A DNA stretch of 64,000 nucleotides from a virus (lineage: Duplodnaviria; Caudoviricetes): the IMG/VR virus record IMGVR_UViG_3300042542_006078. One strand, given 5' to 3'. A model generated the notes under the pieces. The model saw only the letters and a program-made list of their open reading frames with translations, made no database searches and had not been told where the DNA came from. Within the stretch, counting starts at the first letter, position 1; every line of letters begins with the position of its first letter. Position numbers and translations under genes: made by a program. This document shows, piece by piece, positions 1-64,000 of the stretch.

Positions 1-2
1 GT

Positions 3-512
3 TCATCTATTATTGGTGCAAACATTGGTTCAGGTCAAATTGATACTATTCACTTAACGCCGAATGCGACTTCTTTGAATGCTTATAGATTAATGACAAC
101 GGCATTCAACGCTGGTGAATTTATCTCTGGGATTAAGGCTGTTTGCATGGGATCAGGTGGAGTTATTTTAACTGCTCAATGCGGTAGCGGTCTGAGATTG
201 CCAGCAATCGGTGTGACTATGAGTGGGGCTTTAAGCGGAACGGCATGTACAGTTGTTTCGTATGGCAGAATATTCAGCACTGCTTCTGGAATGATTGCAA
301 GTGGATTTGAAGGCAACTTACTTTATGTTGGTTCTGGTGGAATTGTTGTGAACAGAAGTGGGTTTACTATTGGCGGCGTTTTATCGGCACCGGGTCTTTC
401 TGGTGATATGCAGCAGTCGATAGGTGTATATGTTAGTGGCGGAATGTTTGTGATGCCTAATTTGTGTGTTAGTAGAAGTGGATTTGCAAACAACTTACCT
501 TATGATGTTTAA
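3..512 (+). CDS. 5'-truncated virion/fibre protein, C-terminal domain paralogous to the C-terminus of 526..5586
   Basis: Frame is open from base 3 (SSIIGANIGSGQIDTIHL...). Shares SGIKAVC..SG.R..A...SG(L/M)RLPAIGVT, SGF.G..LYVGSGG, SG(D/N)MQQ.IG...SGG.FVMP and LPYD with the next protein. Confidence 0.75.
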   Translation, partial: SSIIGANIGSGQIDTIHLTPNATSLNAYRLMTTAFNAGEFISGIKAVCMGSGGVILTAQCGSGLRLPAIGVTMSGALSGTACTVVSYGRIFSTASGMIASGFEGNLLYVGSGGIVVNRSGFTIGGVLSAPGLSGDMQQSIGVYVSGGMFVMPNLCVSRSGFANNLPYDV

Positions 513-525
513 GAGAATATAAAAA

Positions 526-3500
526 ATGCCAATCAGCTTTCCGTCTTTACCTTCATCTGGACAGAGATATGAGTTCAGCTTTAACGCTTGGACTTATAAT
601 GGTATATTTTGGCAATCGACGGGATCTTCTGGCCAAATTACCAGTGGTGCAATAGGTGACAATGCTATCTTTAGCGGAAATATTGCCAGTGGAAGTATTA
701 GTGCTTTTAATTTAGCTAGTGGAGTAGGTGGTTCCAGTCTTGTTCTGACAAGTGGTTCAATTACATCTGGTTTTATTGGAAATAATGCAGTAAATTCTGG
801 AAATATTGCTTCAGGTCAGGTGGGTCAATATCAAATAAATGATTATAATGTTGGCGTTTTGAATAACATAAGGGGAGGAGATTATGGTTATTTTGCTGGT
901 GGAAGCTCTAGTGGTACTTTTTTTGCAACAGCAGAAAAATTAACATATTCAAGTGATACTGCTGCCGCACAAACAACCGCAAATTTAAGTCAAGGAAGAG
1001 GAGGACTAGCAGGAATTTCTGAAGGTTTAACAAAAGGTTATTTTGCTGGTGGTCAATCTCTAAGTGGTGCTGCCAATATTATCGCAACAACCGACAAAAT
1101 AACATATTCAACAAATACAAGTTCTGCACAGGCAAGTGCTAATCTAAGCCAAGCGAGAGCAGGATTGGCTGGAGTTGGAGGAGAAAGAAATAAGGGTTAC
1201 TTTGCTGGTGGTTTAGCAACTTTTAGCTCTTATGTTACAACCGCAGACAAATTAACATATTCGACTGATTCTACTGCTGCTCAGACAACAGCAAATTTAA
1301 GCCAAGCAAGAAGAAGTTTTGGTGGAGTTTCTGATGGTTTAATAAAAGGCTATTTTGCTGGTGGTGATACAAATAACGCTGTTGCCACAGCAGAAAAATT
1401 AACATATTCGACTGATTCTACTGCTGCACAGACTACAGCAAATTTAACCCAAGCAAGAATAGGCTCAACTGGTTGTTCTGGTGAAGGAACTAAAGGCTAT
1501 TTTACTGGTGGATATACTGGCGCAGGTGTAGATGTAGCAACATCAGATAAAATAAATTATTCAACTGATACAACAGCTTCTCTAACAACATCAAACTTGA
1601 GTCAGGCGAGATCATTCTTGGCAGGGATTTCCGAAGGATCAAAAAAAGGTTATTTTGCTGGTGGAAACTCTAGCGGTACTGTTGTCGCAACGGCAGATAA
1701 ACTAACATATTCAACAGACGCAACTGCTGCTCAAACAAGCGCAAACTTAAGTCAAGCAAGAAACACTTTAGCCGGAGTAGGTCAAGAATATACAACAGTA
1801 TTTGGAAATAATTGCGTTTTTTCTGGCAATATTTCTTCAAGCGAAATTGGATTAATTCATTTTGGATTCTCGTATCCAACTAGCGGTTCAATTAAATCAG
1901 GCAATATTGGCGACAATTCTGTAAATTCTGGAAATATTGGTAGTGGACAAATTGGAAGATTCCAAATAAGTTATTTTAATCCAGAAACAAATCTTGCTAA
2001 AGGTTATTTTGCTGGTGGAAGCACTGGAGATTATGTTGCAACAGCAGATAAATTAACATATTCCACAGATACAACTGCTGCTCAAACAACGGCAAATTTA
2101 AGTCAAGCAAGAGAGCAATTAGCAGGAATTTCAGAAGGATCAACAAAAGGTTATTTTGCTGGTGGAAGTAATGCAGGAGGTTTTGTTGCAACAGCAGATA
2201 AAATAACATATTCAAATGATACGACTGTGTCTCAAACAACAGCAAATTTAAGTCAAGCAAGATCTGGATTAGCTGGTTGTTCTGGACAAGGAACAAAAGG
2301 TTATTTTGCTGGTGGAACTACTAATGTGAATGTAGCAACAGCAGATAAACTAACATATGCAACAGATACAACTGTGTCTCAAACAACAGCAAATCTCAGT
2401 CAGTCAAGAGGAGGAGTGGCTGGAATTTCTGAAGGCTCAACAAAAGGTTATTTTGCTGGTGGAATTGATGGAGGATTAAATTATGTTGTAACAGCAGATA
2501 AATTAACATATTCAACTGATACGACTGTTGCTCAAGCAAGTGCTAATTTAAGTCAAGCGAGAACACAATTAACTGGTTGTTCAGGAGATTCAACAAAAGG
2601 TTATTTTGCTGGTGGAAGTACTAATGGAATCTCTGGAATTACAACAGCAAATAAACTAACATATGCAACAGATGCAACTACTGCTCAAACAACTGCAAAT
2701 TTAAGTCAAGCAAGATTCGGTTTAGCGGGAATTTCAGATGGATCTATAAAAGGTTATTTTGCTGGTGGTTTTAGCGACTCATATGCTGCAACGGCAGATA
2801 AATTAACATATTCAACTGATACGACTATAGCACAAACAACTGCAAATTTAAGTCAAGCAAGAAGGGATTTAACAGGAATTGGTCAAATTTTTGCTAATAC
2901 ATTTGGCAACAATTCTATAACTTCTGGAAATATAGCATCTGGTCAAATCGGACAATTTCATTTTTTATCTGGAGTTATACGAACTGCAACGAATATCGTA
3001 AACAGTGGAAGTTTTGGTAATTCTTCCGTTAATTCAGGAAACATTGCATCAGGAATCATATCCCAATTTCATTTTTCTGATTCTTCTGTTTACTCTGATT
3101 CAGTAAGAAGCGGCAATGTTTCAACATTCAAGTTCTCCAACAATGCAGTTTTCAGTGGAAATATCAGCAGCAGCAATACAATAACAACAATAAACTTAGC
3201 TTCAGGTGGTGTTCAAAGTGGTGCATTTGGCGACAATGCAATAAGCAGCGGTGATATTCTCAGCGGTAGAATCACAAGTATTAACATCAGCAGCGGAGCA
3301 TTCCAATCATTTAATATTGCGAGCGGATCAATAAGCACTGTGAAACTGGCAAGCGGAGCAGCAGTAGGAGCATTCAAACTCGCAAGTGGAATTGTCGTGA
3401 GCGGAAATATTGCTTCAGGCTCAATATTCTTTACACCATTTATTGATGGTGCAATTGAAAGTGGAAACATAGCAAGTGGCGCAATTGGAAATATACATTT

Positions 3501-5586
3501 AGGTAATGAATCCGTAACAAGTGGTGCAGTCCCTAGCGGAACAGTTATTTTCAATATGGTTGGTGCTAATGCAACTGTTGCTTATAACTTTTCAGATGTT
3601 GCATTAGCTTCAGGAAATTTTGCCCTACAATCTGTAACAGGTGAAAACCTTGCAGATGGACTTTGGCCAATTCCTACTGCATTTTTTGTCTCTGGCGGTA
3701 TTACCGCTTTCATGTTCGATAACAACTCAATTGTTAGTGGCAACTTAGCTTCTGAATTAGTTACTTCAGGCAAACTAACAACAACAGCAGCCAATGAAAT
3801 TAGATTTACAAATATGGCTTCTGGTTCAGTTGTAAGTGGAAATATAGTTTCTGGTGTTGTATTCAGCGATGCAACCACAAATAACTTCTCAAACGCAGGA
3901 GTAAGAAGCGGAAATATTGCCTCTGGACAAGTTGGTAGAATTCATCTTGCAAACGCAACAATAAGATCTGGAAATATAGGAAGCGGTGTAATCAGATTCC
4001 CAGAATTCTTCGGAGACGCTACAACATACACAAATATTGCCAGCGGACAAATAGATCAATATCATCTATATTGGACCTATGATGGAACTACAACAAAAGC
4101 AGGATATTTTGCTGGTGGAACTACTGGCACAATTGTTACAACAGCAGATAAATTAAAATATTCAACTGATACTACTGTTGCTCAAACAAGTGCTAATTTA
4201 AGTCAAGGAAGACATTCTTTGGCTGGAGTTTCAGAAGGATCGATAAAAGGTTATTTTGCTGGTGGATCTACTGGCACAATTGTTGCAACAGCAGATAAAT
4301 TAACATACTCAAACAGCACAACTGTTGCTCAAACAAGTGCAAATTTAATACAAGATATATCTCGATTAGGTGGATGCTCAGGAGAAGGCACAAAAGGCTA
4401 TTTTGCTGGTGGATTAAATTCCATTGCCATTATTGTAGCGACAGCAAATAAATTAACATATTCGACTGACACAACTGCTGCACAAACAAGTGCAAATCTA
4501 AGTCAAGCGAGAAGTTATTTAACTGGAGTTTCAGAAGGATCAACAAAAGGTTATTTCGCTGGTGGAACTACAGGAACAGATGTTGCAACAGCAGATAAAT
4601 TAACATATTCAACAGATACAACTGCTGCTCAAGCAAGTGCAAATCTAAGTCAAGCGAGAATAGGATTAGCTGGTTGTTCAGGAGATGGAACAAAAGGTTA
4701 TTTTGTTGGTGGAGTTACTGGATCTTTTGTTTATCAAAAAACCGCAGATAAATTGACATATTCAACCGATACAACTACTTCACAAACAACCGCAGATCTA
4801 AGTCGAGAAAAATATGCTTTAACTGGAGTTTCAGAAGGATCAACAAAAGGTTATTTCGCTGGTGGAGATACTGGACAATTTGTAGCAACAGCAGACAAAG
4901 TAACATACTCAACAGATGCAAATTCTTCTCAAACTACTGCAAATTTAAGTCAAGCAAGAATTGGTTTAGCAGGAGTTGATGGAGGACAATCTCAAAACAC
5001 ATTGCCCACAGACCGTATTTCTGCCGCATACCTTACAAGCAGCAAGCTTTCATCTGGCACAATTGGTCTTACAACAACTTTACAAAACGCAGCATTCCCA
5101 TACAATCTTGCAGAAACAGCACAAATAAATACAAATCAACCAATGTTTGATTATTTTGTTTTTCAGGAACAATGTTCAGGCATCAAAGCAGTATGCATAG
5201 CATCAGGAAGCAGAGTGGTAAGAGCGGAAAGAGCAAGTGGAATGAGATTACCAGCAATTGGCGTAACAAGCGGAACTGTTAACAGCGGATCAACAGGAAG
5301 AGTATATTATTACGGATATGTCGGAAGAGTCGGATCATTTGCCGCAAACTCTGGACTATATAATGGAATTTCTGGGTTCCAAGGACAACCATTATATGTC
5401 GGATCGGGCGGAAATATCGTTAATCAAAGCGGAATGCGTGGAGCATCCTCTGGCGCACCATTCATATCAGGAAATATGCAACAACAAATAGGCATCGCTA
5501 TGAGCGGAGGACTATTCGTTATGCCAAGTCCAAGAATTGTAAGATCGGGATTTCAAGGCAAATTGCCTTATGATCATCCTGCCTAA
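526..5586 (+). CDS. Large repetitive virion/tail-fibre-like protein with three 6-bladed Kelch-like beta-propellers and Ser/Gly-rich (SGNIASG) repeats
   Basis: 18 copies of the ~50-aa unit (K)GYFAGG-x(5-10)-ATADKLTYSTDT-x-AQTTANLSQAR-xx-LAG, in three blocks of six. R-x..GY-hydrophobic-GG spacing is Kelch-like. Virion role is inferred from context. Confidence 0.75.
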   Translation: MPISFPSLPSSGQRYEFSFNAWTYNGIFWQSTGSSGQITSGAIGDNAIFSGNIASGSISAFNLASGVGGSSLVLTSGSITSGFIGNNAVNSGNIASGQVGQYQINDYNVGVLNNIRGGDYGYFAGGSSSGTFFATAEKLTYSSDTAAAQTTANLSQGRGGLAGISEGLTKGYFAGGQSLSGAANIIATTDKITYSTNTSSAQASANLSQARAGLAGVGGERNKGYFAGGLATFSSYVTTADKLTYSTDSTAAQTTANLSQARRSFGGVSDGLIKGYFAGGDTNNAVATAEKLTYSTDSTAAQTTANLTQARIGSTGCSGEGTKGYFTGGYTGAGVDVATSDKINYSTDTTASLTTSNLSQARSFLAGISEGSKKGYFAGGNSSGTVVATADKLTYSTDATAAQTSANLSQARNTLAGVGQEYTTVFGNNCVFSGNISSSEIGLIHFGFSYPTSGSIKSGNIGDNSVNSGNIGSGQIGRFQISYFNPETNLAKGYFAGGSTGDYVATADKLTYSTDTTAAQTTANLSQAREQLAGISEGSTKGYFAGGSNAGGFVATADKITYSNDTTVSQTTANLSQARSGLAGCSGQGTKGYFAGGTTNVNVATADKLTYATDTTVSQTTANLSQSRGGVAGISEGSTKGYFAGGIDGGLNYVVTADKLTYSTDTTVAQASANLSQARTQLTGCSGDSTKGYFAGGSTNGISGITTANKLTYATDATTAQTTANLSQARFGLAGISDGSIKGYFAGGFSDSYAATADKLTYSTDTTIAQTTANLSQARRDLTGIGQIFANTFGNNSITSGNIASGQIGQFHFLSGVIRTATNIVNSGSFGNSSVNSGNIASGIISQFHFSDSSVYSDSVRSGNVSTFKFSNNAVFSGNISSSNTITTINLASGGVQSGAFGDNAISSGDILSGRITSINISSGAFQSFNIASGSISTVKLASGAAVGAFKLASGIVVSGNIASGSIFFTPFIDGAIESGNIASGAIGNIHLGNESVTSGAVPSGTVIFNMVGANATVAYNFSDVALASGNFALQSVTGENLADGLWPIPTAFFVSGGITAFMFDNNSIVSGNLASELVTSGKLTTTAANEIRFTNMASGSVVSGNIVSGVVFSDATTNNFSNAGVRSGNIASGQVGRIHLANATIRSGNIGSGVIRFPEFFGDATTYTNIASGQIDQYHLYWTYDGTTTKAGYFAGGTTGTIVTTADKLKYSTDTTVAQTSANLSQGRHSLAGVSEGSIKGYFAGGSTGTIVATADKLTYSNSTTVAQTSANLIQDISRLGGCSGEGTKGYFAGGLNSIAIIVATANKLTYSTDTTAAQTSANLSQARSYLTGVSEGSTKGYFAGGTTGTDVATADKLTYSTDTTAAQASANLSQARIGLAGCSGDGTKGYFVGGVTGSFVYQKTADKLTYSTDTTTSQTTADLSREKYALTGVSEGSTKGYFAGGDTGQFVATADKVTYSTDANSSQTTANLSQARIGLAGVDGGQSQNTLPTDRISAAYLTSSKLSSGTIGLTTTLQNAAFPYNLAETAQINTNQPMFDYFVFQEQCSGIKAVCIASGSRVVRAERASGMRLPAIGVTSGTVNSGSTGRVYYYGYVGRVGSFAANSGLYNGISGFQGQPLYVGSGGNIVNQSGMRGASSGAPFISGNMQQQIGIAMSGGLFVMPSPRIVRSGFQGKLPYDHPA
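883..1791 (+). repeat. Kelch-like repeat block 1 (6 units)
   Basis: Six in-frame units, each containing ggttattttgctggtgg or a close variant. Confidence 0.9.
1999..2886 (+). repeat. Kelch-like repeat block 2 (6 units)
   Basis: Six in-frame units, each beginning aaaggttattttgctggtgg. Confidence 0.9.
4099..4980 (+). repeat. Kelch-like repeat block 3 (6 units)
   Basis: Six in-frame GYF(A/V)GG units. Confidence 0.9.
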
Positions 5587-5587
5587 T

Positions 5588-6178
5588 CTAAAACTTATCA
5601 AAAAATATATTGAAACTCATGCTGATTCTGTCTTCAGATGATCTATTCATCTGAACACTATGCACAAGCCAAGAAGGAAATATATAACATCTTCCCGCTA
5701 TTGCAGGATAAATTAAATTATTCGCAGTAACTATGCTAAAATCCTTATAAGTAGCATCAAGCATTCCCTTCGCAATCAAAGGCGAATGAAAAATAATATT
5801 TCCAGAATTTTCAGGTGCCTGTAAATAATAACAACCAGAAAATATGTTTCGTGGATGTGTATGACTGGCATTATATGCGCCAGAAGGATTAACATTAACC
5901 CAAGAATTGTAAATTTTTATTTCTTCAACAATAGTCAAAGATTCACGAATATTTTGAACAAAACCAGATAAATCACGCTTTAACTCAGAACATACACGAT
6001 TATCAAGAAAATTGTCTTGGCTCTGCCAACCACCACCCATATTAGTCTTATCAACACCGACAGGATCAGAAGCCTGTCGGTATCTCGTATAATCAATTAA
6101 ATTCTGCCTGTAATCACGATCATTCAAATCACAAACATATATCGTCGAAGGAAATGCTAACTCACACTTAATCATCAA
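5588..6178 (-). CDS. Putative 2OG-Fe(II) oxygenase (phage TIGR02466-like)
   Basis: SWVNVN..G..N..HTHP, SGCYY, FPSWLVHSV and RISMSFN motifs: HxH...H facial triad plus terminal R. Confidence 0.8.
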   Translation of the reverse strand: MMIKCELAFPSTIYVCDLNDRDYRQNLIDYTRYRQASDPVGVDKTNMGGGWQSQDNFLDNRVCSELKRDLSGFVQNIRESLTIVEEIKIYNSWVNVNPSGAYNASHTHPRNIFSGCYYLQAPENSGNIIFHSPLIAKGMLDATYKDFSIVTANNLIYPAIAGRCYIFPSWLVHSVQMNRSSEDRISMSFNIFFDKF

Positions 6179-6546
6179 TCATCCAACCACTTTGAAAACT
6201 TATATCTCGTCTGTCCACCAACAAATTTCTTTTCAACCTCAAGATCTGAATTCAAAATGCGATAATCTGGAATACTCTTAACCTTATACTTTTTCTTCAA
6301 AGTCGGATTATCATCCACATCAACCATCAATACAACAAACTTATCAAGCTTTTCCTTTATCTCTTTTTCCTTAAACATTTTCTTCATCGCCTGACAAGGC
6401 GCACACCAAGATGCACCGAAATAAAGGAAAATTTTCTTTTTATCTTTCTTCGCAATCTTAACAGCCTCATCATATGATGAGGCTTCCTCCGCACGAACAA
6501 AACTCAATGACAAAAACAATAAAACAAGAACTAAAATTCTAAACAT
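6175..6546 (-). CDS. Thioredoxin-fold protein with N-terminal signal peptide
   Basis: FGASWCAPC active site, VDVD and SIP motifs. Start moved to ATG 6546 (MFRILVLVLLFLSLSFVRA, hydrophobic signal) behind a GAGG RBS. Confidence 0.8.
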   Translation of the reverse strand: MFRILVLVLLFLSLSFVRAEEASSYDEAVKIAKKDKKKIFLYFGASWCAPCQAMKKMFKEKEIKEKLDKFVVLMVDVDDNPTLKKKYKVKSIPDYRILNSDLEVEKKFVGGQTRYKFSKWLDD

Positions 6547-6553
6547 AATCGCC

Positions 6554-7723
6554 TCATTCGTATGAATTGCCAGTAGCAAAATCAACATGACGACAACGAA
6601 CACTCGCATCAACCAACAATCTAAATCCCTTCTCACGCAACTTCTGAGACAAAAAACTATCCTGCGTGAGATGAGCAGTTGTCACTGTCCAAGGATATTC
6701 TGTCTGAAGAAAACATTCAATAGGGAAAAGAGTGAAACCTTGAGCAATAGTGTAGACTTCATGCACACCGACATCATTCTTATTCAAAGTCAATGCCTGA
6801 CGCTTACCAGCAATAACTTGGATGTGAACACCTTCTGGATATGGGACTTTCTTCACATAATAACCACCCAAAACAGCTTTAGGATCACCAATTTCACGGT
6901 AACGAGCCAAAAGCCTTTGAAATCCATCAGTAGGTGGGAAAGTATCATCTTCAACAGTCAAAAGCATATCACAACCATCATTCAAGGCAGTCTGAATGGC
7001 ATCGTTATATGCATCTGCGGTTGTCCTTCCAAATACATTCAGGAACTTAACTTGAACTCCTGATGGAATGGTCAGATTCTCCAAAACAGGCAATCTCTCT
7101 GCCTTTTCACGAGTTGGTACAACAATCAAAATTTTAACATCGCCAACTTCTAAATACTTCTTTTCAACTTCCCTGATGTGGTCCAACTTTGGAGTTGCTG
7201 CAAGATTGATCTGTCTAAGTGCTTCACTGTTGCCAACGCCAACCCTGCCAGTTGCCTGAAGATCCTGCTGCGCTTGTCGTTCCAAACGAAGTTGCCAATA
7301 GTCTGGTTGTGCTGCATCAATTTCTTCTCGTGTGTACTTTTTGGGAAATCTTTGCCAAATCTTATAAAGAGCCTCGAATTCTCTTAAAGCGCCTAATACC
7401 GCTCTGTCCTGCTCCTCAAGATCGATCCTTTTCAAATCGGCATCAATTTGATCAATTTCGGTTGCCTTGTCTTCGAGTTCTTTTATTTGAATTTCAATTC
7501 TACGACGACCTAGTTTTGCTCTCCTTAAATTATCATATTTGATTTGCATTTCCAAAACGCATTGAGAATATGCAAGAGTATCATGATCGTGTTGACCAAC
7601 CACAAACTTATTTAGAACAAATTCTGTTCTAGGCATTTGAATTTCAAGAAAAGCAGATTCCATTTCTTTAACAAGCTTCATGACATTATCGACACGCTCA
7701 TCCATCAACTGAATCTCGTTCAT
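6554..7723 (-). CDS. Fusion of an N-terminal coiled-coil domain and a C-terminal GT-A (GT2-like) glycosyltransferase
   Basis: First ~190 aa are helical and charged. C-terminal part has ILIVVPTRE, VEDD (DxD-like), GGYY, QGFTL, QDSFL...GF.LLVD..V.C.H. Confidence 0.65.
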   Translation of the reverse strand: MNEIQLMDERVDNVMKLVKEMESAFLEIQMPRTEFVLNKFVVGQHDHDTLAYSQCVLEMQIKYDNLRRAKLGRRRIEIQIKELEDKATEIDQIDADLKRIDLEEQDRAVLGALREFEALYKIWQRFPKKYTREEIDAAQPDYWQLRLERQAQQDLQATGRVGVGNSEALRQINLAATPKLDHIREVEKKYLEVGDVKILIVVPTREKAERLPVLENLTIPSGVQVKFLNVFGRTTADAYNDAIQTALNDGCDMLLTVEDDTFPPTDGFQRLLARYREIGDPKAVLGGYYVKKVPYPEGVHIQVIAGKRQALTLNKNDVGVHEVYTIAQGFTLFPIECFLQTEYPWTVTTAHLTQDSFLSQKLREKGFRLLVDASVRCRHVDFATGNSYE

Positions 7724-7736
7724 TTTTAAGCCTCAT

Positions 7737-7765
7737 TTGAAAAAATAAATCTATTACATTATAAT
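7737..7765 (+). promoter_or_regulatory. Sigma70-type promoter for the GT/MTase operon
   Basis: TTGAAA-17 nt-TATAAT, 38 nt upstream of ATG 7804. Confidence 0.6.
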
Positions 7766-7803
7766 GTTAACGACACCATTGTCAAAATAAATGAGAATCA
7801 ATT

Positions 7804-8457
7804 ATGCCGGGATCATGGGAACTTATCAACCAGAATCGTGTCCTGTGCTGTATTTTAACAAGAGAATATGCCCCAGTTGCATGGGCTTTCGGACTCAGAA
7901 ACCTACAAATTCCCGGTGCAGTCACAGCACTCCAAGGAATGCCATATGACCATGCACGAAATACAGGATGCCTAAAACTACTCGAACTCGGCTGGGAATG
8001 GCTATTCTTCCTTGACGATGATGTGATTCCTCCTCCTGATGCAATCATAAAACTAATGTCTCACAAGAAACCAATCGTAAGTGGCTTGTACTACAGAAGA
8101 TACGAACCACTTGCCCCTGTAATGTTAAGAGATTCAGAAAATGGTCCTCAATGGATTCAAGAATTTAATGCTCCTGACCTTTTAGAAGTCGATTATGTAG
8201 GAGCAGGATGTCTTCTCATACATCGTGATGTTATCAAACAATTACCACCTCTAAGTAATCGTTGTCAATGGTTTGAGTGGCGATGCGATAGAACTGATCT
8301 TCCCCATCTTGAAAAAACAAGCGAAGACTTTACTTTCTGCAAACATGCCAGAAATCATGGATTCAAAATTTATGTTGATACCAGTGTGCAATGCCGACAT
8401 GCAGGATTGGGACAAAGTGAAATTGGCGGATTCAAACCATTGGAGATCAGAGCCTAA
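7804..8457 (+). CDS. GT-A fold glycosyltransferase (GT2-like)
   Basis: ARN, WLFFLDDD (DxD), VSGLY, GAGCLLIHRDV, SEDFTFC...GFKIYVD...C.H. Confidence 0.8.
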   Translation: MPGSWELINQNRVLCCILTREYAPVAWAFGLRNLQIPGAVTALQGMPYDHARNTGCLKLLELGWEWLFFLDDDVIPPPDAIIKLMSHKKPIVSGLYYRRYEPLAPVMLRDSENGPQWIQEFNAPDLLEVDYVGAGCLLIHRDVIKQLPPLSNRCQWFEWRCDRTDLPHLEKTSEDFTFCKHARNHGFKIYVDTSVQCRHAGLGQSEIGGFKPLEIRA

Positions 8458-9515
8458 TGAAACTTATATACTTGCCAACGACTCCAATGAAAAAGTTAAA
8501 AATCTGTGTCATATCCAGCACAGTCCTACATTGCCCCCCAAAGGGATATTCGGGACTAGAAATGCTGGCTTGGCAAATAGCTGAAGGTCTTAAAGCCAAA
8601 GGTCATGAAGTAATGCTTGTTGCACCAAGAGGATCAACAAGTAGTTGTGAAATTCATGAAACAACACAATATGAACCAGAAGGACAAGCCTACAGCGGTT
8701 ATTGGAACAAACTACCAAGCTTTGATGTGATCATCGATCATAGTTGGGAAAAATGGAGCTACATCCTGAAAATGGAAGGTAAGCTTCCACAACCAATCCT
8801 TGGAGTTCTACACGCTCCTGTAGACACTATGTACAGCACAGCGCCATCAGTCCCATTCCCATGCTTCGTGTGCATCAGCAAGGACCAATCAGATGGCTGC
8901 TCCGCACATCTGAAAGTCGCATCCCGTGTCGCTTATAACGGCGTTGATGTTAATTTCTATAAAAACACAGGATTGAAAAGGAATGATCGCTATTTATTCC
9001 TTGCCAGAATAAGCACAATCAAAGGTCCACATATTGCCGTTGATGTGGCCAATACTTGCAAAATTGGATTGGATCTAGTCGGAGATGACAAAATCACAGG
9101 AGAACCCGATCTTCTCAACAGCATTAAGACCAAATGCTCTTTATCGCCCAATCTTAGGTATGTAGGGCATCAGAACCGTGATGAGTGCAGTGTATGGTTC
9201 AATACAAATAAAGCCCTCCTGCACCCCAATAAACACTTCCGTGAGCCATTTGGACTTGCTCCAGTTGAAGCTCAACTATGTGGTATGCCTGTAATCGCAT
9301 GGAATCATGGTGCCTGCAAAGAAACAATCAAGCATGGCGAGACAGGATTCCTTGTCAATAGTCAAGAAGAAATGGAACAACTTATCAAAGATGATGCTGT
9401 TTCAACAATTAAATCAGAAAACTGCATTGAATGGGCAAATCAGTTTTCTTACGACAACATGATTAAAAGATATGAAGATCTTTGTTTTGAATCAATAGAC
9501 ACAGGTGGCTGGTGA
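8457..9515 (+). CDS. GT-B glycosyltransferase (GT4 family)
   Basis: PPKGYSGLE, YNGVD, LARIS..KG, EPFGL.PVEAQLCGMPVIA. Confidence 0.9.
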   Translation: MKLIYLPTTPMKKLKICVISSTVLHCPPKGYSGLEMLAWQIAEGLKAKGHEVMLVAPRGSTSSCEIHETTQYEPEGQAYSGYWNKLPSFDVIIDHSWEKWSYILKMEGKLPQPILGVLHAPVDTMYSTAPSVPFPCFVCISKDQSDGCSAHLKVASRVAYNGVDVNFYKNTGLKRNDRYLFLARISTIKGPHIAVDVANTCKIGLDLVGDDKITGEPDLLNSIKTKCSLSPNLRYVGHQNRDECSVWFNTNKALLHPNKHFREPFGLAPVEAQLCGMPVIAWNHGACKETIKHGETGFLVNSQEEMEQLIKDDAVSTIKSENCIEWANQFSYDNMIKRYEDLCFESIDTGGW

Positions 9516-10216
9516 AAATACATATTTCTTATGCTTACGGCTGTCCTGACGAAACAATTCTTCGTGAATTGATGAGCTATGACATTCAATGCCCAGAATG
9601 TACAATTTTAGAGCCACATGAAAATGCTCCACTAAACTTTGAGGTTCCAACTAGCTTTACAAGTTTGCACTGGAGTAGACAATACGAATATCCTTGGGCA
9701 ATTATGCATAGTAATTTGAAACCAAGCGATGTTTGCCTTGATGCTGGAGGAGCATATGCTGTTTTCAAATATGCAGTTGCCAAAAGATGCGCCAAAGTAG
9801 TCACGATTGACATGAATCAAGACTATCTTGATAAATCTATAAAATCAGCAGAAAGACTTGGCTTCAAAAACATTGAGTTTTATAATTCTAAAATTCAAAA
9901 TTATAAAAGTGAAGAAAAATTTGATAAAATATATTGTATGTCTGTTCTAGAACATATACCGAGTAGTAGTGAAAGAATTGAATGTATTGAAAACATGATA
10001 GGAATGTTGAAGAAGGATGGAGAGCTTTATTTAACTTTTGATTTTATTATAGAAGAAGGTGAAAATCAGTTTGATTTTTACATGAGAAAAAATGAGGCAG
10101 CAGAAATATTAAATTATTTTGGTGTGCCTGAATATAATAACGAAAAATATTATTCTGCAAGTTTTCCCGGTGGTTGTGTTCTTGCCACAATATGTTTGAA
10201 AGTGTGGGATTTGTGA
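9512..10216 (+). CDS. Class I SAM-dependent methyltransferase
   Basis: RQYEYPWA, CLDAGG, TIDM, FDKIYCMSVLEHI, LKKDG.L.LTFD. Confidence 0.8.
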   Translation: MKIHISYAYGCPDETILRELMSYDIQCPECTILEPHENAPLNFEVPTSFTSLHWSRQYEYPWAIMHSNLKPSDVCLDAGGAYAVFKYAVAKRCAKVVTIDMNQDYLDKSIKSAERLGFKNIEFYNSKIQNYKSEEKFDKIYCMSVLEHIPSSSERIECIENMIGMLKKDGELYLTFDFIIEEGENQFDFYMRKNEAAEILNYFGVPEYNNEKYYSASFPGGCVLATICLKVWDL

Positions 10217-10872
10217 AAATACCTGACCATATTATTCAAGAATATAAAAATTTTGATCCAGAATCGGGATTATTTTTTGCTGATTTTGATGAACCAAAAG
10301 GCTCGAAAATACTTGAAATTGGATCTCAACACAGTCCTCTTGCCAGTATGATGGCTAAATGTGGGTTTCATGTCACAGGCATTGATCTAAGAGATTCTGA
10401 TCAAGAATTAAACTATAATCACATTACTGCTGATTTCTGTCGATTGCCATCTTACTTCCTTCGTGAAAACATAGGAACTTTCGATGCTGCTGTTATTGTC
10501 TCTGCCATTGAACATTTTGGTTTGAATACTTATGGAGAAGGCAGGAAGCATGAATATTACGATGTTATTGCCATGCGATATATTTATGATTTATTGAAAC
10601 CGGGTGGAACTTGTTATTTGACAACACCTTTTGGTGGTAAATTTGTAGAACACAAGCCTCATTGGCGTGTTTATGATTGGGCAAATCTACTTGAAAGAAT
10701 TGTTCAAGATTTTAGCACAGAAGTATTCAATCTTGGTGTTTGCGAAGAAATAACAATCAACGGTAAGGTTTTTTCTGTTGGAAGCCCAATATCAATGAAT
10801 GAGGCTATACTGAATACAATTGGATTGCCTCATGTTTCTTGCTATGTAAGATTAAGAAAACCATTGGATTAA
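10213..10872 (+). CDS. Class I SAM-dependent methyltransferase
   Basis: ILEIGS, VTGIDLR, FDAAVIVSAIEHFGL..YG, LLKPGG. GTG start overlaps the upstream stop (GTGA). Confidence 0.8.
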   Translation: MKIPDHIIQEYKNFDPESGLFFADFDEPKGSKILEIGSQHSPLASMMAKCGFHVTGIDLRDSDQELNYNHITADFCRLPSYFLRENIGTFDAAVIVSAIEHFGLNTYGEGRKHEYYDVIAMRYIYDLLKPGGTCYLTTPFGGKFVEHKPHWRVYDWANLLERIVQDFSTEVFNLGVCEEITINGKVFSVGSPISMNEAILNTIGLPHVSCYVRLRKPLD

Positions 10873-10875
10873 ATC

Positions 10876-11883
10876 ATGTTTTTATTTGTAACAAATGATA
10901 AAATCGGGTCAGAAACAGGAGGAGGTCAAGTAACCGCACATGAATTTGAAGCGTTAAATCAACTTGGTCCAGTTGATGTCATCAATCCTGCACCAACCAA
11001 TAATCCTTTTGATTCAGAAAAGGCAATCCAAGAAATTGATTTCAGCAAATATAAACTTGCACACTTCTATGCTGGCACATTCCCAGAACTAACCACCAAA
11101 TTAAAAGCAAATGGCGTAAAAATAACTTATACTGTAGCTGCTCACGATGTTGACATCAGCAGAGAAGAATTTTTAGGTTTAGGTTCTGCTTTTGACTTTC
11201 CACACTTAAATGATCCAAATTTATTTCAAAAATACATAAGCTGCTACAAGAATGCTGATTTTGTAATATGTCCATCATCAGTTGCAGAAAAAACCAATAA
11301 TAAATACGGAATCAATAATACAAAAATAATTCCACACGGTCATGTCCCTGTTAGAAACAAGAAGCATCCAAAGAGGTTTACAGTTGGATATCTTGGTCAG
11401 TGTGGACCTGATAAGGGATTGCGATATTTGTTAGAAGCTTGGTCTATTCTAAACTACAAAGATGCAATATTGAATCTTGCTGGAAGTCAGACTCCCGGTT
11501 TATTGCCATTGATTAGACATTTCGGCAAAGGCAACATCAACATTCAAGGCTGGGTTAAATCTACGGAAGATTTTTACAATAGTTGCTCTGTTTATGTTCA
11601 GCCAAGCGCAACAGAAGGATTTGGCATTGAAGTTCTTGAGGCTATGAGTTCTGGTAGGCCTGTTGTTGTTTCTAATGGCGCTGGAGCATCTGACTGTGTT
11701 GAAGATTGTGGTTTTGTATTTGAGAAGAAAAATGCTAGACAACTTGCACAAATGATCGACAAATTAAAAAACAATTCAAATCTTTGTGAAGATTTTGGCA
11801 GAAAAGCAGAATTAAAAGCGAAAAATTACACTTGGGATAAGATTAAAGAACAATACATCCAATTGTGGCGGAGTATGATATGA
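10876..11883 (+). CDS. GT-B glycosyltransferase (GT4 family)
   Basis: VGYLGQ...KG, VQPSATEGFGIEVLEAMSSGRPVVVS, YTWD. Confidence 0.9.
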   Translation: MFLFVTNDKIGSETGGGQVTAHEFEALNQLGPVDVINPAPTNNPFDSEKAIQEIDFSKYKLAHFYAGTFPELTTKLKANGVKITYTVAAHDVDISREEFLGLGSAFDFPHLNDPNLFQKYISCYKNADFVICPSSVAEKTNNKYGINNTKIIPHGHVPVRNKKHPKRFTVGYLGQCGPDKGLRYLLEAWSILNYKDAILNLAGSQTPGLLPLIRHFGKGNINIQGWVKSTEDFYNSCSVYVQPSATEGFGIEVLEAMSSGRPVVVSNGAGASDCVEDCGFVFEKKNARQLAQMIDKLKNNSNLCEDFGRKAELKAKNYTWDKIKEQYIQLWRSMI

Positions 11884-13448
11884 GTTATTCATTTCCATTT
11901 AGTCAAACCGACAAGGTAATTGAATTGGGAGGAGGAGATAGACCATATTTCCGTCCAAATCTCGATGTCCGCTCAGGAACAAGCATTGATATAGTTGCTG
12001 ATTTTAATGAACCATTGCCAATACCAGACAATGAATACAATGGTGTATTCAGTCAATTTTGCATTGAGCATCTTTCTTGGCGCAAGGTAAAACTATTCAT
12101 CAGTGAAGTTTATCGTATTCTTAAAAACAATGGTAAAGTTGTTTTCATTACAGCCAACACTGAAAAACAAATGCAATATGTTCTTAATCACGATGAGTGG
12201 GACGACAACTGTTCTTGTATTATTTTTGGTGATCAAGATTATCCAGAAAACACTCATCGCAATAGTTTTAGTCCCAAATATGCAATTAAGTTAATGAATG
12301 ATGCTGGATTCACCAATGTTATTGTTTTGCCATTTGGGGAATTAGAGACAGATATGATTATTGAAGCCACTAAATCCACCAACAAAATTAATTTTGACAG
12401 AGAGTATTTTGACAATCCTCATTTCTATGGTGAGAATACTGGATTCTATCGTGATCATCCAACTAATTGGATTGTCTTCAATACTCTCATGCAAGATTAT
12501 CCTTCATCCGTTCTTGAGCTAGGATGCGGTCGTGGCTATTTACTCAAAAGATTTGAATCAAATGGAATTCCGGCAGTTGGATTAGAAATCTCTGATCATT
12601 GTTTTTTAACAAGAGTCACTAATTCTGTTCAAAAATTCGATATTAGAAAAACTCCTTGGCCATTTGAGGACAAGCAATTCGATTTGTGTTTTTCTCAAGG
12701 TGTCCTTGACTACTTAAATCCTGATATTATTCCACAAGTATTAAAAGAAGCAAATCGTGTGTGCAAGAGAGGCATACATTCAGTTGACACAAATAAGTTA
12801 AAGTTGAATTGGGAAAACCAATATTTTCTAGGAAATGATAAAATAGTTGATGGTTCTTTGCCTTTTGCCGTTCCCTCTGGTAATGGCAAGCTTAAATTGA
12901 ATATTGGTAGCTTTACAGTCATGTTGCACAATGGCTGGATCAATACGGATGTGATTGATTTAAGCTCTTATGCTATGGTAAATCAATATAAATTTTTGCA
13001 TATGGATAGTAGAAAAGTTTTCCCTTTTGAATCAAAAACAGTTGATTTAATTGTTTCAAGTCATATGTTAGAACATATTGATTGGAATGAAGGATTAAAT
13101 TTCCTAAGAGAATGTTATCGTGTTATGAAGGTTGGGGCAGTAATGCGTATTGCTGTTCCTGATTTGGCTACAATGGTTGTGAAATATCTAAATGGCAACC
13201 TTCATAAACTTGATGAAATCAACTTGAATGCAGCTTCTAACGATCAGCAGTCATTCAAATTTTGGTCATATTTGTTTGATAATCATAAAATTGCTTATGA
13301 CATTAACAGTTTGACCAAAATTGGAAACTTGGCTGGATTTCAAGTTGAAAGAAAAGGATTTAATGAAGGTCATCCAGAAATTATAAGGGAGACAATGGAT
13401 TATCTCCCTGAGATTAGCATATATGTTGAAATGACCAAATCAGTCTAA
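11880..13448 (+). CDS. Protein with three tandem SAM-methyltransferase-like domains
   Basis: Three motif-I-like segments (IELGGG, VLELGCGRG, KLNIGS), each followed by (L/W/F)P(I/F).D/E and, for domains 1 and 3, EH(L/I). ATGA overlap with the upstream stop. Confidence 0.75.
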   Translation: MSYSFPFSQTDKVIELGGGDRPYFRPNLDVRSGTSIDIVADFNEPLPIPDNEYNGVFSQFCIEHLSWRKVKLFISEVYRILKNNGKVVFITANTEKQMQYVLNHDEWDDNCSCIIFGDQDYPENTHRNSFSPKYAIKLMNDAGFTNVIVLPFGELETDMIIEATKSTNKINFDREYFDNPHFYGENTGFYRDHPTNWIVFNTLMQDYPSSVLELGCGRGYLLKRFESNGIPAVGLEISDHCFLTRVTNSVQKFDIRKTPWPFEDKQFDLCFSQGVLDYLNPDIIPQVLKEANRVCKRGIHSVDTNKLKLNWENQYFLGNDKIVDGSLPFAVPSGNGKLKLNIGSFTVMLHNGWINTDVIDLSSYAMVNQYKFLHMDSRKVFPFESKTVDLIVSSHMLEHIDWNEGLNFLRECYRVMKVGAVMRIAVPDLATMVVKYLNGNLHKLDEINLNAASNDQQSFKFWSYLFDNHKIAYDINSLTKIGNLAGFQVERKGFNEGHPEIIRETMDYLPEISIYVEMTKSV

Positions 13449-13763
13449 AATACCTTGAGCTTTTCCGACATTTCCAAGAACTTCAACAGCACCCCACACC
13501 GCTGATGCCGTATCGGGATTGCTTATCATATATGTGAATAAATCACGCATATGCAATCTTCTTATTTCTGTTGGGTGAAACTCAGGAGTTCCATCTTCTT
13601 TCAAATAGCACAATCTGTAATCAACAACTAGGATTGGCTCTGGACTTGCAGTTAAAGTTGCATCTAGAGACAAATTCTCAACCCACCAAACATTATATGT
13701 TTTTTGTTCAGAAGCTGGAGTAACGATTGGATTTTCTTTTGTAATTGGCATTTTACCCTCCAT
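13440..13763 (-). CDS. Hypothetical protein
   Basis: 107-aa ORF with convergent 9-nt overlap; no motif recognised. Confidence 0.6.
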   Translation of the reverse strand: MEGKMPITKENPIVTPASEQKTYNVWWVENLSLDATLTASPEPILVVDYRLCYLKEDGTPEFHPTEIRRLHMRDLFTYMISNPDTASAVWGAVEVLGNVGKAQGILD

Positions 13764-13853
13764 TTTATTTATCGTGAAATTTCTATTTTATTTTTCATTC
13801 CTTCATCATATCCATAATAATAACAAAAAAAGGTAATTTTCTAAATAGCCACA

Positions 13854-14159
13854 TCATAAGTTTCTCACATATTGCTCGAATTTATAAAAGTCGCCAACTA
13901 TTCTGCTTATTCTCGAATCCTTGTCTTTTTCAATTAATTCTTTACTTGGCAAATTGTCGCCAATATCCTTGACAAACTTTTCAAGTCCAACCATGTAATT
14001 CCACATCCAATACTTCCTGTTACGCAATCTCTTCTCAACATCTTTCAAATATGTCTTCCATGGATATTTCCATTTTTTGAACATAACAATATATCTCTCG
14101 GCCATAAGCCTGATTTGCTCATCATAAAATTCAGGCTCAAAATCAGGCGAGTCTAACAT
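13854..14159 (-). CDS. Hypothetical protein
   Basis: 101-aa ORF whose start overlaps the stop of the upstream helicase. Confidence 0.65.
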   Translation of the reverse strand: MLDSPDFEPEFYDEQIRLMAERYIVMFKKWKYPWKTYLKDVEKRLRNRKYWMWNYMVGLEKFVKDIGDNLPSKELIEKDKDSRISRIVGDFYKFEQYVRNL

Positions 14160-15604
14160 TAAAAATCAATCTCCTTAATTTCCAAGTCGTGGCCTTCTTT
14201 CTTTAATATTTCAATTCTTTTCTTGCTATGATCTTCAAGATAATCGTTAATTTCAAAAAGAAAGTCAAAATAATTCAGCCTTTCCTTGTCATCTGCTGTT
14301 CTGAGTCCACGACCCATTCTTTGAATAATCATGTGATCTGCTTGTCCGCCAGCAGCATTTATCAAATTCTGAGGATGCACATTGATACCTGTATTGAAGA
14401 TTTGCTGTGTTGCAATCGCAATCAAATCTCCTTTTGCTTTCTGCAACTCCTTAATGACACTCTTTCTTGTTTCCGCATTATCCTTGCCTTGAACCCAAAG
14501 ACTTCCCGGCAATAGATTATGTAATGCATCACCATGTGCAATGCGATCAACAAGAATCAAAGTCCTACCTTTTTGATTCTTGGCTAACCTTGTCACAACA
14601 TCATGAAAATAAAAACTTTCTGCAATTCCTCGGGTTACTGCATCAATGTAAATATCATGAGGAATATTAGGCTCACGAATTGGAAAAAAGACACATTTGC
14701 TGGCAGCAAGAATTCCTCTATCCTGAAGTTCAGAAGTAGTAAGAACTCCACCTTCCGCTGATTTAATCTTCAAAATTGGGCCAAAAAAGCCACGAACATA
14801 AAACTTCTGTACTGCATCTTTACCTCCAAATTTGAATGGAGTTGCCGAAACAGCAACACGAACATCGGCACCTTTCAAGCGACGATAAACAGCTTTTGGC
14901 AAAGTACTCATCATGTCGTGAATTTCATCGACAATAAGAACCTTGATTTTAGAAAGAGCCTTTTCCATTTTAGAAACTGATTGAACAGTCGCCACAGTAA
15001 TCATGTTGGGCTTTACACTTCCTCCCCATAAAGAACCTACATTGGGAAGTCCCCATTTCACAAACTCATCATAGTTTTGCTGCGCCAAAGAAGCCCTATT
15101 CTGCAAAATCAATGTGGGTGTATTGGGAGAAATAGTTTTCAATATGCCCAACATCACTAAAGACTTGCCTGCCGATGTCGGGGCATAAATAACACCACGA
15201 CGATGCTTGATGACTTGGTTGATCATCTCAACCTGATAATCATAAAGCTCTAGTGACTTGATTTTGTCTCCAACACTATTAGTATCAGGAAGCCATTGAT
15301 TCAAAAAATTCTTTTCAATTTCTTTGTAAGCAAAATTAGTTTTCGACCTCAAATCCTCAATCTCATATTCAGCATTAAAATGCTTGAGAACAGCACTAAC
15401 CTCCGGCAACAAGCCAGTTAAAAACTTACCTGTTTCAAGTACGAAAAAATTAATGAAACCGTCCCACTTTTTCATCTTGTAGGCACGGTTGTGAAAATAA
15501 TTTTTGTCACGAAATCTTAGCCTGTCCCAAAGCTCAGTTTTGAGCTTCATGTCTTCAGACAGGAAAAACGAATAATCATTGTTGATTCGGATTATGTTCG
15601 GCAT
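14159..15604 (-). CDS. uvsW: UvsW-like SF2 DNA helicase
   Basis: N-terminal RFRDKNYFH...WDG.INFF, LYDYQ, PTSAGKS, DEIH, SATP, QRMGRGLR, FDF.F. Start taken at ATG 15604. Confidence 0.8.
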   Translation of the reverse strand: MPNIIRINNDYSFFLSEDMKLKTELWDRLRFRDKNYFHNRAYKMKKWDGFINFFVLETGKFLTGLLPEVSAVLKHFNAEYEIEDLRSKTNFAYKEIEKNFLNQWLPDTNSVGDKIKSLELYDYQVEMINQVIKHRRGVIYAPTSAGKSLVMLGILKTISPNTPTLILQNRASLAQQNYDEFVKWGLPNVGSLWGGSVKPNMITVATVQSVSKMEKALSKIKVLIVDEIHDMMSTLPKAVYRRLKGADVRVAVSATPFKFGGKDAVQKFYVRGFFGPILKIKSAEGGVLTTSELQDRGILAASKCVFFPIREPNIPHDIYIDAVTRGIAESFYFHDVVTRLAKNQKGRTLILVDRIAHGDALHNLLPGSLWVQGKDNAETRKSVIKELQKAKGDLIAIATQQIFNTGINVHPQNLINAAGGQADHMIIQRMGRGLRTADDKERLNYFDFLFEINDYLEDHSKKRIEILKKEGHDLEIKEIDF

Positions 15605-15716
15605 CTTTCTTTGGTTCCTGATTGACCTCAAAAGAGGATTTTACAGTCCTTTTCCTCAAACCCGACTTGGGGGCATAATTCTTTCTCTTCTTGGGCTTTT
15701 TACCGCAACACATATA

Positions 15717-16313
15717 CTATTTACACATCTTGTGTCGTAATAATTTCAACACAATCAAAGCATCATCATAAGCTGTGTGAGGCACTTCTCCATCTAAACC
15801 TGCCCTAACCATACATTTTTTCATGTCTGGTAACTTATCGTCATTTTCCATGTCAAAATAAAGAATCGCAGGATCAACCACACGATTCAAAAAGCAAACA
15901 TTACCCCAACTTTTGATCTTAGCCTTCAAGAAAGGTAAATCAAATGATGCCACATTCTTGCCAGCTACATTAACATATATCTTGCCACTTTTTTCTTGTT
16001 TGTAACCGTTTTTCAATAGAAAGCACTCAAACGAATTTGGCAAATCTTCCAAAGACATAAACCTAACACCAGACTGATTTTCCTCACAATTGTTTTTCAA
16101 AGAATAATCAATCTGCTTGAATAAATCCGAGTGCATACTCAAAGCAAATGGACTACCAGAATATGTGCTTTTAGTGAAAATAGCCTCAAACTTAGAAAGT
16201 TTTTCAAGTGGTTGAGGATTGCTCAGATCATCAATAATTGCTGCGAATTGTAGGATATCACAGCTTTCGTGATCAAAACCAGTTGTTTCAATGTCAATTG
16301 AACAGACGATCAT
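15717..16313 (-). CDS. DnaQ-like DEDDh 3'-5' exonuclease
   Basis: SIDIETTG (ExoI), GKNVASFDLPFL (ExoII), HTAYDDA (ExoIII). Confidence 0.85.
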   Translation of the reverse strand: MIVCSIDIETTGFDHESCDILQFAAIIDDLSNPQPLEKLSKFEAIFTKSTYSGSPFALSMHSDLFKQIDYSLKNNCEENQSGVRFMSLEDLPNSFECFLLKNGYKQEKSGKIYVNVAGKNVASFDLPFLKAKIKSWGNVCFLNRVVDPAILYFDMENDDKLPDMKKCMVRAGLDGEVPHTAYDDALIVLKLLRHKMCK

Positions 16314-16445
16314 ATAGCACCTTAGGTAAATTTGACTCACTTTCCACTAATGATTCAGTCTACTGCATTTAGGCGCAAAATTAAAACACCAATTCAAAAT
16401 GTTTTTCACAAGAAAGACTAAATAAAAGAGGAGAACAAACTCAAA

Positions 16446-16985
16446 ATGGCTGACGACTACACGATACTGAACCCCGGCGTTGGCGGGGATGTCATGGATG
16501 AGACATTAGTTGTCTATCCATCAGCGCCAACTAACCGAAAAAGACCAAGGGTTGTTATCACAGGCGAAGGCATTGATGATATAGTCCCTGCTCAAATTAT
16601 ACCAACAGATGGATCGGAATTTGGTCTTGTCACAAGACCAATTGTTCCTAATTATCCCGGCACAGAAGCTAATACATTCGGAATAGTCAGTTTAGTTCTC
16701 ACTGGAATCGAAACAACAGTTGTTACTTATACAGTTCCTGTCAACAAAACTTTTTATTTTATCGGACTCAATACAAGCGGCAACGCAAATGCTTTGTATA
16801 AGTTATATGTAGACGGAAGCGCAATAATAGCAGGAAGAAGCTCAGTTGCAAACCTAACCCTTAATTTAACCTACTCTTATTCACCAATTAAAGTTGTTGC
16901 CGGAGATACAATTGCCATTAAAGTCACACATGAAGCCGGTGTTTCTTGTGACTTTGAAGGAACAATACTCGGTTATACATTATGA
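16446..16985 (+). CDS. Hypothetical protein, probably beta-rich and structural
   Basis: GAGGAG RBS; beta-strand-rich sequence; lies next to the fibre genes. Confidence 0.6.
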   Translation: MADDYTILNPGVGGDVMDETLVVYPSAPTNRKRPRVVITGEGIDDIVPAQIIPTDGSEFGLVTRPIVPNYPGTEANTFGIVSLVLTGIETTVVTYTVPVNKTFYFIGLNTSGNANALYKLYVDGSAIIAGRSSVANLTLNLTYSYSPIKVVAGDTIAIKVTHEAGVSCDFEGTILGYTL

Positions 16986-18046
16986 TATTCCTTGTTCTTC
17001 CATACAACCTTTACACCGGATGGGGTGTTTGTTCAATTAATTTAGCCAAAGAAATTTGTAAAAAACACAAAGTCAAATATGTCAGCGATGAACTCATAGA
17101 CCAATTCAAACACAACGCATTATCACATTCTTTTTTCACAAGCATCAAATTTGACAACAAAGATTTTCTGAAAACCCAAAAAGACCACCCAATAATACAA
17201 GGTGTCCAACACGATCTGTCTCCATACTTGGGATACTTTTCAGGATCTAAAAAAATAGCAATCACATTCGCAGACAGAGAAATTCCAAAAGAATTAGTCA
17301 ATAAAGCCAATGATCATTACGACCATATCATCGCCGGTTCAGAATGGTGCAAAAATCTTCTTCAACAACATAATGTAAAATCAACAGTAATACACCAAGG
17401 AATAGACCCGCTAATCTTCAATTCATCCAGAAAAGATAAGAACTTTTTTCTGGATGACTTCCTCATCTTTTCAGGAGGAAAATTTGAAGAAAGAAAAGGA
17501 CAAGATATTCTCATCAAAGCCTACAAAGTAATCCAAGATCGTTACCCAGATGTAAAATTAGTTTGTAGCTGGTACAACGCCTACACAGGAAAATGCGGGA
17601 AAGAAGAATTAGAAAAATATGGAATTGATTTGAACAGAGTAATATTCATTCCACTCTCAGCAAACAATAATATGGTCGAAATTTATCAAAACACCGATAT
17701 CGGAGTTTTCCCATCAAGATGCGAAGCTGGAACAAACCTCGTAATGATGGAATATATGGCTTGCGGCAAAACAGCTATTTCTTCAGTGGAAACCGGACAA
17801 AAAGATCTGATAACCAAAAAAAATGGACTCTCTCTCAAATCAAAAGGCGAATTTTTACTTAAAGATGAAAAAGGAAAGGTCGTTTCAATTTGGGAAGAAC
17901 CAGATTCCGATCATCTTATCGAACTATTAGATTGGTCTTACAACAATAGAGAAAAATTAACCAATTATGGATTAGAAGCATCAAAGACCATGGCCAAGAA
18001 AACTTGGGAACACATGGCCTCTTCTCTTGAAAAATTAATTATTTAA
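16982..18046 (+). CDS. GT-B glycosyltransferase (GT4 family)
   Basis: IHQGID, GGKFEERKGQD, FPSRCEAGTNLVMMEYMACGK, TWE. Confidence 0.85.
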   Translation: MIFLVLPYNLYTGWGVCSINLAKEICKKHKVKYVSDELIDQFKHNALSHSFFTSIKFDNKDFLKTQKDHPIIQGVQHDLSPYLGYFSGSKKIAITFADREIPKELVNKANDHYDHIIAGSEWCKNLLQQHNVKSTVIHQGIDPLIFNSSRKDKNFFLDDFLIFSGGKFEERKGQDILIKAYKVIQDRYPDVKLVCSWYNAYTGKCGKEELEKYGIDLNRVIFIPLSANNNMVEIYQNTDIGVFPSRCEAGTNLVMMEYMACGKTAISSVETGQKDLITKKNGLSLKSKGEFLLKDEKGKVVSIWEEPDSDHLIELLDWSYNNREKLTNYGLEASKTMAKKTWEHMASSLEKLII

Positions 18047-18062
18047 CCAACAAGGAAAATAT

Positions 18063-21000
18063 TTAGCTGGATGCGCTTTCTTTCCACTTCTCCCAGAACC
18101 TTGTGTTACTAATCATTTCTTGATAAGTGTGCTTGGCAAATCGCCTGTTCAAACGACCTTTTCTAATTCCTGATATTCTTACCACTATTTCAACTTGCTT
18201 GTTCTTCAGGTCTTCTCCAATAGCCTCAACAACCAAAGAATTCTTGGAAATGTAAGCCCCAACCAAAACTGGTGATGAACCAACTGCGCTTGTCACCTTG
18301 ATAGTGTCTTTTTCACAAACCTGTATGAATCTGTCATCAAGGAATGTCAAAATTGTATCACGATCAAGGCCACTTCCTCCAACCTTTACTACCATAATGT
18401 CTTCAAACCTTACCTCTGGCATCTCAACGCAAATTAGTTCGACATATTCCTCATAACCTTGTGATGTTACAACTGGAAGAATCGCATACTTGTCTCCCTG
18501 TGATCCTTGTGATCCCTGTGATCCCTGTGATCCCTGTGCGCCCGCAGAGCCTTGAAGACCACCAGAAGAACCTTGGTAGCCAGATTGTCCCTGTGCGCCC
18601 GCAGAGCCTTGAGACCCACTAAACCCATTTTGACCTTGATAACCAATATTCCCCGGATTTCCCTGATATCCAACAGCGGGAGGCATAACAAGAATATTCA
18701 AATTTTGATTATTTGAAGGAAGAGCTAAAGAACCAGAAACCAAACCAACAGGAACTACCCAATAACCACCAGCAGAAGATGGAAAATTGGTAACTTGATA
18801 AACATAAATTATACTTCCGCTACCATTTTCTTGAATATAAATGTAAGAGCCATAAGTTCCTCCTACAACAGGATAAATGAAAAGATTACCAATAATACTG
18901 TTTAAGTTATTACCAAAAACATCTAAGTTATCAATGTAAATTTGAGAGACTGCGGATGGATCAGAAGGATGGTTAAATCTCAAATATCCTTGACCGGGAT
19001 CAGAGTTTGTAGTCGATGTGCTAAACTGATACTTGATTCCACCCTTGTCTCCAAGACTACCCTGATTGCCCTGATTTCCCTGATTGCCTTGCGATCCTTG
19101 AAATCCTTGTAAACCAATTGAACCTTTAGGAGCAAACATGATGCTCAATGACTGACCATTTGTGGGAACTGTACCAGATAATCCAGAAACAGGGATCTTG
19201 TAATATCCAGCAGCAACTATAATTGTTCCAACTACAGTAAATGTGACTATAGTATTGCCAGCATCATTTCCAGCAACATAAATGTATCCAGCATATCCAT
19301 CTAAAATACTATAATTCAGATCAAATGTTGTAATCCATCCAGCTTGATTAATGCTATTTGCATCTGTATTGCTAATGTATATGAATAAAATACTTGGAAT
19401 GGAAGCATTGCTAAATCTAACATATCCACTACCGGGATTTGTATCGCTTACTAAATTGCTAAATGTATACTTTACGCCGCCTTTATCACCAATTCCTTGA
19501 TTGCCCTGATTTCCTTGAGCGCCCTGAAATCCTTGAAATCCAATATTACCTTGATATCCTTGAAGTCCTTGAAGACCTTGATGGCCTTGGAATCCATCAG
19601 CAGGGCCTTGGAATCCTTGATTTCCTTGGTTGCCTTGAGCGCCTTGGAATCCATCAGGAGTTCCTTGATAACCTTGCTGACCTTGGTTTCCTTGATTACC
19701 TTGTTCTCCCTGATGACCTTGCTGACCTTGATTGCCCTGATTTCCCTGATGTCCTTGATATCCGTCAGCAGGGCCTTGGAATCCTTGATTGCCTTGGTTT
19801 CCTTGGTGACCCTGATTTCCTTGATTGCCTTGGTTTCCTTGGTGACCCTGATTTCCTTGATTGCCTTGGAATCCTTGATCGCCTTGGTTTCCTTGGCGAC
19901 CTTGATTGCCTTGGTTTCCCTGATTGCCTTGGTTTCCTTGACGACCTTGGTTTCCTTGGTTTCCCTGATTGCCTTGGTTTCCTTGACGACCTTGGTTTCC
20001 TTGACGACCTTGGTTTCCTTGATACCCTTGATAGCCACCACCTTGATATCCTTGTGATCCTTGATATCCTTGTTGTCCTTGATAACCCTGATATCCTTGT
20101 TGTCCTTGATATCCTTGTTGTCCTTGATATCCTTGTTGTCCTTGATAACCCTGATATCCTTGTGATCCTTGGTATCCTTGTGATCCTTGGTTTCCTTGGT
20201 TTCCTTGGTTGCCTTGGTTTCCTTGACTTCCCTGATTTCCCTGTTGTCCTTGAAGTCCTTGATAACCTTGATATCCTTGTTGTCCTTGGTATCCTTGGTA
20301 TGCTTGATAGCCTTGATATCCTTGAAAACCCGATGATCCCGATGATCCTGCTAGACCTTGGTATCCAAGATCTCCTTGATAACCAATGTTTCCTTGATTT
20401 CCCTGATTTCCTTGTTGCCCTTGATATCCAATTAGTCCTTGAAGACCAATAAAACCTTGGTTTCCTTGGTTTCCTTGGTTTCCTTGGTTTCCTTGATTTC
20501 CTTGATTTCCTTGGATGCCTTGTGGTCCTGCATTTCCTTGATATCCTTGTTCTCCAAGAATGCCTTGTGGTCCTAAAGGACCAGCAATTCCTTGGGGTCC
20601 AGTTATACCTGTCTGACCTATAAGACCCTGTTCTCCCTGTTCGCCTTGCTCTCCCTGAGGGCCTTGACTTCCTGTTGAGCCTTGTCTTCCTTGATTTCCT
20701 TGCGATCCTTGGTTTCCTTGTGTTCCTTGATATCCAATATTTCCTTGATAACCAATTAGCCCTTGATTTCCTTGTTGTCCTTGGTTTCCTTGGTTTCCTT
20801 GTGATCCTTGATATCCAATATCTCCTTGATATCCTTGATCTCCCTGATTTCCTTGTCTGCCCTGATTTCCTTGGTTACCTTGATTGCCTTGGCGACCTTG
20901 ATTTCCTTGCGATCCTTGCAGGCCAATATCTCCTTGATATCCTTGTTCGCCTTGATTTCCTTGTTCGCCCTGATATCCTTGATCTCCTTGTCTTCCTTGC

Positions 21001-21938
21001 CTTCCCTGTCTTCCTTGGTTGCCTTGCGATCCCTGCGATCCTGTATCGCCTTGTGATCCAGTTAATCCCTGAATGCCTTGATATCCTTGTAAACCAAAAT
21101 CACCTTGATTTCCTTGTAAACCAATTTGGCCTTGATAGCCAATTTGGCCTTGATGGCCTTGGCGACCTTGATTTCCCTGTCGTCCTTGGTTTCCTTGAAC
21201 TCCCTGTAGACCTAAAATTCCTTGGTATCCTTGTCTTCCTTGGAATCCCTGAAGTCCTGTTGTTCCTTGATTGCCTTGTAATCCTGTTCCAATAGAGCCC
21301 TGTAGGCCTTGAACTCCTGTTATTCCTTGGTTTCCTTGACTGCCAGATGTTCCTTGGAATCCTTGATTGCCTCTTCCTCCTTGCAATCCTTGAAGTCCAG
21401 TCGCTCCTTGAACACCTTGTGCGCCATCTCCTCCTTGGTTGCCCTGACTACCTTGAAATCCTGCTCCAATTACACCTTGGAAACCTTGATTGCCTTGCTC
21501 GCCCTGATATCCAGCACCTTGAGTTCCTTGATTGCCTTGATTTCCTTGAATGCCTTGTAGACCTTGATTTCCTTGTTCTCCTTGCTCTCCTTGGTATCCT
21601 GCTGGTGTTCCTTGATAACCAACAATTCCTTGCAATCCTTGAAGACCAACTACACCTTGGCGACCTTGATTTCCTTGGTTTCCTTGTGATCCTTGTACTG
21701 TGCTTGGCGAACCTTGGGCTCCTTGTGATCCTGCTCTTCCCTGTTGGCCTTGTAGACCTTGTGATCCGGGTGTGCCTTGCGAACCTTGAGGGCCTGTTAT
21801 ATCTTGTCCAATATTTGCAGAAACAACAAAATCACGCAAATCTTGTGCTGAAATGCCACCTTGATTGTTATCGGCAAATATGCACAATAACTCCTCTTCG
21901 GTCCTGAAAGTTCCAGATTGGTTGCATTGATTTGCCAT
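18063..21938 (-). CDS. Collagen-like protein A (Gly-X-Gln repeats, two inserted globular domains)
   Basis: Long G-X-Q runs ([15 protein letters not shown]). N-terminal and C-terminal non-collagen domains are shared with 21953..24289. Confidence 0.9.
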   Translation of the reverse strand: MANQCNQSGTFRTEEELLCIFADNNQGGISAQDLRDFVVSANIGQDITGPQGSQGTPGSQGLQGQQGRAGSQGAQGSPSTVQGSQGNQGNQGRQGVVGLQGLQGIVGYQGTPAGYQGEQGEQGNQGLQGIQGNQGNQGTQGAGYQGEQGNQGFQGVIGAGFQGSQGNQGGDGAQGVQGATGLQGLQGGRGNQGFQGTSGSQGNQGITGVQGLQGSIGTGLQGNQGTTGLQGFQGRQGYQGILGLQGVQGNQGRQGNQGRQGHQGQIGYQGQIGLQGNQGDFGLQGYQGIQGLTGSQGDTGSQGSQGNQGRQGRQGRQGDQGYQGEQGNQGEQGYQGDIGLQGSQGNQGRQGNQGNQGNQGRQGNQGDQGYQGDIGYQGSQGNQGNQGQQGNQGLIGYQGNIGYQGTQGNQGSQGNQGRQGSTGSQGPQGEQGEQGEQGLIGQTGITGPQGIAGPLGPQGILGEQGYQGNAGPQGIQGNQGNQGNQGNQGNQGNQGFIGLQGLIGYQGQQGNQGNQGNIGYQGDLGYQGLAGSSGSSGFQGYQGYQAYQGYQGQQGYQGYQGLQGQQGNQGSQGNQGNQGNQGNQGSQGYQGSQGYQGYQGQQGYQGQQGYQGQQGYQGYQGQQGYQGSQGYQGGGYQGYQGNQGRQGNQGRQGNQGNQGNQGNQGRQGNQGNQGNQGNQGRQGNQGDQGFQGNQGNQGHQGNQGNQGNQGHQGNQGNQGFQGPADGYQGHQGNQGNQGQQGHQGEQGNQGNQGQQGYQGTPDGFQGAQGNQGNQGFQGPADGFQGHQGLQGLQGYQGNIGFQGFQGAQGNQGNQGIGDKGGVKYTFSNLVSDTNPGSGYVRFSNASIPSILFIYISNTDANSINQAGWITTFDLNYSILDGYAGYIYVAGNDAGNTIVTFTVVGTIIVAAGYYKIPVSGLSGTVPTNGQSLSIMFAPKGSIGLQGFQGSQGNQGNQGNQGSLGDKGGIKYQFSTSTTNSDPGQGYLRFNHPSDPSAVSQIYIDNLDVFGNNLNSIIGNLFIYPVVGGTYGSYIYIQENGSGSIIYVYQVTNFPSSAGGYWVVPVGLVSGSLALPSNNQNLNILVMPPAVGYQGNPGNIGYQGQNGFSGSQGSAGAQGQSGYQGSSGGLQGSAGAQGSQGSQGSQGSQGDKYAILPVVTSQGYEEYVELICVEMPEVRFEDIMVVKVGGSGLDRDTILTFLDDRFIQVCEKDTIKVTSAVGSSPVLVGAYISKNSLVVEAIGEDLKNKQVEIVVRISGIRKGRLNRRFAKHTYQEMISNTRFWEKWKESASS

Positions 21939-21952
21939 CTTAGATTCCCTGT

Positions 21953-24289
21953 TTATTTCCAGCTATTCCAGAAATTGTTGTTCTTAATCATTTCTTCGTA
22001 AGTGTGAGTAAAGAATCGTCCTTTGACACCAATTCTTATTCCAGATAATCTCAATATTACTTTTACTTTTTCATTTTCAAGAAAATCACCATGAGCCTCG
22101 ATTAATACTTTGTCGCCATTAACATCTACTCCTGCCGATATAGGTTTTGATGTTACTATTCCAGTAACAATAATTGAGTCTTGTTCACAAACCTTGATAA
22201 ACTTTTCTTCAATTTGATGACTTTCCTTGATTACATTAGTTCCATTTCCACCTATATGAATAATCATGATGTCTTCAAATCTTACTTCTGGCATCTCGAC
22301 ACATGACAAAGCAACATACTCTTCATTGTCTTCGTAGCGAAGAGTAATAATTGCATTTTTCACACCAGCCGGACCTTGCGATCCTGTTGGCCCCTGATAT
22401 CCTGCTCGTCCTTGGCGACCTTGTACTCCCGCAATTCCTTGTCTTCCTTGAATTCCTTGTCTTCCTTGGTGTCCCTGATTTCCTTGTAATCCTTGTAATC
22501 CTTGACGGCCTTGAAATCCTTGACGGCCCTGATTGCCTTGATAGCCTTGGTTGCCTTGGTTGCCTTGATTTCCTTGATTTCCTTGATTTCCTTGATTTCC
22601 TTGACGACCCTGATTTCCTTGACGACCCTGATTTCCTTGATTTCCTTGACGGCCTTGATTTCCTTGATTGCCTTGATTTCCTTGATTTCCTTGACGACCT
22701 TGGTTTCCCTGATTTCCCTGATTTCCTTGATTTCCTTGGAATCCTTGATTTCCTTGATTTCCCTGATTTCCCTGATTTCCTTGGTTGCCTTGGTTGCCTT
22801 GGTTACCTTGGTTACCTTGGTTGCCTTGGTGGCCTTGATTTCCCTGCTCTCCTTGACGACCTTGGTTTCCTTGATTGCCTTGGTTACCTTGATTGCCTTG
22901 GCGACCTTGATTGCCTTGATGGCCTTGGTTGCCTTGGTTCCCCTGATTTCCTTGGTTGCCTTGACGACCTTGATTACCTTGACGACCTTGATGGCCTTGG
23001 TTGCCTTGGTTTCCTTGGTTTCCTTGATATCCTTGTGGACCTTGATTTCCTTGACGGCCTTGATTTCCTTGATTTCCTTGACGGCCTTGGTTGCCTTGGT
23101 TTCCTTGGTATCCTTGTGGACCTTGATTACCTTGATTTCCTTGGCGACCTTGATTACCTTGATTTCCTTGGCGACCTTGATTGCCTTGGCTACCTTGGTT
23201 TCCAATAAATCCTTGAAGACCAATAAGACCTTGGTTGCCTTGATTTCCTTGATTGCCTTGTATTCCTTGTCTTCCTTGATATCCTTGTCTTCCTTGATGC
23301 CCTTGTCTTCCTTGATATCCTTGATCTCCCTGACTTCCTTGTGGTCCAGCCGATCCAACAACTCCTTGTCTTCCTTGAGATCCTTGTTGTCCCAAAACGC
23401 CTTGACGGCCTTGGCTACCTTGTATTCCTTGTCTACCTTGAAAACCCTGACTACCTTGTCTTCCTTGGTGTCCTTGATATCCCTGTTCGCCTTGATTTCC
23501 TTGGTTTCCTTGTGAGCCTTGATTTCCTTGGTTTCCTTGTGAGCCTTGAAATCCTGCGCCCTGAAAACCTTGATATCCTCCAACTGTCCCTTGAAATCCA
23601 ATTGATCCTTGTCTTCCTTGTGATCCTTGATTGCCCTGAGATCCAGTTCCTTGATAACCTTGAAAACCTCTGAATCCGGCAGAACCTTGTCTTCCTTGAT
23701 TGCCTTGTACTCCTTGCGCTCCTTTTCCTCCTAATGAACCTTGAAGTCCTTGAAGACCTTGTAGTCCCTGAGCGCCATCATATCCCTGATATCCTTGATT
23801 TCCTTGGAATCCAGCACCTTGGACACCTTGATTTCCTTGTTGTCCTTGTACTCCAATATTTCCTTGAAGACCTTGAAGACCTTGAAGACCAAATCCTTGA
23901 AGACCTTGATTTCCTTGCTCTCCCTGTTCGCCCTGATATCCAGCAGGAGTGCCTTGAAAACCAAGAATTCCTTGAAGGCCTTGAAGGCCAACTATTCCTT
24001 GGTTTCCTTGTATACCTTGGTTTCCTTGATTTCCTTGTGGACCCGGCACAATACTTGGATCACCTTGGGCTCCTTGTGATCCTGCTCTTCCCTGTTGGCC
24101 TTGCAGGCCTTGCGATCCGTGGGCACCTTGTGATCCTTGTGGACCTGTTATATCTTGTCCGACATTCGCAGAAACAACAAAATCACGCAAATCTTGCGCT
24201 GAAATACCGCCTTGGTTGTTATCAGCAAATATGCACAATAACTCCTCTTCGGTTCTTAAAGTTCCAGATTGATTACATTGATTTGCCAT
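21953..24289 (-). CDS. Collagen-like protein B (Gly-X-Gln repeats), paralog of A
   Basis: Near-identical N-terminus [41 protein letters not shown] and shared C-terminal [18 protein letters not shown] domain. Confidence 0.9.
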
Positions 24290-24301
24290 TTTTGGGGCCT
24301 A

Positions 24302-24550
24302 TTATTTGAATCCAGTTGAAAATGAAACACTAAATACCTTATTAGTACCGCCAGCAGCACTTTGTTTTATAAACTGACAATCTTCGTATGCTGTTTGATA
24401 GATTGCAGGATATGGCAAATAAGCTCCATCGCTTCTGTCTGGAACACATACCTCGATCTTTTTATATGGCGGACACAAGAAAAGAGACTGCGGTTTAATA
24501 CAGCAATCCCTTAACTCTGGAGGAATGTCACAAGCATTTGTAATATCCAT
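24302..24550 (-). CDS. Small Cys-containing hypothetical protein upstream of the collagen genes
   Basis: 82 aa with 6 Cys; AAGGAAGG RBS-like sequence; co-directional with the collagen genes. Confidence 0.6.
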   Translation of the reverse strand: MDITNACDIPPELRDCCIKPQSLFLCPPYKKIEVCVPDRSDGAYLPYPAIYQTAYEDCQFIKQSAAGGTNKVFSVSFSTGFK

Positions 24551-24657
24551 AAAACCTTCCTTAACCGTTTCAAAAACGGATCTTTTTGAAATAGCAATAA
24601 TTGCATAAGCATCCTTGCCAGCACTTCCTTATCTATTTATTTATCAATGTAATATAT

Positions 24658-24951
24658 CTATTTTTTGGCTTCTTTTGATATTAATCTTATAATATCTTCC
24701 AGCGTACCATCTCTACTCATGATTTTGCCCTTAACAGAACTCTGGACATCATCACTTAAATTCTTGAATTCTCCCAAGGAATTCAAAGCATCAACTAAAT
24801 TGTCTGGTGGTTTCCACATTTTCAAAGAACTTGAAATGTTATAATCTTCCTTTTTTTTACCAGAATTTAATTTTCCAAGAATCAAGTCCTTGTAAAACTC
24901 GTAATCCTTCTGCTCGTCTTCAAACCAATTTTTGAAAAATAAATATTTCAT
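24658..24951 (-). CDS. Small hypothetical protein with capsid-targeting-like N-terminus
   Basis: Starts MKYLFFKNWFEDE. Confidence 0.6.
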   Translation of the reverse strand: MKYLFFKNWFEDEQKDYEFYKDLILGKLNSGKKKEDYNISSSLKMWKPPDNLVDALNSLGEFKNLSDDVQSSVKGKIMSRDGTLEDIIRLISKEAKK

Positions 24952-25000
24952 GATAAATCTTTTCTGCAATACAATTTACTGTTGCTGATATATAGATTAC

Positions 25001-25813
25001 ATGAACAGATTGTCTTTCAAAAAATGGCTTTTGAATGAAATGGCCAATTATGGCTTTGGTGATGCCAATAATCAAATTCTTGGTGGTACTGATGTCATGA
25101 AAGGAGATGGACTGTTCCAACACATAAAGCCAAACATCATAGTTAGTGAATTAATGCAAATGCCTCCTCTTGGACCTTTAGAAGCAACTAACCCAATAGA
25201 TGATGAAGTTCAATGGGGCAATGAAGTCGGCGCAATAAAGGTGATAATCACACCTCTTGGCTCAATGAGAGCATGTACAAAAAGAATGACAAAAGATCTT
25301 CAGGGAAACAAAACTTGGATTCTTGAGTCTGTTTATCCAATTAGCGACTACAAAGATGAAAATAAAGAAGTAGAAATTGCAAACAAAGTATTCGATGAAA
25401 TTGCCCGTATAACCAAAAGCCCCACAAATGGTCCTGATGGTGATTACGAAGACATTGAAAGATTGGCTCAAAAACTTTGGCACACAACTAAAAAGCAGCA
25501 TCCATCCTACATCATGTTTCCAACTCAACTGAGGAAACAAAAAGATAACTACTACAAACTTGTTTACGAGTTTCGTGGACAAGGAGTAGGATCGCCTTAT
25601 GGAGGCAAAACTGGAAGGGCAGAACAATTCGACATTGACTTGGTTTATTACCCGGAAAAAGGAATGATCAGGTGTTTTGGATATGACATTGAAAGCAGTT
25701 CAAGAGAGCGCAATTTTTATGTTCAGCCTTCTGAATGGGACGAATATTTCTCGCCAAAACAAGATGACAAATTAATTGTTGAAAATATTGTGAAACTCTT
25801 CTTGCAATACTGA
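25001..25813 (+). CDS. Hypothetical protein with capsid-targeting-like N-terminus
   Basis: 270 aa; starts MNRLSFKKWLLNE. Confidence 0.7.
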   Translation: MNRLSFKKWLLNEMANYGFGDANNQILGGTDVMKGDGLFQHIKPNIIVSELMQMPPLGPLEATNPIDDEVQWGNEVGAIKVIITPLGSMRACTKRMTKDLQGNKTWILESVYPISDYKDENKEVEIANKVFDEIARITKSPTNGPDGDYEDIERLAQKLWHTTKKQHPSYIMFPTQLRKQKDNYYKLVYEFRGQGVGSPYGGKTGRAEQFDIDLVYYPEKGMIRCFGYDIESSSRERNFYVQPSEWDEYFSPKQDDKLIVENIVKLFLQY

Positions 25814-25884
25814 AAATAAAAAACATATAATTTAATTGAACTTTTTTATAAGTCCTTCTCCCGATTACACAAGAGGGATTTTTT

Positions 25885-26826
25885 GTGCGTCATTTCCTCT
25901 CCATATCCGACTTGTCAAAAGATGAAATTGAATTAATTTTAGACATTGCAAACGAAATCGAAAGAAATTGGTCTTTTTGTCGCAACATGAACAACAAGTG
26001 CATAAGTAGTTTTTTTGCCGAGCCGTCAACAAGAACAAGATTTAGTTTTGAAAGAGCTATGCATTGGTTGGGTGGTCGTGTTATCACGGCTGCTGACGCT
26101 TCATCAAGCAGTAGCTTGACAAAAGGCGAAAGCTTGAAAGACACTTTCAGAACTCTTGGCCAATATTCCGATGCTATTGTAATGCGACACCCAGATCAAA
26201 AATGGCCTGAAATAGCAAGAAGTTATTCAAGAGTTCCTGTTATAAACGCTGGTAGTGGTTCTGGAGAACATCCAACACAAGCTCTTCTTGACCTTCACAC
26301 TATTAAACAAAAGTGGAATGACATTTCTGGACTCAAGGTTCTTCTCTGCGGCGATCTTAGAAATGGAAGGACAATTCACAGCCTTATTGAAATACTTCAT
26401 CTTTATAAATGTAACATTTTTTATTGTGCTGCGACCGATTATAAAAATTGTGACTTGTCTATACCAGAAAAATATTTAGAAAAAATTCCTTGCCGTAATG
26501 TTGAAATATCAGATGCCAATGATATTCTTCCTGAAATTGATGTCATTTATATGACAAGAATACAGAAAGAAAGGTTTAAGGGAGTTTGCGATAATCTTGA
26601 TTTTTTCAAAATAACCAAAGAAAATATTGGAAGAGTAAAGAAAAATGCGGCTATTCTTCATCCATTGCCTAGAAATGAGGAAATTAGTGAAGACATAGAT
26701 GATGATCCTCGTGCTGATTATCATGAAAGACAAGTAAGAAATGGTCTTTATATTCGCACGGCTTTGCTTAATTATCTTCTTTATCCAACTCCTATGCATA
26801 GGCCATCTTGTGATGGAATTAATTAA
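25885..26826 (+). CDS. pyrB: Aspartate carbamoyltransferase, catalytic chain
   Basis: FFAEPSTRTRFSFE, SL.KGESL.DT, INAGSG..EHPTQALLD, GDL..GRT.HS, YMTRIQKER, LHPLPR, Q..NG...R.ALL. Confidence 0.95.
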   Translation: MRHFLSISDLSKDEIELILDIANEIERNWSFCRNMNNKCISSFFAEPSTRTRFSFERAMHWLGGRVITAADASSSSSLTKGESLKDTFRTLGQYSDAIVMRHPDQKWPEIARSYSRVPVINAGSGSGEHPTQALLDLHTIKQKWNDISGLKVLLCGDLRNGRTIHSLIEILHLYKCNIFYCAATDYKNCDLSIPEKYLEKIPCRNVEISDANDILPEIDVIYMTRIQKERFKGVCDNLDFFKITKENIGRVKKNAAILHPLPRNEEISEDIDDDPRADYHERQVRNGLYIRTALLNYLLYPTPMHRPSCDGIN

Positions 26827-26843
26827 AATAAGAGTAAAAAATT

Positions 26844-27482
26844 ATGTTGCCAGATATGACATGGATTCCTTCCTATCAATCAATTAAAAAAGAAACTGAT
26901 GTTCATCCACATATTCCAGAAGATAAAGCTAGCCTTTATTCTGCTGCTGATGGTGGTTCAACAGAATATGAAATATTAAATTGGCTTCATGCAAATGTTC
27001 GTCTTCTAAAGCCTGAATACATTCTTGAAACTGGTTCTTGGGAAGGACTTGGAACAGTTGCTTTAGCTCATGCTTGTAAAATGAATGGATTTGGCAAAGT
27101 AATTACAATTGAAAATAATCCCAAGCAATGCGTTAAAGTTGAATCAATGATCGAAGAAAATAATTTGAAGGACTATGCTGTTGTCGAGTGCTTTGATAGC
27201 TTGCATTATCTAAGTATTACAAATTATAAATTCGACCTTGGTTTTTTCGATAGTGCTACTGAAATAAGGCCGAAAGAGTGTGAAATTTGTTTCAACAGAA
27301 ATATAATTAAAAATCTTGCTGTTTTTCACGACACATCTCCTTACAGGGTTGCATCTTTCACATTGCCTCATATTCAGCAAAAATATCGAAGTGAAATTTT
27401 TGAATTGGCAAAAAATCCTATCTGCTCTGGATTAACTGATTTTACTTACTCTAGAGGATTTATGGCTTTGTGGTTGAGGTGA
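26844..27482 (+). CDS. SAM-dependent methyltransferase (Methyltransf_24-like)
   Basis: ILETGSWEGLGT, VITIE, FDLGFFDS, AVFHDT. Confidence 0.7.
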   Translation: MLPDMTWIPSYQSIKKETDVHPHIPEDKASLYSAADGGSTEYEILNWLHANVRLLKPEYILETGSWEGLGTVALAHACKMNGFGKVITIENNPKQCVKVESMIEENNLKDYAVVECFDSLHYLSITNYKFDLGFFDSATEIRPKECEICFNRNIIKNLAVFHDTSPYRVASFTLPHIQQKYRSEIFELAKNPICSGLTDFTYSRGFMALWLR

Positions 27483-27486
27483 TGTT

Positions 27487-28311
27487 ATGATTGATATTCA
27501 GATTGACGAAGAAAAATTGAAATTTAATTTCATGTCTCCTTTATATGAATATTTTTTAGTATTTGATAACTATAAATATTATTGTTATAATAGACAAGAA
27601 TTAGATGAAAAATTAAAAAATAAAAATGTTATTACAAGATTGATTATTCACAATTCATATTGTGTGGCTTTATTTACAAATGCAGAACATTTTAATTGTG
27701 CAGAATTCCGTGATTTTTTGCAGGCTATTGTGAACAAAGTGCCTTTTTTCGCCGAATATGAACTTGTTGGTCTTAATCAAAACTTTGGGACAATTGAAGA
27801 ATATCTTCAAAATAAAATAACCAAGTTGGAAGAATTAGAATTTCTATATCATGGAACATCATCTTATTATGCTGATATTATTCTAAAAGAAGGAATTAAA
27901 CCGAGAAAACATACTAATGTTTCGGCTTCTTTCGCAGGAACAAATGAAGAAGGTAGCCCGAATTGCATTTATCTATGCACACATCCAAGATATGGATTGA
28001 AGAGGGCAGGAGCGGCAGCAATGAGAAAATCAAATGGAGAAAACACTCTTCTAAAAATAGACATTGCTGGTATTGATAAATCAAAATTAAAATGTTGCGA
28101 TCAAATAAATAAAAATGATATATCAATTGAAGAAAGTCTTTTGATAAGCAAAAATTTGCGTTATTTTGGAACAATTGAGCCAAATTATATTACAAATGAA
28201 GGCATTATTCCCTATAATCTTCTTAATATTAAGGCCATGCAATACTATGCCTCAAAAGAAAACAATGATCTAAATCGTGCAAGCACAGATTCATCGATGC
28301 AAGGCAAGTAA
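27487..28311 (+). CDS. Hypothetical protein with a C-terminal ART/Tpt1-like NAD-binding fold
   Basis: LYHGTS..Y...I..EGIKP, IYL, LLKID, Y.GTI.P. Confidence 0.5.
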   Translation: MIDIQIDEEKLKFNFMSPLYEYFLVFDNYKYYCYNRQELDEKLKNKNVITRLIIHNSYCVALFTNAEHFNCAEFRDFLQAIVNKVPFFAEYELVGLNQNFGTIEEYLQNKITKLEELEFLYHGTSSYYADIILKEGIKPRKHTNVSASFAGTNEEGSPNCIYLCTHPRYGLKRAGAAAMRKSNGENTLLKIDIAGIDKSKLKCCDQINKNDISIEESLLISKNLRYFGTIEPNYITNEGIIPYNLLNIKAMQYYASKENNDLNRASTDSSMQGK

Positions 28312-28991
28312 ACATTCAGGTCAAAATTAATTTTCTTGTAGTCTTCTTCCGTGAATAGTTTTTTCACGAAAGGACTTATTGCAAGATAATATGGAGAAAT
28401 CTTACCAAGATTGATCCATCTGAATATATTGTTGTTGATATATGATTCCTTATACTTATCAAAATTCACATCAGGTCCAAATGTCTTAACAATAAATTCT
28501 TTGGTCTTCTCAATACCTTCCAAAGCTTTTTGTATACCAACTCCAGTAACCTCAACCGTGTCCTTAGGATTATTTCTGACCTGATCGTATTTTTTCTTCC
28601 AAAGCTTCCATCTTTTCCAAGCCTTTTCTCCCACCAAACAATTTGGATCAATCAATGGATGATCATTATCACGGTTGATAGCTTTAAGAATATCAAGCTG
28701 GGCTCTGATATAAAGAGGATATTCTTCTTTGGTCAGAATACCATTTGTTTCACGAACTAACTTATAAGCAATTTTGAATATAAGTGATTTGCGTGGATCG
28801 CCTTTTTTCATAGTGGCGTGACGATAGTCTGGAAATTTTTTGCGACTCTGTTCGAGCCACATTGAAGCTATATGGCAAGCCTGAGTTTCAAGCTCATCCA
28901 TCTCATACTTCTCAGCAGACTCGATGATCCACATGAAATTTTCCTCTTTTTTTTCGTGCTTCATCATACTCCTATACCTCAAGCGACTCAA
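28245..28991 (-). CDS. Hypothetical protein
   Basis: 248-aa ORF with typical codon usage; function not recognised. Confidence 0.6.
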   Translation of the reverse strand: MSRLRYRSMMKHEKKEENFMWIIESAEKYEMDELETQACHIASMWLEQSRKKFPDYRHATMKKGDPRKSLIFKIAYKLVRETNGILTKEEYPLYIRAQLDILKAINRDNDHPLIDPNCLVGEKAWKRWKLWKKKYDQVRNNPKDTVEVTGVGIQKALEGIEKTKEFIVKTFGPDVNFDKYKESYINNNIFRWINLGKISPYYLAISPFVKKLFTEEDYKKINFDLNVYLPCIDESVLARFRSLFSFEA

Positions 28992-29004
28992 GGTTATTTA
29001 TCCC

Positions 29005-29892
29005 ATGAAAATTGCAATGTGCCCACTAGTAAGCAGAGATCTTCCAAAAGCTATCAGAGCAACCAATTCTTGTAGAAATCAATTTCCAACTGAACAATTT
29101 CAAGTTGAAACAGTTGCAATTGTTAACTCAAAGAATCAAGAATTCATAGATGAGTTCTGCTCATGGTGCGAATCTGAACAAGTAAAATATGTCATTACTG
29201 AATCAAATGGAACACCAAGCAGAGGAAAAAATAGCGTTCTTCAGTTTCTTAGAGACTCGGACTATGACGGAGTAAGCATGACAGATGGAGATGATTTAGT
29301 CTATCCAACTGGAGCTTTGCAAATTGAAAGACATCTTCTTCACCATCCAACCACAGATGTTTTGATAGTTAAGCCTTCTGATCAAGTTACAAACCATGAA
29401 TCATATGGAAGTGTTCAAATTAAAGAAGGAAACTATGCTGTTTGTTGGGGTATGAATATTGTTAAGTTGGGATATACTTATGGTCCCGGTAAAAGCGAAA
29501 TATTTAATTCAGGACATTTTGCAGCAAGAAATTTAGGAGGACATGTTTTTTATAGCAAGAAGGTTGCACAACTTGTTCAATATGATGAAGAACAATTGTT
29601 GGGAGAAGACTTGCTTTTAGAATTTAATCTTCTCAAGCTTCATCAAGAAAGAAAAATATGTTTTTGGTTAAGTTTTGCAAGTGATGTACAGATGCTAGAC
29701 AGAACTGAGCAAGAAAGTATTCAATATACAAAGAATGGAACAGATGGGGCTCAATCTTTTGAAAGGTTAATTCAAAAAGTGAGAGAGATATTGCCTGAAG
29801 ACAGAAGTTCATTTGATGAATTGCCCGTAGAGTTCCCAGAATTGTTATTTTCACATGGCGAAAAAATTGAATGGTTGAAGCAAGTTTTTTGA
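29005..29892 (+). CDS. GT-A fold glycosyltransferase-like protein
   Basis: SNGTPSRGKNSVL, MTDGDD (DxDD), GEDL. Start taken at ATG 29005. Confidence 0.6.
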   Translation: MKIAMCPLVSRDLPKAIRATNSCRNQFPTEQFQVETVAIVNSKNQEFIDEFCSWCESEQVKYVITESNGTPSRGKNSVLQFLRDSDYDGVSMTDGDDLVYPTGALQIERHLLHHPTTDVLIVKPSDQVTNHESYGSVQIKEGNYAVCWGMNIVKLGYTYGPGKSEIFNSGHFAARNLGGHVFYSKKVAQLVQYDEEQLLGEDLLLEFNLLKLHQERKICFWLSFASDVQMLDRTEQESIQYTKNGTDGAQSFERLIQKVREILPEDRSSFDELPVEFPELLFSHGEKIEWLKQVF

Positions 29893-29899
29893 AAATTGA

Positions 29900-29928
29900 T
29901 TGCAAAAAAGAATCTAAGTGATTACAAT
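29900..29928 (+). promoter_or_regulatory. Sigma70-type promoter reading into the non-coding structured region
   Basis: TTGCAA-17 nt-TACAAT. Confidence 0.6.
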
Positions 29929-29934
29929 AAGAAA

Positions 29935-30448
29935 TGGCTAAGGGTAATTCTCACTCATTCCGCTCACAAGGTGTTATGAGTTAAGCCCAAAGCAAAGACA
30001 GAAGAAGGTTTCGCACTTAAAGACTTTCATCGTGATTGTCGCCTTTAATGTCTTTGTTGTCAAACCTGCGAGGCCCTTACCAAGGGTGGGTCTTTGTAGT
30101 TGTTCTACAACGAATGCTTTAACGGGAAGCATTGTACTCGCAGCAGCAGAGGTCAAGCCGGATAGAAATGATGCTGACTCTCAAGAAAAACCCCTGTAGT
30201 TTGTTTTGCAAAAAGCAAATGAGAAATGGAAAATTCTTGAGCTATTCGGTTTTAGGTTTGCTGCAAATAAAAGTGCGCCATCTGACTCAATCCCAAGAAG
30301 TTATTGCTGGAGTAAATAGGTTTAGTAAACAAGAATATGGCTTAAACGCCAAAAAATTGCTCTACTAAACAAGTTTACTCAATATCTCACTTTTAATGTG
30401 ATATATACAGCAATAACCATTTGGGTCAGCATCCCGTTCTAGTTTTTG
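29935..30448 (+). ncRNA. Candidate large structured ncRNA (~510 nt), family unknown
   Basis: Many nested stems with G-U-compatible mismatches: 29991-30000/30049-58, 30067-72/30137-42, 30171-80/30423-32, 30180-87/30234-41, 30301-09/30408-16, 30310-16/30374-80, 30320-27/30363-70. Upstream promoter and a downstream T-tract. Confidence 0.6.
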
Positions 30449-30507
30449 ATTGTAAATAAAAAAAACAAATTACCTAAATTAACAAATTTTTGCATAATTT
30501 AACATGA

Positions 30508-30536
30508 TTGACCTAACTGCTTTTTTCGGCTATAAC
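30508..30536 (+). promoter_or_regulatory. Sigma70-type promoter for the polA operon
   Basis: TTGACC-17 nt-TATAAC. Confidence 0.6.
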
Positions 30537-30597
30537 CTGACGAAGAATTAGCCTTCACTCACAGAGTGACGGAAAATGGCCTACAAGCTGGTGATTC

Positions 30598-31935
30598 ATG
30601 TATTTTGACTCTTTGTCCAAGTTGCTCTGTCAAATCGAGCGTAAGCCCCTTTTCTTGCGATTTAATCCCACTCCTTTTGATTTCACGGACAAGGATTCAG
30701 TCAATGAGATGCAATTCTTTCTTCCTGATGGTGTCACATTTCAAATTTTGCTCAAGGATGAATCTTTGCCTTTGGTTTTGAGTATGTTGCAGTTGTCTGT
30801 TTTTTCTGGCGACAACAAAGTCTTCGCATGGGATTGGAAATCATTTATTTCACATGTTCTTGCAAAGACTGGCAAGTTATATTCTATTGAATCATCTGTT
30901 GTTGATCTTAAGATTTTAGAAAGTTACAACGGAATCAAGAAATCATGTCCTGAGACATTTGTTGAGTGTTTTAACAGAATAAAGTATTTGGTATCATCTG
31001 GTCTATGGAAAGACTGTGAAAATATTTACAAGAAGATTCATTTGCCTTTGATGACAAATGTCATTCCTTATTTGGAAACAGTAGGCATTCTTGACTTGAA
31101 TGCTGGCAAGAAGGTTCATGCTCATTATGAGATTGATGGTCAGGAGAATGGCAGATTAAGATGTCACAATGCTTTTAAGAATGGTTTTGTGCCACATGCA
31201 ATGGGATCGGATATCAAGGAGAAGTTGAAGCCTGTCGGCTATGATTCTCTTTTCATGGCTTTTGATTACAAGGGCATGGAAGCGTTTGTTCTTGCCTATT
31301 TGAGCAAAGACGAAAGGTTGATGAGTTTTTGTCAGGAAGAGGACATTTATGCTTCTTTGGCAAAGTCATTATTTGGATCGAATTCTGAAAAAATTGATCG
31401 TGAATTGGTGAAAAAATGTTTTTTGCCGGTTATATATGGACAGTCGGCCCGTTCTCTTTCTTTGCGTTGCGGAATGGCTGCTGATGTCGCAGAAGGCGTT
31501 GTGGAACGAATTAGTTCTTTGTTCAATACTGCGCTTTCATTCGTTGCTGATTGTGAAGAAAAAGTAAAACAAAATGGATTTGCCAAAGATGTTTTTGGTA
31601 AAAGAAGAAACAACTTTGAGTTAGGCAAGGAATATTTAGCCAGAAACTTTGCTGTGCAATCACCCGCATCAACGATATGTCTTGAGAAACTTATCAATCT
31701 TCATATTTCCATACAAAACTTAAATCAAAGCTTGAAGGATAAGGCTCAAATTTCTTATACTGTTCATGACGGTTATGTTTTGTATGTTACGAAGGATAAT
31801 TGGAAACAAGTTTACAAGAGAAGTATGGAAGCATTGTGCGGAGAATCCGAGCTTTGTCCCGGTCTGCGACTGAAGGTTTCATGTCGTGGAGGGAGAAACC
31901 TGAATGACCTGAAAATGATTAAAGATCGAAAGTGA
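30598..31935 (+). CDS. polA: Family A DNA polymerase (short: polymerase domain plus degenerate exonuclease-like region)
   Basis: NGRL, motif A FDYKGMEAFVLAYLSKD, motif B RELVKKCFLPVIYG, ARNFAVQSPAS, motif C TVHDG. Confidence 0.85.
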   Translation: MYFDSLSKLLCQIERKPLFLRFNPTPFDFTDKDSVNEMQFFLPDGVTFQILLKDESLPLVLSMLQLSVFSGDNKVFAWDWKSFISHVLAKTGKLYSIESSVVDLKILESYNGIKKSCPETFVECFNRIKYLVSSGLWKDCENIYKKIHLPLMTNVIPYLETVGILDLNAGKKVHAHYEIDGQENGRLRCHNAFKNGFVPHAMGSDIKEKLKPVGYDSLFMAFDYKGMEAFVLAYLSKDERLMSFCQEEDIYASLAKSLFGSNSEKIDRELVKKCFLPVIYGQSARSLSLRCGMAADVAEGVVERISSLFNTALSFVADCEEKVKQNGFAKDVFGKRRNNFELGKEYLARNFAVQSPASTICLEKLINLHISIQNLNQSLKDKAQISYTVHDGYVLYVTKDNWKQVYKRSMEALCGESELCPGLRLKVSCRGGRNLNDLKMIKDRK

Positions 31936-32495
31936 AGGAAAAAATGATTGAGATTGTTCACAATTTTCCGATAACAGAAGAAGAATTTTTGGACCTTGAC
32001 AAGAAATTTTCAAAGCTTTGCTGGCATGCTGCTCACGAATTGAAGAAGAAAAACACAAACAATAATTTCATTGATGATCCTGAGGACATTAAACAAGAAT
32101 TACAAATGAGCATGCTTCGTGCCGGAAGCTATTACAAGAGACAGGTTTATATTGAGAAGTGTCTTGATATTGCTAAGAAGTTCGTCGAGGACAAATTAAT
32201 TTTGAAGGTTTTATTGGAACTGGAAAATCTTTGGGAAAATAGGACTAGGCATGGTGCCAATAGGCAAAAGTATGGTGCTTTCCAAGAGAATCTTCTTGAA
32301 AAGATTATTCGTAATTTTGTGCCGAAGGAAAATAGGCCAAACAAGAATGCGCCTTTGAAAATGGACAGCAAGTTTGTGACTTATTGCAAGGCCATCGTAT
32401 GGAATGGCCAGAAATCGATGGGCAAGAAGATCACTAGGGAAAAATCAATTCGTAGTGGTATGGTTTCTTTGAGCGAGTTTGAATTTTTGCATTGA
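31932..32495 (+). CDS. Hypothetical protein, weakly sigma-factor-like
   Basis: DDPEDIKQELQMSMLRA resembles sigma region 2 (D.ED..QE); F.TYC..IVWN. Confidence 0.35.
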   Translation: MKEKMIEIVHNFPITEEEFLDLDKKFSKLCWHAAHELKKKNTNNNFIDDPEDIKQELQMSMLRAGSYYKRQVYIEKCLDIAKKFVEDKLILKVLLELENLWENRTRHGANRQKYGAFQENLLEKIIRNFVPKENRPNKNAPLKMDSKFVTYCKAIVWNGQKSMGKKITREKSIRSGMVSLSEFEFLH

Positions 32496-32507
32496 TATCA
32501 ATATAAT
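32479..32507 (+). promoter_or_regulatory. Sigma70-type promoter for a candidate small RNA or the helicase leader
   Basis: TTGAAT-17 nt-TATAAT; predicted start ~32513 coincides with the 5' arm of the hairpin. Confidence 0.6.
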
Positions 32508-32511
32508 ATTT

Positions 32512-32613
32512 TGAGCGGTATAGTTTGCCATCTAATCGACAATTTATATTTTGTAACTATAATCGATAATAATCCAAATCGGTTGAGAATTATGGTGTGC
32601 CGCTCATTTTTTT
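32512..32613 (+). ncRNA. Candidate ~100-nt rod-shaped small RNA or attenuator
   Basis: TGAGCGGTATA (32512-22) pairs with TGTGCCGCTCA (32596-606) with two G-U pairs. Inner CCAT/ATGG and TCGAC/GTTGA pairs. Followed by T7. Confidence 0.45.
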
Positions 32614-32715
32614 GAATTTTTTCCTCTCCCACAAAAAAATAAATTGAAAAAAAGCCTATCTTGTTTGCCATTGTTTATGGTAAGATAGTGGCATTATTGC
32701 ATATGAGGTCTTGGA

Positions 32716-34248
32716 ATGCGTGAACTTACACCAGAAGAACAAGCTCAACTTGAGTCGATGACCGATCCAGAGGTGATCAAGCCTAAGTTTGCGTGGGATG
32801 ATACATTTCAGCGCAAATTGCTTGCGATGCTTTTAACTGACGAATACATGCTTGTTCAAGCCATGGACAAAGTGAAGCCAGAGTATTTTAGCAATGAAGC
32901 TCATACTCTGATCTGCAAGATACTGATTCAACATTTTACCAAGGAAAAGGTCCGTCCTAGCGAGTGGATTATTCAGCAGGAGTTGAATAATTCTTTGAAG
33001 GATAGAGACAGAACAATTCAGCTTCATTATGCGGCTGAATTGAAAAGTATTTATGATTACTACACTTCCGGTTTAGACAGTCGTGAATACCTTATTGATA
33101 AGGTGACTTACTTTGCTAAGGTTCAAGCAGTAAAGCTGGCATTTCATGCTTCTTTGGAAAAGATGCAAGAGGCACCAGAAGACGAGAAGACTTGGGGTTT
33201 TGTATACGAAAAAATGCGCCAAGCCATGCTCATTGATAGAAGTTATGAGCCCGGTCTTGAATACTTCATGAACATCGAAGAGATGTTCAAAAGAATGGAA
33301 GATGTGTTCGTAGGCAAAGAGAGGTTTACATCAGGATTTCCATCTATTGATAATGCTCTGACTGGAGGTGGTTTATTTATTGGTCAGATAGCAAGTTGGA
33401 TTGGTTTGCCCGGTACTGGAAAGTCTCTTGCTCTTGTAAAGGCTGCTGTTGAAAATGTTCTTTTGGGACACAAGGTTCTTTACATCACATTGGAAATGGA
33501 TGAACTTGGTATTGTTCAGCGTTTTACAAGTCAATTTGCGAAAAAGGACATCAATAACCTTAGGCAGATGAAAGAAGAAATCAAAGAGACGATAGAAGAA
33601 TTCAAGAAAGACAAAGTTGATCCTAACCTTTTGCATGTCAAACAATTTCCCGGTGGCCAACTTGATGTCAATGGCATCAGAGCATATATGGCACAATTAG
33701 AGCTTCGTGGATGGAAGCCAAATGTGCTTATTGTTGACTATGTTGGCGAAATGAAAGATGATCCTTCCGTCAAGAAATATGAATCTGCATATCGTATTCT
33801 TCGTGATCTAAGGGGATTTGGTGTTGAAAAAGGACATGTAACATTTACATGTGTGCAGCCAAATCAGACTGCGGCAAAGTTGGAAATTGGGCAATATATT
33901 GACGAATCCAATATCGGCACAAGCTTTGACCAGTTCAAGCCATTGGATGCTTTTTGGTCAATTAACCAGCAAGTTCTCGAAAAAGATGCCGAGGTTGGAA
34001 GAATTTTTGTCATTAAGCACAGAAATGGTCGATCAAGATTTAGCTTTAAGATTGGATTTGATTATAAGATTGGTACATTGGACATGTTTGAAATTAGCAA
34101 GGATACATATCGTGAGCGCATGAACTTAGTACAAGAGAAGAAAGCGGAAGAAGTTACTATGGACAATGTGGGCGATGCTTCATCCGGTGGAAAAAAGCAG
34201 CGCAGCAAGAAAGGTTTCAATCCAGAAAACGACACATACGAGGCTTAA
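32716..34248 (+). CDS. Replicative DnaB-family helicase (T4 gp41-like)
   Basis: SGFPSIDNAL.GG, GLPGTGKS, YITLEM, VKQFP, IVDYVGEM, QPNQ, IKHRNG. Confidence 0.9.
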   Translation: MRELTPEEQAQLESMTDPEVIKPKFAWDDTFQRKLLAMLLTDEYMLVQAMDKVKPEYFSNEAHTLICKILIQHFTKEKVRPSEWIIQQELNNSLKDRDRTIQLHYAAELKSIYDYYTSGLDSREYLIDKVTYFAKVQAVKLAFHASLEKMQEAPEDEKTWGFVYEKMRQAMLIDRSYEPGLEYFMNIEEMFKRMEDVFVGKERFTSGFPSIDNALTGGGLFIGQIASWIGLPGTGKSLALVKAAVENVLLGHKVLYITLEMDELGIVQRFTSQFAKKDINNLRQMKEEIKETIEEFKKDKVDPNLLHVKQFPGGQLDVNGIRAYMAQLELRGWKPNVLIVDYVGEMKDDPSVKKYESAYRILRDLRGFGVEKGHVTFTCVQPNQTAAKLEIGQYIDESNIGTSFDQFKPLDAFWSINQQVLEKDAEVGRIFVIKHRNGRSRFSFKIGFDYKIGTLDMFEISKDTYRERMNLVQEKKAEEVTMDNVGDASSGGKKQRSKKGFNPENDTYEA

Positions 34249-34249
34249 A

Positions 34250-34423
34250 ATGGCAAAGTTCAAGGTTTTCGAGAATATTCTCAATGAGTATGTCAATCAT
34301 CCTACTCAGGTTTTCGTAGAAGAAATTGAGGCTTCTTCTCCAGAAGAAGCAATTCAGTTTATAAGAATGATGCATCCAAACAAGGGAATGTTGACAGTTA
34401 ACGGTCAGCAATACGAGGGGTAA
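34250..34423 (+). CDS. Small hypothetical protein (57 aa)
   Basis: ATG 1 nt after the helicase stop; stop 2 nt before the next gene. Confidence 0.6.
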   Translation: MAKFKVFENILNEYVNHPTQVFVEEIEASSPEEAIQFIRMMHPNKGMLTVNGQQYEG

Positions 34424-34425
34424 AA

Positions 34426-34920
34426 ATGGCTAATGAAGCACCTATTGAAAAGGTGTCGGTTGTTGTTCAGGGTCGAAGAATTGTTCTTGACCCTGAAAAC
34501 ATGAAGTATAATGAAAATAATTTGCCTGAATACATGAGCAAGGAATACGGGTGGATAGATTATTTAGGCAAACAGCTTGAGTATGCACAGAAAGAAGTGC
34601 TTTTGGCTGAGATTGATGCCGAGTCAGTTTATAGTTCCAAATTCATGGAATCTAAGGACACCGGCAATTCAGACAATTATGCCAAGGCTTATTCCAACAG
34701 TCATGTTGATGTTGTTGCTGCCAAAAAAAATGTTGTCGAGCGCAAAGAAGCTGTTGGTCATTTGAGGGCACATCTTGCTGCTTGGAGCAAGAATCATGAA
34801 AATGCCCAGAACAGAGGTCATACAATCAGAGCCGAAATGAAGGTTTTGAATCGTGACATTTATGAAACACCAGAAGAAAACAAAAGTGTTTCTTTTGAGG
34901 AATATCTTAAATCAAATTGA
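34426..34920 (+). CDS. Helical protein, possible UvsY-like recombination mediator
   Basis: Coiled-coil character, size and position within the replication/recombination cluster. Confidence 0.4.
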   Translation: MANEAPIEKVSVVVQGRRIVLDPENMKYNENNLPEYMSKEYGWIDYLGKQLEYAQKEVLLAEIDAESVYSSKFMESKDTGNSDNYAKAYSNSHVDVVAAKKNVVERKEAVGHLRAHLAAWSKNHENAQNRGHTIRAEMKVLNRDIYETPEENKSVSFEEYLKSN

Positions 34921-34983
34921 CAATTATTTCCATTTTTGTCACAATCTTTCATACGCAACTGACAACCATGGAAGGGGTTAAAA

Positions 34984-35505
34984 ATGTCTGAATCCACTAT
35001 ACGCTGGCTTCGTCAAAGTGACTTAGAACAAATAGTAGAGATTGAAGAACAGACATTTCCCCATCCTTGGGATATGCAAGATTTTGAAATTTGTCTTAGA
35101 AAGAAAAATGCATTTGGAGTTGTGCAGATTCTTGATGAAAAAGTCATAGGTTATATGATTTTTCAATGCACATCCAAGTCATATAACATACTCAGCATTG
35201 CCGTTGATCCAAAACATCAAAAATGTGGAAATGGCAGGAAAATGATTGAATATGTTAAAAATAAAATAAGAGCATCAACTGAAGGTCCAAAAAATCAAAT
35301 TATTTTGATTGTAAGTGATCAAAACCTTGTTTGTCATAAATTCTTGAAGTCTCTTGATTTTGTTGCCACTAAAATAAACAAAGACTATTTTGGACCAGAT
35401 CATGATGCTTATCATTTTGTCATGGACATGAGAGATCAGAAGAAGATTAAAGTAAAAAAAAAGGGAAGGACTGGTAAGGTAAAAGATGTCGATAAAATGG
35501 AATAA
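34984..35505 (+). CDS. GNAT acetyltransferase (RimI-like)
   Basis: IE.QTFPHPW, VIGYM, ILSIAVDPKHQKCGNGRKM, FLKSLDF, YF. Confidence 0.8.
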   Translation: MSESTIRWLRQSDLEQIVEIEEQTFPHPWDMQDFEICLRKKNAFGVVQILDEKVIGYMIFQCTSKSYNILSIAVDPKHQKCGNGRKMIEYVKNKIRASTEGPKNQIILIVSDQNLVCHKFLKSLDFVATKINKDYFGPDHDAYHFVMDMRDQKKIKVKKKGRTGKVKDVDKME

Positions 35506-35914
35506 GTGGTTTTTGGGTCTAGCCGAATACATTTCGACAGCATCTAAAGACCCAAGCACCAAGGTTGGAGCGGTAATTGTCGATGATGATAGAAGAGTTG
35601 TTTCAACTGGTTACAATGGCTTTCCAAGAGGCATACAGGACACCGAAGAAAGGCTCAACAACCGTGATTTGAAATATTCCATTATTGTTCATGCTGAGAG
35701 GAATGCTCTTCTTTTCGCAAGGGGATCAGTCAAGGGATGCACAATATATACTTATCCAATGATGCCATGTTCAGTTTGTGCTTCGATGATAATTCAATCT
35801 GGAATCAAGAAGGTAGTTTCTCCAAATAGCGACAATCCAAGATGGAAGGATCATATAGAGCTTTCTTTGGTTCTTTTTAGGGAAGCGGGAGTCGAAGTGG
35901 AATTCGTTGACTAA
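35486..35914 (+). CDS. dCMP deaminase
   Basis: SKDPSTKVGAVIV, TGYNGFP.G, HAERNA, PCSVCA..IIQSGI. Confidence 0.92.
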   Translation: MSIKWNKWFLGLAEYISTASKDPSTKVGAVIVDDDRRVVSTGYNGFPRGIQDTEERLNNRDLKYSIIVHAERNALLFARGSVKGCTIYTYPMMPCSVCASMIIQSGIKKVVSPNSDNPRWKDHIELSLVLFREAGVEVEFVD

Positions 35915-36510
35915 CAAGACCATATTTTCATTTGTTTTTCGTATTTAACAATTTGTTTGCAGTAGAAATTAATTACTTGTTTTTTCAAGATGTTTTTCCA
36001 TTCATTTCTTCCAATTTGTGTTGTTATGATTGGCTTGTTTTTATTTGATATTTGAATTTGCCCATAACCTAAGGCACCGATGCTTAGGCAATTCCAGTCT
36101 AATTCCCAAATTGGAATAATTTTAATTTCTGCTATTTCTACTTTTCCTTCTTTTCTTTTGTAATCAATAAATATGTAATTTAATGTTAGTTCTTCATCCT
36201 TGAGTAATTTTATCAGTCTTTTGACTGAAATTAAATTAGGCATAGAAAAGCCTGATTCGTTGATGTGATGCGACTTTATGTCGAATAAGTGTTTGATTTT
36301 ATCAACAGAGATGGAAAAGTCGTCTACTGATTTTTTACTTTTTGATTTGGTGAATTGGGCCTGATATTGATTTGAGATTATTTTTGATGAAAGGTGTTCA
36401 ATCATATCTCCGACAGCACGATGAGAAAGAGATTCATCTGCCATAAAAGGAAGAAGATGAGAATGCAATAAGTTTTGTATGTCTTGATTCAAATTCATCA
36501 AATAATCCAT
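35911..36510 (-). CDS. Putative PD-(D/E)xK endonuclease (restriction-enzyme-like)
   Basis: GDMIE, DDF....FDIKS (D-x-K), PNLIS. Confidence 0.5.
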   Translation of the reverse strand: MDYLMNLNQDIQNLLHSHLLPFMADESLSHRAVGDMIEHLSSKIISNQYQAQFTKSKSKKSVDDFSISVDKIKHLFDIKSHHINESGFSMPNLISVKRLIKLLKDEELTLNYIFIDYKRKEGKVEIAEIKIIPIWELDWNCLSIGALGYGQIQISNKNKPIITTQIGRNEWKNILKKQVINFYCKQIVKYEKQMKIWSC

Positions 36511-36522
36511 CTTTTTTTAATT

Positions 36523-37503
36523 TTAAGTTTTATGATTCATGAATTCCAGTTTTTTGGTTTTTTCAACAACTTTTTTGAATGATTGCATGATTTGTTGGCT
36601 TGTTAATTCAGTCATGCATGGTTTGACATTTTGCTTTGATTTTGGGCATTGTATAAACATGAAGCATGGTCCGCATTCCCAGTCGCCATTGTCTTTGTGT
36701 TTTTGAACAAGTTCAAAATCAAAGTATTTGCCGTAAACTTTTCCATTTGTGAAAGAGAAAATACCAACTAGAGGTTTTTTCAATGCTCCTGCTATGTGGA
36801 ATGTTCCTGTGTCGATTGAAATTACATATTCTGCTGCTTCAACAAGACCTACCCAAGACTCTAATTCGATGTTTATAAATTGTGGTATATTCATCATTTG
36901 GAATATTTCGATTGATGAATCATGAATTGTAAAAACAAAATATCCTTCTTCTTGTAGAAGCTTACATGTTTCGTAAATTTGTTGATCTGTAAGGCTTTTT
37001 GCTTGTCCGAATTCACAAGTTGTTGATTTGGTGACGAATAATACAGTTGGGAGTTTTTTATCGTTAATTGAATTGAGTGCTTCTTTATATATTTCAATAT
37101 TTTTTGCTTGAAGGTGACATTTGTGATTGTTCAGTTTTACTCCACAATGTCTTGCCCATATATCGCTTCTGTGTAGAGTATTTGATCCTAAGTGCATGCT
37201 TTCGTGTACTCTGCATGCGGTACTAATGTCATATATGATTCCATATTCTCGTTCTTTTATTTTTTCAATTGGGATTGTTTTTGCAAAAGGTTGATCTGAT
37301 GCCAGTTGTAAGTATTTTTGAGGACAGCAATAATGTAAATCAATTTCTGAAAATGTTGTACTAAAATCTTCAAACATCATCCTTTGCATGACGATGTCAC
37401 CATATCCTCCGTATTTTCTTTTAATTAGAACTTTATTGCGACGAATGAAGTGTTCCTTCAATGTAATTGGATTTATTTGTTTTTTCTTTACATAGCGGAA
37501 CAT
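36523..37503 (-). CDS. GT9-family (heptosyltransferase-like) glycosyltransferase
   Basis: GGYGDIVM, ISIDTGTFHIAGALKKP.VGIF, C-terminal CGPC-x5-C-x9-C motif. Confidence 0.8.
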   Translation of the reverse strand: MFRYVKKKQINPITLKEHFIRRNKVLIKRKYGGYGDIVMQRMMFEDFSTTFSEIDLHYCCPQKYLQLASDQPFAKTIPIEKIKEREYGIIYDISTACRVHESMHLGSNTLHRSDIWARHCGVKLNNHKCHLQAKNIEIYKEALNSINDKKLPTVLFVTKSTTCEFGQAKSLTDQQIYETCKLLQEEGYFVFTIHDSSIEIFQMMNIPQFINIELESWVGLVEAAEYVISIDTGTFHIAGALKKPLVGIFSFTNGKVYGKYFDFELVQKHKDNGDWECGPCFMFIQCPKSKQNVKPCMTELTSQQIMQSFKKVVEKTKKLEFMNHKT

Positions 37504-37698
37504 AAATATGGTGTCTCTTCCGTACTACCTCAATTTATTTCAATTATAAATGTTCAGGATGTCTGTATGGATACCAGATCATTTTGAAGTAAAAGAAAGA
37601 CCCAATACAGGAGCGGGATGCTTTATGGCAGCGTTCAAGGGAAATTCCAAAGTTTATGCAACAAACTTAGGTTGAGACAAGGGGGCCAATCGTGTTGA

Positions 37699-38835
37699 TT
37701 AAGCCCCCTGATTCATAAATGTCTTCCACTTTGACAATGCTGAACCTATAGTCTGATCTATGTCCAAATACTTGTATTCTCCTAGTCTACCTCCAAATGT
37801 AACATCGTTGTGATTTATTTTCAGATTAGCATATTTGTTGTAAATGAAACTGTTCTTTTCATCCCTTATTGGGTAGTAAGGTTCAGGATGGTCTTTGAAT
37901 GATATTGGTATGTCAAAACTCACAACTGTTTCTTCTTTTTCTTGATTTTTTGTTTCATAATGTTTTGGCGTTTCATTGTGGAAATGCTTGTGTTCAATGC
38001 TTCTGATGTATGGTTTTGATCCATCTACATGGTTGAAAACTGCCGTTCCTTGGTAGTCGCCATAGAATGTCTTGTGTTCAAAAGTTAAAGTGTTGTATTC
38101 CAAGAATCCGTACTCATAATCGTAAAATTTATCTATTGGTCCTGTGTAAACAAGATGATTGGCGTAATCTCTCCATTTGTTTCTCATGGTGAAAAAGTCA
38201 ACTCCAAGATTGATATCGATTCCATCAAGCATTTTTCTAATTGTTTGGGAATATCCTTCTTTTGGCATTCCTTGATATTTTGTTGTAAAATAATTTTCTT
38301 CGTAAGTTAGTCTTATTGGAAGTCTTTGAATGATGGAGGCAGGTAGTTCGGATGGTTCCTTTAGCCATTGCTTTTTTGTGTAGTGATAGAAAAATAAATC
38401 ATAAATTTCACGACCAACCCTGTCCAAAGCCCATTCTTCAAAGTTTCTTGGATTATCGCAAGGAATTCTTACTTCTTGCAGTTTTCTTTGAGCATCTTCT
38501 GGTGTGACAACTCCCCACAATTGGTGAAGTGTCATCATGTTGATTGGGAAAGAGAAAACTTTGCCTTGAGACAAAGCCTTGGGTTTGTTGATGTAAGGAA
38601 TTATTTTTGTGAATTTATTGATGAATTCCCAAACTTCTTCACTTTGAGTGTGGAATATATGCGCTCCATATTCGCTAACCAATATTCCGTTCTGCCATCT
38701 TTTGTCATAAGTTGCTCCAGCAATGTGGTTATTTTTGTCTATGACAAGGCATTTTTTTCCTGCATCTGTTGCCTTGCGGGCAAAGGTAGAACCGAAAAAA
38801 CCAGATCCAACTATGAGAAAATCATACTTTGCCAT
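37699..38835 (-). CDS. glf: UDP-galactopyranose mutase
   Basis: LIVGSGFFG, HIAGATYD, YGAHIFHT, FPIN, YTKKQW, RLPIR, YQGMP..GY, YTGPID, EPYYP, GGRLGEYKYLDIDQ. Confidence 0.95.
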   Translation of the reverse strand: MAKYDFLIVGSGFFGSTFARKATDAGKKCLVIDKNNHIAGATYDKRWQNGILVSEYGAHIFHTQSEEVWEFINKFTKIIPYINKPKALSQGKVFSFPINMMTLHQLWGVVTPEDAQRKLQEVRIPCDNPRNFEEWALDRVGREIYDLFFYHYTKKQWLKEPSELPASIIQRLPIRLTYEENYFTTKYQGMPKEGYSQTIRKMLDGIDINLGVDFFTMRNKWRDYANHLVYTGPIDKFYDYEYGFLEYNTLTFEHKTFYGDYQGTAVFNHVDGSKPYIRSIEHKHFHNETPKHYETKNQEKEETVVSFDIPISFKDHPEPYYPIRDEKNSFIYNKYANLKINHNDVTFGGRLGEYKYLDIDQTIGSALSKWKTFMNQGA

Positions 38836-39662
38836 TATTTTTCCTCTCTGAGATAATCGCTTATACGACCAGCAAGGTAGGCATCGCAATATTCTTTTTG
38901 TGAACTCCATCCAAATTCATAATGTTCTTTGTTGCCTAAGAAACCTGTAACCCAAAAGTCGATATTATTTTCCATTCTGTATCCCCAAGAGGTGAATGTT
39001 TTTACTTTTGCGGCTGGTCCCCATATGGCGCTCCAACTATCACAAGCCAAAACCAAATCTGCTTCGTAAATTGTAAAAGCCAACGATTCCAGAATCGACC
39101 ATGAACCTATTTTGTTAATTGTCTTCTCTATTGTTTCTTTTTTCATGCATGATTGATATGGATCGTTTGGTCCTCCAACCATTAATATTTTGAAACCTTT
39201 TTCATGAAGAATGTTTACACATCTATCCCATGTAGGCACATACCAGTCCAAAAACTGCTGAGGCTTCATCTCAAGGCTTACTGGTTGCAGAACTGCAACT
39301 TTTTCATTTTGCTTTTTTTCTGGTATGTACTTTCTTAAATCAACCCATTCCTTGATGTCATGACTGTTGCGAAAGTTCATTGGCTGGAATATTTTACAAT
39401 TATATTTTTTACTGAAATAAAATGAACTGTCATTGTCGTAGTCGATGTCATATTCAATTTTTTTGATGAAATTACAAGAATCAAGAATTGTCTTAACATT
39501 TTGGCAACTTTTTTTCACTTTGCCGTGCGATTTGAATATTGGGGATGTGTGGACGATTGTTGATTGGAGATTTCTCTCTGTCATTGCGATATTGGCTCTG
39601 CACAGGTTAAGTCCTGTATCTCCAATCGCTCCTGTTTCAAAGTAAATATGTAGGTCTTCCAT
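38835..39662 (-). CDS. Divergent GT9-like glycosyltransferase
   Basis: GAIGD near the N-terminus, MVGGPND, NKIG.WSI.ES, LVLACDSW. Start taken at ATG 39662. Confidence 0.55.
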   Translation of the reverse strand: MEDLHIYFETGAIGDTGLNLCRANIAMTERNLQSTIVHTSPIFKSHGKVKKSCQNVKTILDSCNFIKKIEYDIDYDNDSSFYFSKKYNCKIFQPMNFRNSHDIKEWVDLRKYIPEKKQNEKVAVLQPVSLEMKPQQFLDWYVPTWDRCVNILHEKGFKILMVGGPNDPYQSCMKKETIEKTINKIGSWSILESLAFTIYEADLVLACDSWSAIWGPAAKVKTFTSWGYRMENNIDFWVTGFLGNKEHYEFGWSSQKEYCDAYLAGRISDYLREEK

Positions 39663-39698
39663 TACTCTGATAAAGTTTAGGAGTGCAAAAAGTGATAC

Positions 39699-40325
39699 AT
39701 GAAACAAATTGAACTCGAATATTTGAAAAAAAAAGTTGATGTCGATCTAAAAAAACAACTCATAAGCGGTCGTGTTTTGCTAGACAGATATTGCATGATT
39801 GATGAGTTATCTAGAAAATCGCCTTCTTATTGCGATCCTAATTATGCTGGATTTTACTATCATTTGGGTAAGTATATTTCTCCAAACAGTTTGATGGAAT
39901 TTGGTTTTGATTTGGGTCTTTTCTCTGCGTGTTTCATGATTTCTTGCAAGACCGTGAAGAATTATTTTGCATTTAGGGAGAGCGATGGTTCTTTCTTTTC
40001 AGAAAGAATTGGTGCTAGGAATATAAGAAGATCATACAAGGGTAATTCAAAATATCACTATGGTTCTATTCATGATGATGTTTTTGACAAAGTTTTTGAA
40101 AATAGATGGGATATGGTAATTTTTTCTGTTGAAGAAAAATACGACAAACAACTTCAGTATTTTGAATTTGTTTGGCCTCACTTAAATGAAAATGCAATAA
40201 TGGTTTGTGACAACATAAGAAGAAATCAGGCTACCAAAGATGCATTTGAGGCATTTGCGTTTAGCAAAAATAGAGAGTCTTGTTTCTTCAACACAAGGCA
40301 TGGAACAATGATTTTGCAAAAATAA
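39699..40325 (+). CDS. Methyltransferase-like protein (Methyltransf_24-like)
   Basis: MEFGFDLG.FS, WDMV, L...AIMVCDN. Confidence 0.5.
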   Translation: MKQIELEYLKKKVDVDLKKQLISGRVLLDRYCMIDELSRKSPSYCDPNYAGFYYHLGKYISPNSLMEFGFDLGLFSACFMISCKTVKNYFAFRESDGSFFSERIGARNIRRSYKGNSKYHYGSIHDDVFDKVFENRWDMVIFSVEEKYDKQLQYFEFVWPHLNENAIMVCDNIRRNQATKDAFEAFAFSKNRESCFFNTRHGTMILQK

Positions 40326-40368
40326 ATGGCTATTAGACTAATTTATTATATTGGGCAGGAGGGTTATC

Positions 40369-41136
40369 GTGGGATTTGAATGCATATATCACTATCATGA
40401 AAAAGTTGATGGAGATTACGATAGGCAGGAAACGAAAACCTTCAAGAAAAAGGTTGGCGATCCATTTGATGATGTTAGTTTGGAAAGGTTGGCCGCTTCA
40501 ATTATGGCTCAGATGGCAAGAAGAGACATTTGGATCACGGATGTCGAAATTTTTGAGTTGAGCAAAAAGGCCGTAAGCTTCAAAGAATCAAAAGGCGGAA
40601 TCATCATAAAGAACAAAAAGTTTTTGTTTGATGGTGGTGGAGAAGAATCTTTTATAACTGTCGAAGAAATAATTCAAACAAGTCCTTCTCAAAATCCTCA
40701 ATATACAGTTAGCGAATTTCAACAGGCATCAAATACTTCAATGCCTATTCAGCAATTATCAGCGGCTGCTGTTCATCCTCATAATCAGCAAAAACCTTCT
40801 CAACAGACAAGAAAAACAGTTGACCAGATGGTTTATTTGCCTGAACCCATGCATTTGCATACAGCCAAACAGAAAAACCTGCGTTTTACTGTCAACAAGA
40901 GGTATCCTATTTTTGAAAAGCGCCCATCACCAAATGGGGGAGAGATTTTTGTCACTCAAGATGACACAGGAAGAGAACAAATGGTTTCGGATGTTTACTT
41001 TGTTCCAGCAAACATCAACCTTATTGCGGACAGAGAGCTTGGTTTTAGTGAAACCAAAGAAGAAAAAGATGGGGGCAACCTCTATTGGGGAAACGCAGCA
41101 AGAGATCCCGGTATGCCTGATTTAAGAAGGAAATAA
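40369..41136 (+). CDS. Hypothetical protein
   Basis: GTG start 40369 behind an AGGAGG RBS; ~255 aa. Confidence 0.65.
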   Translation: MGFECIYHYHEKVDGDYDRQETKTFKKKVGDPFDDVSLERLAASIMAQMARRDIWITDVEIFELSKKAVSFKESKGGIIIKNKKFLFDGGGEESFITVEEIIQTSPSQNPQYTVSEFQQASNTSMPIQQLSAAAVHPHNQQKPSQQTRKTVDQMVYLPEPMHLHTAKQKNLRFTVNKRYPIFEKRPSPNGGEIFVTQDDTGREQMVSDVYFVPANINLIADRELGFSETKEEKDGGNLYWGNAARDPGMPDLRRK

Positions 41137-41140
41137 TGAC

Positions 41141-41605
41141 ATGTCACTATCAAGAAAAGATATTCAAAAGAGAAAAGAGCGTGAGAACGCCGTCAGGAAG
41201 AAGGTTCTTGATAGGCGTGAAGAAATACGCAAAGAAAGGAAACTTGTAGAGGATGAAAGGAAAAAGGATAAAGAAATGTTTCTCCTAGAACATGGACATA
41301 TTCCAGCCGCTCTTCCCGGCAACCCAGAATTGGCAGAAGCCAAAAAGGCAGAAAGGGAAAAAAAAGTGAGCGAAAAATTAAAACGAAATCTAGCCATCTT
41401 GAAAAATCTTGAGCAGGAATACGAACAGGAACAAGCTGCAAGAACCAATTTGAACAGCCAACTTGAGGAAGAAGGATACCATTCCATGAAAGAAAAAATG
41501 GATGCCCTTCACGCCAAAGCCTTGAAAATGCAAAAGGTAGTGGAAGACCTCGATGAAGCAGCAAGCAAATCAGGCAAGACAGAAGACTCTTTACAACAAA
41601 AATAA
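41141..41605 (+). CDS. Charged coiled-coil hypothetical protein
   Basis: K/E/R-rich 154-aa ORF. Confidence 0.6.
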   Translation: MSLSRKDIQKRKERENAVRKKVLDRREEIRKERKLVEDERKKDKEMFLLEHGHIPAALPGNPELAEAKKAEREKKVSEKLKRNLAILKNLEQEYEQEQAARTNLNSQLEEEGYHSMKEKMDALHAKALKMQKVVEDLDEAASKSGKTEDSLQQK

Positions 41606-41702
41606 AATTTTCAGATTTATATCAATTTTTGGGCCTCATCTGGTGATAATAGGTTTGTGACGGCATCATCACCATCACATTACTTTTTACCATGAGGCTA
41701 CT

Positions 41703-42695
41703 ATGTCACTCGACTTTGAACCACTTGATCTTTCTGAAATTAACAAAGAGGCACAACGAGTTTCCGAGGAGGCCACTTCCAATGCCGGAGGAGGTGATTA
41801 CCTTGAGAAATTCGTCAAGATGCCAGATAGGGATGGCTATGTCATGCTCCGCATTCTGCCTCGCAAGAAAGGCGGAAGCGTATGGTGTGCCACCCGTGTT
41901 CACACCCTTTCCAATCCAGAAACAAGGCAGAAGAAAACCTATCATTGTCCACGCAAGTTGACAGACAGCGACAGGGGTGGTCCACCACGCTGGCTTGGAG
42001 ATTGCATTATCTGCAAGTATTACAGCGACTTGTGGCAAAGGTCTGAGAGTCTTTCAGGCAAGGCTCAGGAAGAATTGCAGAATCAAGCCCGTGCAATCAA
42101 GCCTGTCGAAAGATATTACTACAATGTCATCGTTCGTTCTGAAAAGGACAAGGATGGCAATATCAAGAAGAATGTTGGACCCAAGATTTTCTCTTGCGGC
42201 AAAACCACTCATTCCAAGATTATTCGGGCTATGAAAGGTGATGAAGCTGCTGGCGAAAAGCCATTGGGAGACATCACTCATCCCAAGGATGGTCGTGACT
42301 TCCGTGTCGTTAAGAAGGTTGTCAAAGGTGGTGGTGGTATGGAATACCCCAACTACGACAACTCTAAGTTTGAAGACCAGTCTCCCGCTGGTAGCTTGGA
42401 TGAGTTGAAGAGTTGGCTTGATAGCCTTCACGATTTGCAAGCCTTAAGGGCAATCAAGTCTGCGGATGAACTCAAGCATGCTCTCAAGGTTCACTTGGGA
42501 ATGGTAAGGGAAAGCTCGAACTCAAATGACAGCGATCTGAGCGAGTTCAGAAATACAAATCCAGTTAAGGCCAAGCCTGCTGAAGCGATTCGTGAAGAAC
42601 TTGTAGTAAGCACAACTCCTGTTTCCAAGGAAGAAACTAAGGAAAACGAGGATTTGGCTGATGATGACTTCCTAAAAGAACTCAATGGTATGTAA
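41703..42695 (+). CDS. Single-stranded DNA-binding protein (T4 gp32-like)
   Basis: F..MP...G...RILP, H-C-P...C-I-I-C zinc ligands, RYYYNV, KIF..GK, DG.DF...K, YPNYD.SKF, acidic C-terminal tail. Confidence 0.8.
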   Translation: MSLDFEPLDLSEINKEAQRVSEEATSNAGGGDYLEKFVKMPDRDGYVMLRILPRKKGGSVWCATRVHTLSNPETRQKKTYHCPRKLTDSDRGGPPRWLGDCIICKYYSDLWQRSESLSGKAQEELQNQARAIKPVERYYYNVIVRSEKDKDGNIKKNVGPKIFSCGKTTHSKIIRAMKGDEAAGEKPLGDITHPKDGRDFRVVKKVVKGGGGMEYPNYDNSKFEDQSPAGSLDELKSWLDSLHDLQALRAIKSADELKHALKVHLGMVRESSNSNDSDLSEFRNTNPVKAKPAEAIREELVVSTTPVSKEETKENEDLADDDFLKELNGM

Positions 42696-42698
42696 CCC

Positions 42699-42745
42699 AA
42701 ATAAGTACTGCCCAGATTTTTGTCTGGGCAGTACTTATTTTTTCT
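42699..42745 (+). terminator. 18-bp perfect hairpin plus T-tract between the SSB and recA genes
   Basis: AAATAAGTACTGCCCAGA-tttttg-TCTGGGCAGTACTTATTT-ttttc. Confidence 0.75.
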
Positions 42746-42773
42746 TTCACTTACGAATAAAGGAAGGCAGACC

Positions 42774-43991
42774 ATGGCTAAGAAAAAGGCATCTGAAGGC
42801 GTTGATGATAGTTTCTTTTGTGATTTGGCAGAGGAAACAGGAGGCGATGTCCTTGATCAAATTGATTCAGTTAAATATTTTGTGGACACTGGTAGCCTAG
42901 CTCTGAACTATATTTGTTCGGGCAAGTTCATTACTGGTGGAATACCCGGTGGCAAACTCACCGAAATTTATGGTCCAAACAGTTCATCAAAGTCTCTTTT
43001 GGGTGCCAATATTCTTTTCGGCACACAGAAGATGAAAGGAGTTCCAGTCCTCATGGACTGCGAAAACAGTGCAAACAAGGAATTCATTCAGTTGGCAAGC
43101 CATTGCAACTTGAAGAGAATTGTGCGACACACTCCAGAAACCTTGGAAGATGTGTTTGCAAAAATGTACAAAGTAATCGAAGCCGCAAGGCAAAAGACAA
43201 GTAATGATGTTCCAATAGTCATTGTTTATGACTCGATTGGAGTAAGTCCTTCTGCCCGTGAATTGCGTGAAGTTGCTCTTCCAGAAAACTTCACGAAAGA
43301 GCAATTCAAGAAGATAGTTGGAGGTAATGAGCAACCCGGTGAAAGGGCCAAAATTTGCTCTAGAGAACTGCGAAAACTCAACACTGTCATGGAGAAACAC
43401 AACGCAACAGTTGTGATTCTCAACCAAACTCGTGATAAGATTGGAACTTACATTCCAACCAAAACCACGGCTGGTGGAGGAAACGCTCTTCCTTTCTACG
43501 CTTCTTGCCGTCTTGAAACCAAGACAATGCAGAAAATAGAAAAGAAGTTAAGCGCCAAGAAAAAGAAAATCTTGGGCATTAATGTGAAGCTCAAGAATGT
43601 AAAAAACAAGACTCACAGACCTTTTGTCGAGTCTGAAAATGTCCAGTTGTTGTTCGATAAGGGAATCAATCCAATCAGCGGACTACTTTCTTGCCTTCTT
43701 GATTCAGACAGGATCGAGATATCAGGAACTGGATCATTTAAGGTAAAGCCTGCTTTTTCCAATGGCGAGGAAGTAAAGTTCCGGGCCAGTATGGATAGAA
43801 ATGATGTCCCTATGGATATTCTTCTAAAATGCCCATCACTCATTGATGCATCCTCAACTAAGGAAGTTGAAGATTATCTTGAGCCCTACAAGGAAGCAAT
43901 CGCTGGAAGAGCAGAAGATGATTCTGATGTAGAATTGTCAGAAGTCGATTCTCTCAGCGATGATAGCATTGACGAGGAATTGGAAGGTTGA
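42774..43991 (+). CDS. uvsX: RecA/UvsX recombinase
   Basis: DTGSLALN, GG.P.GK.TEIYGP.SS.KS, D.ENS, IVYDSI, NQ.R.KIG, TTAGGG.AL.FYAS.RL, KNK...PF. Start at ATG 42774 behind AGGAAGG. Confidence 0.9.
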   Translation: MAKKKASEGVDDSFFCDLAEETGGDVLDQIDSVKYFVDTGSLALNYICSGKFITGGIPGGKLTEIYGPNSSSKSLLGANILFGTQKMKGVPVLMDCENSANKEFIQLASHCNLKRIVRHTPETLEDVFAKMYKVIEAARQKTSNDVPIVIVYDSIGVSPSARELREVALPENFTKEQFKKIVGGNEQPGERAKICSRELRKLNTVMEKHNATVVILNQTRDKIGTYIPTKTTAGGGNALPFYASCRLETKTMQKIEKKLSAKKKKILGINVKLKNVKNKTHRPFVESENVQLLFDKGINPISGLLSCLLDSDRIEISGTGSFKVKPAFSNGEEVKFRASMDRNDVPMDILLKCPSLIDASSTKEVEDYLEPYKEAIAGRAEDDSDVELSEVDSLSDDSIDEELEG

Positions 43992-44011
43992 TCGTAACCT
44001 TATGATAAATT

Positions 44012-44052
44012 AAAAAACCTCTGACTATGAAAATTAGTCAGAGGTTTTTTTG
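44012..44052. terminator. Bidirectional intrinsic terminator
   Basis: AAAAAACCTCTGACTA-tgaaaat-TAGTCAGAGGTTTTTT between convergent genes. Confidence 0.85.
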
Positions 44053-44056
44053 TTAT

Positions 44057-44524
44057 TTAAGAAATCTTGTAATTACCAGCAGAGATTTTAGTGAAATTAT
44101 AGCCTTCTTTTTTTAATTCATTTTTGACTTGATTGAAACAACTGTTGATTGCGGCTGTTCCAAATCCTTTCTTGTCGTATCTTCTTTTCAAATCTTCAAT
44201 GCTAACAGTTTTTTTTGAAAGTAGTTTTCTTCTGATATAGTTTTTTATATTTTGATTTGTTGTATTTTTATTTGTTATATTTTGATTATCTTCTCTGGTA
44301 ATCATTTTGTTTTCGATAAGAGTGTACTCATATTTTTGATTTTTTTGCTTTGGATTACAGAAGGCTGGAACTAACTCATCAAGATCGATGACATTGCCAT
44401 TTTTCATGTTTACAAGAGACATGTTGGCTTTGAAACTATTGCAGAACTCTATGAGTTGGTTGAAATTTTTTTGATGGGTGAAGAATTTGCGTTTGTCCTT
44501 GAGTTCAATTAAAAGACACTTCAT
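44057..44524 (-). CDS. Basic hypothetical protein
   Basis: 155-aa Lys-rich ORF ending at the terminator. Confidence 0.6.
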   Translation of the reverse strand: MKCLLIELKDKRKFFTHQKNFNQLIEFCNSFKANMSLVNMKNGNVIDLDELVPAFCNPKQKNQKYEYTLIENKMITREDNQNITNKNTTNQNIKNYIRRKLLSKKTVSIEDLKRRYDKKGFGTAAINSCFNQVKNELKKEGYNFTKISAGNYKIS

Positions 44525-44667
44525 GATTTGCTCCGTGATTTAGCTGTTTGGTGTTTGCAGCAAGTTATTTGGGTTTTAATCTTCTGCACAACACAATTAT
44601 AGGTATTTACAAACAAAATACTACTTGCCTTTTACTTTCTCTTATAATAGATGGTGGGAGGTTTTCG

Positions 44668-45690
44668 ATGGATTCATACAAAGAAAAAATCGATTTGAAT
44701 TACCTCCGCAGATTTGGCGCAGAAATCGAAATCAATGCTTTTGATTTTAGAAGTAGGCCAGTTGGGCATGGTGAAGGCAAGTTGCCAGAAGGCACATACT
44801 ATGTAGCCAACTTGGTTCAAAAATCATCAGAAAATACAGTAAAAATTCACAAATGGAGTTATGATCACAACAACACATCATGGATAATCAAGCCAGATAG
44901 TAGTTGCGGCATTGAAATCTGCACTCCAGTCCTTAAAGGCTGGATTGGTCTAATGGAAACTTGTAGGGTTATTGAGGCTCTTGGTAACGACAAGAAGGTA
45001 AATGCCGATGACCGTTGCAGTTTCCATGTTCATGTTGATGTGAGCGATTTAACTGAACAAGAAGTGGCAACAATTATTACTTGGTGGGTAAAATGCGAGC
45101 CTGTTTTCATGGATTCTGTTCCAATACTCAGGAAAAGAAATCAATATTGCCAACTTTTAGGTCAGTCGGATATATTTGAAAAAGTAGAAGATAGCTTTCA
45201 TGCAAATGATTATCTAATCAGAAGACTAGGATCTTGCAAATACTATACAATCAACACTTACCATTATCACAACAATAAAAGAAAGACAATTGAATTCCGC
45301 ATTATGGATGGAGATTGCTGTCTCGACCCATGGATTGCTAAGAATTATATTCGACTTTTGCTGCATTTCATTGAAAGGTCATTGAAATTTGGAATGCCAA
45401 ATAATTATTTTGAGGGAGATAAGTGGTCAGGTTACTGCTGGCTGGACCCCAAAGATGTTTTTGATTTCCTTGGATTCAACAAAAAGACTGATTTAAGTCT
45501 GGGAGCCAAGCAAGTTTACGAATGGTTTCTTGATAGGCTTCACTTAAATTGTAATTATTCATTGAATCATGGAATAATGGGCAATAACGCAAGGCGTTAT
45601 GCCCAGAAGGAAATAGAAGAAATGTGTTTTGAATATGGAAATATGTCGGTCGATTACGATGATATATTTAATTTCAAATATCGTATATAA
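44668..45690 (+). CDS. Putative amidoligase enzyme (Amidoligase_2-like COOH-NH2 ligase)
   Basis: FGAEIE, W.I.PDSS, IEI.TP.L, CSFHVHV, KYY.IN, TIEFR. GGGAGG RBS before ATG 44668. Confidence 0.8.
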   Translation: MDSYKEKIDLNYLRRFGAEIEINAFDFRSRPVGHGEGKLPEGTYYVANLVQKSSENTVKIHKWSYDHNNTSWIIKPDSSCGIEICTPVLKGWIGLMETCRVIEALGNDKKVNADDRCSFHVHVDVSDLTEQEVATIITWWVKCEPVFMDSVPILRKRNQYCQLLGQSDIFEKVEDSFHANDYLIRRLGSCKYYTINTYHYHNNKRKTIEFRIMDGDCCLDPWIAKNYIRLLLHFIERSLKFGMPNNYFEGDKWSGYCWLDPKDVFDFLGFNKKTDLSLGAKQVYEWFLDRLHLNCNYSLNHGIMGNNARRYAQKEIEEMCFEYGNMSVDYDDIFNFKYRI

Positions 45691-45743
45691 TTAAGGCATG
45701 GCTATCATGTCTTGAAAATCCGTCATTAGATGGCGGGAGGCTT

Positions 45744-46211
45744 ATGTACCCTTATAAGCAACAGGTTTTGGATGAAATCGCAAAGGAAATGAAATCCTTG
45801 GGAGAGGTTCTTGTTCCTTTTAATTATCCCAAAATGCCTGTAGGCATCTGGGAGGATGATTTGGGAATATTCAAAGCAAGACAAGTCACAATCGACGGTT
45901 ACTCTCTTTTTTTGCATTACCAAAAATCGGATTATGACAATTATTTGATTGAAACTTTGCAAATACACAACCTCAAAAGCCCATTCCTTCCTTTTAATTT
46001 GATTTGTAAAATAGGAAGAAGATTCTTGGGAAGCAAAAATCTTTCCCTTATTGAAATTTACAAAGAACACAGGAAAATATACATTTGGTCATTATGTTCA
46101 GATAGGCAAGGAAAATCTATGCCTATTCCAGAACAAAACAACACAGAATCATGTGAATTTGAGGGATTGCAATACACTTATATGCAACCTCAAAATATTG
46201 ATTTTTTCTAA
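45744..46211 (+). CDS. Hypothetical protein
   Basis: 155 aa with GGGAGG RBS. Confidence 0.65.
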   Translation: MYPYKQQVLDEIAKEMKSLGEVLVPFNYPKMPVGIWEDDLGIFKARQVTIDGYSLFLHYQKSDYDNYLIETLQIHNLKSPFLPFNLICKIGRRFLGSKNLSLIEIYKEHRKIYIWSLCSDRQGKSMPIPEQNNTESCEFEGLQYTYMQPQNIDFF

Positions 46212-46312
46212 ACATGTAGTTCGGTTAGAAGATTTTTTCAATCAGTATTTAATCACAATATATACCCTTGTAGCGTCAACTCAGGACGCTTTCCTTTAAC
46301 GAGGGTCTAAAC

Positions 46313-46612
46313 ATGAAAAAGAAAAAAATTCAGTCTCTTATCATAGACCATTTAATGAAACATGGTCAGATTGAAATACTTTTACCAGATGGCGTTAAAT
46401 TGGAAATTGGCACAACACAAGAAAATCAAAAAGGCGAACTTGTTAGAAAAGACGATTACTGCTGGGTTATCACATCAAGGGAAGGAAGATCGACAAGTTT
46501 GGATGCTTACAACATGGGTCTTAGGTTCAACGATGATGAAAAGGTTCTTGTTTTTGAAGACAAGTTCATTGACCAAGAAGGCGATCACATCAGAAGATTT
46601 GATGTTGTTTAA
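46313..46612 (+). CDS. Hypothetical protein
   Basis: 99 aa with GAGGG RBS. Confidence 0.6.
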   Translation: MKKKKIQSLIIDHLMKHGQIEILLPDGVKLEIGTTQENQKGELVRKDDYCWVITSREGRSTSLDAYNMGLRFNDDEKVLVFEDKFIDQEGDHIRRFDVV

Positions 46613-46938
46613 TTAATGTGACCATTAATGTTAATTAATTTAAGTTGACCATGATGATTCAATAAAACCTCCAATGTCCCCTCGGCATAATTATTCTTGG
46701 GGGCTATTGGAGCATTGAACTCAATCCATATAAGAAATCCATTCGGAGAATAGTAAAACCTAGATATGGTTATTCTCACTCCTTTGTTTTTGATTTGTTC
46801 GCCAGATATAATTTCAAGGTGACTGGCATTTTCTTGTACTTGTTTAAGTGCATATGCCATCAACTTTGAACTGTCAATAAAGTGTGTCCAGTTGGCAATG
46901 AGGATTTTTTCCAATTTGTCAGCATCAAAAATGTCCAC
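46609..46938 (-). CDS. Hypothetical protein
   Basis: 109 aa, GTG start behind GGAG. Confidence 0.55.
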   Translation of the reverse strand: MDIFDADKLEKILIANWTHFIDSSKLMAYALKQVQENASHLEIISGEQIKNKGVRITISRFYYSPNGFLIWIEFNAPIAPKNNYAEGTLEVLLNHHGQLKLININGHIN

Positions 46939-46962
46939 ACTATCGCTCCATAGAGGTATGTC

Positions 46963-47217
46963 ATGAAAAAGCCTGAAGTATATCTAAAAGAGTTCTGCCT
47001 TAAACTTTCCGATGACAATCTTCGTTTCCTTCACGGCAGATTAAGCCAAAGACTAGGAGGAGATCTTGCCGAAGCTGTTGATTTTCTAGGCGGTATTCGT
47101 GAGATCGATAAGTGGTTTGCAACAGCTTCGACTTGCAATGACTTCTACGATATGGTAGATCATATCTTCTTCGCAGTGAATAAAGAACATGAGAAGAGAT
47201 CAGGGGTTGCTGCTTGA
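46963..47217 (+). CDS. Small hypothetical protein
   Basis: 84 aa with AGAGG RBS. Confidence 0.6.
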   Translation: MKKPEVYLKEFCLKLSDDNLRFLHGRLSQRLGGDLAEAVDFLGGIREIDKWFATASTCNDFYDMVDHIFFAVNKEHEKRSGVAA

Positions 47218-47435
47218 TTAAGTACGCATTGCATCTAATTCCAATGAGCCTTGCTGGCATTGCTGGCTTGGCTCTTGGTTTTTGCTGGGGAAGATTTCAC
47301 GGCTATCGTGAAGGAGCCGCAGACACCATTATTATGTTCGACAGCTTTGACCGAGAAACAAATAAAAATGATGTTCGACGATTCAAAGAAAACAAAAAAA
47401 TCCTCGATATGTTCGCAGACCAAATTCCATATTGA
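47214..47435 (+). CDS. Small single-TM hypothetical protein
   Basis: Hydrophobic N-terminus; TTGA overlap with the upstream stop. Confidence 0.5.
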   Translation: MIKYALHLIPMSLAGIAGLALGFCWGRFHGYREGAADTIIMFDSFDRETNKNDVRRFKENKKILDMFADQIPY

Positions 47436-47459
47436 AAACCCTGATTAATTTGCTATAAT
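47432..47459 (+). promoter_or_regulatory. Extended -10 sigma70-type promoter
   Basis: TTGAAA-16 nt-TATAAT with the TGn extension (TGCTATAAT). Confidence 0.6.
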
Positions 47460-47481
47460 CAAAAAAAATCAAGAGGTCTTC

Positions 47482-49497
47482 ATGCCACCAATCATCAAAG
47501 TTTCTGATCAAGATGTTTGCGTAGCCACATTAGAATATCCATTCGCTAAATGGAAATTTGAAAAATTCAACCCTGTCCAAAGCAGGGTTATGGAATTTTA
47601 TAACCAAGATTGCAATGCCCTTGTCGCCGCAAGAACGAGTGCTGGTAAAACAGTAGTGGCAGAGCAGTTCCTCGCTCAAGAAATCCGTGAAAGAGGAGGA
47701 AAAGGAATGTTCCTTGCCCCTCTCAGAGCCTTAGCTCGTGAAAAGGTAACAGATTGGACAAACCCAGAATATCACTTCTCTGATCAAAAAATAAGCATAT
47801 GTACAGGCGACTTCAGACTCACCAAAGAAAGAGCAAAAGAACTTAATGAAGCTAATATTATCATCATGACAAGCGAAATGCTTAGTCATAGAAGCCGATG
47901 TCATACATCAGAACAAAGTAATTTTCTTAAAGAAGTAGGCACACTCATCATCGATGAAAGCCATTTGCTCACAGTTAAAGGTCGAGGAGATCATCTTGAG
48001 GTTGGATTGATGAAATTCACACAAATCAATCCCAATTCCAGACTCGTTCTTCTCTCTGCAACAATGCCAAATGTTGAAGAAATATCAGAATGGGTTAGCT
48101 ATAGTCTAAATCAAAAGAACACTTATGTTCTGCGATCTGATTATAGACCAGTACCTTTAACAGTTCACTATGAATCTTATGATGATGATATCAGGGGATA
48201 TGATGCGTTAGAAAGAGAAAAAGTAAATAAAGCTTTGGACATCATTGATTGGTACAAAGATGATAAATTTCTTGTTTTTTCTCACACCAAGAGAACCGGC
48301 GAATTGATGAAGAAGGAATTAAAGTCAGCAGGAATTGATTGTCAATTTCATAATGCTGATCTAGAATCCTCTGAAAGAGCAAAGGTTGAAGATAGATTCA
48401 AGAACGATCCTAAGTTCAGAGTAATTGTTGCAACAAGCACATTGGCTTGGGGCCTAAATATGCCCGCTCGTCGTGTCATCATTCTTGGAGTCCATCGTGG
48501 TGTCGATGAGGTTGAATCTCACGACATCCTTCAAATGATCGGTCGATCAGGAAGATATGGTATTGATCCAATGGGAGATGCCTATATTCTTGTTCCAGAA
48601 AGCAAAGTCAATAATTACAAATCAAAATATAGCAAATCAAATAGAATCGAGTCTCAACTTTTAGAAAATGTAGGCGGAAAGTACAAAACCCTTGCTTTCC
48701 ACTTAGTAAGTGAAATTTCCTTTGGCGGAATTGAAACTACAGATGATGTCAACAAATGGTTCAAAAGGTCTCTTGCTTTTTTCCAAAACAAGGCATTGAG
48801 CGATAATGTCATTGATTCAACATTGGAATTATTGAAAAAATGTGGGGCAATTGTAGAGGAAGATGGCAAGTGGAAAGCCAAAACTATTGGTAAAGTGGCC
48901 AGTATGTTCTACATGAGTCCATTTGATGTGAGCCACTTGTATTTCAACTTTTCTAAATTATTTGATTTGAATAAGCAAGATGATGATCACGCTTTGTCTC
49001 TTGCTATTGGTAACATTGATAGCCAAATGTCAAATATTGTAAATAAATTAGAAAAGGAAGAAATGAGCCTTTACGCTAATAAGGCAAAAATGCAAAATGG
49101 TTTTCTTTTGGACGGAGCAATCAAGGCTGGTTATGCATATTATTGTCTTTTGAGCGGAACCAATTCGCAGGCTTTAGCAAGTTTTCAAAGAGGCATTCAG
49201 CAAGATTTCAATAGATTGAGTCAGGTTTTGATTGCATTGGATAGTATGAGTGGTTCTTGGAATAAGGCTGGATGGTTCAAGACATTGGAAGGGAGAATTG
49301 CTTATGGTGTTCCTGTACATTTAATTGATCTTTGCAAAATTGAAAATATTGGCAAGGTTCGTGCGAACAAGTTGTATGATGCTGGAGTTAAAACTGCCAA
49401 GGATATCGCATCATGCGATCCTCAGAAGTTGTCTAAGATTATCAATATGAAAATCGATGCAGTCAACAAAATGATCAAACAGGCTCAAGGTTTGTAA
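47482..49497 (+). CDS. Ski2/Hel308-like SF2 helicase
   Basis: FNPVQ, ARTSAGKT, PLRALAREK, TGD, DESH, LSATMPN, RPVPL, FHNA.L....R..VE..F, ATSTLAWGLNMPA, QMIGRSGR.G.D, C-terminal HhH (KIENIGKVRA..L). Confidence 0.88.
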   Translation: MPPIIKVSDQDVCVATLEYPFAKWKFEKFNPVQSRVMEFYNQDCNALVAARTSAGKTVVAEQFLAQEIRERGGKGMFLAPLRALAREKVTDWTNPEYHFSDQKISICTGDFRLTKERAKELNEANIIIMTSEMLSHRSRCHTSEQSNFLKEVGTLIIDESHLLTVKGRGDHLEVGLMKFTQINPNSRLVLLSATMPNVEEISEWVSYSLNQKNTYVLRSDYRPVPLTVHYESYDDDIRGYDALEREKVNKALDIIDWYKDDKFLVFSHTKRTGELMKKELKSAGIDCQFHNADLESSERAKVEDRFKNDPKFRVIVATSTLAWGLNMPARRVIILGVHRGVDEVESHDILQMIGRSGRYGIDPMGDAYILVPESKVNNYKSKYSKSNRIESQLLENVGGKYKTLAFHLVSEISFGGIETTDDVNKWFKRSLAFFQNKALSDNVIDSTLELLKKCGAIVEEDGKWKAKTIGKVASMFYMSPFDVSHLYFNFSKLFDLNKQDDDHALSLAIGNIDSQMSNIVNKLEKEEMSLYANKAKMQNGFLLDGAIKAGYAYYCLLSGTNSQALASFQRGIQQDFNRLSQVLIALDSMSGSWNKAGWFKTLEGRIAYGVPVHLIDLCKIENIGKVRANKLYDAGVKTAKDIASCDPQKLSKIINMKIDAVNKMIKQAQGL

Positions 49498-50555
49498 TGC
49501 ACTTTCTTTATTCTTGAAAGGACTTGCTTTTCTAGCATTCTTCTGCGAAAAGCTGGCGGTGTTGGATTGCCACCAGAGCATGCTTTTTTTGCTTGAAAAA
49601 TATCACGCTGACCTGCTAAACCACCATAGCCATAAAAATATCCAAAATATCCACCTGAACAACCACCTTGAGAGCCCATATACATCCAAATAGCGCAATC
49701 TACATCGAAACTACAGTCTGTCGTAAAAGGTAATGTTTGTGCTGGATAAGTATAATCGGCACCAATGCCAAAACTATATGCTGTAAAGCTTGGAATACTT
49801 GTTGGTAAAATGTTATAGTGAAATGCTAAAAAATCACCACCATTTACCGGAATTTCATTATGGCCATAGTAAAATTTTTGGTTGCAATTGGTTTCTGTTT
49901 TGAGTACAACAAAAACAAAAGCTTGTCTACCTGCTCCATCCAGTAAACAATTTTCATCAGGATCAGACGATCTACAATTCCAGCCGCAGTAAGGTATTGT
50001 GGGTTTTCCACACCCTTCTGGCCACGGACCAACACTTGGATCAGTTAAATAACTAGATAAAAATCCAACTTCAGTTAAAGATGCAGGCGGGGCAAAATAC
50101 CCGTACCACCATAAATCTTTACGAGTCCATTCTCCCATTTTTATTTTTACGGTCCCAGAATTAGCTACTACTCCCCCCAAAGAGCAGCAGCATTCCTCAA
50201 AATTAATTTCAACGCTATATATTGATGCTTGATAAAAGCGACAAAAGTAAAAGGGAACGCCGCTAATAAGTGGATTAAAAGGAAAATCATCATTTTCAAG
50301 TGGAGGATTATAATTACTAGTTCCTCCAAGGGCAATTCTACTGAAACATTGATTATTAGCTGGGTTATACGATGGTTCCGTAGGCAAGGTGCAAGGAGTG
50401 CAGCAATTTGTAAATGTATTGTATAAATTGTAATAGTTGCTATAAATATAACTATTGCAAGTTGAATACGGGCAAAAACAACCACCTAGTCCTAAAGTTC
50501 CCGGCTGTAATCCTCCATTGGTAAATGGAGTTCTATAAGGGGGATTACAAGGCAT
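49485..50555 (-). CDS. Cys/Gly/Tyr/Pro-rich hypothetical protein, possibly structural
   Basis: 356 aa with many Cys and CC pairs, low charge, and a basic C-terminal tail. Confidence 0.55.
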   Translation of the reverse strand: MPCNPPYRTPFTNGGLQPGTLGLGGCFCPYSTCNSYIYSNYYNLYNTFTNCCTPCTLPTEPSYNPANNQCFSRIALGGTSNYNPPLENDDFPFNPLISGVPFYFCRFYQASIYSVEINFEECCCSLGGVVANSGTVKIKMGEWTRKDLWWYGYFAPPASLTEVGFLSSYLTDPSVGPWPEGCGKPTIPYCGWNCRSSDPDENCLLDGAGRQAFVFVVLKTETNCNQKFYYGHNEIPVNGGDFLAFHYNILPTSIPSFTAYSFGIGADYTYPAQTLPFTTDCSFDVDCAIWMYMGSQGGCSGGYFGYFYGYGGLAGQRDIFQAKKACSGGNPTPPAFRRRMLEKQVLSRIKKVHYKP

Positions 50556-50825
50556 TTATTTCCTTTCTTGTCCGAAAAATTCGGTTGGGTATTCGACTTT
50601 TACAATTCCATTTCCATCAACTTTATTTCCATTTTCATCTTCTACCCACCATCTAACTTGATTGACGGGTATATTTAGTTCATCGAGATGGCATTTGTCA
50701 CGGGTGAGGACAGGCATGTGATATTCTTGTCCTTCAATTAAGACTGCAACTTTACATTCTTTTTTTTCATTGTTGTAAAGGAGGCAGTTTCCGCAAATTT
50801 TCTCTATTTCTTTTTTCTTGGCCAT
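50556..50825 (-). CDS. Small protein with CxxC motif
   Basis: CGNC..YN....C; GGAG RBS. Confidence 0.6.
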   Translation of the reverse strand: MAKKKEIEKICGNCLLYNNEKKECKVAVLIEGQEYHMPVLTRDKCHLDELNIPVNQVRWWVEDENGNKVDGNGIVKVEYPTEFFGQERK

Positions 50826-50865
50826 CGTGTAAACTCCATTTATAATTTATTATAGGGAGAATGCT

Positions 50866-51513
50866 ATGAAAGTTATTGGATGTACATCGCAACTTGCCAT
50901 GGGAAAAGACACTTTTTGTGACTATCTGGCAATAAAACTCAATCAATATGACATAAAGTGGACTAGGGGAGCATTTGCCAATGCTGTCAAAGAAACATTT
51001 TGCAATGCTTTTGGGGTTGACCGTGATTTTATAGAAAAATGGAAAAGAATTCCAGAAAATCCTCCCGGTTTCCTTATGCCAATTCGTCAATGTCTTCAAT
51101 TTATTGGAGATGGATATCGCAAGATTCGTGATGAAATTTGGATTGAAATTGCTTTAAGGGATAATGGTCAAAACCTCATCATTAGTGATGGAAGATATTT
51201 CAATGAAGCCAAGAGAATAAAGGAAAAAGATGGAATTATGTTTTTGATTTATAGGCCGGGTTATTTGAATAATGATCCTAATCCTAGTGAATCGCAGATA
51301 AGACCTTTGTTGGATTGGGCGAAAAATAATTTGAATGAAGGTCCAATTGACCATCAACAAATCCTAATGCATCATCATGTTTCGACACCTTCAGAATTGA
51401 TGTATTTTGATTATTATTTAGTCAATGATGGTTCTATAGAGGATTTTTATGAAAAGATTCAAGAGAAAGTAGTTCCATATATTTTGCAGACTAAAATGTA
51501 TCAAAAAAAATGA
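50866..51513 (+). CDS. Deoxynucleoside monophosphate kinase (T4 gp1-like)
   Basis: MGKDT, FA..VKE, RQ.LQ.IG...R, IW, ISD.RY.NE, HPSE-like NPSE. Confidence 0.8.
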   Translation: MKVIGCTSQLAMGKDTFCDYLAIKLNQYDIKWTRGAFANAVKETFCNAFGVDRDFIEKWKRIPENPPGFLMPIRQCLQFIGDGYRKIRDEIWIEIALRDNGQNLIISDGRYFNEAKRIKEKDGIMFLIYRPGYLNNDPNPSESQIRPLLDWAKNNLNEGPIDHQQILMHHHVSTPSELMYFDYYLVNDGSIEDFYEKIQEKVVPYILQTKMYQKK

Positions 51514-51983
51514 TTGTATTTGAAGAAAAAGATGATCGTTTTTACATTTCGGCATCAAAAATAGTTGGTGCTGGAAGGGGTGTATTTGCTGCCAGAGATA
51601 TTTTGGCAGGAGAATATATGCCTATTACTGGAGTTTTGGTTGAGAGAGGTTCTGAGTCTGACAGAACAACATGTTTTTTGGATCGTTACAAGTTTGCTTC
51701 TGAAATAAAGGTTGAAAACAACAAGATTGAATTGGGTAATTATTTAATTTGTCCATTGGGATATGGAGCTTTGGTGAATCACACTAACAGCAGAAGGAAG
51801 CAAAATGTTGAGATAAGGTATGTTGATGAGAGTTTGTGTGGAAGCAAGGCTGTTTATTGGTTTATAAGGGATGTTTTCAGGTTTGAGGAGATATTGGGCA
51901 ATTATGGTCCTTGTGGACATAGCCTTGAGAATACCAAAAACAATCCAGTTAAGTTGTTTAGGCCATTTTTGAAAAAAAAATAG
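51510..51983 (+). CDS. SET-domain protein (protein lysine methyltransferase-like)
   Basis: S.I.GAGRGVFA.RDI..GE, LVNH, RD....EEI..NYG. Confidence 0.8.
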   Translation: MIVFEEKDDRFYISASKIVGAGRGVFAARDILAGEYMPITGVLVERGSESDRTTCFLDRYKFASEIKVENNKIELGNYLICPLGYGALVNHTNSRRKQNVEIRYVDESLCGSKAVYWFIRDVFRFEEILGNYGPCGHSLENTKNNPVKLFRPFLKKK

Positions 51984-52132
51984 TTAGAATTTATATCTTG
52001 AGAATTTTTGTACTGTTTCGTAACCATGTTGGCCTTGGATAATTGCTCCTAGTTGTGGATGAGCGCCTTGTAGCCATCTGATGCCAAATTCTCTTTCTTG
52101 GCATTGGTGAACGATATGTTCGTCTAGGATTT

Positions 52133-52804
52133 TTATTGAACTATATTTTTCAATCTTTGTTTGAGCTTTCCCATCCCGACTTCCGTCAATACCATAAATC
52201 CTAATCCTCTCTGCTGGCAATACTGGTTGCATGCTGTCCATTTCGCATTATTCCTTGGCAATGTTGTTTGGTTTGCCGGTTTGATTTCCCAAATTTCGAT
52301 TCTTCCGTCATCGAATGCAACCTTTAGATCAGGGTTGTATTCATGAATGTTTCCTTCAAATGTATATTGGACCTTAAGTGGTTCTACTTCGTATCCAATA
52401 ACTTCTGGCATTGCTTCCAAGCATTCGTAGACATCGCATTCCATTCCTGATCGATAGTGCATTTCCTTGCCTCCGTTTTTGTTGGATATCATGTATCCTT
52501 CACGGAACTTGGGCTTGCGTTTTTTCAGACCTCCGCCCTTGGCTGACTGGTCTTTCCATATAATAGCCTTCATCTGTCCGATTTTCGGCGTAATTTTTTC
52601 ATGCGGATGCTTTGTTTTGTAGTGTGTTCGTACACAACGAACGGGAGCGCCACAACGAGCAAGAGGACATAGAACATAATCTCTGCCTTCTTCGTGAGAT
52701 TCGATAATATGATTTTTATAGTTTTCAAAATCATCATGCCCCACCCCGCACACAAAGCATGTGTAGATTCTTTTCCCGTTATCTTTTGGAAATGGAAGTG
52801 TCAT
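52133..52804 (-). CDS. T4 gp4-like head-completion nuclease (TnsA_N fold) with two N-terminal zinc-finger-like motifs
   Basis: YRSGME, YNPDL, WEIKP, N.AKW.A...YC...G..F..LTE; N-terminal CFVC-x12-H-x4-H and CPLARC-x8-H-x4-H. Confidence 0.75.
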   Translation of the reverse strand: MTLPFPKDNGKRIYTCFVCGVGHDDFENYKNHIIESHEEGRDYVLCPLARCGAPVRCVRTHYKTKHPHEKITPKIGQMKAIIWKDQSAKGGGLKKRKPKFREGYMISNKNGGKEMHYRSGMECDVYECLEAMPEVIGYEVEPLKVQYTFEGNIHEYNPDLKVAFDDGRIEIWEIKPANQTTLPRNNAKWTACNQYCQQRGLGFMVLTEVGMGKLKQRLKNIVQ

Positions 52805-53202
52805 TTTTTCTTTGATTTCTTTTTGGCAAATTTCATGATGTTATCGATTGCATCTTCCCTGCTGCAAACATTGATTTTTGGTAAATCTCTGATGCTGAAT
52901 ACTGATTCTGTTGAGTTTTCAGGATCATCATTGATTATTTTGGCTAAATTAATTGCTGGGAATCTTGCTTCTTGTCTGAATCCGGGCATCATTGGATCAT
53001 CTTCTGTGTCTGTTTTGAGTTTTGCAAAGATGACTCTGCTATCTTCGGGCGCACCAAAGTAGTCATCTCCTTTTTTGAAGAATAGAATTAGTTCATGTTT
53101 ATCAAAGATATTGTTGATTGAGTCAATATTTTCCTTGATTTTAAGTTGGTTATCCCAACGATCAAGCAAATCACGAAAAGATGAAAAACAGGGAGATTGC
53201 AT
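52801..53202 (-). CDS. Hypothetical protein
   Basis: 133 aa with GGAG RBS; ATGA overlap with the downstream gene. Confidence 0.6.
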   Translation of the reverse strand: MQSPCFSSFRDLLDRWDNQLKIKENIDSINNIFDKHELILFFKKGDDYFGAPEDSRVIFAKLKTDTEDDPMMPGFRQEARFPAINLAKIINDDPENSTESVFSIRDLPKINVCSREDAIDNIMKFAKKKSKKK

Positions 53203-53243
53203 TTTTTATTCTCCATATATCATTACAAAACATATATAGGTTT

Positions 53244-53672
53244 ATGGAACACAGTTTAAGTGGATTTAGAAAATTCTTGGAGGAAACAGATTCTCCAGAG
53301 AAAGGCAAGAAGCAAGACTATTGGGATAGTCTTGAGGACGAAGAGGGTATTTCTTTTCCAATGTTGAAGAAATCTTTTACTGTTGAGCCATGGGTTTCTT
53401 CTCATTTTGCTCTTGGCCCACAGGGGAAAGAAACATGGCATAAGTTACAGCCTTGGAAAATTGTTAAGGGATCAATGAGTCCTGCTGGCGCTGACATCAG
53501 GATGGTTAACACAGGTACTGAAAAAACATATCTTCAAGGAAATAGGCCTGATAAAGGTCCAAAAATTAGAAAAAGATATTTTATGAAAAGGCCAGACTTG
53601 CAGAATTTTCAGACAGGTGGATGGCAACCTGCAATTCAAGGTGGAGGCGGTGGCGGTGGCCCACCTATGTGA
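53244..53672 (+). CDS. Hypothetical protein with capsid-targeting-like N-terminus
   Basis: Starts MEHSLSGFRKFLEE; Gly-rich C-terminus. Confidence 0.6.
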   Translation: MEHSLSGFRKFLEETDSPEKGKKQDYWDSLEDEEGISFPMLKKSFTVEPWVSSHFALGPQGKETWHKLQPWKIVKGSMSPAGADIRMVNTGTEKTYLQGNRPDKGPKIRKRYFMKRPDLQNFQTGGWQPAIQGGGGGGGPPM

Positions 53673-53848
53673 TGATGAAAAATTTATCTTTCAGAGAATG
53701 GCTTAAACTTACAGAAGTTGGAACAAGTACAGCTAGTGTGGCAACATTTGCGATGCCTTTATTTGGAGGTCCATTCGCAAGACAATATCCAGAAATAATT
53801 GGCGGCAGAGAAGTTAAGCGCAAAAAGAAAAGCAAAAAACACTTATGA
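53672..53848 (+). CDS. Small protein with capsid-targeting-like N-terminus
   Basis: MMKNLSFREWLKLTE; start overlaps the upstream stop. Confidence 0.6.
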   Translation: MMKNLSFREWLKLTEVGTSTASVATFAMPLFGGPFARQYPEIIGGREVKRKKKSKKHL

Positions 53849-53938
53849 CTTTTGGTGACAAAACAATTAATTAAGAAGCCTTTTAAGCATACATACTATG
53901 GCTGGATGGAATTCAGCTAGTTCCTATCAAGGAGGTAT

Positions 53939-54277
53939 ATGGAATGGTGGTTTTTGCTTTTAGCAGGCATGGTTTATTTTTCTTATGCATATATTGCTTT
54001 TAGTGAACATTTCAATAAAAATAGTTACACTTATTTTTCACTTTGCATGTTAATAGGTGTTTTCTATAATCTTCTTTGGTATTGGTCAACAAGAATAACA
54101 AAAGATAAGGAAGACTTTTTTGTTTTGGTACTAATGTGGGATGTTGTCTATATGGCAGTATTCTACTTTGTACCTGTTTTTTTATTTGATGTTAAGGTGG
54201 ATAAGTGGGGAATCATAGGAATGATTACTATGGTTATTGGCATTCTTATCATGAAAATTGGTCATCATTCTGGTTGA
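53939..54277 (+). CDS. Small 4-TM membrane protein (DMT/EamA-like)
   Basis: Four hydrophobic segments; AGGAGG RBS. Confidence 0.7.
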   Translation: MEWWFLLLAGMVYFSYAYIAFSEHFNKNSYTYFSLCMLIGVFYNLLWYWSTRITKDKEDFFVLVLMWDVVYMAVFYFVPVFLFDVKVDKWGIIGMITMVIGILIMKIGHHSG

Positions 54278-54286
54278 TTTTTTGCA

Positions 54287-54316
54287 TTGAATTTTGATTG
54301 TTTGGTGTGTTATAAT
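54287..54316 (+). promoter_or_regulatory. Sigma70-type promoter for thyX
   Basis: TTGAAT-18 nt-TATAAT. Confidence 0.5.
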
Positions 54317-54358
54317 CACTTGGATTGTGGAACAAAATAATCGCAAGGTGATGAGATC

Positions 54359-55288
54359 ATGCCCGATATTATGGATTCTATAAGCCAGAAATCAATTAAT
54401 TGCCTTGACAAAGGGCATGTCACCTTAGTGGATGTCATGCCTAGAGTCGTTCCTGAAGGAAAGACGGCAGATTATGCCATTGTTCAGGCTGCTAGAGTGA
54501 GTTATGGAGATGGCACTAAAACTGTCAACGAAGATCGTGGTCTGATTCGTTACCTTCTCAGGCATTCTCACACGACTCCTTTAGAGATGATTGAATTTAA
54601 GTTTCATGTAAAGATGCCTATTTTCGTTTGTCGTCAATGGGCAAGGCATCGCATGAGTTCAACGAATGAAATTTCAGCTAGGTATTCAATTCTGAAGGAT
54701 GATTTTTATTTTCCTGCAAGTGGCGATTTGAGAAAACAATCTTCAATAAACAAGCAGGGAGGAGATGGCAGCATTGATGAATCAAGTGCTTCTTCTTCCT
54801 ATTGTATTAAAAAGATAGTTGATGATGCAAACAATAATTATAATTTTTACGAATATATGATTAAATCTGGGGTTGCGAGAGAGCAAGCCAGAATGGTTTT
54901 GCCTCTTAATATTTACACAGAGTTTTATTGGAAGATTGATCTTCACAACTTGTTTCATTTTTTGGCATTGAGAGCAGACAGTCATGCTCAAAAAGAGATT
55001 AGGGTTTACGCTGATGCTATTCTTGTTTTATTGAGGCAGATTGTGCCTATTGCCGTTGAGGCTTGGGAAGATTACCACCACATGCGTGGTGCAATTAAGC
55101 TAACTAGATTAGAAGTCGAGTCTTTGAGAGATTATATTCAGCAATTCCAATCTTTTGCTAAAGCTGAATTCAAGCAGGTCAATAGTGAAAACAAGCGTGA
55201 GCAAGCTGAATGGCTTGATAAGGCTTCTATTTTAGGCATTAATTTACCTTTACCGACACAGCAGGGGCCTGAGGGTCAATCATCTTGA
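54359..55288 (+). CDS. thyX: FAD-dependent thymidylate synthase
   Basis: AARVSYG, LI.YL.RH.H.TP.E, RQW.RHR..S.NE.SARY, E.AR.VLP...YT, LHNL.HF..LR...HAQ.EIR. Confidence 0.95.
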   Translation: MPDIMDSISQKSINCLDKGHVTLVDVMPRVVPEGKTADYAIVQAARVSYGDGTKTVNEDRGLIRYLLRHSHTTPLEMIEFKFHVKMPIFVCRQWARHRMSSTNEISARYSILKDDFYFPASGDLRKQSSINKQGGDGSIDESSASSSYCIKKIVDDANNNYNFYEYMIKSGVAREQARMVLPLNIYTEFYWKIDLHNLFHFLALRADSHAQKEIRVYADAILVLLRQIVPIAVEAWEDYHHMRGAIKLTRLEVESLRDYIQQFQSFAKAEFKQVNSENKREQAEWLDKASILGINLPLPTQQGPEGQSS

Positions 55289-55364
55289 ATCCTAAGCCGT
55301 TTATAATTTGAAAAGACAAAAGAATGAAAGTAATCATGTTTCCTCCTAAAGGTCACTATATCTC

Positions 55365-56759
55365 ATGGAAAATATTTTGCAATTCTTAGAAAGAGACAAA
55401 AATGGCCCAAGATTGAAAATTGCAGTCTTGGGTGATTCTATGATTGATGAATATTTTGATGTGCAAGTTAAGAGGATATCGCCGGAATATCCGATACCAA
55501 TACTTCAATCAGAGTGCAATGATCCACAAGTTGTTCCCGGTGGAGCAGCTAATGTTGCATGTCAGTTTGGCAATTTTAACGCAGATGTCAGCCTTGTTTC
55601 CTTGATTGATCAGGAAGCGGTTAAGATTTTTGCAAAATCAGGAATAGAAATCAACTCTGCTTCTCAGATCGTACAAAATAAAATTCCACGCAAGAAAAGG
55701 TTTTTCTCAGACAATTTTCAGGTATCCAGAATTGATTTTGAAAAACAGAATTATGGGTTGACTGATGATAATCTTCAAAATGCCGTAAAGAATTTGTTAT
55801 CTTATTTCGGGCAGCAGCACTATCAGGCTGTTATTTTTTCTGATTACGGTAAGGGTATTTTTAATTATTTTGACAATTCAATCTTGAAGAAATTTCCAAT
55901 CACAATTGTTGATCCTAAGAATGGCGATATTGCAAAGTGGCGTGGATGTACGGTATTCAAGCCAAATCGTGAAGAGGCTCTGCGTTTGAGTGGCAAAAAG
56001 ACAGTTTTTGATGCTGGAATTTACTTGTCTGAATTTCTTGGTTCATCTGTTGTTATAACAGAAGCTTCTAAAGGTGTAAGCGTATTTGAGAATGGTGTTT
56101 TTCGTGAAATAAGACCAGATATAAGTCCAGCAGTTGCTGAGTCGGTCATAGGAGCGGGAGACTGTTTTGTTGCATTCTTGACTATGTTCCTTCTAAGAGG
56201 TTTTAGTCTTATTGATTCCTCAGAAATGGCATTTAAGGCTGGAACATTGTATGTTTTGAACAAAAAGAACAAACCTATAACTAAGCATGATCTTTTATTT
56301 TCAATTGATCATGTTGGTTCAAAAATAATTTCTTTTGATGATTGTGGCTTTTTGTGTGACAGAAAGTTCAAACTTGTTTTCACGAATGGATGTTTTGACA
56401 TTTTGCACAGGGGCCATATTGAATCATTTAAGTTTGCCAAAAGTCAGGGAGATAAACTTGTTGTTGGTGTTAATTCAGATGCAAGTGTTGGCAAGTTAAA
56501 GGATGGAAGGCCCATCAATTCGATTAATGATCGAATTTCGCTCTTAGCTTCTTGTGAGTATGTCGATTATGTCATTGTTTTTGATGATGATACACCTTTG
56601 GAACTTATCAAGAAAATAAGTCCCGATGTTTTGGTTAAGGGAGAGGATTACAGGGAAGAAGATATTATCGGACATGGAATAGTGCCGGAAATTAAAAGAT
56701 GCCCTCTAGTTGAGGGCATCAGCACAACAAAAATCATCGAGAAAATCAAGAAAATTTAG
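55365..56759 (+). CDS. hldE: Bifunctional heptose-7-phosphate kinase / heptose-1-phosphate adenylyltransferase
   Basis: PfkB domain (GD.M.D.Y, PGGAANVA, SDYGKG, VDPK, KPN..E, V.GAGD) plus cytidylyltransferase domain (FTNGCFDILH.GH, VG.NSD.SV..LK..RP, KG.DY, STT.II). Confidence 0.92.
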   Translation: MENILQFLERDKNGPRLKIAVLGDSMIDEYFDVQVKRISPEYPIPILQSECNDPQVVPGGAANVACQFGNFNADVSLVSLIDQEAVKIFAKSGIEINSASQIVQNKIPRKKRFFSDNFQVSRIDFEKQNYGLTDDNLQNAVKNLLSYFGQQHYQAVIFSDYGKGIFNYFDNSILKKFPITIVDPKNGDIAKWRGCTVFKPNREEALRLSGKKTVFDAGIYLSEFLGSSVVITEASKGVSVFENGVFREIRPDISPAVAESVIGAGDCFVAFLTMFLLRGFSLIDSSEMAFKAGTLYVLNKKNKPITKHDLLFSIDHVGSKIISFDDCGFLCDRKFKLVFTNGCFDILHRGHIESFKFAKSQGDKLVVGVNSDASVGKLKDGRPINSINDRISLLASCEYVDYVIVFDDDTPLELIKKISPDVLVKGEDYREEDIIGHGIVPEIKRCPLVEGISTTKIIEKIKKI

Positions 56760-56998
56760 CAAGAACACTTGGTCTTGCCGCATTCCTTGCAGCACTTGCA
56801 ATCTTTGCAGCATTCGCCTTTAAGTGTGCAAGAATTGTTGTCGCAGCATTTGCACACGCATTTGCATGGCACATGACAATCGCAAGTTCCTTTGCAGCAT
56901 TCGCAAGAACAGCATTTCTTACTCATGCCGCATCCGACAAAGAATCCAATGATGATAACAGCTATGATGCCCAGAATGTTTTCATAAAAGTTGTTCAT
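56756..56998 (-). CDS. Metallothionein-like Cys-rich peptide with N-terminal membrane anchor
   Basis: 80 aa from ATG 56998 behind GAAGGAG. Hydrophobic ILGIIAVIIIGFFVG followed by 22 Cys in CC, CxC and CxxC motifs. Confidence 0.7.
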   Translation of the reverse strand: MNNFYENILGIIAVIIIGFFVGCGMSKKCCSCECCKGTCDCHVPCKCVCKCCDNNSCTLKGECCKDCKCCKECGKTKCSC

Positions 56999-57041
56999 GT
57001 TTGTTTCTCCTTCTAAAATATATAGTTGAGAACAAACAAAC

Positions 57042-57332
57042 ATGCCAAGAAGAAAAAACAATATAGACAAAAAAGCAAAAAAGAAGGGAAAAGGCAAATG
57101 TAGATTTTGTCCTTGTGACACTTATGAATTGTTGGATTTGCATAGGATAACTGAGGGAAATGAGGGAGGAATCTATTCCGACCAGAATACAGTTGTGGTT
57201 TGTGCGAACTGTCACAGGAAGATTCATGCCGGAATAATCAAAATAGACAGACAATATTCAACCATGTCAGGAAGATGGTGTTTGCATTATTGGATTGATG
57301 ATGAGGAATATTGGTCAGTAGATGATAGATAA
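57042..57332 (+). CDS. HNH endonuclease-like protein
   Basis: CRFC, LHRI...GG.Y...N..V.CANCH..IH. Confidence 0.8.
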   Translation: MPRRKNNIDKKAKKKGKGKCRFCPCDTYELLDLHRITEGNEGGIYSDQNTVVVCANCHRKIHAGIIKIDRQYSTMSGRWCLHYWIDDEEYWSVDDR

Positions 57333-57335
57333 TTC

Positions 57336-57515
57336 ATGCTTACATTTCAAAGTTTTTTAGAGAATAAGCTGAGAAAAGGTACATTTGACTTTGGAACAGT
57401 CCGTAGTCCTGCGAGGTTGATTGCCAAGGGGACAGCAAAACCGGCAAAACCAGTAAGACCAAATTTTTCATTCAAGGCTAGAGATGAAATTCAGGCATTT
57501 TTTAGAAACAAATGA
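57336..57515 (+). CDS. Small basic protein (59 aa) with capsid-targeting-like N-terminus; not in the ORF track
   Basis: Read by hand: MLTFQSFLENKLRKG...FFRNK*. Confidence 0.55.
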   Translation: MLTFQSFLENKLRKGTFDFGTVRSPARLIAKGTAKPAKPVRPNFSFKARDEIQAFFRNK

Positions 57516-57732
57516 AAATATTCAAAATCTTGCTGACAGGGGCGGAGTTGATATTAAAGGATTGAAAACCAATCAGCTTTCCGTTGGTTTGAGGGTAGAG
57601 AAAGAACACAAGGGAAAAATGGGAAGAGATACAGAAGTTGCCAAAAATGATGTTGATGTTCTTAAAATTGCTGTTGCTCATTTGAGGGAAGGCCCATATT
57701 ATTATTTCAAGCTAATTAAAGCAGGTCTTTAA
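57484..57732 (+). CDS. DUF5661-like small phage protein
   Basis: QL..G.RVEKEH...IA.AHL.E...YY.KL; starts MKFRHFLE. Confidence 0.65.
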   Translation: MKFRHFLETNENIQNLADRGGVDIKGLKTNQLSVGLRVEKEHKGKMGRDTEVAKNDVDVLKIAVAHLREGPYYYFKLIKAGL

Positions 57733-57754
57733 TTTAACTCTAGGAGTTTGAAAT

Positions 57755-58159
57755 ATGCGTAGTTTTAATGAATTTATGGAATCCAAGATTTTCAATGAAA
57801 ATGACTTGGATCATTATGCTCAAGTAAGTGATGAGGCTTTGGACAATGCTTATCATTATGGCCGTTCAAAGCCCGGAACATTTGGATATGAGGCCAATAA
57901 GGGTAGCGCCAAGTTCGCTCTTAATTTGATGCAAAATGGCGAAACAGACATTGAGAAAATTTCTGATGCTATTCATAAAGGCTGGGCCAGTGTGGCGACC
58001 ACATATGATGATCCCATTTATGCGACCAAGCCTGAGAAGAAGGAAAACAGGATGAAGTTGGCAAATACTTCTTACTCTGACTTGTCAGAAGACGAGAAAG
58101 AAAAGGACAGAGTTGTTGCCAGATCTTTGCTACAAGCATACCAGCAAAATAATACTTAA
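57755..58159 (+). CDS. RyR-repeat-like domain protein
   Basis: IH.GW...Y.DLSE.EKEKDR motif; starts MRSFNEFME; GGAG RBS. Confidence 0.6.
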   Translation: MRSFNEFMESKIFNENDLDHYAQVSDEALDNAYHYGRSKPGTFGYEANKGSAKFALNLMQNGETDIEKISDAIHKGWASVATTYDDPIYATKPEKKENRMKLANTSYSDLSEDEKEKDRVVARSLLQAYQQNNT

Positions 58160-58181
58160 AAAAATCATACTACCTTAGTTT

Positions 58182-58772
58182 ATGATTTCTTCACTTGGCA
58201 ATGGTTTGACGATTGCCATTAATTGTGATTATTTGCCACATCATGACTGGATGTCTTTTTTGACATATTGGTCAATAGCCAAGACTTTGCCGGATTGCAA
58301 GGTCTTGGCTACATGTGTTAGGCAAAAAATGAATATGGATATTTTTAATTGGCCAAGAAAATGCAATGTACAATTCGCATATCACAAGCCAATGGTTGAT
58401 GAAGAGTTGTATAATTTTATAATGACAAGTCCGAAATTTGAAAAGACAAAGTCTTTATTGTTTGTCAAACCCGAAATTATTTTCATAAGGGATTTTGAGG
58501 AAGCAAATTTTCCAGTTGAAAAAATTCATGATTTTAAGGGTATTTCTGAGATCGATGGTTTGGTAAGTGATTCAAAATCTGAAAATTCTACCGTTTGCTG
58601 TGATTATTCAAATGGTTGGGGTAAGTTTGTGACTTCCAAGTGGATAAATAAAACAAGCATACCTTTTTCAAGAATTGATTTTTCTTGCATGGGAATGACT
58701 GTGAATGAAAACAGAATTGCAGGGATTTGGAAATCAGCATCAAAGATATACCCAAGTTTATCAAGGGGATAA
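58182..58772 (+). CDS. Hypothetical protein
   Basis: 196-aa ORF; no motif recognised. Confidence 0.6.
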   Translation: MISSLGNGLTIAINCDYLPHHDWMSFLTYWSIAKTLPDCKVLATCVRQKMNMDIFNWPRKCNVQFAYHKPMVDEELYNFIMTSPKFEKTKSLLFVKPEIIFIRDFEEANFPVEKIHDFKGISEIDGLVSDSKSENSTVCCDYSNGWGKFVTSKWINKTSIPFSRIDFSCMGMTVNENRIAGIWKSASKIYPSLSRG

Positions 58773-58773
58773 A

Positions 58774-59058
58774 ATGAGAAATTTTAACTACGACGAAAAT
58801 GAAGATTTTCGTGAAGATATCGACAAGTTTTTTGAGCAAGACGGAGAGTCTGGAGACAATTATGACGATTTCTTGAAAGAAGAATTTGCAATTCAAGAGG
58901 CAAAAATTGCTCTTCAGAGCAGGGATATTAATCTTCGTTTGATGAGGACGGCTGTAAGAGTTTGTGAAAAAACTTTTCTTTGGTCTTTTTATTCAATCGT
59001 TACTCGTATGAAAATGATTTCCGAAACATATAAAAAACTTAAGAAACTAGAGGATTGA
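58774..59058 (+). CDS. Hypothetical acidic/helical protein
   Basis: ATG 58774 right after the upstream stop; AAGGGG RBS. Confidence 0.6.
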   Translation: MRNFNYDENEDFREDIDKFFEQDGESGDNYDDFLKEEFAIQEAKIALQSRDINLRLMRTAVRVCEKTFLWSFYSIVTRMKMISETYKKLKKLED

Positions 59059-59059
59059 T

Positions 59060-59395
59060 ATGCCTTTTTATGAATTTTCCTGCAAGAAATGTAATCACCG
59101 TTATGAGGAGCTTACTTCTCACGATCCTTCGGGCAAATACAAGGATGTAACATGCCCGAATTGCAAAAGCAAATCAAAGAAGAAGCTTATGTCTGCTTGC
59201 AAGTACCAATTTGCAAATCCAGAAGGAACAGACCGCTGGAATAGCGAAAGCAGCGGACATGATTATAGATTCAACCATAATTTACCAAAAGTAATTACAG
59301 AAAGACAAAGAGCAGAAGAAGCAGGAAAAAATCCCGATCCATATAATAAGATAAATGACTTAGAAAGTGACAATTCATGGGGCGAAGTTAAGTAA
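59060..59395 (+). CDS. FmdB-family zinc-ribbon protein
   Basis: MPFYEFSCKKC...YE....CPNC. Confidence 0.8.
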   Translation: MPFYEFSCKKCNHRYEELTSHDPSGKYKDVTCPNCKSKSKKKLMSACKYQFANPEGTDRWNSESSGHDYRFNHNLPKVITERQRAEEAGKNPDPYNKINDLESDNSWGEVK

Positions 59396-59419
59396 AAAAT
59401 AATTAATTCAAAAAAAATT

Positions 59420-59447
59420 CCTCGGTTTTTACAACCGGGGTTTTTTT
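59420..59447 (+). terminator. Intrinsic terminator
   Basis: CCTCGGTT-tttac-AACCGGGG-T7. Confidence 0.8.
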
Positions 59448-59523
59448 ATGTCAAATTCTGGCTTATAATGTAATCGGGTAAGTCTGTGTCATATGCAAAC
59501 ATCCGTAGGCCGGAGGCAATATA

Positions 59524-61599
59524 ATGAACAAGCTGCAAAAAGTGATTTCAAATTTCAATCGTGAACAGTTCAAGGCAATCAATACTGAAATTTCTTTCTC
59601 AGAATATATTGATCTTTGCTATCAAAATCCAAAACTCATCCGTAATTCATGGCAGACCATCTATGACATGATCATGGAAAAGGGAAGTTATCCTGTTGAG
59701 GAATACCGCAAGACATATGTCAATTACAAGTTTTTTGATGATCCAGATTGTCCAATCGTTGGCTTGACCCCGATGAAGGACTCTCTCGTCAAGTTTATCA
59801 AGGGAGCGGCAGGCGGATACGGGACAGAACGCAGAATTCTTCTTCTTCATGGACCTGTTGGCAGTTCAAAGTCAACTATTCTCAGACTTATCAAGAGAAG
59901 TCTTGAGAAATACAGCAAGACTGATGCTGGAGCTTGGTATAGCTTCAAATGGGTGAATCTTCCTACAGGCGCTGATGGGATCTACAACAACCCAGAATGC
60001 GAATGCCCAATGCACGAACAACCTCTTAAGTTGCTCCCCAAGGAAGTTCGTGGACAAATCATTGCAGATATCAACAGGATTCATGAAGAAATCGCAACTC
60101 CACAAGAGAGGAGCGATATTTACACTCTTAAATGCAATGACGAACTTGATCCTCTTTGCAATTTCTTTATGAACGAACTTCTGAAGAGATACGAGGGTGA
60201 CCTTCAAAAAGTTCTTGACAACCATATTAAGGTCGTCAGAAAGGTCCATTCTGAAGCCAATCGTTGTGGAATCGCAACATTCCAGCCCAAAGATGAAAAG
60301 AATCAAGACAGCACAGAGCTAACAGGTGATATTAACTTCCGTAATATCGGAAACTTTGGTTCAGACAGCGATCCAAGATCATTCTCTTTTGATGGAGAAT
60401 TCTGTGCTGGCAACAGAGGAATAATCGAGTTTATTGAAGCACTTAAGCTCGATACTGCATTCCTTTATGACCTTCTTGGTGCATCCCAAGAACAAAGCAT
60501 CAAGCCAAAGAAGTTTGCTCAAGTAAGCATTGACGAGGCAATTTTTTCGCACACAAACGATCCAGAATTTCAGAAGCTCAAGAGCAACCAATATATGGAA
60601 GCTTTCCGTGATCGTACAACCAAGATTGATGTTCCTTACACCCTTAGATGGAACGAAGAGCTAAGGATTCTTGAAAAGGACTATGGTCCCGGTAAAGTTC
60701 GCCAACACATTGCTCCTCACACTCTTGAAATTGCCGCTTTGTGGAGTGTATTGACTCGTCTTGCTGACGATAAAGATGGCAAGATTAGCCTTGTCGAGAA
60801 GGCAGAACTTTATGATGGCAGGCTTCTTGCAGGATGGACTGAAGATTCTGTCAAGGAACTAAAAGACAAGTATCCCGAAGAGGGCATGAGTGGTGGGATT
60901 TCAGTTCGATATCTACAGGACAAGATTTCCAACTGCCTTGCCAACAATCATGACTATGTCAACATGTTCATGGTTCTCAATGAATTGCGTGACGGCCTTG
61001 ACCATTGCAGCTTGCTTACCAATAAGGAGCAAGTTGGCCGTTACATCACTTGTATCGATCTTGCAGTCAAGAAGTTGACTGAAATCTTGAAAGCGGAGGT
61101 TCAGAAGGCTTTGGTCGGCGATAAGGAAGCGATTAAGCGTCTTTGCTCAAACTACATCGATAACCTCATGGCATATATCAACAAGAGCAAGATTAAGGAT
61201 CAGATCACTGGCCAAGACCGCAAGCCAGACGAAAGGCTGATGCGTCAGATTGAGGAAAAGATTCAGATTCCAGATACTGGATGTGATGATTTCCGCCGTC
61301 AGATTGCCGCCTTCATCGGCCATCTTGCTCATGAGGGCAAGAGTTTTCAATGGGATTCCAATCCTAAGCTTCGCAAGGCTCTTGAGGCGAAACTTTTCGA
61401 GGATGTCAAGGACACCATCAAGTTAAGCGCACTCAATATGAGCGGAGCGAGTGTTGTTGACAAAGACTTGCAAGAAAAGATTGATGCAGTCAAGACAAGA
61501 CTCGTTAAAGAGTTTGGATACAACGAGAGAAGTGCAACGGATGTTCTAGAATTTGTTGGCGGAATTTTCTCCCGTGGCGATCTAGCCGAAGACGAGTGA
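59524..61599 (+). CDS. prkA: PrkA/YeaG-family AAA+ serine kinase
   Basis: RN..Q..YDMI, RILLLHGPVGSSKST, CPMHE.PL, D..NQD..EL.G, DPR.F.F.GE...NRG..EF.E.LK, QE..IK, H.N..E, IAPHTLE.AA, EGM.G.S.R. Confidence 0.93.
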   Translation: MNKLQKVISNFNREQFKAINTEISFSEYIDLCYQNPKLIRNSWQTIYDMIMEKGSYPVEEYRKTYVNYKFFDDPDCPIVGLTPMKDSLVKFIKGAAGGYGTERRILLLHGPVGSSKSTILRLIKRSLEKYSKTDAGAWYSFKWVNLPTGADGIYNNPECECPMHEQPLKLLPKEVRGQIIADINRIHEEIATPQERSDIYTLKCNDELDPLCNFFMNELLKRYEGDLQKVLDNHIKVVRKVHSEANRCGIATFQPKDEKNQDSTELTGDINFRNIGNFGSDSDPRSFSFDGEFCAGNRGIIEFIEALKLDTAFLYDLLGASQEQSIKPKKFAQVSIDEAIFSHTNDPEFQKLKSNQYMEAFRDRTTKIDVPYTLRWNEELRILEKDYGPGKVRQHIAPHTLEIAALWSVLTRLADDKDGKISLVEKAELYDGRLLAGWTEDSVKELKDKYPEEGMSGGISVRYLQDKISNCLANNHDYVNMFMVLNELRDGLDHCSLLTNKEQVGRYITCIDLAVKKLTEILKAEVQKALVGDKEAIKRLCSNYIDNLMAYINKSKIKDQITGQDRKPDERLMRQIEEKIQIPDTGCDDFRRQIAAFIGHLAHEGKSFQWDSNPKLRKALEAKLFEDVKDTIKLSALNMSGASVVDKDLQEKIDAVKTRLVKEFGYNERSATDVLEFVGGIFSRGDLAEDE

Positions 61600-61646
61600 T
61601 GATTGAATTAACTTTATAAAAAGGTGACGATCAGTAAGGAGGATTC

Positions 61647-61868
61647 ATGACCATTCAGAACCATTGGTTACAGTCTGCTCAAGTCAAGCAACTCATGAAA
61701 GAAATTGATGAGATTGCTATGGATATTTGGTCACAAGATGGAACTCTTGGCGATCTGTTTTCTGCCTTGAATGACGATCATACTGATCTTCTTTTCTCGA
61801 TGAAGATCAAGGACTTTGCAAGCGATCCAAATGACATGTCATGCGGTATCGAGCTTGTTTCTCCTTAA
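61647..61868 (+). CDS. Small hypothetical protein inserted in the prkA operon
   Basis: 73 aa with AAGGAGG RBS. Confidence 0.6.
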   Translation: MTIQNHWLQSAQVKQLMKEIDEIAMDIWSQDGTLGDLFSALNDDHTDLLFSMKIKDFASDPNDMSCGIELVSP

Positions 61869-61904
61869 CCAGAAAGGAATCCGTCACAAGATGACGGTTA
61901 AGCT

Positions 61905-63122
61905 ATGCCTCGTCGCATTCATGAAGATTGGCAGCATTTCCGTGATGTAATTTCAGGGCGAATCAGAAAAGCCCTGAAAAAATTCATCAAGAGCGGACAG
62001 ATCGTCAAAAATCGTGGAAAAAATGGCAAGATTTCCATTAACATCCCGAAAATTGACATTCCTCATATTGTTTATGGAAATAGTGGCGAGGGAGTTGGAA
62101 GAGGGGATGGTAAAGAAGGAGATGTCATAGGCAAAGATCCGCAAAATGGCAAGGGAAAAGGCAATGGAGCAGGTCAAGGAGAGGCTGAAGGAATCACAAT
62201 CAATCTTGATTTGGAAGATGTCCTGAGGTTTATGCAGGACGAACTTCAACTCCCAAATCTAAAGAAAAAGCCAAATGAAATTTACGATGAAATTAAAATC
62301 AAGTATAACAATATCAGTCTGATAGGACCAGAATCTCTTAGGCACAATAGAAGAACTCTCATGCAGACCTTGAAGCGTCAGGCTGCTGAGGGAACTCTTG
62401 AAAAACTAAATCATGTTGCTGGAATTAAAGACCCAGTCAGAGTTCTACAGCCAATCAATGAAGATAAGAGATACAGACAATTTAACGAAATTAAAATACC
62501 AAGCAGTAATGCTTTGATTGTCTTTGCCCGTGACGGATCTGGTTCCATGGATCAGGCCAAGTGTGAAATCGTCAGTGATATGGCTTGGTGGATCGATGTT
62601 TGGATTCGTCGTTTCTATGATCGTGTTGATCGCCTCTATGTTTGGCATGATAGTGAGGCCATGGAGGTTGATGAAAATAAATTTTATAAATATCGATTCG
62701 GAGGAGGAACAAATTGCTCCTCTGCTCTTAAATTTATTTCCAAGCAATTTGAGAACAGATATCCTCCAGAAAAGTGGAACATTTATGTTTTCTACTTTAC
62801 AGATGGCGACAACTGGGGAGAAGACAATCAGATTTTCATTGATACTCTTGCCAATGATTTTAAGCCTAATGTAGTCAATTTTACGGGTATCACACAGATT
62901 CTCGCATCATCCTATTCTGATTCAATCAAGCATCATGTTGATGAAGCGATTAAACAAGGCAAGCTTGACAAGGATTGCGTCAGGACTGTTGCAATAGGTG
63001 GTAGTCCAGATGGAAGGTCTTTGTGGACAGCGCCAAGTTTGAGCGATGATAATAGGAATGAGCAAATCATGGAAGCAATTCAACAACTTCTAGGAAACCC
63101 AAGTAAACTATCAAGGGAATGA
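61905..63122 (+). CDS. yeaH: YeaH/YhbH (DUF444, vWA-like) protein
   Basis: I..D...F...I.G.IR..LK, GVG.GDG..GD.I, L..EL.LPNL, .RT....LKR, .D.SGSM...K, GGT..SSA, YP...WNIY.F.F.DGDNW..D. Confidence 0.9.
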   Translation: MPRRIHEDWQHFRDVISGRIRKALKKFIKSGQIVKNRGKNGKISINIPKIDIPHIVYGNSGEGVGRGDGKEGDVIGKDPQNGKGKGNGAGQGEAEGITINLDLEDVLRFMQDELQLPNLKKKPNEIYDEIKIKYNNISLIGPESLRHNRRTLMQTLKRQAAEGTLEKLNHVAGIKDPVRVLQPINEDKRYRQFNEIKIPSSNALIVFARDGSGSMDQAKCEIVSDMAWWIDVWIRRFYDRVDRLYVWHDSEAMEVDENKFYKYRFGGGTNCSSALKFISKQFENRYPPEKWNIYVFYFTDGDNWGEDNQIFIDTLANDFKPNVVNFTGITQILASSYSDSIKHHVDEAIKQGKLDKDCVRTVAIGGSPDGRSLWTAPSLSDDNRNEQIMEAIQQLLGNPSKLSRE

Positions 63123-63123
63123 T

Positions 63124-64000
63124 ATGAGCAGTAAATTTTTTCATGGTTCTAGCCTGCTTATGGGTGACAATACCGTTCCCGGTGTTCAACTTTCAAAAGA
63201 ACTTAAAGAATACATACCCAAAATTCTTCAAGCATGTCGTGATTGGGGCCTTGATTTCTATCCCACAGTTGTCCAGTTGTTGACATATGACGAAATTAGC
63301 GAAGTTGCCGCTTATGGTGGTTTCCCTGTCCGTTTTCCACATTGGTCATTTGGGATGGAGTACGAAGAGCTACAGCGTGGATATGAATTCGGTGGACACA
63401 AGATATACGAAATGGTTGTCAATTGTAATCCATGTTACATTTATAATCTTGCTTCAAACACTCTTGCTGACCATCTGACTGTTGTTGCACATGCGACAGG
63501 ACACAATGACTTTTTCAAGAACAATATTCATTTCAGCGCAACTGACACGAATATGATGAATAAAATGGCGAATCATTCTGCTAGGATTCGCAATTATATG
63601 AGCAGATGGGGCAAAGAAAGAGTAACTGAATTCCTTGATCATGTTATGCGTTTAGAAACACTTATTGATGGTTCAGATGCTTGGACAGATAGGGTTATAA
63701 AAGATAGGAATATTCGTGATGAAAGAAAGTACAATAAGCCTCAATTATTGAATGTTGATAAGCAAAGGCTTTACATGGAGCCTTTCATCAATACTACTGC
63801 ATTTCGTAAGAAGCAGAATGAAGATGTTCATGAGAGAGACATAGCAGACGAAATTGGCTTATTCAAGGAACCAACTAAGAACATTTTGGGATTTATTCGT
63901 GATAATGCTCCATTAAAGCCTTGGCAAGCCGATATTGTCTCTATGCTTTATGAGGAGGCGATTTATTTCTTCCCTCAAAGACAAACTAAGGTTGGGAACG
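63124..64000 (+). CDS. spoVR: SpoVR/YcgB-family protein (3'-truncated by the window end)
   Basis: Read by hand from ATG 63124: GLDFYP, AYGGFP.RFPHWSFGMEY, KIYEMV.N.NPCY, V.AH..GHNDFFKNN..F, L.PWQ.DI. Confidence 0.92.
   Translation, partial: MSSKFFHGSSLLMGDNTVPGVQLSKELKEYIPKILQACRDWGLDFYPTVVQLLTYDEISEVAAYGGFPVRFPHWSFGMEYEELQRGYEFGGHKIYEMVVNCNPCYIYNLASNTLADHLTVVAHATGHNDFFKNNIHFSATDTNMMNKMANHSARIRNYMSRWGKERVTEFLDHVMRLETLIDGSDAWTDRVIKDRNIRDERKYNKPQLLNVDKQRLYMEPFINTTAFRKKQNEDVHERDIADEIGLFKEPTKNILGFIRDNAPLKPWQADIVSMLYEEAIYFFPQRQTKVGN

Follow-up and report, generated by a model that had tools for sequence, protein, structure and literature searches.

An apparently uncatalogued family of pseudoknotted RNAs upstream of a compact Pol I-like polymerase gene in huge freshwater phages

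Comparably large RNAs with many conserved tertiary contacts are rare, the known examples being ribosomal RNA, RNase P RNA, group I and group II introns, tmRNA, OLE, GOLLD, ROOL, raiA, and HEARO, and every earlier class of this kind brought new RNA biology. Among those borne by phages, GOLLD and ROOL have been reported, from cryo-EM, to form RNA-only homo-oligomers (bioRxiv 10.1101/2024.12.08.627333); their genes are located near tRNAs. ColE1 RNA II is a promoter-driven, structured pre-primer of ~500-550 nt with its 3' end at an A/T-rich site; it consists of successive stem-loops, is not known to have conserved pseudoknots, and is controlled by the antisense RNA I. The phi29 pRNA is an early phage RNA of 120-174 nt that acts in the packaging motor through intermolecular pairing; the machine cannot assemble without its loop-loop pairing, which shows covariation across related phages. 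HK022 put and Bacillus subtilis EAR are cis-acting read-through RNAs of 70-120 nt with two or three hairpins. A 2023 survey of IMG/VR (PMC10690425) reported 8,495 short RNA candidates (29-151 nt), and fragments of the RNA discussed here may be among them, a possibility that we have not excluded.

The RNA in this report lies in a 64,000-nt stretch of phage DNA, the window, to which all coordinates refer; features are on the + strand unless stated otherwise. Positions 29935-30437 very likely encode a member of a structured-RNA family that has not been catalogued, and the evidence for both the family and its fold is strong. The family comprises ~30 distinct phage and metagenome contigs, and the RNA is always on the same strand as, and 350-700 nt upstream of, a gene for a compact Pol I-like polymerase. 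It is known so far only from one clade of huge freshwater phages, and 13 studies contributed the lake and freshwater runs in which the stretch was detected. The preliminary description had proposed a large promoter-driven phage noncoding RNA, possibly of a new class, and this held on the basis of the ~30 contigs, strong covariation, the lack of a coding frame, the lack of an Rfam match, and RNA contigs in two metatranscriptomes.

The gap that holds the RNA is free of open reading frames (29893-30597), with stops throughout all six frames, and is bounded on the left by a 322-amino-acid ORF of unknown family (ending at 29892) and on the right by the polymerase ATG (30598). The non-coding gap described before the DNA polymerase was thus real; that it is the longest in the window is not firmly established, since the region at 46.2-47.5 kb holds only small ORFs. 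For the 116-nt RNA core, every frame contains stops in 18-19 of the 25 relatives' sequences, and across these 25 sequences no reading frame is conserved in the RNA region. The minimum free energy of the + strand is -162 kcal/mol, and its dinucleotide shuffles average -124 ± 6.8 (z = -5.64); for the - strand, which also beats its shuffles, z = -4.19. The core has 36 G-U pairs and only 13 A-C pairs, a bias that favors the + strand, as had been proposed from mismatches that read as G-U on that strand.

No family in Rfam 15 reached its gathering score anywhere in the 64-kb window, and a search of 29700-30700 at E values up to 10 gave only two chance snoRNA-like rows. The ROOL and GOLLD models did not match even at E = 10, and no similarity was found to the ribozyme models in Rfam, to the group I and II intron models (RF00028, RF00029, group-II-D1D4), or to those for RNase P RNA and tmRNA; ARAGORN reported neither tRNA nor tmRNA in the window. 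A blastn comparison of the stretch to GenBank phages gave no match, and the literature searched nowhere describes this RNA family. Several known classes could be rejected as identities for the RNA. A self-splicing group I or II intron was dismissed for want of a model match and of exon halves, with upstream neighbors that vary and often lie on the opposite strand and a promoter that precedes the RNA. RNase P RNA and tmRNA were dismissed because neither Rfam nor ARAGORN matched, and the put/EAR class because of the length of the RNA (380-650 nt) and the intervening promoter P2 described below.

Relatives were gathered by a search with the polymerase, which yielded 8 IMG/VR and 32 metagenome loci. 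Each of the first eight has an ORF-free gap of 400-700 nt preceding the polymerase gene, and a profile of the central part of the RNA matched 31 loci. A covariance model of the 116-nt core, which we call R1, matched 33 loci representing 25 distinct sequences, all on the + strand and 350-700 nt before the polymerase gene; the window itself scores 100.8 bits (E = 1.5e-18). In a truncated locus (L024) and a divergent one (L033), the 3' motifs of the family were recognized by eye. We also scanned with a DNA pattern built from the RNA that ignored the polymerase. The scan returned at least 233 loci (113 viral and 120 from bacterial genomes), and the true core was present in 10 of the 113 viral loci and in none of the 120 bacterial-genome loci, the remainder being mostly chance matches. 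All 10 of these members have the polymerase gene 350-500 nt downstream on the same strand, followed by genes for the 187-amino-acid protein and the helicase discussed below where the contig is long enough. As both pattern scans were partial, they do not show that the RNA is absent from bacterial genomes. One copy of the RNA was found in each of four records of 381, 189, 98, and 45 kb.

The core (30064-30153) is a four-way junction assigned from R1 and covariation. In an alignment fitted to the model, 90% of the cells at paired columns are paired, compared to 72% with shuffled partners and 31-42% with partners slid by one to three columns, and in 19 of 23 pairs both partners have changed. The outermost pairing, ACCU with AGGU (30064-67/30150-53), shows a strict exchange of C-G to U-A (15 versus 10 sequences). 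Inside it are the closing stem (30068-72/30137-41), hairpin H1 (30073-78/30082-87), the nearly invariant single strand GUCUUUGUA (30090-98), the short and variable hairpin H2 (30099-102/30108-111), and hairpin H3 (30113-19/30127-33), whose loop in the family is ACGRGA. MAFFT and RNAalifold applied to the raw sequences missed most helices because of small indels, and they were replaced by the covariance model and anchor-based scripts.

On the 5' side of the core, hairpin HP-b (29991-30058) has an outer stem (29991-30000/30049-58) and an inner AAGG/CCTT stem that present the loop CGCACUU (30012-18). The segment before it (29935-29990) is divergent in the window phage and in L004, being without the ACUUGUC box and the CUCUCU-loop hairpin of the family; it can form a local hairpin, ACTCAT/ATGAGT (29953-58/29976-81), and an alternative pairing of CUCAUU with AAUGAG near 30219 is possible.

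On the 3' side, the strand that follows AGGU pairs with the strand that precedes UUUAGG to form helix P-j (30158-65/30242-49; segment 30158-30249), which was supported by permutation (score of 427 compared to 251 ± 18 for shuffled partners, with 21 duplex types). P-j encloses a hairpin with a large loop (30180-87/30234-41) and is followed by the conserved junction UUUUAGG (30250-56). The variable 3' domain (30278-30422), assigned from covariation in 7 sequences and from comparison of the window and L004 by eye, consists of a base helix (30301-09/30408-16), a long hairpin with the conserved loop UUAAAC (30310-16/30374-80, 30320-27/30363-70, and 30338-41/30348-51), and a second hairpin (30382-90/30398-406). 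In the long hairpin, both positions vary among the 7 sequences in 15 of 23 consensus pairs. The nearly invariant unpaired strands of the RNA are GUCUUUGUA, AAAAC, UUUAGG, and the loop UUAAAC. One relative (L013:1700-1800) has a tandem duplication of ~50 nt in this domain, including the UUAAA-loop hairpin, which may be real or an assembly artifact.

Five long-range pairings appear to draw both ends of the RNA and its core together into a compact pseudoknotted fold, an arrangement that the covariation makes very likely. They connect the 5' end with an internal loop, the 5' hairpin loop with the GUAC box, X with X', the two strands of P-D, and the H3 loop with the 3' end. For each test, anchors were set by sequence motifs only and never by the pairing in question, and the partner from the same locus was compared to partners from other loci in 10,000 permutations. 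The permutations ignore sequence relatedness, yet each helix tested in this way is represented by 15-21 duplex types. The 3' strand in L020, L026, and L025 was assigned by hand to a second candidate.

Among these contacts, PK-A pairs ACGGG in the H3 loop (30122-26) with CCCGU (30433-37), which lies directly after the last helix. Its central four pairs are formed in all 25 sequences, in the classes CGGG/CCCG (6), CGAG/CUCG (12), CAGG/CCUG (1), and CAAG/CUUG (6), and none of the 10,000 permutations was as good. PK-B pairs the HP-b loop (30012-18) with the box AAGUGCG (30271-77; the 'AAGUACAC' box), with a score of 363 compared to 299 ± 13 and no permutation of 10,000 as good. In the window it is GCAC/GUGC and in most relatives GUAC/GUAC; other variants are GUGC/GCAC, GAUACC/GGUAUC, GUAUC/GAUAC, and GUACCC/GGGUAC. 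Pairing within one molecule and pairing between molecules are both possible, the non-palindromic variants fitting an intramolecular contact equally well. P-D pairs AUGCCGAC (30170/30171-80) with GUCGGCAU (30423-32), scoring 405 compared to 313 ± 17 (0 of 10,000), and because its 5' strand (30170-80) lies inside P-j, P-D is itself a pseudoknot. X/X' (PK-C) joins X, GCAGCAGA (30143-50), which follows the closing stem, to X', UUUGCUGC (30257-64), which follows UUUAGG. It rests on partner-swap scores, with no permutation test: the mean is 13.5 for a locus's own partner and ~7 for those of other loci, with ~20 different duplexes at the same positions. In PK-E, a CUUGUC box close to the 5' end pairs with the loop GACAAG ~250 nt downstream (301 compared to 261 ± 11 in 21 other loci); this contact is uncertain in the window, where the 5' segment is divergent. 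The window otherwise fits the family, with R1, PK-A, PK-B, X/X', P-j, and P-D all present between 30012 and 30437.

These results allow the helices proposed from sequence alone to be sorted. TGCGAG/CTCGCA, CCCTT/AAGGG, AATGCTT/AAGCATT, ATGCTGACTC/GGGTCAGCAT, GAGTAAA/TTTACTC, GTTTAGTA/TACTAAAC, and TGGC/GCCA held by comparison, and support for CTCAAGAA/TTCTTGAG, TTATTGCTG/CAGCAATAA, and AGCAAAGACA/TGTCTTTGTT comes from sequence inspection only. TTGTAG/CTACAA failed because relatives keep GTTG/CAAC (30099-102/30108-111) after the conserved single strand GUCUUUGUA. TAGAA/TTCTA also failed, since it competes with the covarying CCGGATAG/CTATTCGG of P-j and with ACGGG/CCCGT of PK-A. The division into three separate domains was too simple, as the domains are interlocked by the pseudoknots. 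The central claim of a functional RNA came through the shuffle comparison (z = -5.64, +), the negative Rfam search, the collection of homologs, the finding of covariation, and the absence of a conserved ORF.

Promoter P1 (29900-29928) consists of a -35 element, TTGCAA (29900-05), a 17-nt spacer, and a -10 element, TACAAT (29923-28), from which the RNA is predicted to start near 29935; 17 of 25 loci have a sigma-70-like promoter (score of ≥9/12) at 77-147 nt ahead of the core. The last demonstrated position of the fold in the window is 30437, and the implied RNA length is ~500 nt there and ~380-650 nt across loci. The fold is followed by an A/T-rich tail and spacer (30438-30507), with 83% A+T over its first 60 nt in the window and 60-88% A+T over the corresponding 60 nt across loci. 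This P1 and the T-run (30443-47) had both been noted beforehand, and both held; no conserved terminator hairpin was found after the RNA across loci. A second promoter, P2 (30508-36; segment 30508-30600), with TTGACC (30508-13), a 17-nt spacer, and TATAAC (30531-36), had been proposed as the polymerase's own. It held in the window and, by a simple scan, in about half of the relatives: 16 of 25 loci gave a promoter-like site directly before the polymerase start, with scores of ≥9/12 in 10, and more such sites were seen by eye. Between the 3' end of the fold and the polymerase start, most loci have ~95-120 nt, the full range being 57-234.

The tail carries a semi-conserved motif, AUUGUAAA (30449-56), and a similar AUUGUAAAGCAGAAUUU-like motif is frequent in relatives. 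A longer form, AUUGUAAA(G/U)CAGAAUUU, is seen at 30449-30465 in the window and in relatives, 10-15 nt past the fold. In many loci the tail motif has complementarity to the strand GUCUUUGUA of the core; in L034, for example, UAAGAC stands opposite GUCUUA. Partner-shuffling of this pairing gave no excess (241 versus 243), since GUCUUUGUA hardly varies. In L034, CAGACTAAT(A/C) is also repeated in tandem four or five times between the predicted promoter and the conserved 5' box (L034:1440-1500); these repeats occur at that locus only and are possibly iterons or operators.

Two lake metatranscriptomes from different studies each contain a single contig that matches the window exactly, one at 29975-30194 and the other at 29974-30178, and no other contig within 28000-33000. 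We regard these contigs as weak evidence for a stable RNA, because they show neither ends nor strand. RNA runs X22 and X23 gave no match to the stretch, an absence that carries no weight.

A conserved replication module opens with the RNA and continues with the genes for the compact Klenow-like polymerase, a conserved 187-amino-acid protein, and a DnaB-like helicase; the RNA also heads a long array of co-oriented genes. Its upstream neighbors differ from locus to locus and frequently lie on the opposite strand, but its linkage to the polymerase is invariant over polymerase identities of 37-63%. The polymerase gene (30598-31935) encodes 445 amino acids that match Pfam DNA_pol_A (E = 5e-30). A predicted model (pLDDT of 85) superposes on KlenTaq and the Bst large fragment with Z of ~30 and an rmsd of ~3.0-3.2 Å over 390-413 residues aligned out of 538-581, and we therefore describe it as a compact Klenow-like enzyme (445 residues compared to ~540-580). 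Its N terminus may be a small exonuclease-like domain with FDFTD in place of DxE, a possibility suggested by predicted secondary structure and the motif. The polymerase evolves fastest in the module (identities of 33-63%, compared to 66-82% for the helicase and 55-79% for the 187-amino-acid protein). The last of these (31932-32495) is basic and all-helical, always follows the polymerase, and is conserved at 55-79% with LR756511 included; Pfam, PDB-sequence, and Foldseek searches gave no match except weak rows to chains of a Thermus thermophilus transcription initiation complex. Genes for an aspartate/ornithine carbamoyltransferase (25885-26826; E = 4e-47), a GNAT acetyltransferase (34984-35505), and a dCMP deaminase (35486-35914) flank the module, and a 274-amino-acid protein (27487-28311) has a sub-threshold match to Tpt1/KptA RNA 2'-phosphotransferase (E = 0.007, 16.8 bits).

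The sole GenBank relative of the polymerase is that of the huge phage LR756511 (33% identity), which is without the RNA. This 595-kb genome, the only RNA-less relative searched whole, has no R1 match anywhere. In LR756511, L030, and L040, the polymerase and the 187-amino-acid protein are kept and a gene abuts the polymerase at the usual place of the RNA, and so this type of polymerase does not need the RNA beside it. The relatives are huge phages; one record spans 381 kb and is estimated to be 79% complete. A single family A polymerase and a Pol III alpha homolog split into two ORFs are present in each long record, and no family B polymerase (PolB) was found in these records. The split ORFs, of ~470 and ~910 amino acids, are 4-13 kb apart (G001:C1:126583-126900 and 136233-136727; likewise in G002 and G003). 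RNase H and flap/5'-3' exonuclease families were not found in the three phage records, which are incomplete. In four long records, persistent positive GC skew and the start of + strand genes lie 0-4 kb from the RNA; the skew minimum coincides with the RNA in G003, as does a local minimum in G001. The window has its cumulative minimum and its switch from - to + genes at 24290-26000, ~4-5 kb upstream of the RNA. Since the switch tracks gene orientation, it is not independent evidence of an origin.

The function of the RNA can only be inferred, and we rank the candidate roles as replication initiation, a self-contained particle, a cis-acting leader, and a ribozyme, in that order. Our best guess, offered with rather more doubt than confidence, is that the RNA acts with the Pol I-like enzyme in the initiation of replication. 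Host RNA polymerase would transcribe it early, and the compact fold would position its 3' tail over the A/T-rich stretch downstream or recruit the Pol I-like enzyme there; that enzyme would then start rightward synthesis, to be taken over by the phage Pol III-type polymerase, in a scheme that would resemble ColE1 RNA II with Pol I. In favor are the polymerase 350-500 nt downstream in all 10 members retrieved by pattern only, the split Pol III alpha without PolB, as in replication started by Pol I and continued by Pol III, the A/T-rich stretch (60-88%) after the RNA, and the GC skew and + genes that start 0-4 kb away. Against it, the RNA-DNA hybrid, the primer end, and the origin have no experimental or read-level support; the proposal that the RNA is an R-loop-forming origin transcript is neither shown nor excluded, as the context is compatible and the compact fold does not need it. 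A fold that fixes both ends would be less usual for a primer that must pair with DNA than for a ribozyme, an RNP scaffold, or a self-contained particle, and no G-rich tract that might nucleate a hybrid is evident past the RNA. RNase H and flap nuclease were not found in the three incomplete phage records, the skew switch in the window lies ~4-5 kb upstream and follows gene orientation, and LR756511, L030, and L040 keep the polymerase and the 187-amino-acid protein without the RNA beside them. That last observation counts in favor of the next possibility, which we consider nearly as likely, a stable self-contained particle of the GOLLD/ROOL kind that is unrelated to replication and located here merely by conserved gene order. 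A compact fold with multiple pseudoknots and both ends tied in would suit such a particle, as would the presence of the RNA core alone in two metatranscriptomes, which a stable, abundant RNA would give. The loop and the box are the palindrome GUAC in most members, and homo-oligomers are conceivable if their pairing is intermolecular. However, the non-palindromic GCAC/GUGC and GAUAC/GUAUC fit intramolecular pairing equally well, the linkage to the polymerase is invariant (37-63% identity) though the upstream neighbors vary, and there is no similarity to ROOL or GOLLD.

It is unlikely that the RNA is a cis-acting leader of the replication operon, in which P1 transcripts would run into the polymerase gene and the fold would alter downstream transcription or translation, whether by terminator read-through, as in HK022 put and B. 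subtilis EAR, or by sensing a ligand or protein. The absence of a conserved terminator between the RNA and the polymerase gene, the ~95-120-nt spacing in most loci, and the position at the head of a long co-oriented array would fit; the promoter-like site that intervenes in 16 of 25 loci, in some leaving almost leaderless transcripts, does not, and the size and five long-range contacts are far above those of put (~70 nt) and EAR (~120 nt). The RNA contigs also stop short of the polymerase gene, a weak point against a leader. We consider a new ribozyme, self-processing or acting on other nucleic acid, very unlikely: the size and pseudoknot density are comparable to those of RNase P RNA and group I introns, and the strands GUCUUUGUA, AAAAC, and UUUAGG and the loop UUAAAC are nearly invariant though unpaired, but there is no ribozyme model match, exon context, or recognized cleavage-site signature. 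A DNA-level element (origin hairpins or protein-binding sites) or chance structure in place of a functional RNA is all but excluded. The - strand does beat its shuffles (z = -4.2), but the G-U excess (36 versus 13) points to the + strand, the loop-to-strand pseudoknots show compensatory changes, a promoter in the + orientation is conserved, and RNA contigs exist.

A bolder form of the replication reading, in which the RNA is a catalytic or a templating or priming partner of the fast-evolving Pol I-like enzyme, or else a natural ribozyme of a new class, is very improbable, although it cannot be ruled out. If true, the partnership would constitute an RNA-protein machine for replication initiation in huge phages, built on a family A polymerase and functionally akin to the RNA-polymerase pairs of retrons or telomerase. 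Apart from any such role, an RNA defined by both ends, ~ten helices, and five long-range contacts is ready for direct structural and binding work, and its fixed spot at the head of the replication module, in phages with both Pol I-like and Pol III-like polymerases, provides a concrete hypothesis for how the replication of giant genomes starts.

Large, ornate phage RNAs of unexplained function have precedents; to the extent of Rfam 15 and the literature searched, the family and fold described here do not. Compared to phi29 pRNA, the polymerase-upstream RNA belongs to a replication context and not to packaging. It resembles put and EAR in lying directly after an early host-type promoter and heading a long operon, but it is 4-6 times larger (380-650 nt) and is followed by a second promoter, P2, before the polymerase gene. 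Its likeness to ColE1 RNA II is closer, in that a Pol I-type enzyme is at hand and a Pol III-type polymerase could take over, and the features of a ColE1-type pre-primer (promoter-driven, several hundred nucleotides, an A/T-rich end, and a Pol I-type polymerase) are met. It differs in its five long-range contacts and in having no evident conserved antisense promoter; the lone promoter-like site noted on the - strand of the window (30063-30035) lies in sequence that the relatives do not share, and hybrid formation remains hypothetical. GOLLD (RF01998) and ROOL (RF03087) are like it in being phage-borne, noncoding, and several hundred nucleotides long, with many helices and pseudoknots and an unexplained function, and the polymerase-upstream RNA is set apart from both by a different helix plan and by its fixed position before the polymerase gene.
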